Positions 1 to 33,039 of a stretch of DNA of 33,039 nt are shown piece after piece. How positions within the stretch are numbered: the stretch's first letter is position 1; every line of letters starts with the position of its first letter. This stretch comes from Burkholderiales bacterium (GTDB lineage: Bacteria > Pseudomonadota > Gammaproteobacteria > Burkholderiales > CAIKXV01), in contig JACMMK010000128.1 of NCBI GenBank assembly GCA_014379045.1, positions 1-33,039 on the forward strand. The letters run 5' to 3'. The notes beneath the pieces were generated by a model. It was not told the DNA's origin. It did not search any database and saw only the letters and a list, made by a program, of their open reading frames with translations. The position numbers were made by a program, and so were the translations under genes.

Positions 1-660
1 AGCATCGTGCGGGCCGGCCGGGAAGGGGGCGACAGCGTGCGCCGCGTAGCTGACGCGGGCGCCGAACTCGTGGCGGGCGTCGGCATCGTGCTGCCGGCCA
101 CGTCGGCGATCGCCGCCGGTCTGGACCTCGGCGCTCAGATCTACAGGCAGCTCGCCGCTGTACGTGCGGCGCGGGCGCTCGATGAATCGCTGGAACGAAT
201 GCAGCCGGTGGTCGATCGCGTCACCGAACTGATCGCAGCACAGCTCGACGAGGCACGCGTGATACTCGTCGCGGCGACGCGCATCGGCGAGGTGAAGCTG
301 CGTTCGCAGTTCGCCGACGAGACCGGCTATCTGCTCGCGCTGCGCAAGGAGCGCGTGGCGCTGTATGCACTGACGCCGCTCACATCGGCAAACGTCGAGC
401 GCCTGCTGCAGATCGAGCGCGTCGAGCGCGCGGTACTCGCGCGTCTGGCACCGATGAACACGGAACTGCGCGCCGGCAACCTGCGCCTGCAATCGGCGCT
501 GCAGCTGACCGCCAGCACACGGCAGGCACTCGCCGACTGGTCGCTGGCCCATCGACAACTGCTCGCCTCGGTGCGCGACGGCACGCCGCTCGATCCGCAG
601 GCGCTCACGCAATCGGTGATCGAACTGCGCGAACTCGTGCAGAGGCTGCGAACGCGGTGA
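1..660 (+). CDS. Hypothetical alpha-helical/coiled-coil protein, probably 5'-truncated by the window edge
   Basis: Frame +1 is open from base 1 to TGA at 658-660. The sequence is A/L/R/E/Q-rich and heptad-like, with one hydrophobic stretch (LVAGVGIVLPATSAIAAGLDLG). No family recognised. Confidence 0.7.
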   Translation, partial: SIVRAGREGGDSVRRVADAGAELVAGVGIVLPATSAIAAGLDLGAQIYRQLAAVRAARALDESLERMQPVVDRVTELIAAQLDEARVILVAATRIGEVKLRSQFADETGYLLALRKERVALYALTPLTSANVERLLQIERVERAVLARLAPMNTELRAGNLRLQSALQLTASTRQALADWSLAHRQLLASVRDGTPLDPQALTQSVIELRELVQRLRTR

Positions 661-794
661 GCGGTTCAGACACGACGACGTCGATGACGCGCGCACACGG
701 CCTGGTCGAACCAGGCAAGACGAACTGAGATGAGCGCGCCGGCGGGGCTGCAGCCATCGGCACCGGTGAACCCTAACGACTGGCGAGGTATCGA

Positions 795-1334
795 ATGAGC
801 CAAGACACGCGGCAGAGCGCGACCGACGACTGGGACCGCATCGAAGGCATCGAGGGCTGGACGCGCAAGCTGCGCTCGCTGTTGCAGGAAGACGCCGCGC
901 TCGCGGCAAAGGCGAGCGATACCTCGGCTCGGCTCGCGATGAGCGAACGGCTGACGCAGTTCGTCGAGCATTCGTTTCCGAACACCGACGCGATCAAGGC
1001 GCTCGACGCGATCGCGACCCGCGCTGCCATCGGCATGCTCGAACAGACGATTGACGAACGTCTGCGCAGCCTGGTCACGCGCAATCTCGAACTGGCGACG
1101 CTGACCAAGCAGCTCGAAGTCGGCACCGACGACGCGCACACGGCCGCAGCGAGCATCCGCCTGGCGCGCGCAGAGAAGACGCTCACCGCGCTGAACGAGG
1201 GCGTGACGATGCTGCGCGAACTGCGCACCAGTCTGAAGCCGGAGGACGATCGACAACTCGTGGCCAGCATCGACAGGGCGATGCTCGCGACGCAGGCGGT
1301 GCGCGCACTGCTTGAGCGCACCCGGGTCGGGTGA
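795..1334 (+). CDS. Hypothetical alpha-helical protein (179 aa)
   Basis: ATG preceded by a GAGGT RBS. Helical amphipathic composition. Stop overlaps the next start (GTGA at 1331-1334), suggesting translational coupling. Confidence 0.75.
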   Translation: MSQDTRQSATDDWDRIEGIEGWTRKLRSLLQEDAALAAKASDTSARLAMSERLTQFVEHSFPNTDAIKALDAIATRAAIGMLEQTIDERLRSLVTRNLELATLTKQLEVGTDDAHTAAASIRLARAEKTLTALNEGVTMLRELRTSLKPEDDRQLVASIDRAMLATQAVRALLERTRVG

Positions 1335-2233
1335 CGCGCGACATCGCCCGGTCGAACGCCGTGCCCGGCCCCGCCATCTTCCTGAGCTACCGTCGCGCCG
1401 ACACCGGCGGGTACGCGGGTCGACTCGCGGCGTCGCTCGAACAGCGCTTCGGTCCGGGCAGTGTTTTTCATGACGTGGTGACGATCGCCCCGGGCAAGGA
1501 TTTCGTCCAGGCGATCGAGGGCGCGATCGAACACGCGCAGGTGGTCCTGGTAGTGATCGGCGACACCTGGCTCGACGCCCGGCATGCCGACGGCGGGCCG
1601 CTCCTCGAACGCCCGGACGATTTCGTGCGCATCGAGGCGGCGACCGCGCTTGCTCTCTCGAAACCGGTGTTGCCGCTGCTCGTCGAAGGGGCGAAGATGC
1701 CCGATGAGAAGCGGCTACCCGACAATCTGAAGGCGCTGGCGCGGCAACAAGCGCTCGAGCTCTCCGACAGCCGCTGGGACTACGACTTCGAACGGCTGGT
1801 CGATTCGCTGCGCACCTTGACTGCGCTAACCGGTCCGACGGACGCCGCCGCGCCGCCCAGGCGACGGACGACGCTGCTCGCACTGGCCGCCGGTGCGGCG
1901 CTCACCGTCGCCGCAGCCGTGTACTTCCTGCAACCCGCACGCCCCCCTGACATTACCGGACGCTGGGATTTGCCCACCGGCAGTTTCTGGATCATCGTGC
2001 AGCAGGGCGATCGCTTCACGATCGAGGAAACGCATTACCAGTCCAGGGAGATATGGAAACGCGGAACCGGTACGATCGCCTCCGGACGCTTTGACTTCAC
2101 GCTCGCCTTGGTGTTCGAGCGCCGGGCGCCCGAAACCGGCAGTCTGCGTCTGTCGACCGATGCGCGCACGCTGGCAGGCGAACTGCGCCGCAGCGACGGC
2201 CGGTCCACCCCGATCGCGTTGACTCGTCACTGA
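1331..2233 (+). CDS. TIR-domain (TIR_2-like) membrane-anchored protein: N-terminal TIR, single TM helix, small C-terminal beta-rich domain
   Basis: IFLSYRRADT...VFHDV..I.PG.DF..AI..AI....VVLVVIG..W...DDFVRIEAATAL is a typical bacterial TIR_2 pattern with the catalytic-position Glu. RRR followed by LLALAAGAALTVAAAVYFL is a TM helix. The tail begins DITGRW. Confidence 0.88.
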   Translation: MTRDIARSNAVPGPAIFLSYRRADTGGYAGRLAASLEQRFGPGSVFHDVVTIAPGKDFVQAIEGAIEHAQVVLVVIGDTWLDARHADGGPLLERPDDFVRIEAATALALSKPVLPLLVEGAKMPDEKRLPDNLKALARQQALELSDSRWDYDFERLVDSLRTLTALTGPTDAAAPPRRRTTLLALAAGAALTVAAAVYFLQPARPPDITGRWDLPTGSFWIIVQQGDRFTIEETHYQSREIWKRGTGTIASGRFDFTLALVFERRAPETGSLRLSTDARTLAGELRRSDGRSTPIALTRH

Positions 2234-2296
2234 AATGGCCCAGCCACGCAATGCGCGTTTGACCGTCCGCATTACCCACCCGGCGGATCGAAGCCG

Positions 2297-4288
2297 ATGA
2301 AACCGCACGCGTTCGTCGCGATGCCGTTCGGCATCAAGCCCGGCCACGACGGCATCCCGATCGATTTCAACCGGGTGTTCAGCGAACTGATCCGTCCCGC
2401 GCTGGAACAGGCTGGCTGCGTCGTCTTCCGCGCCGATGAAGAGACGCGCGCCGGCGACATCCGCACCGACATGTTCCAGGAACTGCTGGTGGCGGACCTG
2501 GTGCTCGCCGATCTGACGCTCGACAACCCGAACGTGTGGTACGAACTCGGCGTGCGCCATGCGCTGCGCGCACGCGGCGTGGTGTTGATTCAGGGCCCGC
2601 GACCCACGCAACCGTTCGATATCTACACCGATCGTAAACTGCGCTATTCGGTCAAGGACGGCGGGCCCGACCCGGCAACCGTCGAGACGGATCGGGCGCG
2701 TCTGTCGACGATGGCGCGCGAGACGATCGATGCGAACAGCGCGCGCAAAGTCAGCCCGGTCTACACGCTACTCGATCACCTGCGCGAACCCGAGTGGCGC
2801 GACCTGCTGCTGTCGGAGGACAACGAGTTCAGCCGCGCCTACGAGGCCTGGCGCTCCCGGATGGAAGTCGCGCGTCAGAAGAATCGGGCCGGCGACATTC
2901 TCGTCCTGGCCGAGGAAACACCGACGCAGGCCCTGCAACTCGAAGCGCGGCGCGCGGCGGGCGATTGCCTGATCAAGTTGCGGCACTTCGATTTCGCGCT
3001 CGAACAGTTCGAGGCCGCCCTCGCGCTGGACGATCAGGATCGCAGTGCGCGCCTGAAACGCGCGCTGTGCCTCGCCCGGCTCGGACGCTTCGAAGAGGCG
3101 CGCGAAGAGGTGCGCAGGTTGCGTGACCAGCGCCCGGGCGATCCCGAGATCTGCACCCTGCTCGGACGCATCGAAATGGAGAGCTGGATTCAGCGCTGGC
3201 AGCAGCCCGACCCCGGCGGCGGCGCAACGCCCTCGGGATCGGGTGCCGGCAGCACCACTGCGTCGCTGCGGGCGGCCGCCGCCGCCGAAGAAGCGAGCCT
3301 GTCCGACGCGATCGAACCCTATCGCACCGCGTTCACCCTGCAACCCGCGAACTACTATGCCGGCGTTGCCTGGCTCACCCTTGCGACACTGCATGTGCAC
3401 CTGACCGAACGCGCCGACCCGGCGTTGATCGAACAGGTGCTGGGCGGTGTGCACTGGTCATGCCTGAGCGCGCTCGAGCGCAGTCCGCGCGACTACACGT
3501 CGCGCGCGAGCTACGCGGAGATGTGCCTGCTCTGCTTCGACGCGGGGCGCGTTCGGGAGTCCTGGAGCACCGCGGTCGCCGCCGCCAACCGTGACTGGTT
3601 CGCGCTCGACTCGTCCCGGCAGACGCTTGCGATGTTAAGAGACCTCGAGTTCCGACCGACGGAAACGGCGCTCGCGCTGTCGATCGTCGAGCGCGAGATC
3701 GCGCGTGCGGCACCGCCGTTCCAGCCCCGCCAGGTGTTCGTGTTCAGCGGACACATGATCGATCAGCCGACGCGACCGATACCGAGATTTCCGATGGAAA
3801 AGTCCACTGGGGCGGCCGCACGCATCGGTTCGGCACTCGATCAGTTAAGTGCGGGGCCCGGCGATCTGGCGCTCTGCCAGGCTGCCGCCGGCGGCGATCT
3901 GCTGTTCCTCGAAGCGTGTCAGCAGCGCAGCGTACGCTGCCAGATGATGTTGCCGTTTCCCGAGCCCGATTATATCGAGCGCTCGGTGTTGCCGGCCCAG
4001 GAAGGGGAGTCGTGGCGCGAACGCTACTACGCGGCCAAGCAGAAACTGACCGACCCGCCGAGAATCATGACGGTAGAGATCGGGCCGCTGCCACGAGGCG
4101 CGAACGCGTATGAACGCTGCAATCTCTGGTCGTTGAACACCGCGCTCGCGTGGGGCGTCGAACGCGTGCGTTTCGTCTGCCTGTGGAACGGTATCGGCGG
4201 CGATGGTCCCGGCGGCACCGCCCACATGTACAACGAGGTCAAGCGGCGTACCGGCCGCGTGACCTGGATCGACGTGCGCTCGTTGTGA
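2297..4288 (+). CDS. Multidomain protein: deoxyribosyltransferase/hydrolase-like (DUF4071, 'TRAFs-binding'-like) N-terminus + TPR repeats + SLOG-like C-terminal domain
   Basis: N-terminus AFVAMPFG...FRADEE...GDIRTDMFQELLVADLVLADLTLDNPNVWYELGVRHA. Central TPR-like repeats (ALEQFEAALALD...ALCLARLGRFEEA; YRTAF...NYYAG). C-terminus FSGHMID...AAGGDLLFLE...LPF...AYERCN...LWNG.GGDGPGGTAHM matches the SLOG (YpsA/DprA-like) pattern. Confidence 0.82.
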   Translation: MKPHAFVAMPFGIKPGHDGIPIDFNRVFSELIRPALEQAGCVVFRADEETRAGDIRTDMFQELLVADLVLADLTLDNPNVWYELGVRHALRARGVVLIQGPRPTQPFDIYTDRKLRYSVKDGGPDPATVETDRARLSTMARETIDANSARKVSPVYTLLDHLREPEWRDLLLSEDNEFSRAYEAWRSRMEVARQKNRAGDILVLAEETPTQALQLEARRAAGDCLIKLRHFDFALEQFEAALALDDQDRSARLKRALCLARLGRFEEAREEVRRLRDQRPGDPEICTLLGRIEMESWIQRWQQPDPGGGATPSGSGAGSTTASLRAAAAAEEASLSDAIEPYRTAFTLQPANYYAGVAWLTLATLHVHLTERADPALIEQVLGGVHWSCLSALERSPRDYTSRASYAEMCLLCFDAGRVRESWSTAVAAANRDWFALDSSRQTLAMLRDLEFRPTETALALSIVEREIARAAPPFQPRQVFVFSGHMIDQPTRPIPRFPMEKSTGAAARIGSALDQLSAGPGDLALCQAAAGGDLLFLEACQQRSVRCQMMLPFPEPDYIERSVLPAQEGESWRERYYAAKQKLTDPPRIMTVEIGPLPRGANAYERCNLWSLNTALAWGVERVRFVCLWNGIGGDGPGGTAHMYNEVKRRTGRVTWIDVRSL

Positions 4289-4415
4289 GCGCGCCGAGCA
4301 CTACCGGCACGGCGCCCGGTGCGCGTCGCGCCTGCCCTGCTGTCCTGCCGCCCCGCCATCCCGGTCGTAGCCGACCACCCCTGCATCCCTGAACCCCCGC
4401 GAAAAGGAGTCTTCG

Positions 4416-5588
4416 ATGAGCGCAGCCCTGATCGAACGTATTGCAAGTCCCGGCCCGAAGAAGATCCTCGCCTGCGACGGCGGCGGCATTCTCGGCCTGA
4501 TGTCGGTCGAAGTGCTGGCCAAGCTCGAAGCCGACCTGCGCGTCGCACGCGGCGACCCGACCCTCGTTCTTTCGGATTTCTTCGATTTCTGCTGCGGCAC
4601 CAGCACCGGCGCGATCATCGCCACCTGCCTCTCGGCCGGCATGTCGATCGACGAGATCCGCGCGTTCTACGTGGGCAGCGGCAAGCAGATGTTCGACAAG
4701 GCTTCGCTGTTCAAGCGCCTTCGCTTCAACTACAACGACGAACCGCTTGCCCAGAAACTGCGCGTCGAACTCAACCGTGCACTCGGACGCAGCGAAGGTC
4801 CGCCCTTTGCTTCACTCGGCGACGAGAACCTGCGCACGCTGCTGATGATGGTGATGCGCAATCACACCACCGACTCGCCGTGGCCGGTGTCGAACAATCC
4901 CCACGCGCGTTACAACGCAGCGCAACGCGGTGACTGCAACCTCAATCTCCCGCTGTGGAAACTCGTGCGTGCGAGTACCGCTGCGCCGACGTTCTTTCCG
5001 CCCGAAGTCGTGCTTTTCGGGGAAGGTTCGCCCAAAGAGTATTCGTTCATCTTCGTCGATGGCGGCGTGACCACCTACAACAATCCCGCGTTCCTCGCCT
5101 TCCAGATGGCTACCGCCGCTCCCTACCAGGTGAACTGGAAAACCGGCGTCGACCAGATGTTGATCGTGTCGATCGGCACCGGCAGCGCGGCCAAGGCGCG
5201 GCCCGACCTGGCCACCGGTGACCTCAATCTGCTGCATTACGCGACGACGATACCCTCGGCGCTGATGAACGCCGCCTCCGCGGGTTGGGACATGGCCTGC
5301 CGCACGCTCGGCGCGTGCCGTTTCGGCCCGTCGATCGATCGCGAGGTCGGCGACATGACGCTCGCTGAAGGTTCTCCCTCTAACTGGACGGCCGAGAAGC
5401 TGTTCACCTACGTGCGCTACGATCCCGATGTCACCCAGCCCGGGCTCGACGCCCTCGGCCTCTCGTCGATCCAGGCGGCGAACGTGCAGGTGATGGATTC
5501 GGTCGAGTTCATTCCCGACATTCAAGCGGTCGGTAAAGCGTATGCCGAACACCATGTCACCCTCGAGCACGTTCGTCCGTTCGTCTGA
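4416..5588 (+). CDS. Patatin-like phospholipase
   Basis: Oxyanion motif DGGGILG, nucleophile GTSTG, ASTAAPTFFPP and catalytic DGG are all present. AAAAGGAG RBS upstream. Confidence 0.95.
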   Translation: MSAALIERIASPGPKKILACDGGGILGLMSVEVLAKLEADLRVARGDPTLVLSDFFDFCCGTSTGAIIATCLSAGMSIDEIRAFYVGSGKQMFDKASLFKRLRFNYNDEPLAQKLRVELNRALGRSEGPPFASLGDENLRTLLMMVMRNHTTDSPWPVSNNPHARYNAAQRGDCNLNLPLWKLVRASTAAPTFFPPEVVLFGEGSPKEYSFIFVDGGVTTYNNPAFLAFQMATAAPYQVNWKTGVDQMLIVSIGTGSAAKARPDLATGDLNLLHYATTIPSALMNAASAGWDMACRTLGACRFGPSIDREVGDMTLAEGSPSNWTAEKLFTYVRYDPDVTQPGLDALGLSSIQAANVQVMDSVEFIPDIQAVGKAYAEHHVTLEHVRPFV

Positions 5589-7248
5589 GCCCGTGAACGT
5601 GCGCGCGACCGGAGTCCGGCGGCGCAGCGCCGAGCGCGACTTGAAGCAGGCGCTTGCGCAGGAGCGTGCGGGACGAGCGATCTTCGTGCGTCAGATCGAT
5701 CCACGACAGCACGCTCGCATCCGCGTCGGGCGCACGCGCCAGCGAACGTTCGGCCAGCGCCCGATCGGTGTTCTCGTCGGCAACGAATACGCAGTCGGCC
5801 ACCCGCCCGACGCCGGCCAGCTGCTGCAGCTCGAATACGCAACCGGCATTCGACGCGGTAAAGCCGCGCAGATCCATCAACACGACCCGGCTGCGCGCCA
5901 CCAGTGCCTGCAGTGTCGGGCGCCACGTGTCGTCGAAACAGAAAAACTCCTCGATGCGGTAACGCCCATCAGGATCGACGCGCGCCTGCTGCAACGCGTG
6001 CAGCCGGGCGGCAAGCCCTGCGCGGTCGGCGACATAGCTCGACTCGATCTCGCCGTGCGCGAACGCCAGTGCCTCGTCGACATCGACCGAGCGCAGCGCG
6101 AGATCGGCGCCGGCGATCATTGCCACCGGCCCGGTGAAGCGCCAGCGCGCGGCCACCGCGTCGAACAATCGCTCGGTACGCTGCTGATGCCCGAACACCC
6201 GCAACAGCAACAGCGCGGGTCCGTCGCCGCGGCGTCCCAGATCGAGCCGACGCAACAGAAGCCTCACCCCGAAGAAGTAGACGACGTACGCCCCTGCCGC
6301 GCACACCAGTGCAGTCGATGGACCGTAGCGCCACAGCGAGGTCAGCCCGAACGCGACGATGACGCCCCACCAGGCATCGGCGAGCAGTTGCATGTCGCTG
6401 AAGCGGCGGGCGCGGTAGCGCGCGGCCAGTGCCCCGGCTGCGCGCCACGCGAACCAGCCGACCGGCAGGCTCGCGCCAAGAATGATCGACGCGGGCCCCG
6501 TGTTCATCGCCAACAGGCGTATCGGCGTCAATTCGAGCGGCTCGGTCCCGGCGAACAGAAGCATGAAACCGTGATAGACGATTGCAATCACCAGCGACAG
6601 CGACATCACCATGACGAGGACGAGCGGCAGCACGTTGCGCAGGCGCGGGCGCCCGGTCAGGTAGACCAGCGCTGCGGGCACCGCGGCAGTCCAACCGAAG
6701 CCCGCGAGAAAATAGCCCGCATTGAGCAGCAGTTCGAGGGTGAGTTCGCGTCCGGTCGCCAGGCGCAGCAGTGCCGGCACCGCCACGGCGAGGACGGTGC
6801 CGATGGCACACACCAACGCGAACCCGAGCCAGGTCTGCCGGCGCTCCGCGTGTACCAGCGCTGCGATGATGAACAGCGCGGCGGCCCAGTTGGGATACCA
6901 CCAGATCGCCGCCCGCAACGCGCCCAGCCCGTCGCTCGACTCGCGCCACAATTCGAACATCGGCGGGGCATGAAGGACTGCTGCGGACAATCCGAACGCC
7001 ACCGCGTACGCGAACACGAGCCCTCGCCGGACCCGTACGTCGTCTTGCGCGTGGGTGGCAAACGCGCGCGCCGGGGGCGGCGGCGCCATCGGCTGCCCGG
7101 CGTCGAAGTCGCGCGCATTCGACACCATGCGCATCGTCCTGGCGAGCGCACGCCGATAGAAACCGAGAAACGCCCACGTGACGAGCAGCGAGACGAGCAA
7201 GCCGCTGGCAAGGGCGTAGAGAATTTCTCCCGACTGTATCGTGGACAT
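5557..7248 (-). CDS. Multi-pass membrane protein with C-terminal cytoplasmic TIR/NDT-like (flavodoxin-fold) domain
   Basis: About 10 hydrophobic segments in the N-terminal ~340 aa, then LLLLRVFG...DDTWRPTLQALVARSRVVLMDLRGF...GCVFELQQL. The 3' end overlaps the patatin 3' end convergently. Confidence 0.72.
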   Translation of the reverse strand: MSTIQSGEILYALASGLLVSLLVTWAFLGFYRRALARTMRMVSNARDFDAGQPMAPPPPARAFATHAQDDVRVRRGLVFAYAVAFGLSAAVLHAPPMFELWRESSDGLGALRAAIWWYPNWAAALFIIAALVHAERRQTWLGFALVCAIGTVLAVAVPALLRLATGRELTLELLLNAGYFLAGFGWTAAVPAALVYLTGRPRLRNVLPLVLVMVMSLSLVIAIVYHGFMLLFAGTEPLELTPIRLLAMNTGPASIILGASLPVGWFAWRAAGALAARYRARRFSDMQLLADAWWGVIVAFGLTSLWRYGPSTALVCAAGAYVVYFFGVRLLLRRLDLGRRGDGPALLLLRVFGHQQRTERLFDAVAARWRFTGPVAMIAGADLALRSVDVDEALAFAHGEIESSYVADRAGLAARLHALQQARVDPDGRYRIEEFFCFDDTWRPTLQALVARSRVVLMDLRGFTASNAGCVFELQQLAGVGRVADCVFVADENTDRALAERSLARAPDADASVLSWIDLTHEDRSSRTLLRKRLLQVALGAAPPDSGRAHVHGLRRTDERARG

Positions 7249-7309
7249 CGGTGTCGTCCAGGCGCATAACTGCGCTGAGAGTTCCGCAAACTACCGCGCC
7301 CGAAGACCC

Positions 7310-7534
7310 ATGGCAACCGTCGAATCCAGCGACTCTGCGCCTTCTACAGCGCGACCCTCCGCGTCGGCCGCGGCGAGTGGTCAGGCGATCGCGGACAATG
7401 TCGCGCCGCGCATCCGCGCATCGCGCTGGCTCCCAGGTTGGGCACGCTTCATACTCGCGCTCTGGGCCGTGGTACTGCTTTTGCTCGCGTTTCAACATGT
7501 TTCGCTGATGCTGTTCACTGCATCTGTCGGCTGA
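7310..7534 (+). CDS. Possible small membrane protein (~74 aa)
   Basis: ATG at 7310 is in frame with ORF 7241..7534. Ser/Ala-rich N-terminus then one hydrophobic helix (FILALWAVVLLLLAF). Fills the gap before the TIR gene. No clear RBS. Confidence 0.4.
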   Translation: MATVESSDSAPSTARPSASAAASGQAIADNVAPRIRASRWLPGWARFILALWAVVLLLLAFQHVSLMLFTASVG

Positions 7535-7588
7535 CACCCCGCGCTCGTCCCCATCACGGGCAGACCTGAACCGCACCGCACGCTTTCG

Positions 7589-9151
7589 ATGAGCTTCGAC
7601 CGTCACGCTTTCATCAGCTACGCGCACATCGACAATGAACCTCTCACCCCGGAACAGAAGGGGTGGGTGACGCGGTTTCATGCGACGCTTGGTACGATGC
7701 TCAGCCAGCGTATCGGGCAGAAGGCAGACATCTGGCGCGACGATAAGTTGGCCGGCAACGACGTCTTTTCCGAGGAGATCGTCGACCAGTTCGCGCGCAC
7801 GGCACTGCTGATCTCGGTATTGACGCCGCGCTACCTGAAGTCCGAATGGTGTACCCGCGAGATCCGCGAGTTCTGCGCGGCGGCGGAGCGAACCGGCGGC
7901 TTGCTCGTCGACAACAAATGCCGGGTGTTCAAGGTGATCAAGACCCCGGTCGACAGCGAAGCGTGCCTGCCCCCGGTGATCGGCCAGGTACTCGGTTATG
8001 AATTCTTCGCACTCGACGAGGACCAGACGCCCCGCGATCTCGATCCGGTATTCGGCGATGCCTCACGCCAGGAGTTCCTGCGCAAGTTGAACAAGCTCGC
8101 GTGGGACATCGCGCAGTTATGGGAGCAGCTCGACGAACGCAGGACCGCGACCGCGGACGAGGTCGTGACGAACGGTCGCACCGAGGCAGCCACCACGCAG
8201 GCGCCGCGGGGTGTGCGCAAGCCGGCCGTCTTCCTGGCGCAGGTCAGCCGCGATCAGCGCGCCGCGCGCGAGATGATCGAAGCCGGTCTGAAGCGCCACG
8301 GTTATGTCGTGCTGCCCGACCGCCAGTTGCCGCTCGACGAGGAAATGTTCGTCTGCGCAGTGGAGTCGTGTCTGGCGCAGTGTGCATTCTCGATCCACCT
8401 GATCGGCAACGGTTACGGGGTGGTGCCCGACGGCCCCAGCCAGCGCTCGCTCGTCGTGCTGCAGAACGAACTCGCGGCCGCCCACAGCCGCGATCGAGGG
8501 TTGAAACGGCTGATCTGGATCCCGCCGGGCACCGCCGGGGAGCAACCGGCACAGCGGGCATTCATCGCCACGTTGCTCTCCGACGCCAGCGCGCAACTGG
8601 GTGCAGACCTGCTCACCGGAGATATCGAAAGCGTAAAAGGCGCGGTTCATGCTGCGCTTACCCGAATTGAACTCGCGCAGACGACCGAGCGCGCACGTGC
8701 ACCGGCAAACGGCGCCACCGAGTCGCACAAGGCCGTCTACCTGCTGTGCGATGAGCGCGATCGACGCGACATCGTGCCGCTGATTCGTCATTTGCGCAGT
8801 GCCGGCCTGGAGGTGACCACGCCGGTGTTCACCGGCGACGCCGCCACCGTGCGCGAGGCGAATCAGCAACGGCTCGCGACCTGCGATGCGGTGATCCTTT
8901 TTTATGGAGCGGGTGACGAGGCCTGGAAGTATCACCAGGAGAACGAGCTTCGGAAGATGGCCGGCTTGCATGTGTCGCACTCGGCACCGCCGGTCCATCT
9001 TTACGTCTCGGCTCCGGCGAGTCCGGACAAGGAACTGTTGGTTTCGTTGCAGGAGCCGAATCTGATCGACGGGTCGGGCGGCCTGGCGGTCGAAGCCCTC
9101 GCGCCGTTCATCGCGGCATTGCGATCGGGCGACGCGCTTTCATGCCGGTAA
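7589..9151 (+). CDS. Protein with three tandem TIR-like domains (canonical TIR + DUF4062-like + degenerate TIR)
   Basis: Domain 1: AFISYAHIDN...IWRD...LISVLTPRYLKSEWCTRE. Domain 2: VFLA...SIHLIGNGYG...SLVVLQNELA. Domain 3: VYLLCD..D...CDAVILFYG...W. The domains are joined by Ala/Thr-rich linkers. Confidence 0.82.
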   Translation: MSFDRHAFISYAHIDNEPLTPEQKGWVTRFHATLGTMLSQRIGQKADIWRDDKLAGNDVFSEEIVDQFARTALLISVLTPRYLKSEWCTREIREFCAAAERTGGLLVDNKCRVFKVIKTPVDSEACLPPVIGQVLGYEFFALDEDQTPRDLDPVFGDASRQEFLRKLNKLAWDIAQLWEQLDERRTATADEVVTNGRTEAATTQAPRGVRKPAVFLAQVSRDQRAAREMIEAGLKRHGYVVLPDRQLPLDEEMFVCAVESCLAQCAFSIHLIGNGYGVVPDGPSQRSLVVLQNELAAAHSRDRGLKRLIWIPPGTAGEQPAQRAFIATLLSDASAQLGADLLTGDIESVKGAVHAALTRIELAQTTERARAPANGATESHKAVYLLCDERDRRDIVPLIRHLRSAGLEVTTPVFTGDAATVREANQQRLATCDAVILFYGAGDEAWKYHQENELRKMAGLHVSHSAPPVHLYVSAPASPDKELLVSLQEPNLIDGSGGLAVEALAPFIAALRSGDALSCR

Positions 9152-11307
9152 CCGGGTCTGAAGGCCTGCGCAGCGCCAGCGACCCGCGACATCAGCCCGG
9201 GTTCAATCCGTTTCCGGGGTTGCGACCGTTCCAGGAACACGAGGAGTATCTGTACTTCGGCCGCGAGCCGCAGGCCGATGCGCTGATCACGAGGCTCGCG
9301 GCAACGCACTTCCTCGCCGTGGTGGGCACGTCGGGGTCGGGCAAATCGTCGCTGGTCAACTGCGGACTGCGCCCTGCCCTCCACCGCGGCCTGATGACCA
9401 GCGCCGGCAGCGCGTGGCGCATGGCGTACCTGCGACCGGGCCTGGCACCGCTGACGTCGCTGGCCGAAGCGCTGGCGGCGCCCAACGTACTCTTTTCATC
9501 GGTCGACACGGGGGAGTTCAGCCAGGCCGAGCTGATCGAAAGCTCGTTGCGGGTGAGCAAACTAGGGCTGATCGATGCGTTCACCCAGGCGCGGCTGCCC
9601 GCGCACACGAACCTGCTGATCGTGGTCGACCAGTTCGAAGAGCTGTTCCGCTATCGCGCGCTGGCTAGCGCCGGCCGGGTCGATGAGGCACGCGTGCGCG
9701 AGGACGCGACCGCGTTCATGAATCTTCTGCTCGAGGTGCCGGAACATCCGAACCTGCCGATCTTCGTCGTGTTGACGATGCGCTCCGACTTTCTCGGCGA
9801 TTGCGCGCAGTTCTTCGGCCTTCCCGAGGCGATCAATCGCGGCCAGTATCTCGTACCCAGGATGACGCGCGAGGAGCGTCGCACCGCGATTTCCGGTCCG
9901 ATCGGTGTCGGCGGCGCGGAGATCGACCCGGTACTGTTGACGCGCCTGGTCAACGACGTCGGTGACAACCCTGATCAGTTGTCCCAACTGCAGCACGCGA
10001 TGAATCGTACGTGGGCCGGGTGGCGCGACGAGTGCGAGCGCGACGCCGGCACCGCCGTGCCAATCAGCCTGCGCCACTACGAGGCAATCGGCACCATCGC
10101 CCAGGCACTGAACCAGCATGCCGAAGAGGCTTTCGACGCGCTTCCGACCATCCGGGCGCAGATGCTGTGCGAAGCGCTGTTCCGGGCGATCACCGACCGT
10201 CGACTCGACGCACGCGGCACCCGTCGACCCACCCGGCTCGACACGCTCTGCGCGATCACCGAGGCCGATGCCGACACGTTGATCGAGGTGATCGACGTCT
10301 TTCGTGATCCGCGCTGTGCATTCCTGATGCCTCCGGCAGGCGAGCCGATCGATGCCGATACCGTGATCGACATCTCGCACGAAAGCCTGATGCGGGTGTG
10401 GACGCGTCTGCGCCAATGGGGCGAGGAGGAAGCGCTGTCGGCGCGCGTGCTACGACGTCTCGCGAAGACCGCGGAACTCAACGCGGCCGGCCAGGCGAAC
10501 CTGCTGCGTAATCCTGAGCTGCAGGTGGCGCTCGATTGGCGCCGCCAGGAAAAACCGAACGAGGCATGGGCCTCGCGCTATCACCCCGTATTGGACGATG
10601 CGCTGAAACTGATCGACGCGAGTCAGGCGATGGTCGAGCATGAAGAAGCGGAGGACGCGCGCAGGCGTGCCGAGGAAGCCCACCTGCGGGCGGAGATCGC
10701 GCATTCGGGTCGCCGCCGCCGCTTCTGGATGGGAGCAACGACGCTGTTCATTCTCGTCGTCACTATCGGCTCGTACTTCGTCTATCTGCAACAGAAGGCG
10801 ATCAGCGCCGAGCGGGCGGCGTTCGAAAGCGAAAAGACCGCCCTCGCCGCGAAGATTGCCTTCGAGGCGGAGCGCTCGCGCGTGAGAATCCTGGACGCCG
10901 AAAGCAGGGACGCCCAGAACCAGCTCGCCGCGGCATACCAAGCGGCGCCAAATCTGGTGAAAGGGGTGTCGGGCGCACCTGCCACCGCGACAGTGGTTTA
11001 TCTGCAAGTTCCTGCCGGACAGAATCGCGCTGAGGCGCAATCGGTGCAGAAACAATTGCAGGGCGCCGGGTACAAAGCGCCCGGCGTCGAGGGGGTGAGC
11101 GTCAGCCCACGAAATTTCGAGCTACGCTATTTCCGCGAAGAAGATGAGAACAGTGCGCGCAAGGTGGCCGAACTGGTGCGTAGATGGACTTCAAGCGACC
11201 TGCGTCTGGTCCGCGTTCCCGGCTTCGAGACGCGCTCGCGATTGCAGCAGTTCGAGCTCTGGTTTCCTGCGCAGGACGCCGCTGCGCCAGCGCGCACGCG
11301 GAACTGA
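9142..11307 (+). CDS. nSTAND1-type (novel STAND) NTPase with coiled coil, TM helix and small C-terminal extracytoplasmic domain
   Basis: NPFPGLRPF....YFGRE, Walker A GTSGSGKSS, Walker B LLIVVDQFEELF, TMRSDF, ISHESLMRVWTRLRQW. TM helix FWMGATTLFILVVTIGSYFVYL after RRRR. C-terminal alpha/beta domain (VYLQ...ELRYF...FELWF) instead of WD40 repeats. Confidence 0.88.
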   Translation: MPVTGSEGLRSASDPRHQPGFNPFPGLRPFQEHEEYLYFGREPQADALITRLAATHFLAVVGTSGSGKSSLVNCGLRPALHRGLMTSAGSAWRMAYLRPGLAPLTSLAEALAAPNVLFSSVDTGEFSQAELIESSLRVSKLGLIDAFTQARLPAHTNLLIVVDQFEELFRYRALASAGRVDEARVREDATAFMNLLLEVPEHPNLPIFVVLTMRSDFLGDCAQFFGLPEAINRGQYLVPRMTREERRTAISGPIGVGGAEIDPVLLTRLVNDVGDNPDQLSQLQHAMNRTWAGWRDECERDAGTAVPISLRHYEAIGTIAQALNQHAEEAFDALPTIRAQMLCEALFRAITDRRLDARGTRRPTRLDTLCAITEADADTLIEVIDVFRDPRCAFLMPPAGEPIDADTVIDISHESLMRVWTRLRQWGEEEALSARVLRRLAKTAELNAAGQANLLRNPELQVALDWRRQEKPNEAWASRYHPVLDDALKLIDASQAMVEHEEAEDARRRAEEAHLRAEIAHSGRRRRFWMGATTLFILVVTIGSYFVYLQQKAISAERAAFESEKTALAAKIAFEAERSRVRILDAESRDAQNQLAAAYQAAPNLVKGVSGAPATATVVYLQVPAGQNRAEAQSVQKQLQGAGYKAPGVEGVSVSPRNFELRYFREEDENSARKVAELVRRWTSSDLRLVRVPGFETRSRLQQFELWFPAQDAAAPARTRN

Positions 11308-11345
11308 ACGCGGCGGCGGACTCAGCCAATGTCCGCGCGGCCCGG

Positions 11346-11783
11346 TCAGTGGTAAAGCGCCCGCTCGACCGTGGAGGCAACAGGACTCTCTTCCATCCCC
11401 AGCGAACGCCACCGCTTGATCCCACCCGACAGTTCCAGGACCTTCAATCCCCGCAACGACAGCAGATGGGCTGCGCGCGCCGACAACGTGCTCCATTCGT
11501 CCCAGCAATACACCACCATGGTCGCGTCCGAGGGCAATTGACGCCACCTGACCTCGAGTTCTTCGACCGACAGGATGCGCGCATCAGGCAACGTGCTGCG
11601 CAACATTTCCTTGGGGCTATTGCGCACATCGATGACGATCAGCTTGTCACCCAGGCGTTTTCGCAACCCCGCTAGGGCTGCGGGCTCGATCGTACTTATT
11701 TCGACGGACCGTTGGTCGGCGCGAACGCAACGCGGAGCCGAACCGCTCACCATTACTTCCAGACCCTTCCATGTGTCCATCAT
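11346..11783 (-). CDS. Rhodanese-like domain protein (start uncertain)
   Basis: VIDVR, active-site-like VVYCW, and LSGGIKRW motif. Confidence 0.82.
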   Translation of the reverse strand: MMDTWKGLEVMVSGSAPRCVRADQRSVEISTIEPAALAGLRKRLGDKLIVIDVRNSPKEMLRSTLPDARILSVEELEVRWRQLPSDATMVVYCWDEWSTLSARAAHLLSLRGLKVLELSGGIKRWRSLGMEESPVASTVERALYH

Positions 11784-11808
11784 TGTCAGCCTCGCGATCG
11801 AACCAGGT

Positions 11809-11839
11809 AAGAAAAGACCGCTGCGGAAATCCGCAGCGG
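11809..11839 (-). terminator. Probable intrinsic terminator downstream of the fasciclin gene
   Basis: Inverted repeat CCGCTGCGGA-AA-TCCGCAGCGG (11818-11839) followed on the minus strand by TCTTTTCTT. Confidence 0.72.
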
Positions 11840-11958
11840 CAAACGCACCGATTGATGAGGGGGGGTGATCTGCAGGCCATTACGCCGGTTCCCTGGCGCG
11901 GCTTGCCGGCGCGCCAAGGTGCAGATCATCGGTGCGGGAGGGAGCATTTAATTGATGA

Positions 11959-12459
11959 TTACTTCGGCAGAATGACGGAGTCGATCACGTGAATGACGCC
12001 ATTGCTGGCCATCACATCGGCGCTGATTACCTTGGCACCGTTGACGGTCACGCCGCCCGCGGTATCGAGCCTCACGTCCTGCCCGTTGACTGTCTTGACG
12101 CCGCCCGCCTTTACATCCTTCGCAAGCACTCGGCCCGGAACGACGTGATAGGTCAGTACGGCGGCCAACTTCTCTTTGTCTTTAGCCAGCCCATCCAGCG
12201 TGGCTTTCGGCACTTTTGCAAACGCCTCGTCGGTCGGGGCGAAGACCGTGAACGGGCCCTTGCCTTTGAGGGTGTCGACCAGGCCGGCCTGTTTGATCAG
12301 GCTGACAAGCGTCTTGAACGAGCCGTTCTTGGCCGCGGTGTCGACGATGTCCATGTTCGCCATATCGGCAGCGGAAGCCGTTGCAGCAGCAATACCCAGG
12401 GTCATTGCAGCACTCAGGTTGAGGGCGATTGAACGCAGTGATTTCATGATGTTCTCCAT
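11959..12459 (-). CDS. Secreted fasciclin (FAS1) domain protein
   Basis: Signal peptide (...AAATASA), DIVDTA...[23 protein letters not shown] and [13 protein letters not shown] motifs. Confidence 0.95.
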
Positions 12460-12534
12460 TTCTTCAGATACGGTTAAGGAAACGATTCGGTTGCGCGGAA
12501 GCCTTTTGTCCTAGCCAGAAACGCAACGGTCGAA

Positions 12535-12564
12535 TTGTGACTCATTAGTCATTTTTTGTACAAT
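12535..12564 (+). promoter_or_regulatory. Putative sigma70 promoter of the TetR gene with overlapping palindromic operator TGACT-N4-AGTCA (12538-12551)
   Basis: TTGTGA (12535-12540), 18-bp spacer, TACAAT (12559-12564). The inverted repeat TGACTcattAGTCA lies in an AT-rich divergent intergenic region. Confidence 0.6.
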
Positions 12565-12619
12565 AAAGTTCTATGATCGAGGCATCCAGCCCAACAGGCA
12601 CTGAGCGGGCGCCATACAA

Positions 12620-13216
12620 ATGAGACTTTCATTTAAGAAACAGCAGTTTGAAGCCCGGGCCGATGCGATTCTCGACGCCGTGAACCTCCTTCTCGCGAAG
12701 AAGGGATTCGACTTGATGACGATGGACGACGTCGCCGCCGAAGTCGGCATCGCGAAGGGCAGCCTGTACAAACACTTCGCGTCGAAGGAGAGCCTTGCCG
12801 CCGCCGCGCTGTGTCGGATGACCCGCGAGACGATCGAGATCCTGGCGGGTCTAGCCTCCGATCTGACCCCGCTCGAGAAGCTGAAGGCGACGCTGCGCTG
12901 GGCACTCGAGCGCCGTCTGCAGGGCGCCGTGCCGCACCTGCCTTCGACCAGTGTCGCGCTGCAGCGCAGCCTCATGCTCAACATCAGCTACGTTCGATTG
13001 ATCATGAAACTCAACGCCGAACTGAAGCTGCTGGTGATCGCGGCGCAGAATGAAGGGTCGCTCGACCGCAGCCTGCCCCACGAAGTGATCCTCTATACGA
13101 TCTATGCGCGCTCTTGCGATCCGACGCTCGAGTTCCTGCGCACTACCGGCCGGTACAACGACGAGCAGACTGTCGCGTACCTCGTGCGTACCTGCTTCGA
13201 AGGGCTGAACGGCTAG
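12620..13216 (+). CDS. TetR/AcrR family transcriptional regulator
   Basis: ILDAV..LL..KGF..MTMDDVAAEVGIAKGSLYKHFASKE helix-turn-helix. Confidence 0.95.
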   Translation: MRLSFKKQQFEARADAILDAVNLLLAKKGFDLMTMDDVAAEVGIAKGSLYKHFASKESLAAAALCRMTRETIEILAGLASDLTPLEKLKATLRWALERRLQGAVPHLPSTSVALQRSLMLNISYVRLIMKLNAELKLLVIAAQNEGSLDRSLPHEVILYTIYARSCDPTLEFLRTTGRYNDEQTVAYLVRTCFEGLNG

Positions 13217-13249
13217 GAGGTCGTCGGAACGCTTTGACGCGGGTGCGTA

Positions 13250-14245
13250 TCACGCCGGCGCGTCGGGCGCGGATTCGCGCGCACGCGCGCCATGGGCGGT
13301 AAATCGCGTCAGCAGGATGCCCGCGAAGATCAGCGCGATGCCGAACAGATGGAACGTCTCGACTGCTTCATCCAGCCACAGCCAGCCCATCAACGGCGTG
13401 TAGACCGGCATCAGGTACATGAACGGTCCGGCGCGGCTCGCGCCGAGAATCTGAACGCCCTTGTTCCAGCAGAAATAGGCGAGCACCGTCGCGCCGACAC
13501 TGATATACACGACCGCCGCCAGCAGCTGCGATGACCACACGAAGCGCGCACCCGACGCGAATTCTGCCGCAGCCAGCGGCAACGCGCACAGCGCGCCGAG
13601 CGTCGATATCGCACAGAGCAGGGTCGCCGCCGGCAATCCCGGCGGTCGCCAGCGCAGGCAGATCGTGTAGAACGCCAAGCTCACGGTGCCCAGCAGGATC
13701 CACATGTCGCCGACGTTCAGGGTCCAACCCGCGACAGCCTCAGGATGGCCGCGGGTGACGATCCACAATGCTCCGCTCAGCGCGATGACCACCCCGGCGA
13801 GCACCGCCTTAGTGAGTTTCTCGCCTATCACCAGCCACGCGATCAGGAGAATGAACACCGGCGTGGTGGCGTTGAGCAGCGATGCAGTCGTCGCGGTCGT
13901 CGTGCGCAGCCCGATGTATACCGGCAAGTGCTGCAGGACGCTCGCCAACAGCGCCAGGACGAGCAGGACACCCCATGACCGGCGCAGCAACGCCCAGTGC
14001 TGCACGATCGACCGTCGGCTGTAGACCAGCAGTATCACCGCCGAGATCGCCCAGCGCAGGAAGGTGATGCCCGCGGGCGGCGCATCGAAACGGATCATCC
14101 GCCCGATCACCCAGTTGCCGGCCCACGAGGCGACGGCCAGTGCGAGCAGGCCGGAGGCGATCCAGGCGCGCCCGTCTACCCGCGTGCTCGTCACCCCTGC
14201 GCAGCGCGGGGTACCCGCAGAGCCACGCAGCGCGCGCCGCAGCAC
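13250..14245 (-). CDS. DMT/EamA family transporter (true start may be GTG at 14194)
   Basis: About 10 TM segments with WAGNWV, LR.TTATTASLL..TTP, GD.W.L and G...LGASRAG.F.YLMP patterns. Confidence 0.9.
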   Translation of the reverse strand: MLRRALRGSAGTPRCAGVTSTRVDGRAWIASGLLALAVASWAGNWVIGRMIRFDAPPAGITFLRWAISAVILLVYSRRSIVQHWALLRRSWGVLLVLALLASVLQHLPVYIGLRTTTATTASLLNATTPVFILLIAWLVIGEKLTKAVLAGVVIALSGALWIVTRGHPEAVAGWTLNVGDMWILLGTVSLAFYTICLRWRPPGLPAATLLCAISTLGALCALPLAAAEFASGARFVWSSQLLAAVVYISVGATVLAYFCWNKGVQILGASRAGPFMYLMPVYTPLMGWLWLDEAVETFHLFGIALIFAGILLTRFTAHGARARESAPDAPA

Positions 14246-14266
14246 GCGCTGGGGCTCGCGGCGGAT

Positions 14267-15469
14267 TCAGCCGACACGAAAGAACCCGCGCGGTGAACGA
14301 TGCAGACTTTCGCAACCGGTCGCGGTGATGCGCACCAGCTCGCCGACCTGCACACCGGCCGGTCGCGCGCGGTCGATCACGTTCGGCTGCACCACCATCG
14401 TCATGTTCTCGGCAAGCACGAAGTCGGGAAGCGGCCCGGCGGGACGGCTGCGCGTGCCCAGGATCGGCGGAAAGTATCCGCCGCCGAACCCGTGGACCAG
14501 GTCATCGCAGATGGTGAAGCCCCGCTCCTCGATCACCGAGGTAGCGTCGACGATCTCCGCCATTGTGCATCTGGGGCGCATCACGCGCGTCACCGCATCG
14601 TAGGCCGCCTCCGCCGTGTCGAACAGATCGCGGTACAGCGCAGTCGGCTCGGCGCCGACCGCGAACGTGCGCAGCACCTGCCCGCCATAATCCCAGAACG
14701 CGCCGGTGATCTCGGTGAATACGCAGTCGCCGGCGCGCACGATGCGGTTCATTGGATGCTGCCGTGGCACGAAGCAGTCGGGGTCCGCCATCGCGGTGAC
14801 ACCGAAGTAATGGAGGAAGGTCGTGCCGCCGAACGGCACATAGGCGCGCTCGACGATGTCGCCGAGCTCGCGTTCGTTCAGCCCGGGTGCGAGCTGTTCG
14901 CGCAAGGCACCGATCGACGCATCGCAGAACGCCGCGCCGATGCGCAGCCAATCGAGCTCCTCCGCCGACTTGGTGAGGCGCAGCCGCCCGTACTCGGCGT
15001 TCAGGTCGACGATGTCGGGAAAGCTCGACGCGAGCTTGCGATACTTGCCGAAATTGAACACCCCGATGATGCCGATGCGACGCGCTGCGCGTCGCTTGAG
15101 TTCCGCGATCACCTTGTCGACGCTGCGGTGCTCGCTCCACTCGACATCGCAGTCCCACGCGATCTGCTTGGCGAGGGGCGCATGGTTCACCCACTCGACG
15201 AACATCTTCGGCCGCTCACGGGGGTCGACCACCACGATCTGCTCGGTGGTCGTGACCCACCCGGTGACCCAGGACACGCCGGTACCGGCGCGCTGTTCGC
15301 CGCAGACCAGCAGTTGGTCCACCTCGTGCTTGTGCATCAGCGCGCCGAGCGCGACGCGGCGGCGCGCGATTTCGGCGTCCGAGAAGCGCGGGAACGGTTG
15401 CTCGAGAATCGCACGCAGTCGCGATTCGAGATTCAGGCAGGCAGAATCGGCTGGAATGCGCGATGTCAT
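14267..15469 (-). CDS. M24 (Xaa-Pro peptidase/creatinase) fold protein
   Basis: FSDAEIARR N-terminus, RLTKSAEELDW.R, PGLNEREL, HGFG, L.ENMT.VVQP. ATG at 15469 has GGAG 6 nt upstream, so it is preferred over the ORF-track start at 15694. Confidence 0.85.
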   Translation of the reverse strand: MTSRIPADSACLNLESRLRAILEQPFPRFSDAEIARRRVALGALMHKHEVDQLLVCGEQRAGTGVSWVTGWVTTTEQIVVVDPRERPKMFVEWVNHAPLAKQIAWDCDVEWSEHRSVDKVIAELKRRAARRIGIIGVFNFGKYRKLASSFPDIVDLNAEYGRLRLTKSAEELDWLRIGAAFCDASIGALREQLAPGLNERELGDIVERAYVPFGGTTFLHYFGVTAMADPDCFVPRQHPMNRIVRAGDCVFTEITGAFWDYGGQVLRTFAVGAEPTALYRDLFDTAEAAYDAVTRVMRPRCTMAEIVDATSVIEERGFTICDDLVHGFGGGYFPPILGTRSRPAGPLPDFVLAENMTMVVQPNVIDRARPAGVQVGELVRITATGCESLHRSPRGFFRVG

Positions 15470-15640
15470 GAAGTCTCCGGGCGCTGTCGCGTCGTGCGTG
15501 GACATGAAAAACCGTCGGGTGGACGCCAAACGCCGCCGGCCAGACATCGAAGGGCGTCCGTGTGAACAAACGTCGCCGGCTATTGAACAAACGCGGCTGC
15601 CTGGAACCGATGCCTCTGGAACAGACCCGATAGAATAGGA

Positions 15641-16666
15641 ATGATCATGCGATGTTACCGACCTTCGAAGCGTTCCGGCGTCCTGCGGCGTCATGCGCTG
15701 TCACTCGCAGGTCTCGCTGCAATGCTCGGGTCGGTCCTGCCCCGCGCCGGTCCGGTGTTTGCCCAAGCCTGGCCGTTGAAGCCCGTTCGCATCGTCCACG
15801 GCTTCGCGCCGGGCAGCGCGATCGACGTGTCGATCCGGCCTCTCGCCGCGCAACTTTCCGAACAGTTCGCGCAGACCTTCTCGGTGGAGCCGCGCCCGGG
15901 TGCGACGGGTCAGCTCGCCAACGAACTCGTATCGAAGTCGACCCCGGATGGTTATGTGCTGCTAGCTGCACCCGGCACCTCGCTCACTTCGGCGCCACAG
16001 TTGCAGAAGGCGCCTTACGATCCTCTGAAGGACTTCGCGCCGGTCGCGATGATTACCGCGTTCTCGTACCTGCTCGTCGCGCATCCCGCCGTTCCCGCGA
16101 AGAGCGCGCGCGAACTCGTCGCGCTCGCGCGTGCGAAGCCCGGCTACCTCACGTTCGGCTCCACTGGCATCGGCAGCGGCTTCCATCTGGCCGGTGAACT
16201 GTTCGCCTCGCTCGCCGGCGTCAAGCTCGTCCATGTCCCGTACCGGGGTGGAGGCAGCGCCGCGATGCCCGATCTGGTCAGTGGACGGGTCGACCTGATG
16301 TGGGACAGCTACGGCACCGTGCGCACGCAGGTATTGGCCGGCAAGCTGCGCGCGATCGGCGTGACCGGCGCGACCCGCATCGCGGCACTCGCCGACGTGC
16401 CGACGATCGCCGAGAGCGGGCTCCCGGGCTACGACCTGGTCGGCTGGCACGGAGTGCTCGCACCTGGCGGTGCCTCCCGAGAGGTCGTCGAGCGCCTGAA
16501 CACCACGATCAACCGAACACTCGATCGCGCCGATCTGCGCGCGCTCTGGACCCAGCAGGGTTTCGAGACGCCGCAGCTGACGCCCGAGCAGTTCGACCAG
16601 CGTATCCGCCGCGACTTCGAGTTGTACGGAAAGCTTATCAAGACGATCGGCCTGCGCGCCCAATGA
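15641..16666 (+). CDS. Bug/TctC family tripartite tricarboxylate transporter substrate-binding protein
   Basis: AQAWPLKPVRIV..FAPG..D, RPGA.G, PDGY.L, YDPLKDFAPV, HVPYRGG, DVPTIAESG. Confidence 0.93.
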   Translation: MIMRCYRPSKRSGVLRRHALSLAGLAAMLGSVLPRAGPVFAQAWPLKPVRIVHGFAPGSAIDVSIRPLAAQLSEQFAQTFSVEPRPGATGQLANELVSKSTPDGYVLLAAPGTSLTSAPQLQKAPYDPLKDFAPVAMITAFSYLLVAHPAVPAKSARELVALARAKPGYLTFGSTGIGSGFHLAGELFASLAGVKLVHVPYRGGGSAAMPDLVSGRVDLMWDSYGTVRTQVLAGKLRAIGVTGATRIAALADVPTIAESGLPGYDLVGWHGVLAPGGASREVVERLNTTINRTLDRADLRALWTQQGFETPQLTPEQFDQRIRRDFELYGKLIKTIGLRAQ

Positions 16667-16697
16667 CTGCAGTGCGCTTCACAGGCCAGCGCGCGCG

Positions 16698-18608
16698 ATG
16701 CTGATCGGGTTGAATCGTGTCGCCCTCGGATTCGGCGCGGGGTTATTGCTCGACTCGGCCGAGTTCACGCTGCGCGCCGGCGAACGCGTTGGCCTGATCG
16801 GTCGCAACGGCAGCGGCAAGTCGACGCTGCTGAAACTGATCGCAGGGCGGATCGACGCCGACAGCGGGGAAGTCGTGCGCAGCCCCGGCCTGCGCTGCAC
16901 CCTGCTCGATCAGGAGCCGGTGTTCGCGCCGGGCCTCACCGTCGAGCAGGTGATCGCAGGCGGCTTCGGCGAGATCGCCGACGTGTTCGCCGAACATCAC
17001 GCACTCGCGCACAACGATGCCGAAGCGGCCAGCGCGGCAGACTCCGCACGGTTGCACGATCTGCACGACCGACTCGACGCCGAGCGGGGCTGGGACCTCC
17101 CCGCGCGGATCGGCTCGTTGCTGCTCACGCACGGCTTCGACGGCGCGGCCGCGTTCGACGCGCTTTCGGGTGGCGGCCGGAAGCGCGTTGCCCTGGTGCG
17201 CGCGCTCGCCGGCGATCCCGACGTGTTATTGCTCGACGAGCCGACCAACCATCTCGATCTGGACGCGATCGAATGGCTCGAGAACACGCTGCTCGCGTTT
17301 CGCGGGGCGGTGATCGTGGTCAGCCACGACCGGCGTTTCCTCGATCGCGTGATCTCGCGCATCATCGAACTCGACCGCGGACAGCTGGCGAGCTATCCCG
17401 GATCGTTCCGCGACTACAAGACGCGCAAGGCGCAGCAACTCGCCGACGAATCGGTGTCGCAGGCGCGCTTCGACAAGCGCCTGGCCGAAGAGGAAGTCTG
17501 GATCCGCAAGGGTATCGAAGCGCGGCGCACGCGCAACGAGGGGCGCGTGCGCCGCCTCGAGCAGTTGCGTCGGGATCGCGCTGCGCGCCGCGATCGGATC
17601 GGCCAGGTCGGATTCCGTCTGAATTCGGGAGATGCGTCGGGCGAACTGGTGGCCGAGCTCGACCACGTTTCGATCGCGCTCGGCGGACGCACGTTGATTC
17701 GCGATTTCTCGACGCGCATCGTGCGCGGCGATCGGATCGGCCTGATCGGCCCGAATGGCGCGGGCAAGACCACGCTGCTGCGCATCCTGCTCGGCGAACT
17801 CGCTGTCGACACGGGTAGCGCACGGCTTGGCACACGGCTCGAGATTGCTTACTTCGACCAGTTTCGCGCACAACTCGACCCGCTGGCGCGCTTGACCGAC
17901 GTGGTCAGCCCCGGCTCGGACTTCGTCGAGATCGGGGGCGCGCGTCAGCACGTGATCGGGTATCTCGCCGAGTTCCTGTTCCCGCCCCAGCGCGCGCGCT
18001 CACCGGTGTCGGCGCTGTCCGGGGGCGAGCGCAACCGGCTGCTGCTCGCCCGACTGTTCGCGCGCCCTGCGAACCTGCTGGTGCTCGACGAGCCGACGAA
18101 CGATCTCGATATCGAGACCCTCGACCTGCTCGAAGCCCTGCTCGCGGAGTACCGCGGCACGGTGCTCGTGGTCAGTCACGATCGCGAGTTCCTCGACAAC
18201 GTGACGACCCAGGTGATTGCGTTCGCCGGGGCCGGCGAGCTGATCGAGATCGCCGGCGGGTACAGCGATTGGCAACGCTATCGTGCAGGTAAGGCGGGCG
18301 AGGACGCCGGCACCATCGGCGTCGAGCCGACCGGTTCATCGGTCGCGCCAGACGCGCCATCCAGACCGGCGCGCGCGCGGCTGAGCTTCAAGGAGTCGCG
18401 CGAACTCGACGCGATGCCATCGACGATCGAGGCGATCGAAGCGCAACTCGCGGGACTGAACCAGCGCCTTGCCGATCCTTCGGTCTACGCCGGCGATCCG
18501 AACGAGATCCGCACGCTCAGAGGACAGGTCGCGACATTCGAATCCCAGCTCGTCGGTGCCACCGAGCGCTGGGATCTGCTCGAGCGCAAGGCACGCGGCG
18601 CCGCGTGA
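16698..18608 (+). CDS. uup: ABC-F family ATPase Uup
   Basis: Two ABC domains (GRNGSGKST, LSGG, LLLDEPTNHLD; GPNGAGKTT, LSGGERNRL, DEPTNDLD). Uup-specific linker EEVWIRKGIEARRTRNEGRVRRL and C-terminal LSFKE coiled coil. Confidence 0.93.
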   Translation: MLIGLNRVALGFGAGLLLDSAEFTLRAGERVGLIGRNGSGKSTLLKLIAGRIDADSGEVVRSPGLRCTLLDQEPVFAPGLTVEQVIAGGFGEIADVFAEHHALAHNDAEAASAADSARLHDLHDRLDAERGWDLPARIGSLLLTHGFDGAAAFDALSGGGRKRVALVRALAGDPDVLLLDEPTNHLDLDAIEWLENTLLAFRGAVIVVSHDRRFLDRVISRIIELDRGQLASYPGSFRDYKTRKAQQLADESVSQARFDKRLAEEEVWIRKGIEARRTRNEGRVRRLEQLRRDRAARRDRIGQVGFRLNSGDASGELVAELDHVSIALGGRTLIRDFSTRIVRGDRIGLIGPNGAGKTTLLRILLGELAVDTGSARLGTRLEIAYFDQFRAQLDPLARLTDVVSPGSDFVEIGGARQHVIGYLAEFLFPPQRARSPVSALSGGERNRLLLARLFARPANLLVLDEPTNDLDIETLDLLEALLAEYRGTVLVVSHDREFLDNVTTQVIAFAGAGELIEIAGGYSDWQRYRAGKAGEDAGTIGVEPTGSSVAPDAPSRPARARLSFKESRELDAMPSTIEAIEAQLAGLNQRLADPSVYAGDPNEIRTLRGQVATFESQLVGATERWDLLERKARGAA

Positions 18609-18630
18609 GTCGATTCCGGGGGAATGACGC

Positions 18631-19104
18631 ATGGCCACCGATGCGATCGTTTCGATTCCGGTGACCGTGCTGTTTTCGATGCTGGCCGACCGTGTCGCGT
18701 GGGGCGCACTCGCCATCGCTGCGACACTCGGTGCGATGGTGTTCTTCTCGGCGTTCATCACGCCGTTGGTGTTCATCAGGCTCAACCCGCAGATCGCCGC
18801 ACGTTTCATTCGTGCGCTGTTCCCGTGGTACTACGCGTTCGGGGTAATCGGGAGCGGCAGCGCGGCGCTGCTTTGCGCAGCGCATGCACCGATCGCCTCC
18901 GCCTTGACGTTCGTCGTCTGCCTCGCGTTCATCGTGGCGAGGCAGGCGCTGCTCCCGGCCATTAACGCGGCGCGCGACGCGGCGATGAGCGATTCGACGA
19001 TCGCACGCCGCTTCGAACGCCTGCACCGCGCCAGCGTCGCGCTCAATGTCCTGCAGATGCTTCTGCTCGCGCTCGCTTTCGCATTTGCGTTCCATCGCGC
19101 CTGA
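18631..19104 (+). CDS. DUF4149/TMEM205-like membrane protein
   Basis: Four TM segments with FFS...P..F..L....A..FIR..FP.YY and RRFERLHRASV.LN motifs. Confidence 0.75.
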   Translation: MATDAIVSIPVTVLFSMLADRVAWGALAIAATLGAMVFFSAFITPLVFIRLNPQIAARFIRALFPWYYAFGVIGSGSAALLCAAHAPIASALTFVVCLAFIVARQALLPAINAARDAAMSDSTIARRFERLHRASVALNVLQMLLLALAFAFAFHRA

Positions 19105-19137
19105 GGCCACGCCGCGTTTGGAGGACGCACGGGGACT

Positions 19138-19626
19138 TCAATACGTCTTGTACGGCAGAAACTTGCCGCTCAACACGACCTTCACCCGATCGCCCTTGGG
19201 ATCGGGCTCGCGCGTGATATCCATCGAGAAGTCGATCGCGCTCATGATGCCGTCGCCGAATTCCTCGTGGATCAGCTCCTTGATCGTCGTACCGTAGACG
19301 TTGACGATCTCGTACCAACGATAGATCAGGGGGTCGGTGGGTATGGCGCTCGGCAGCGATCCCTTGTACGGCACGACTTGCAGGAGCGTGATCGCCTCCT
19401 TCGACAACCCGAGCATGCGTCCGAGCGTATCGGCCTGCTTCTTCGTGAGCGTCATCTGTCCGAGGCAGGCGGCGGTGACCCATTCCTTGCTCTCGCCGAC
19501 GCGGCGCGCGATGTCGGCCCACTTGAGCGCCTTCTGGATCTTGATCGAGACGATCTGCGCGGTGACATCGTCGCGCGTCATCGGTCGCGGGTTGGTAAGC
19601 ATCGCGTCGTTCAGGTCTCGCTTCAT
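19138..19626 (-). CDS. cynS: Cyanate hydratase (cyanase)
   Basis: PTDPLIYRWYE...YG..IK.LIHEEFGDGIMSAIDF...GKFLPY signature. GAAGGAG RBS upstream. Confidence 0.97.
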   Translation of the reverse strand: MKRDLNDAMLTNPRPMTRDDVTAQIVSIKIQKALKWADIARRVGESKEWVTAACLGQMTLTKKQADTLGRMLGLSKEAITLLQVVPYKGSLPSAIPTDPLIYRWYEIVNVYGTTIKELIHEEFGDGIMSAIDFSMDITREPDPKGDRVKVVLSGKFLPYKTY

Positions 19627-19701
19627 CGGTCATCTCCTTCGTCAGGGGTGGCTTCGTCTACGTCACGGATGCGTCGCTTCGCCGCGTAGCGCGCCGAGGC
19701 G

Positions 19702-20658
19702 TCACTTCGCCGCGTACAGCGCCGGGTTGTCCGGCGCGTGGGAAGGCCCGTGCGCCGAGAGCGCGTCGAGCCCTGCGGGGCCACCTTGCGGCATCGCGGG
19801 CGCGGGATCGTGCAGACCGGGGCGCAACACCGGCGGGCTCGCCGGATCGAAGCCGGCCAGCGTCTCGTCGCGGAACGTCTTGGAACGGTTCACCAGGAAG
19901 TCGACCAGATGATTGCGGATCCGGTAGAACTGCGGATCCTTGTGCAGCGTCGGCCGGCTGCGCGTACGCGGCATCGTGTTGACGACCACCTCGGCGATCC
20001 GCGCATCGGGCGCGTTCGTCATCAGCAGGATCCGGTCGGCCAGCAAGATCGCTTCGTCGACGTCGTGCGTGATCATGAACACGGTCTGGCGGGTCTGCGC
20101 GCAGATCTTCAGCAGTTCGTCCTGGATCACCCCGCGCGTAAGCGCATCGAGCGCGCCGAACGGTTCGTCGAGCAGCAGCATCTTCGGCTCGATCGCAAAG
20201 GCGCGCGCGATGCCGACGCGCTGCTTCATGCCACCGGAGAGTTCAGCCGGCCGCTTGTGCTCGGACCCGCACAGACCCACCATCGACAGATACTGGTCGC
20301 ACACCGCCTTCACCCGCCGCGCGTCGTACCCGGGCCAGCGCGAGCGCACCGCGAAGGCCACGTTCTTCTCCGCCGACAACCACGGCATCAGCGCGTGGCC
20401 CTGGAACACCACGCCCCGATCGAGGCTCGGGCCGCGCACTTCACGTCCGTCCATGAACACGTAACCACTGCTCGCGTGATCGAGGCCCGCCAGTACGTTC
20501 AGGATCGTCGACTTGCCACAGCCCGAGTGGCCGATGATGCAGACGAACTCGCCTTCGCCGACGGTGAAGTTGACTTGATCGAACACGGTGAGCGGTGGCG
20601 CCCCGCGCTGCGCGGCAAACACCTTGCGCAGGTTCTCGACGGTCAGGAAGGCACTCAC
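19702..20658 (-). CDS. cynD: Cyanate/nitrate-type ABC transporter ATP-binding subunit (CynD/NrtD-like)
   Basis: IIGHSGCGKST, LSGGMKQRVGIARA, LLDEPFGALDALTR, ITHDVDEA. Lies directly upstream of cynS. Confidence 0.85.
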   Translation of the reverse strand: MSAFLTVENLRKVFAAQRGAPPLTVFDQVNFTVGEGEFVCIIGHSGCGKSTILNVLAGLDHASSGYVFMDGREVRGPSLDRGVVFQGHALMPWLSAEKNVAFAVRSRWPGYDARRVKAVCDQYLSMVGLCGSEHKRPAELSGGMKQRVGIARAFAIEPKMLLLDEPFGALDALTRGVIQDELLKICAQTRQTVFMITHDVDEAILLADRILLMTNAPDARIAEVVVNTMPRTRSRPTLHKDPQFYRIRNHLVDFLVNRSKTFRDETLAGFDPASPPVLRPGLHDPAPAMPQGGPAGLDALSAHGPSHAPDNPALYAAK

Positions 20659-20665
20659 GCGGCGC

Positions 20666-21523
20666 TCAATCCTGGTAGTCGACCAGGCGAGTCAACTGTC
20701 CGAACACCATGTCGAGGAGCATCCCGACGACGCCGATCATCAGGATCGCGAAGATCACGTTGGTCAACGACAGGTTGTTCCACTCGTTCCACACGAAGTA
20801 ACCGATACCGGTGCCGCCGACCAGCATCTCTGCGGCAACGATGACCAGCCAGGCGATACCCATCGATATCCGCATGCCGGTCAGGATCGTCGGCGCGGCC
20901 GCAGGCAGCACCACCCGCAACGCAGTGCGCCCCGGCCCGACTTCGAGGGTTTTCGCCACGTTCAGCCAGTCGCGCCGCACCGAGGCGACGCCATGCGCGG
21001 TGTTGAGCAACATCGGCCAGACCGAACAGATGAAGATCACGAAGATTGACGAGATCGTCGAATCCTTGATCGTGAACAGCGCGAGGGGCATCCAGGCCAG
21101 CGGCGAGATCGGCTTCAGGATCTGGATGAACGGATTCAGCGCGCGGTACAGCAACGGCGACATGCCGATCGCGAATCCGAGCGGGATCGCCACCAGCGCG
21201 GCGAGCGAGAAGCCGAGCATCACGCGCGCGATCGAGTACCCGACCTGGATCCCCACGCCCTTGTCGTTCGGGCCATTGTCGTAGAACGGATCGGACAGAT
21301 GCTTGAGGATCGCGGTACCCATCTGCTCGAGCGTGGGTAACCCCGACGTCGTCTGTCCCTTGCCGCCCATCAGGCGTGCGTATTCCGGATCGGCGAACTG
21401 CGGGGGCGCGACCGGTGCGGTGGCGTAGCGATACAGGAGCAACAGCAGCGCGAAGATCGCGATCGACAATAGCGCTGCGCGCAGCTGTTGCGACCGGACC
21501 GTGCTTTCCAGGAAACGAACCAC
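20666..21523 (-). CDS. cynB: Cyanate/nitrate-type ABC transporter permease (CynB/NrtB-like)
   Basis: DPFYDNGPNDKGVG, KPISPLAWMPL, AWLVIVAAEML.GG.GIG.FVWNEWNNL. Confidence 0.85.
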   Translation of the reverse strand: MVRFLESTVRSQQLRAALLSIAIFALLLLLYRYATAPVAPPQFADPEYARLMGGKGQTTSGLPTLEQMGTAILKHLSDPFYDNGPNDKGVGIQVGYSIARVMLGFSLAALVAIPLGFAIGMSPLLYRALNPFIQILKPISPLAWMPLALFTIKDSTISSIFVIFICSVWPMLLNTAHGVASVRRDWLNVAKTLEVGPGRTALRVVLPAAAPTILTGMRISMGIAWLVIVAAEMLVGGTGIGYFVWNEWNNLSLTNVIFAILMIGVVGMLLDMVFGQLTRLVDYQD

Positions 21524-21528
21524 GCGAC

Positions 21529-22956
21529 TCAGGTGCGCCGAATCGCGAAGCTGTTGATGTACTGGTCAACGCCCTTGGTGGGGTCGAACTCCTTACCCAT
21601 GACCTTGATCCGCGGATAGGCGTCTTTCGGCGCGGTCATCTTCAGTTCGCCCATCGCCTTGCGGGCATCGGTGATCATGAACACTTCTTCGGCGATCTGC
21701 CGATAGTTGACGTCGCCCTTCACGTAACCCCAGCGCTTCATCTGGGAGAGGATCCACACCGCCATCGTGCCCCACGGGAACGGGTCGAAGTCCACGCGGT
21801 TCGGCTCCTTGCGCACGTTGCCCAGGCCGTCGGCGAAGGTGCCGGTCAACACCTGCTCGATCACTTCGTAGGGCTGGTTCAGATACTGCGCCGGGGCGAT
21901 CGCGTTGGCGATCAACGGACGATGTTTCGGATCGCGGGCCATCGCATGCGCGTTCAGGATCGCGCGATAGAGCGCGGCGAAGGTGTTCGGATGCTGGCGA
22001 ATCCAATCGTCGGACACGCCGAACGCGCAGCAGGGATGTCCGTCCCACAGTTCGCGGGTAAGCAGATGGATGAAGCCGATGCCGTCGTAGACCGCACGCT
22101 GGTTGAACGGTTCGGGTCCGAGAAAGCCGTCGATATTGCCTGCGCGCAGGTTCGCCACCATCTCCGGTGGCGGCGTCACGCGGATCTGGATGTCCTTGTC
22201 CGGGTCGAGTCCCGCTTCGGCGACGTAGTAGCGCAGCAGGAAGTTGTGGATCGAGTATTCGAACGGCACCGCGAAGCGCATCCCCTTCCAGGTCTTCGGA
22301 TCGCGTCGGTCCTTGAACTTCTGGTGCAGCGTGATCGCCTGCCCGTTGATGTTCTGGATCGTCGCCACGTTGATACCGGTTGCGACCGAGCCGAGCCCGA
22401 GCGAGATCGACAAGGGCATCGGCGAGAGCATGTGCGAGGCGTCGAACTCCTTGTTGATCATCTTGTCGCGCACCAGGGCCCAGCCGGCGGTGCGCTGCAA
22501 TTCGACGTTTAGCCCTTCGCGCTCGTAGAAGCGCAGCGGATGCGCCATGATCAACGGCGTCGCGCAGGTAATCGAGACGAAGCCGATCTGCAGCGATTTC
22601 TTCTCGAGCGCGAGCTTGGTGTCCTGGGCGATCGCCTGCATCGCGCCGATCGGCAGGACCGAGGCGATCGCGCTCATCGCCGTGCGTGCGCCTACCGCCT
22701 GCAGGAACCGACGCCGCACTTCATCGCGAGGGAAGAGCGCCCGCACGACCGTCTGTTCGATCACCCGATTGCCCGCCGACTCGGTCGCCGCGTTGCCGTC
22801 GAACCAGGTCTGCGGCGCGTCCGATGCATCTGCCGTCGCGCTGCGCGCGCCGAACCCGACCGCCTGTGCGTCATGCTCCGATTGCGTTGCGTGATGGCCG
22901 CACTCGCAGGCAGCAAGGGAGAGCGACGGGTCGAACGGGTTGTCGAAGGCAGGCAC
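21529..22956 (-). CDS. cynA: Cyanate/nitrate ABC transporter substrate-binding protein (CmpA/NrtA/CynA family)
   Basis: CECGHH N-terminal extension, Tat-like RRRFL, IGFV.ITCATPL, FAVPF.YS.HNFLLRYY.A..G.DPD.D, W.GHPCC. Confidence 0.88.
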   Translation of the reverse strand: MPAFDNPFDPSLSLAACECGHHATQSEHDAQAVGFGARSATADASDAPQTWFDGNAATESAGNRVIEQTVVRALFPRDEVRRRFLQAVGARTAMSAIASVLPIGAMQAIAQDTKLALEKKSLQIGFVSITCATPLIMAHPLRFYEREGLNVELQRTAGWALVRDKMINKEFDASHMLSPMPLSISLGLGSVATGINVATIQNINGQAITLHQKFKDRRDPKTWKGMRFAVPFEYSIHNFLLRYYVAEAGLDPDKDIQIRVTPPPEMVANLRAGNIDGFLGPEPFNQRAVYDGIGFIHLLTRELWDGHPCCAFGVSDDWIRQHPNTFAALYRAILNAHAMARDPKHRPLIANAIAPAQYLNQPYEVIEQVLTGTFADGLGNVRKEPNRVDFDPFPWGTMAVWILSQMKRWGYVKGDVNYRQIAEEVFMITDARKAMGELKMTAPKDAYPRIKVMGKEFDPTKGVDQYINSFAIRRT

Positions 22957-22994
22957 TCGGAGCTCCGATCGGAGGGTGGGTCAGCCCCCGGAGG

Positions 22995-23012
22995 AAGCAG
23001 CAGTCATGCCAG
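22995..23012 (-). promoter_or_regulatory. Putative sigma54 (-24/-12) promoter of the cyanate operon
   Basis: Minus strand reads CTGGCATGACTGCTGCTT, i.e. GG-N10-GC, about 40 nt upstream of the GTG start. Confidence 0.7.
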
Positions 23013-23071
23013 CCGGGCAATGGTGGTGCGAAATGCCGTGCGCGCACGCTTCGCGTCGAGCCACCCCCGTT

Positions 23072-23112
23072 CGATGGTGCAACCCCGCGCACCCGCGCAC
23101 CATCGTGCAGCG
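23072..23112. promoter_or_regulatory. Putative NtrC-type enhancer sites
   Basis: CGCACCATCGTGCAGCG (23096-23112) and half-site ATGGTGCA (23074-23081) resemble TGCACCA-N3-TGGTGCA. They lie 60-100 bp upstream of the sigma54 motif. Confidence 0.55.
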
Positions 23113-23492
23113 TGACGGTCGAGGGGGTGACGCCGTCATCTCGATCGACTAAATAGGGCTGCCCTATCGGTGAAGAACGTCTGCCTGCGTGCCTCTCGTA
23201 AGGGCCTGACCCTGAGCGCGCGCGCTCCGTCGTCGATGTCGCGGGAGGCGCCGCGATGCATGGACATCCAACAGGCGGAGTCGGTCGTATCGGCGATGCG
23301 CTGCGACTGCCGTACTTGCGGGAGTGGCTTCCGCGGGGTCTGTCCTCTTTCGCATCGTTCGCTCGGAGGCTTGCATGGGCTGCGCAACGTTTCGAACAAT
23401 CCATGCTTGCGCCTGATATCAGGCCCTGAGCGCGCGCACCAGGCGGTTCCCGAATACTCGAAGTGATCCCGAACTACACATAGGAGACTGAG

Positions 23493-24389
23493 ATGATGGT
23501 TAAGCATGGCACGACCCGGTTCCTGGCCGGAGCGATTGCGCTGGCGCTGAGCGCGCAGGCGTCGGCGTTGACCCTCTACGGGATCACCGGTCCGAACAAT
23601 CTGATCAGCTTCGACAGCGCCACGCCAGGCATGACGAGTGCCCCGCTCGCGATCACCGGCCTTGCCGCGGGCGATTCCATCGTCGGCATCGATGTGCGTC
23701 CCGCCAATGGCGCGCTGTTCGGTCTGGGCAGCGGCAGCCGCATCTACTCGCTCAATCCGACCACCGGGGTCGCGACCCCGGTCGGCGCTGCCGGGGCCTT
23801 CGCGCTGTCCGGAACCTCGTTCGGGTTCGACTTCAACCCGGTACCCGATCGCATTCGCGTGACCAGCAACAACGACCAGAGCCTGCGCCTGAACCCGGAC
23901 ACCGGCGCGCTGGCCGCTACCGACAGCATGCTGGCATTCGCCGGGACCGATGTGAACGCGGGTACCAACCCGAACATCGTCGGCTCGGCCTACACCAACA
24001 GCATCGGTCCGTCGCCGCGCACCCCGCCGCCGGGTACGCTGCTGTACGGCATCGACTCGTCGCTCGACATTCTGGTCACGCAGGATCCGCCGAACGACGG
24101 CATATTGAATACGGTCGGCGCACTGGGCGTGAATACCAGTGACCAGGTGGGTTTCGACATTTTCGCCCCCGGCAATCTGGCATTCGCCTCCCTAACCGAC
24201 GGGACGTCGGGCTTCTCGAGCCTGTACAGCATCAATCTGACGACCGGCGCGGCGACGCTCATCGGCGGCATCGGCAGCGGCCTCGCGGTGCGCGACATCG
24301 CGGTGGCGCAGATTCCTCTACCTGGCTCGATGGCACTGTTGATTGCCGGATTGGCGGGCATGCTTGGCGTCTACCGCCGCAAAGCGTAG
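23493..24389 (+). CDS. DUF4394-domain secreted protein with VPLPA/PEP-CTERM-type sorting tail
   Basis: TAGGAG RBS and signal peptide (AQASA). GID.RPA.G.L.GL and GFDFNP.PDR.R motifs. C-terminal IPLPGS + hydrophobic helix + RRK. Confidence 0.88.
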   Translation: MMVKHGTTRFLAGAIALALSAQASALTLYGITGPNNLISFDSATPGMTSAPLAITGLAAGDSIVGIDVRPANGALFGLGSGSRIYSLNPTTGVATPVGAAGAFALSGTSFGFDFNPVPDRIRVTSNNDQSLRLNPDTGALAATDSMLAFAGTDVNAGTNPNIVGSAYTNSIGPSPRTPPPGTLLYGIDSSLDILVTQDPPNDGILNTVGALGVNTSDQVGFDIFAPGNLAFASLTDGTSGFSSLYSINLTTGAATLIGGIGSGLAVRDIAVAQIPLPGSMALLIAGLAGMLGVYRRKA

Positions 24390-24409
24390 TCGTCGTTTCA
24401 GCAAGTAGC

Positions 24410-24441
24410 GAACGGGCAGCCCAGGCTGCCCGTTCTCGTTG
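24410..24441 (+). terminator. Hairpin, probable terminator after the PEP-CTERM-type gene
   Basis: GAACGGGCAGC-CCAG-GCTGCCCGTTC, an 11-bp perfect stem 20 nt after the stop codon. The U-tract is weak. Confidence 0.62.
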
Positions 24442-24507
24442 AAGGTCTCGTTCTGCGAGTTTGTGGCGTCCGCGGCGCGCGGGCCCGGCAATGATATAAA
24501 GCGTGCC

Positions 24508-25494
24508 ATGCCTGCCCTGCGCATCCTCGGCGAAGACGACGTCCGCGCGGTCATCGATACCGACCAGGCGCTCGACCTCGCCCGGCGCACGTTGCGCGAC
24601 CAGGCCGAAGGGCGCAGCTTTCTTTCAACCCCCTCGGCGATGACACTCGATGCCACGGCATTCGGGTCGGGGCGGTTCAAGTTCAAGGCGGCCAACGTCG
24701 GACATCTCGGCTTTGCCGGGATCCGTCTGATCTCACGGCGTTCCGCCACCGACACCCAGGCCTGCAACTACACCGCGCTCTATCGTCATGGCGGCCTCGA
24801 ACTGTCGGGCCTGGTTCCCGAGCGCTGGACCAGTCGAATCCGGACCGCGGCGTTCGGCGCCGCGACGATCGAGCGTCTGTGCGAGCGGCGTCCGCTGGTG
24901 GTGGCACTGTTCGGTACCGGCCACATTTCCCACGAGATCGTGCCGATGCTCGCGCGTACGCTGGATATCGCGGAGATGCGCGTGAGTTCGCTGCGCGCCG
25001 AAAGCATGGCCGCCTTCGTCGCGGCGCACGCCCCGCAGAACCCGTTCCGGTTGTACGCCGCACCCGACCGGGCGAGCGCCGTCGCGGATGCCGATCTGGT
25101 GATCACGCTCACCGACGCGGCAGAGCCGCTCGTCACACCCGGTCTGCTCAAGCCGGGCGCGGTCGTCTGCTCGATGGGCGGGCGTAACGAGGTCGACTAT
25201 GGCGTGATGCTAGAGAGCAGACGACTGATCGTCGACGATCCTGATTTCGCCGCCGAAGTCGGCGACGGGGGCGCCTGGATCAGACAAGGCCACCTGTCGC
25301 GCGCAGACTTTCTCGCCCGCATCGATGCGATCGCGTACGAGGTCGTCGCGGGCTTGAAGCCCGTCCGGCTGTCTGCCGACGATCGCGTGATCGCCATCGT
25401 CCAGGGCATGGCGATCGGCGATATCGCGTTTTCCGCATTCGCCTTGCAGCAGGCCGAAAGGCTCGGCCGGGGCGCGCTGATCGACCTTCCTTAA
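24508..25494 (+). CDS. Ornithine cyclodeaminase/mu-crystallin family protein
   Basis: RIRTAA, Rossmann LFGTG, AVADADLVIT.T, LKPGA.V..MG and G.AI.D.A motifs. ATG at 24508 preferred over TTG at 24439. Confidence 0.85.
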   Translation: MPALRILGEDDVRAVIDTDQALDLARRTLRDQAEGRSFLSTPSAMTLDATAFGSGRFKFKAANVGHLGFAGIRLISRRSATDTQACNYTALYRHGGLELSGLVPERWTSRIRTAAFGAATIERLCERRPLVVALFGTGHISHEIVPMLARTLDIAEMRVSSLRAESMAAFVAAHAPQNPFRLYAAPDRASAVADADLVITLTDAAEPLVTPGLLKPGAVVCSMGGRNEVDYGVMLESRRLIVDDPDFAAEVGDGGAWIRQGHLSRADFLARIDAIAYEVVAGLKPVRLSADDRVIAIVQGMAIGDIAFSAFALQQAERLGRGALIDLP

Positions 25495-25513
25495 CCACCG
25501 CCGGGTGCTCTCG

Positions 25514-26479
25514 ATGAACCGCCTTCTCGTCCTGCTTCTCGCCGCCCCGATCGCCACGGTCGCGACCTGCGCGCTCGCGCAAGGCTATCCCGCGAAACCT
25601 GTGCGTCTGATCCTCGCGTATCCGCCCGGGGGAGCCACCGACACGCTCGGCAGGATCATCGGCAAGGCGCTGTCGGAGACCTGGGGCCAAAGCGTCATTG
25701 CGGACAATCGCCCGGGCGCGAGTGGCAGCATCGGCACGACCCTGTGCGTGAAGTCTCCGCCCGACGGCTACACGATGTGCACGGTCTCGGTCGCTCAGAG
25801 CACCGCATCGCGTATGTCCGCCAACGCGGGCTTCGATTCGCTCAAGGACTTCTCGCATGTGTCGCTGATCGCCACGATGCCGATGATGCTGCTCGTGCAT
25901 CCGTCGCTGCCGGTGAAGAATGTCGCGCAGCTCGTCACGCTCGCGAGGAAGAACCCCGGCGCGCTCAGCTACGCCTCCAGTGGCGGCGGCGCCGGCCCTC
26001 ACCTGGCCGCGGAACTGTTCAAGCAGCTGGCGGGCATCGATATCCTGTCGGTCACGTACAAGGGCGCGGGCGCCCAGCTGACCGACCAGCTCGCCGGACG
26101 CGTCGAGGTCGCCTTCGCACCCGCCGTCGGCTTCGTGTCGTTCGTGAAGGAAGGCAAGCTGCGCGCGCTGGCGGTGTCGACCCGGCAACGTTTCCCGCTG
26201 TTTCCCGACGTGCCCTCGATCAGCGAGTCGGGAATTCCGAAGTACGACGCGAGTTCGTGGCAGGGACTGTCGATGCCCGCCGGCGTGCCACGCGATATCG
26301 TCAACCGGGTCAGTGCTGACGCCAATCGTGCGCTGAAGACGCCAGCGATCCGTGATCGCATCCTTGAACTGGGTGGCATCGCCGGCGGCAACACGCCGGA
26401 AGAGTTCTCCGCCTTCTTTCAGACGGAATCGGACAAGTGGTATCAGGTCGCCCGCGCCGCGAAGGTGGTGACCGAATGA
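25514..26479 (+). CDS. Bug/TctC family substrate-binding protein
   Basis: Signal peptide, YPAKPVRLI..YPPGG.TD, NRPGA.G.IG, PDGYT, YKG, PDVPSI.ESG. Confidence 0.93.
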   Translation: MNRLLVLLLAAPIATVATCALAQGYPAKPVRLILAYPPGGATDTLGRIIGKALSETWGQSVIADNRPGASGSIGTTLCVKSPPDGYTMCTVSVAQSTASRMSANAGFDSLKDFSHVSLIATMPMMLLVHPSLPVKNVAQLVTLARKNPGALSYASSGGGAGPHLAAELFKQLAGIDILSVTYKGAGAQLTDQLAGRVEVAFAPAVGFVSFVKEGKLRALAVSTRQRFPLFPDVPSISESGIPKYDASSWQGLSMPAGVPRDIVNRVSADANRALKTPAIRDRILELGGIAGGNTPEEFSAFFQTESDKWYQVARAAKVVTE

Positions 26480-26480
26480 T

Positions 26481-27338
26481 TCAGGGTCGTCCCTCGTTCG
26501 GGAAGCGACGTTGCAGGAACGACATCGCGTCGCGTGCACAGCGATCGGGCAGATAGTCGCAGATGTTGTGATTGGCGCTTTCGTAGTCGAGCCGTTCGCT
26601 GCCGATGATCAGGCGCTGCATCTCGTCGTACGCGGAGGCATTGCCGATCGAGTCGCCGGCGGGCGCGACGATCAGCGTCGGGCAACGGATTCGTGCCAGG
26701 TCCGGCATCCAGTACTGCGTCGTCATGTACAGCACGAAGCGCCGGACGAACACCGGGTCGTTGCGTGCAATCTCGTCGAGGAACCAGTCGATGTGGGGCT
26801 GGCTCAGCTGCGCCGTCGGCAGGCGTTCATCGAGGGTCTCGGCGATGAAGGTGCGCAACCCCCGACGTTCCATCTCGGGAATCCAGGCCGCGCCGTTGCT
26901 GTCCTTGAATCCGGGGCGCGAGGCAAACAGCAGCAGGCTCGATACGCGCGCAGGGTCTTCGATCGCAAGCCGCTGCGCGAGATAACCGCCGCCCGAAACA
27001 CCGAGCAGATGGGCCGTCGTGATCCCGAGGTGGTCGAGCAACTCGACCAGATCCTGGGTGAGCCGGGCGAGGGTAAGCGGCGTGTCGGCTGGCGGCACTG
27101 CGGAACAGCCGTGTCCGCGCAGATCCATCCGCACCACCCGATACGTCCGCGCGAAGTACGGCACCAGCGCGTACAGCCGCCGCATGCTGCTCATAGCCGA
27201 ATGGAGCATCACCACCGTCGGTGCGCGGGCCCAGGGGTCGGTGAAATCGTCGATGCGGTAGGCGATGTCGATGCCGTCACTGGTGATCGTGTGCTGTACA
27301 TCGTCGCGGTGCGCGCGCATCGGCGCTCCTTTCGTCAT
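26481..27338 (-). CDS. Alpha/beta hydrolase (enol-lactonase-like)
   Basis: DLRGHG, nucleophile elbow GVSGGG, IRCPTLIV..GD, C-terminal His (ANHNI). Start overlaps the upstream stop. Confidence 0.88.
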   Translation of the reverse strand: MTKGAPMRAHRDDVQHTITSDGIDIAYRIDDFTDPWARAPTVVMLHSAMSSMRRLYALVPYFARTYRVVRMDLRGHGCSAVPPADTPLTLARLTQDLVELLDHLGITTAHLLGVSGGGYLAQRLAIEDPARVSSLLLFASRPGFKDSNGAAWIPEMERRGLRTFIAETLDERLPTAQLSQPHIDWFLDEIARNDPVFVRRFVLYMTTQYWMPDLARIRCPTLIVAPAGDSIGNASAYDEMQRLIIGSERLDYESANHNICDYLPDRCARDAMSFLQRRFPNEGRP

Positions 27339-29629
27339 TGCCCGAGCCGCCGGGACGCGTCGATCATGTGCCAGAGGCGTGAAGGAGAGAGTGGCAATTC
27401 GCGCGGCTGGATGCCCAGCGGCGCGAGCGCCGCGGCGACGGCGTTGGCGATCACCCCGCCCACGGGAATGATGCCGCCTTCCCCCGCACCTTTGGCGCCG
27501 AGCGGATTATGCGGCGACGGATACTGCTCGAGCGACACCGCCCGGATGTTCGGAAACGACATCGCCGTCGGCAGCAGATAGTCGGCGAGCGTCCCGGTCA
27601 TCAGTTGTGCCTGATCGTCGTAGACGAGGTGCTCGAGTAGGGTCGCACCCAGGCCCTGCACGATGGCGCCGAGCACCTGCCCGTGCAAGGTCATCGGGTT
27701 GATGATGCGACCGACATCCTCGACGGCCACATAGTCGATCAGTTCCAGCGCCCCCGTGCGCGCGTCGATCGCGACATGCGCCGCATGCGCGCCGTAGCTG
27801 TAGGTGCGCCGATTACTGGCGAAGGTACCGTCGACGCTGAAGCCTTCGGCCGACAGCTCGGTGAGCGTGCGCAGCAGACCGCCCGCCGACACCGTCGACA
27901 GCCCGTCGCCCAGTTCCACGGCTTCGGGCGCACAACCGAACTGCGCTGCCGCGGCGCGCCGGATCGCCGCTTTCAGATTGCTCGCGGCATCGAGCAGCGC
28001 CGACCCACCCATCACCGTCGCGCGTGAGGCGTTCGATCCCCAACCTTCAGCGACGAGCGTCGTCGACCCGTGAAACACGTCGCGAATCCGGTTGATCGGA
28101 ACGCCCAACGCATCGGCGGTGATCTGCGCGAAGATCGTCTCGATCCCCTGCCCCACCGACGACGATCCGACGTAGACCGTGATCGCACCGTCGGGGGCCA
28201 TCGCGAGGCGCACGTTCTCGCGCGGCCCGGTTCCGCCACCCTCCAGATAGCAACCGATGCCGAGGCCATGATGTCGGCCATCGGCGCGGCGGCCCTGTTG
28301 CGGTGACTCGACCGCCCAGCCGATCTCGTCGAGGCAACGCTGCAAGGTCACCGAATAGTCGCCGCTGTCGGTTTCACCGCGGGTGCCGAGCGGATGCACG
28401 ATCGGCAATGCGTGCGGGATCTCCGCGGTCGACAGCAGATTGCGCTGGCGAAATGCGACCCGGTCCAGGCCCAGCTCGGCGGCAGCGATATCGAACAGCC
28501 GCTCGCGAAAGAAATCGCACTCGAAGCGGCCGGGGCCGCGATAGCTCGCAACCGGCGTCTTGGTCGTGAGCACCATCGAGACGTCCATGTGCAGATTTGG
28601 CACGCGGTACGGGCCACCGATCATCTGCGCAAGATTGCGCTGCGCGGTGATCGCGTTGGGGCGCAGGTATGCGCCCATGTCCGCCACCGCGATCCCGCGC
28701 AGCGCGAGGATCGTGCCATCGCGCCGGCACGCGATCTCCAGCTCGCACTCGACCTCGCGCGCCGGGCTGGTCGCCAGCAGATGCTCGCTGCGGTCCTCGA
28801 CCCACTTCACCGGTCGCCCGAGCAGGCGGGCCGCGTACGGCACCAGAAAATCTTCCGGATAGAACTCACCGCGTACACCGAAGCCGCCGCCCGCGTCGTT
28901 CTCGATGACCTCCACACAGGCTTCCGGAAGCTCCATCAGGCGCGCGAGGATGGCTCGGGTAGCGAACGGCACCTTGATCGCGCCGAACGCGCGCAGCCGT
29001 CCGGCCTGCGCATCCCAATGCGCGAGCACGCCGCGCGTCTCGAGCGGCACCGCGGCGTGGCGCTGCACCCGCATGCGTTCGCGGCGAACGAAGTCCGCAA
29101 CTTCGATCGCGGCACCTGCATCCCCGTGCAAGCCAGTCAGTGTGAAAGCGTGATTCGTACCCTCGTCCTCGAACAGCAACGCGCTCCCGGTCTGTGAAGC
29201 CAGCGCGTGCGGGACGGACGGCAGCGCATCGATCTCGACCGAGATGGCGGACAGCGCATCCTCGGCGAGCGCCGCGGTATCCGCAACCACCACGGCGATC
29301 GGCTCGCCGACGTAGCGGACCTTGCGGTCGGCAATCACCGGTTGCTCGAAACGCGTGAGTTCGCCGCGTGCCTCGATACGGACCGGAATCCTCGGCACCG
29401 CGGCGCCGAATTCGTCTGCCGTGAACACCGCGTGCACCCCGGGCATCGCCCGCGCCGCGGCGGTGGCGATCGACCGGATGCGACCGTGCGCGATCGCACT
29501 GCGATAGATCACCGCATGCAACACGCCGTCGGGCGCCAAGTCATCCACATAACAACCCTGTCCCCGAAGGAAGCGGGCGTCCTCGAGGCGCTCGACCGCG
29601 CGTCCGACGTACGGACCCTCAGCGTTCAT
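27335..29629 (-). CDS. Xanthine dehydrogenase/CoxL-family molybdopterin-binding subunit
   Basis: R.ED.RFLRG.G.YVDD, VRYVGEP.A.V, GGGFG, YRGPGR, GQG.ET, DVGR.INP...GQ..G...QG.G, GAKG.GE.G. Confidence 0.93.
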   Translation of the reverse strand: MNAEGPYVGRAVERLEDARFLRGQGCYVDDLAPDGVLHAVIYRSAIAHGRIRSIATAAARAMPGVHAVFTADEFGAAVPRIPVRIEARGELTRFEQPVIADRKVRYVGEPIAVVVADTAALAEDALSAISVEIDALPSVPHALASQTGSALLFEDEGTNHAFTLTGLHGDAGAAIEVADFVRRERMRVQRHAAVPLETRGVLAHWDAQAGRLRAFGAIKVPFATRAILARLMELPEACVEVIENDAGGGFGVRGEFYPEDFLVPYAARLLGRPVKWVEDRSEHLLATSPAREVECELEIACRRDGTILALRGIAVADMGAYLRPNAITAQRNLAQMIGGPYRVPNLHMDVSMVLTTKTPVASYRGPGRFECDFFRERLFDIAAAELGLDRVAFRQRNLLSTAEIPHALPIVHPLGTRGETDSGDYSVTLQRCLDEIGWAVESPQQGRRADGRHHGLGIGCYLEGGGTGPRENVRLAMAPDGAITVYVGSSSVGQGIETIFAQITADALGVPINRIRDVFHGSTTLVAEGWGSNASRATVMGGSALLDAASNLKAAIRRAAAAQFGCAPEAVELGDGLSTVSAGGLLRTLTELSAEGFSVDGTFASNRRTYSYGAHAAHVAIDARTGALELIDYVAVEDVGRIINPMTLHGQVLGAIVQGLGATLLEHLVYDDQAQLMTGTLADYLLPTAMSFPNIRAVSLEQYPSPHNPLGAKGAGEGGIIPVGGVIANAVAAALAPLGIQPRELPLSPSRLWHMIDASRRLGQ

Positions 29630-30677
29630 GCGCTGCGCCCCGCGCCGAATCGTCGTGCCGGCCGGGCGGAGCAGAAAACGCCATCGCGTTGGCGCGGATG
29701 CGCCCGACCACGGCGCCCGTGCTGTTCAGTACCGGCGGTTCTGCCAACGCCGCCAGGGCCTGCGCCTCGGATGCATCGAGCAGGCCCAGCGCAGACAGCA
29801 GCGCCAGCAGCGCCGGCACCCGCGCGCGCGCCTCCCCGTCGGTGATCTTCAACGCGAGGCCCAATCCCTGCCTCGGTACGAATGCGCATAGGAAGCCTTC
29901 CGCGCCCGTCTTCATAATGATGCGTCCCCGCGTCGCACGGACAAGCATCACCGCCGGTTGGTCGGTGCCGGACAGCAGGTGCGGATGCGCGCGCATCGCC
30001 TCCTGGATCGCGACGATCGCCGCACGGCGTCGCGGCGATGCAACGCGCGCGTCGGCGAACCGCGCCATCAGCACCGCCATCGTGGCGACCGGCAACGCAG
30101 CCGCCGGCAGCGCACACCCGTCCACACCGAACGGCAATGCGCTCGCATCGGCGCCGGTCAACTCGGAGAGGGCATCGAGATAGCGCTGCTGCGCGGGGTG
30201 CTGCAGTCGATCGTAGTCGTGCAGCGACCAGCCCTCGTGTTGGGCGACGGCAAGAAAGCCGCAGTGCTTGCCCGAACAATTGTGGAAGATTCGCTGGCGG
30301 GGACGGCCCGCGATGAGGGCCGCGGCTGCCGCCGCCTCATCGGCAGGACGGTCCTCACCGCAGACGAGCGCTTCCTGATCCAACCCCAGCACGTCCAGCC
30401 ACTCGGTGACCAGCGTGCTGTGAACGGGCTCGCCGCGATGCGAAGCACAGGCGATGGCAAGGTGTCGCGGGGTCAGCCCATCGTCCCGATACGCGCCCGA
30501 CTCGACCAGCGCGATCGCCTGGACCGGCTTCAGCGCAGAACGCGGATACGTGACCAGCGCGGTGTCGCCCCACCCGGCAATGATCTCGCCCTGGGCGTTG
30601 GCGACCGCAGCGACCCCCGCATGCGCGCTCTCGACCAGCGGGCCGCGCCAGACTTCGACCATCCTCGGCGACGACAT
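29619..30677 (-). CDS. L-asparaginase II (Rhizobium AnsA-type) family protein
   Basis: RG..VES.H, RSALKP.QA, CASH.GE, NCSGKH, DGC, KTGAEG, KITDG. ATG at 30677 sits just after the upstream Bug stop. Confidence 0.9.
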   Translation of the reverse strand: MSSPRMVEVWRGPLVESAHAGVAAVANAQGEIIAGWGDTALVTYPRSALKPVQAIALVESGAYRDDGLTPRHLAIACASHRGEPVHSTLVTEWLDVLGLDQEALVCGEDRPADEAAAAAALIAGRPRQRIFHNCSGKHCGFLAVAQHEGWSLHDYDRLQHPAQQRYLDALSELTGADASALPFGVDGCALPAAALPVATMAVLMARFADARVASPRRRAAIVAIQEAMRAHPHLLSGTDQPAVMLVRATRGRIIMKTGAEGFLCAFVPRQGLGLALKITDGEARARVPALLALLSALGLLDASEAQALAALAEPPVLNSTGAVVGRIRANAMAFSAPPGRHDDSARGAAHER

Positions 30678-30693
30678 CGGCACCGTCTGCCCG

Positions 30694-31773
30694 TCAGTCG
30701 AGGGTGACATTGGCCGCGCGCGCCACCTTGAACCACTTGTCCGACTCCGCCTGGAAGAACGCGGCGAACTCCTCGGGCGTGCTGCCGACGACGATGCCAC
30801 CCATCTCGATGATCCGGTCGCGTACTTCGGGCGTCCTCAGTGCGCGCGTCATGTCCGCGTTGACGCGGTGGACGATGTCGCGCGGAACGCCCGCCGGCAT
30901 CGCGATGCCCTGCCAGGAACTGCCGACGACGCCTTTTTGCCCCGACTCGTCCAGCGTCGGGACGTTGGGCAGCGCGGGCAGGCGCTGCGCAGTCGAGACT
31001 GCGATAGGTCGCAGGCGGCCATCGCGCACATACGGCATCAGTCCAACGGACAGATTGAACGCAAGTTCGACCCGCCCCGCCAGCTGATCGGTCAATTGAC
31101 CGCCGCCGGTGCCTTTGTAGGTCATCAGCACGATATCGAGGCCGGCGCGTTGTTTCAGCATTTCCATCATCAGCTGCGGCGTGGCCCCGCCACCGCTCGA
31201 CGCGTAATTCAGCGCGCCGGGGCGTCGCTTGGCCAGCGCGACCAGATCGGCAACGCTCTTCACCGGAAGAGACGGGTGAACGAGCAGCAGCAGCGGCAGC
31301 TCAGTGACGAGCGTGACGTGCGAGAAGTCCTTCAGCGAATCGAAGCCGGCGTTGGACGACAGACGTGACGCCACCGACTGCGCCGGCGATACCGAACACA
31401 TCGTGTAACCGTCCGGCGCCGCGCGCACACACAGCGTGGTACCGATGTTGCCGCCCGCGCCGGGGCGGTTCTCGACGATCACCGGCACCGGCCACGTGTC
31501 GCTCAGGGTCTTGGCCATCATCCGTCCGAGTACGTCGGTCGAGCCCCCGGGCGGGTAGGAAAGAATCATCCGCGCGGGCTTCGACGGGTAGGCGACCTGC
31601 GCTTGCGCCCAGCCCGCCGGAATCGATGTCGAGAACACGAGCACCGAAAGCGCGCGCAATAGGCGCCTTGCCGCAAGCGACCGAACGCTCGGCCGCGCGT
31701 TCCTGCCAGGCGGGCGACGCGCGACGCCGCGCACGCGCAAACGCCGCGCGCAGTTTCCTTCGGTGCAGAACAT
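30694..31773 (-). CDS. Bug/TctC family substrate-binding protein (start uncertain, ~31680-31782)
   Basis: YPSKP.R.I..YPPGGSTD, ENRPGAGGNIG, PDGYT, YKG, PNVPT..ESG. The ORF-track extension to 32187 overlaps the divergent gene and is rejected. Confidence 0.88.
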   Translation of the reverse strand: MFCTEGNCARRLRVRGVARRPPGRNARPSVRSLAARRLLRALSVLVFSTSIPAGWAQAQVAYPSKPARMILSYPPGGSTDVLGRMMAKTLSDTWPVPVIVENRPGAGGNIGTTLCVRAAPDGYTMCSVSPAQSVASRLSSNAGFDSLKDFSHVTLVTELPLLLLVHPSLPVKSVADLVALAKRRPGALNYASSGGGATPQLMMEMLKQRAGLDIVLMTYKGTGGGQLTDQLAGRVELAFNLSVGLMPYVRDGRLRPIAVSTAQRLPALPNVPTLDESGQKGVVGSSWQGIAMPAGVPRDIVHRVNADMTRALRTPEVRDRIIEMGGIVVGSTPEEFAAFFQAESDKWFKVARAANVTLD

Positions 31774-31840
31774 CATTAGCATCCCTGATCTGCGCGCGCC
31801 TTCCGAAGACGCGCTCCATCGTTGAAAGAGAGCCCCACCG

Positions 31841-33039
31841 ATGCCCGCAACACACGCCGTCGCCGGCGCCCGGCTCGCCGTCGACATCGGCGGCACCTTC
31901 ACCGATATCGTACTGGAGGCGCGCGGCACGCGCTGGACCGGCAAGGTATTGACGACCCCGCGCGCGCCGGAAGAAGCCGTGGTGATCGCGATCGACGAGA
32001 TCCTCGCGCGCGCCTCGCTCGAGCCCGCGGCGCTCGGTTTGTTCATCCTCGGCACCACGCTCGCCACCAACGCGCTGATCGAACGCAAGGGGGCGAAGAC
32101 GGCGCTGGTGACGACGCAGGGCTTCCGCGATCTGGTCGAGATCGGCTGGGAGCACCGCTTCGCGCAGTACGACATCTTTCTGGACAAGCCGGCGCAATTG
32201 GTGCCGCGCTATCTGCGTCTGCCGGTTCCCGAACGCATCGACGCGCAGGGACGCGTGCTGCTGCCGCTCGACGAAGCCGCAGTGAACGCACTCGTGCCCG
32301 GGCTCGAGCGCGAGGGTGTGGAGAGCGTAGCGGTCGCCTTCCTGCAAAGCTTCGTCAATGCGGATCACGAGCGCCGCACCCGCGACCTGCTGCAGAAGGC
32401 GCTGCCGGACCTGTGGATCACGCTGTCCTCCGACGTCTGCCCCGAGATCCGTGAGTACGAGCGCATCTCGACGACCTGTGCGAACGCGTACGTCCAGCCG
32501 GTGATGGCCGGTTACCTCAACCGCCTCGGCGCGCGGCTGAAGGCGATGCACATCGATTGCCCGGTATTCCTGATGACCTCCGGCGGTGCGTTGTGCACGC
32601 TGGGGATGGGCGCCGCGGAGCCGGTGCGACTGGTCGAGTCGGGTCCGGCCGGCGGGGCGATCCTTGCGCGCACCGTCGCCGAGAGCGTCGGCGCAAAGCG
32701 TGCGCTGTCCTTCGACATGGGCGGCACCACGGCGAAAATCTGTTTCATCGACCACTACGAGCCTGAAATCTCGCGCAGTTTCGAGTTCGGACGGATGTAT
32801 CGCTTCATGAAGGGGAGCGGGCTGCCGATCCGTATCCCGGTCATCGAGATGGTCGAGATCGGTGCGGGGGGCGGCTCGATCGCGCGCGTCGACGACCTCG
32901 AACGCATCCAGGTCGGGCCCGACAGTGCCGGGTCGGAGCCGGGCCCGGCGTGCTATGCGCGCGGCGGCACGCATGCGACCGTGACCGACGCCGACTGTGC
33001 GATGGGCCTGCTCGATCCGCGACGATTCGCCGGCGGTCG
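31841..33039 (+). CDS. Hydantoinase/5-oxoprolinase A subunit family protein, 3'-truncated by the window edge
   Basis: Read directly from ATG 31841: MPATHAVAGARLAVDIGGTFTD...KVLTTP...GTTLATNALIERKGAKT..TT.GFRD...REYER.ST..ANAYVQP...ESGPAGG...DMGGTT...IGAGGGS...GP.SAGS.PGPACY..GG...TVTDA. The frame stays open to the end, which is why it is missing from the ORF track. Confidence 0.93.
   Translation, partial: MPATHAVAGARLAVDIGGTFTDIVLEARGTRWTGKVLTTPRAPEEAVVIAIDEILARASLEPAALGLFILGTTLATNALIERKGAKTALVTTQGFRDLVEIGWEHRFAQYDIFLDKPAQLVPRYLRLPVPERIDAQGRVLLPLDEAAVNALVPGLEREGVESVAVAFLQSFVNADHERRTRDLLQKALPDLWITLSSDVCPEIREYERISTTCANAYVQPVMAGYLNRLGARLKAMHIDCPVFLMTSGGALCTLGMGAAEPVRLVESGPAGGAILARTVAESVGAKRALSFDMGGTTAKICFIDHYEPEISRSFEFGRMYRFMKGSGLPIRIPVIEMVEIGAGGGSIARVDDLERIQVGPDSAGSEPGPACYARGGTHATVTDADCAMGLLDPRRFAGG

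Follow-up and report, generated by a model that had tools for sequence, protein, structure and literature searches.

We judge, by a small balance of probability, that bases 1331 to 5588 of the window (the whole 33,039-nucleotide stretch analyzed, from a Burkholderiales bacterium) are a Thoeris-type immune module, probably with an NAD+-derived signal, and an extended variant of the type VIII Thoeris and BcTir-BcTpr systems. During infection, a membrane-anchored TIR protein (P0004) would produce a nucleotide derived from ADP-ribose, such as cADPR. The central protein, P0001, would be a long-form ThsI/BcTpr-like protein that perceives this signal through a constant chassis, made up of its ASK1-like TPR-S scaffold together with its YpsA-type SLOG domain. 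Given the fold, the conservation, and the domain swaps, we infer this role, with the SLOG domain as the likeliest ligand pocket. Ligand binding would switch on the MilB/NDT-like head of P0001 itself (Glu83), depleting NAD+ or nucleotides. It would also switch on a separately encoded patatin phospholipase (P0002), leading to membrane damage and aborted infection.

Gene layout and the TIR protein

The first-pass annotation of this DNA described two plus-strand open reading frames, and both were where it placed them: P0001 at 2297-4288 (663 amino acids) and P0002 at 4416-5588 (390 amino acids). P0002 is preceded by AAAGGAG, which we read as a ribosome-binding site. Absent from that annotation was the gene directly 5' of P0001. 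This gene (1331..2233, plus strand) encodes P0004, a TIR-domain protein of 300 amino acids, and lies 63 nucleotides from the P0001 open reading frame in the same direction. Its GTG start is overlapped by 4 bases by the stop of a 179-amino-acid open reading frame (795..1334, plus strand). That frame had no Pfam match, and a relative of it was found just 5' of a P0001 homologue at another locus (L005). It is possibly the first gene of the block.

Pfam TIR_2 matched residues 16 to 157 of P0004 (E value, 8.1e-14). After this N-terminal TIR domain, P0004 has a hydrophobic helix and ends in a short C-terminal domain. As read off the sequence, the helix suggests that P0004 is membrane anchored. The catalytic-position glutamate of the VRxE motif (E102) was invariant in all nine aligned TIR neighbors of the P0001 family. 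TIR genes similar to P0004 were present at 16 of 80 related loci, and TIR genes occurred at 15 of the 24 patatin-bearing loci versus 8 of the 56 without a patatin. P0004 is probably the signal generator, as a ThsB-like protein. With a TIR protein carrying a catalytic-position glutamate encoded next to P0001, and with TIR genes at so many patatin loci, the earlier idea of a self-contained module was not supported, and neither was one free of a signal generator.

No TIR gene was found within about 6 kb by the queries used at nine of the 24 patatin-bearing loci. Therefore, a TIR-independent mode is possible. An alternative, which we consider unlikely, is a self-contained two-gene relay without a TIR protein, in which the TPR region senses a phage cue and the head uses NAD+ or a nucleotide to make the signal that the SLOG domain or the patatin then reads. 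It would accommodate those nine loci and also the many family members that stand alone; the core TPR protein is alone in 29 of 78 operons as catalogued in the BcTpr preprint (bioRxiv 10.1101/2023.05.26.542521). Furthermore, that preprint describes a BcTpr head that makes a cADPR isomer, with cADPR binding preceding NAD+ depletion, and a BcTir that is catalytically dead, with lysine in place of the catalytic glutamate. A head making a cADPR isomer beside a dead TIR partner fits the polarity of the first-pass annotation. We counted this, and the nine loci without a detected TIR gene, against our preferred mechanism. However, a TIR protein with an intact glutamate adjoins P0001 here. Also, in type VIII Thoeris as described in the main text of its preprint (bioRxiv 10.64898/2025.12.03.692087, Yirmiya et al.), the TIR protein makes the signal, canonical cADPR, and externally added cADPR is toxic to cells that have the system.

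Three-part architecture of P0001

An AlphaFold2 model of P0001 (pLDDT 92.1, pTM 0.90) has a three-part architecture, and we assessed conservation in an alignment of 49 sequences with identities down to about 30%. The P0001 motifs quoted in the first-pass annotation were all found and are conserved in that alignment: NPNVWYELG at residues 77 to 85, SGH at 484 to 486, GGD at 532 to 534, WNG at 630 to 632, and GGT at 639 to 641. No Pfam model recognized either the head or the SLOG domain at E values up to 10, so both assignments rest on predicted structure.

The head (residues 1 to 153; 2297..2755, plus strand) is modeled as a MilB/nucleoside 2-deoxyribosyltransferase (NDT)-like (DrHyd) N-glycosidase fold with a putative catalytic Glu83. 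It matched MilB (4ohr_A; Z 12.4, RMSD 3.3, 137 residues aligned) and the deoxyribosyltransferases 7o62_A (Z 12.3) and 6evs_B (Z 12.0), and there was no match of P0001 to the Pfam NDT or CMP-hydrolase models at E values up to 10. In the model, E83 is at the start of helix 78 to 90, after strand 68 to 72; in NDT-like folds, the acidic catalytic residue is located where the helix after the fourth strand begins. Both E83 and N79 were kept in 43 of the 49 sequences. The NPNxxxE spacing is common to the P0001 head and BcTpr N82/E86, and the BcTpr preprint (bioRxiv 10.1101/2023.05.26.542521) gives MilB E103 as the residue-level equivalent of the head glutamate. PADLOC also reported a TIR-type CBASS effector match on residues 23 to 117 (E value, 1.9e-6). 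The structure matches and the conservation of E83 agree with the earlier call of an NDT-type head with a glutamate at the catalytic position.

The helical repeat scaffold (residues 181 to 474; 2837..3718, plus strand) includes a match to Pfam TPR-S (PF20308) on residues 231 to 363 (E value, 3.6e-16). MAP3K_TRAF_bd/DUF4071 (PF13281) was subthreshold on P0001 itself (15.3 bits versus the Pfam cutoff of 24.1), and precomputed annotation assigns it to most of the close relatives. When the whole model was compared with 48,161 chains, the top match was the ASK1 central regulatory region (5ulm_B; Z 19.3, RMSD 3.6, 260 residues aligned, covering residues 181 to 474), a margin that is modest for a helical repeat because the TPR proteins that came next had Z scores of 16.5 or lower. 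ASK1 chain 8qgy_B superposed on the head and TPR together (residues 7 to 474; Z 16.8), and Foldseek returned 8qgy_A (E value, 4.4e-5). Therefore, the resemblance to the regulatory region of ASK1/MAP3K5 noted in the first pass is real. However, P0001 has neither the PH domain nor the C-terminal kinase of ASK1, and its SLOG domain comes after the TPR. A bacterial relative, P0147, does have a kinase, but at its N-terminal end.

The SLOG domain (residues 477 to 663; 3725..4285, plus strand) matched YpsA (2nx2) with a Z score of 16.9 within the full model. Folded alone (pLDDT 97), it again matched YpsA (Z 16.4, RMSD 3.0, 158 of 178 residues aligned; Foldseek E value, 7.7e-6). The next matches all belong to the SLOG superfamily: DprA (Z 11.9), ShosA (11.4), LOG enzymes (8 to 10), TRPM2, and the SLOG domain of ThsA (6.5). 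The C terminus thus models as a SLOG fold, an outcome on which the earlier reading had been staked beforehand. No SLOG-type family, such as YpsA/DUF1273, YspA, or LSDAT, matched P0001 in Pfam (E values up to 10), and none matched in NCBIfam, and on the predicted structure the domain belongs to a divergent YpsA-like clade without a curated model. It is the best-conserved part of P0001, holding eight of the nine columns that are invariant in the 49 sequences (G485, H486, D489, R497, A530, G532, D534, and G640). E539, R607, N609, and T641 (kept in 47/49) are near invariant. We predict that this domain is a receptor for a nucleotide, an ADP-ribose derivative.

The invariant His486, Asp489, and Asp534 could mark a catalytic rather than a binding site in the SLOG domain. 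It is distinctly unlikely, in our judgment, that the domain is a second enzyme that cleaves or remodels an ADP-ribose-type signal in a LOG-like way, as a threshold or off-switch, while TPR-S is the true sensor. Together with R497 and the near-invariant positions, those three residues do resemble a catalytic constellation. SLOG domains of the LOG clade are N-glycosidases, and it has been proposed that viral SLOG domains of the YpsA-like kind degrade cADPR-type signals (PMC9503650). Also, the TPR of ThsI is presumed to perceive cADPR in the main text of the type VIII Thoeris preprint (bioRxiv 10.64898/2025.12.03.692087). However, the best match is YpsA and not the LOG enzymes, and the same text describes the SLOG domain of ThsA as a receptor that binds 3'cADPR. 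Furthermore, two relatives (P0183 and P0202) carry an added cNMP-binding sensor domain at that same end of the protein.

The patatin partner and exchange of domains

P0002 matched Pfam Patatin (PF01734; E value, 2.7e-22; 80.4 bits versus a cutoff of 27.7) and the PADLOC phospholipase effector entry, which uses CBASS phospholipase models (E value, 8.4e-40). A profile search of PDB sequences retrieved potato patatin (3.6e-29) and CapV (8zr9; 9.4e-20). Across 18 orthologues, the DGGG (residues 21 to 24) and GTSTG (61 to 65, with S63) motifs were invariant, as were G216 and G217 of DGG (215 to 217), with D215 kept in 17; these supply the oxyanion GGGxxG motif, the GxSxG serine, and the DGG aspartate expected of patatin-like phospholipases. 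This match and these motifs support the earlier description of a patatin with a full catalytic set, co-directional with P0001.

We then looked at the pairing from both sides. A survey of 301 genomes yielded 15 close P0002 orthologues, 13 of them evaluable (two were at contig starts), and 12 of the 13 were beside a SLOG-bearing gene. Nine of the 15 directly adjoin a full-length P0001 homologue, and one has a single gene between; two adjoin a stand-alone SLOG open reading frame, and one adjoins a Macro-domain open reading frame instead. More distant P0002 paralogues (39 to 46% identity) were nonadjacent in five of five cases. From the side of P0001, 80 related loci included 24 with a patatin, which was immediately downstream in 18 cases. 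On the P0001 family tree, the distribution of the patatin implies no fewer than 11 gain or loss events. Patatin and partner distances were correlated (Mantel r 0.59, n = 22, with 0 of 2,000 permutations as high), which may reflect shared species history only. The pairing expected from the first pass thus recurs, and it is tighter from patatin to SLOG gene than in reverse, the patatin being optional for the P0001 family. P0002 is a putative patatin-like phospholipase and a candidate dedicated partner effector.

The other related loci have different contents. A giant DUF7379-CHAT-TPR-S protease gene is present instead at 26 of the 80, and at many of them no partner was seen. We counted these loci, and the optional patatin, against the proposed mechanism. 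In G138, a Macro-domain open reading frame precedes the patatin, and a paralogue of P0001 in its own genome (L082) has the head joined to a Macro domain. We counted this ADP-ribose theme in favor of the mechanism.

Fusions point to which part of P0001 senses and which part acts. In P0177, a patatin with 47% identity to P0002 is followed by a region with 35% identity to P0001 residues 153 to 663, and P0280 is a second patatin-TPR-S-SLOG fusion (53% identity across the SLOG domain). In P0147, a protein kinase occupies the position of the head in front of TPR-S-SLOG, and in P0253 the chassis is fused to a sigma-54 activator. All nine long forms scanned have a SLATT, TIR, or ParA-like domain fused ahead of the whole module. 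Because a patatin or a kinase can take the place of the head on TPR-S-SLOG, the head behaves as an output and TPR-S-SLOG as a sensor. This argues against the two-gene relay, and it makes the head unlikely to be the maker of a signal for the patatin, as had been proposed in the first pass. Similarly, the type VIII Thoeris homologue, a CMP-hydrolase-TPR protein, is described as the effector.

The P0001 family is large, comprising 412 clusters (50% identity) with E values up to 1e-30, and is common in wastewater and freshwater Betaproteobacteria. Therefore, any function found would apply widely. We consider it very improbable that this function is outside phage defense, in a general stress or cell fate signaling module with the patatin in lipid remodeling. 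The fusions of the chassis to a sigma-54 activator, a protein kinase, and cNMP-binding domains would suit such a role, as would the many family copies with only housekeeping neighbors, such as pseudouridine synthase, SDR, and MFS genes. However, the partners that the family usually has are well-known components of conflict systems (TIR, CHAT/caspase, SLATT, nSTAND1, and Pepco/Trypco), and stand-alone SLOG open reading frames adjoin TIR, caspase, and CHAT genes. The presence of the family is also patchy (31/301 genomes), with varying partners, and its two tested relatives are reported to defend against phages.

If the Thoeris-type mechanism is correct, TIR/Thoeris signaling gains a phospholipase arm, and this family provides an example from nature of two distinct killing activities under the control of a single sensor chassis. 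Exchanges that put a glycosidase, a patatin, or a kinase on the same scaffold would then help to separate the roles of SLOG and TPR-S, and the family would be a tractable bacterial model for the human ASK1 regulatory region. A broader and tentative idea, which we think doubtful, is that TPR-S-SLOG is a portable ligand-gated chassis with interchangeable outputs. An N-glycosidase, patatin, or protein kinase would be attached in cis, and a patatin could also be driven in trans by docking directly. In the form with three genes, a single ADP-ribose-type signal from the TIR protein would fire both a nucleotide-depleting and a membrane-destroying arm, and the kinase forms would be the closest living model for the origin of the ASK1 regulatory region. 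This would suggest that the ASK1 N terminus descends from a nucleotide-gated switch.

Comparison with known systems

The module is not a new principle. The BcTpr preprint (bioRxiv 10.1101/2023.05.26.542521) credits the computational prediction of "core Tpr" systems and their parts list to Burroughs & Aravind 2020, and two preprints describe tests of short-form relatives. The BcTpr preprint also catalogues patatin-Tpr (4/78) and YpsA-Tpr (5/78) assemblies, which are listed there as catalogue entries only.

CapV, the cGAMP-activated effector of CBASS, is the closest characterized bacterial patatin effector to P0002. However, P0002 did not reach the cutoff of the NCBIfam CBASS_lipase model (NF041079; 104.2 bits versus 200), and its partner is a SLOG-bearing protein. 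No CD-NTase or nucleotidyltransferase gene was found among the 22 open reading frames scanned with Pfam, a subset of those in the window. The earlier analogy to CBASS-CapV reaches no further than the patatin itself: CBASS is not the nearest system. ThsA of type I Thoeris (SIR2-SLOG) is similar in joining a SLOG domain to an enzyme that destroys NAD+ or nucleotides, in a TIR-linked system. P0001 differs in having an NDT-like rather than a SIR2 enzyme, a long TPR-S scaffold between the domains, and a SLOG domain of the YpsA clade (Z 16.4 for YpsA versus 6.5 for that of ThsA).

Among tested systems, the nearest are BcTir/BcTpr of Bacillus cereus and type VIII Thoeris. As described in the BcTpr preprint, BcTpr has a MilB-like N-glycosidase head with NPNxxxE followed by TPR, N82 and E86 of that motif are required for NADase activity and defense, and TIR partners are common. 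However, BcTpr has 415 amino acids and no SLOG domain, and P0004 keeps the catalytic glutamate that BcTir has lost.

Type VIII Thoeris has a TIR gene adjoining one whose product combines a MilB/CMP-hydrolase-like head with a TPR domain, and both features are present here. In the main text of bioRxiv 10.64898/2025.12.03.692087, ThsI (CMP-hydrolase plus TPR) is the cADPR-activated effector. Compared with ThsI as that text describes it, P0001 is longer at its C terminus by a YpsA-type SLOG domain (about 190 amino acids) and is paired with a patatin; that main text never uses the word "patatin" and names SLOG solely for other Thoeris types. The system is described as abundant in Pseudomonadota and is sometimes combined with SLATT effectors, which answer the same cADPR signal, sometimes in the same operon, and SLATT domains are fused to relatives of P0001. 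According to the two preprints, both of these short-form relatives defend against phages, with the head as effector or NADase.

Gene order around P0001

P0001, the 663-aa protein at 2297 to 4288 (+ strand), is the third of four consecutive ORFs on the + strand. The first encodes 179 aa (795 to 1334), and its stop is overlapped by 4 bases by the start of a 300-aa TIR protein (1331 to 2233; Pfam TIR_2, E 8.1e-14). P0001 follows after a 63-nt gap and matches the TPR-S family (Pfam PF20308, E 3.6e-16). Another 127 nt separate it from the 390-aa patatin P0002 (4416 to 5588; Pfam, E 2.7e-22), which has AAAGGAG 5' of its ORF. The first-pass annotation treated P0001 and P0002 as a two-gene relay and missed the upstream TIR gene. 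A promoter and terminator scan of positions 1 to 8000 returned no promoter-like sites, and four terminator-like sites against 4.7 expected. The G+C content of the window is 58 to 69%.

A 563-aa ORF on the - strand (5557 to 7248), with high third-position GC, converges on the 3' end of the patatin gene and overlaps it by 32 bases. It had no match in Pfam, NCBIfam, or PADLOC, and relatives of it lie just after the family gene (the homologue of P0001) at loci L002 and L003. We rejected a + strand ORF at 5542 to 7269 as an apparent shadow of this gene: its translation is rich in Arg, Gln, and His, and the - strand ORF has the higher third-position GC. Farther downstream, a gene for a TIR_2 plus DUF4062 (FxsC-like) protein (7589 to 9151, +) overlaps the start of an nSTAND1 plus SPOR gene (9142 to 11307, +). 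The same pair lies directly 3' of the patatin gene at L005, the closest relative of the window locus, and the two genes probably form a second conflict system within this island. Housekeeping genes occupy the window from approximately 11.3 kb onward.

Domains and conservation of P0001

Every motif that the first-pass annotation had quoted was found in P0001, and each is conserved in an alignment of 49 sequences that extends to about 30% identity. E83 of NPNVWYE was kept in 43 of the 49. The alignment has nine invariant columns, eight of them in the C-terminal domain, and the invariant residues include G485, H486, D489, R497, A530, G532, D534, and G640. AlphaFold2 run on this alignment predicted a confident single body (pLDDT 92.1, pTM 0.90), which we compared exhaustively with 48,161 PDB representatives. 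The top match was the central regulatory region of ASK1 (5ulm_B, Z 19.3, residues 181 to 474), followed by YpsA (2nx2, Z 16.9, residues 477 to 663) and full ASK1 (8qgy_B, Z 16.8, residues 7 to 474). Residues 1 to 153 matched MilB (4ohr_A, Z 12.4) and two nucleoside 2-deoxyribosyltransferases (Z 12.3 and 12.0). When the C-terminal domain was folded alone (pLDDT 97), YpsA was far in front (Z 16.4, rmsd 3.0, 158 residues), and DprA, ShosA, LOG enzymes, TRPM2, and the SLOG domain of ThsA came after it. The earlier calls of head, TPR, and SLOG domains and of a likeness to ASK1 are thus confirmed, as fold assignments made on a predicted model.

Other searches detected less. The head and the SLOG part go unrecognised by the curated Pfam and NCBIfam models, and Pfam run on the whole of P0001 at E up to 10 returned no NDT, TIR, or SLOG family. 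A PDB sequence search found generic TPR proteins only. Foldseek on the whole model gave mostly TPR matches, with ASK1 (8qgy_A) at rank 3, and listed no match for the head or SLOG domain; these were shown by the exhaustive aligner. In the ESM Atlas, residues 1 to 175 gave weak leads, namely Nuc_deoxyrib_tr on 20% of one cluster (score 0.88) and CAP12-PCTIR_TIR on 12% of another (score 0.85).

The SLOG domain is the likely ligand pocket, because it is the best-conserved part of P0001 and has the same fold as a known receptor for a cADPR isomer. It might instead be an enzyme, which we regard as unlikely.

The family is large. A word-indexed search with P0001 found 2,115 relatives, and the best 120 of these were all full-length (642 to 692 aa, 62 to 77% identity). 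Searching the 50%-identity representatives exhaustively brought up 16,226 matches with an E-value of 1e-3 or lower, 412 of them at 1e-30 or lower, and full-length three-part proteins extended down to about 30% identity. Short forms of about 444 to 492 aa end before the SLOG domain (e.g., P0139, P0169, and P0185). Among longer forms, all nine that were scanned carry an extra N-terminal module ahead of the whole protein: SLATT_1 in three, AAA_35 plus TIR in two, TIR in one, and a ParA/CbiA-like NTPase in three.

Pairing of the patatin with SLOG-bearing proteins

P0002 has a full catalytic set, as had been noted: DGGG and GTSTG are invariant and DGG is nearly so in 18 orthologues. By sequence profile, its nearest solved relatives are potato patatin and CapV. 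We rejected the locus as a CBASS variant because no cyclase appears among the 22 window ORFs scanned with Pfam and the patatin scores under the CBASS_lipase cut-off. The first-pass analogy to CBASS-CapV is probably wrong.

We surveyed the pairing from the P0001 side in the best 80 genome loci of 575 confirmed matches, mostly from Betaproteobacteria (e.g., Accumulibacter, Thauera, Rubrivivax, and Hydrogenophaga). A P0002-like patatin was present in 24 of these 80 loci, and in 18 it came next on the same strand, no more than 200 nt downstream; six loci had less than 500 nt of downstream sequence, leaving 74 evaluable. In a tree built from 80 homologues, without L063, which was too short, the patatin label requires 14 changes, and well-supported branches force at least 11 of them. 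L005, the nearest relative of the window locus, has the patatin, and the next four (L001 to L004) do not. At L001 and L004, the rhodanese, TetR, and M24 genes found at 11.3 to 15.7 kb in the window come immediately after the family gene. The L004 record, a metagenome bin, carries the title Bordetella parapertussis; in the family tree the locus clusters among bins of environmental Burkholderiales, and an error of binning or taxonomy probably explains the title. At L073, a second, partial family-gene copy of 425 aa (8496 to 9773, - strand) sits beside the patatin gene on the opposite strand, downstream of the full-length copy.

Instead of or besides the patatin, 26 of the 80 loci encode a DUF7379-CHAT-TPR-S protein of roughly 1,900 aa, whose gene in many cases shares 4 bases with the family gene. 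This giant (e.g., L018:59-6004 and 25 further loci) consists of a DUF7379/DUF676-like esterase, a CHAT-caspase, and TPR-S. As a partner it either stands in for the patatin or joins it, and at L044 and L046 the giant, the P0001 homologue, and the patatin are encoded consecutively. Other immediate neighbours of the family gene encode caspases, TIR-STAND-TPR, DUF4062-TPR, TIR-TPR, TPR-S, and Pepco/Trypco proteins, and many of the 80 loci have housekeeping neighbours only. A signalling role outside defence seems to us quite improbable.

We also examined the pairing from the patatin side, across 301 genomes belonging to the same order, where 15 patatins outside the window's own genome were at least 51% identical to P0002. 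Nine directly adjoin a full-length P0001 homologue (gaps of 32 to 93 nt), and a tenth is separated from one by a TIR-TPR gene. Two adjoin a stand-alone SLOG ORF (genomes G162 and G294, the latter unpublished), one follows a Macro-domain ORF at a contig start (G138), and two are at contig starts that preclude a call (G020:C31 and G026, the latter unpublished). The G138 locus (L090, G138:C152:1-6000) encodes a patatin orthologue with 63% identity. The Macro-domain ORF, cut by the contig start, precedes it in place of a SLOG-bearing gene, and some 1 kb downstream there is a caspase-like gene. None of five more distant patatin paralogues (39 to 46% identity) is adjacent to a family gene. In a small sample of SLOG-less short forms from the order (L091 to L094), the queries used detected no TIR or patatin gene next to L091, L092, or L093. 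Distances between patatins and their partners are correlated (Mantel r 0.59, n=22, 0 of 2,000 permutations as high), to which shared species history may contribute. Taken together, the two surveys indicate that the pairing is optional for the 663-aa family and nearly obligatory for the P0002 patatin clade. It is the SLOG part that the patatin pairing tracks.

Fusions link the same parts. The patatin has 31 longer relatives at E up to 1e-20, among which we found eight patatin-TIR, six patatin-nSTAND1, two patatin-FGE-sulfatase, and three patatin-TPR-S fusions. P0177 is 47% identical to residues 28 to 390 of P0002 and then 35% identical to residues 153 to 663 of P0001. P0280 (915 aa) has a patatin (17 to 238), TPR-S (485 to 611), and a SLOG domain 53% identical to that of P0001. 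In both, the patatin occupies the exact position of the glycosidase head. P0147 (799 aa) has a bacterial Ser/Thr kinase there and a SLOG domain 52% identical to that of P0001. Its TPR-S also matches MAP3K_TRAF_bd, which makes it a kinase-bearing relative of the ASK1-like scaffold that may bear on the origins of ASK1. Stand-alone SLOG ORFs of the P0001 clade adjoin TIR, caspase, and CHAT-giant genes (L085, L086, L088, and L089). Therefore, the constant unit is TPR-S-SLOG, and the head behaves as one of several interchangeable outputs. Further modules are appended elsewhere: a sigma-54 AAA+ module in P0253, and a cNMP-binding domain (cNMP_binding) at the C-terminal end of a head-TPR-S protein in P0183 and P0202. 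A head paralogue in the window's own genome (L082, G000:C511:10741-14109, ORF 1480 to 2685, 401 aa) is fused to a Macro domain (E 4.1e-7), another tie of the head to ADP-ribose chemistry.

A possible TIR-initiated relay and its known relatives

Given these folds, conservation, gene linkage, and fusions, we lean slightly toward a relay that starts with the TIR protein at 1331 to 2233 as the putative signal generator. Its Glu is invariant in nine of nine aligned TIR neighbours of the family, and a hydrophobic helix follows the TIR domain. The TPR-S-SLOG chassis would perceive an ADP-ribose-type product. Activation would then release both the N-glycosidase head, depleting NAD+ or nucleotides, and the patatin, damaging the membrane. 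In this scheme the ligand, the polarity, and the coupling to the patatin are inferred. A predicted complex of P0001 residues 180 to 663 with the patatin (score 0.00, mark 0.32) weighs neither way. The main rival is the generator-free relay of the first-pass annotation, in which the TPRs sense, the head hydrolyses a nucleotide, and the product or the SLOG domain gates the patatin. BcTpr, a short-form relative from Bacillus cereus, reportedly makes a cADPR isomer, and nine of the 24 patatin loci lack a detectable TIR, both of which favour it. We still give that relay a small chance of being correct. The earlier parts list and functional link were right, and the polarity was probably wrong. The module would hardly surprise a specialist, but it gives experimenters a clean way to study the functions of SLOG and TPR-S and the bacterial origins of the regulatory region of ASK1.

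The closest tested systems are short forms. According to the main text of a preprint on type VIII Thoeris (Yirmiya et al., bioRxiv 10.64898/2025.12.03.692087), in which the term "patatin" is absent, a TIR protein makes canonical cADPR upon infection, and ThsI is a "CMP hydrolase + TPR" effector that becomes toxic once cADPR is present. SLATT effectors (type VII) respond to the same cADPR, at times in the same operon. BcTpr, studied together with BcTir, is described as a 415-aa protein with a MilB-like head and TPRs; its NADase activity, its formation of a cADPR isomer, and defence all depend on N82 and E86, which belong to an N-P-N-x-x-x-E motif (Liu et al., bioRxiv 10.1101/2023.05.26.542521). 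N79 and E83 of P0001 are spaced in the same way. That preprint also counts 78 "core Tpr" operons, among them 28 with TIR, 5 with YpsA, and 4 with patatin, and credits them to Burroughs and Aravind (2020). Iyer et al. (PMC9503650) place TIR, DrHyd, and SLOG in one clade and link YpsA-like SLOGs to cADPR-type ligands. In the literature that we searched, experiments were reported on neither the SLOG-bearing long form nor the patatin that accompanies it. The module is a long-form, SLOG-bearing protein of the ThsI/BcTpr type with a dedicated patatin, an arrangement that had been catalogued computationally before.
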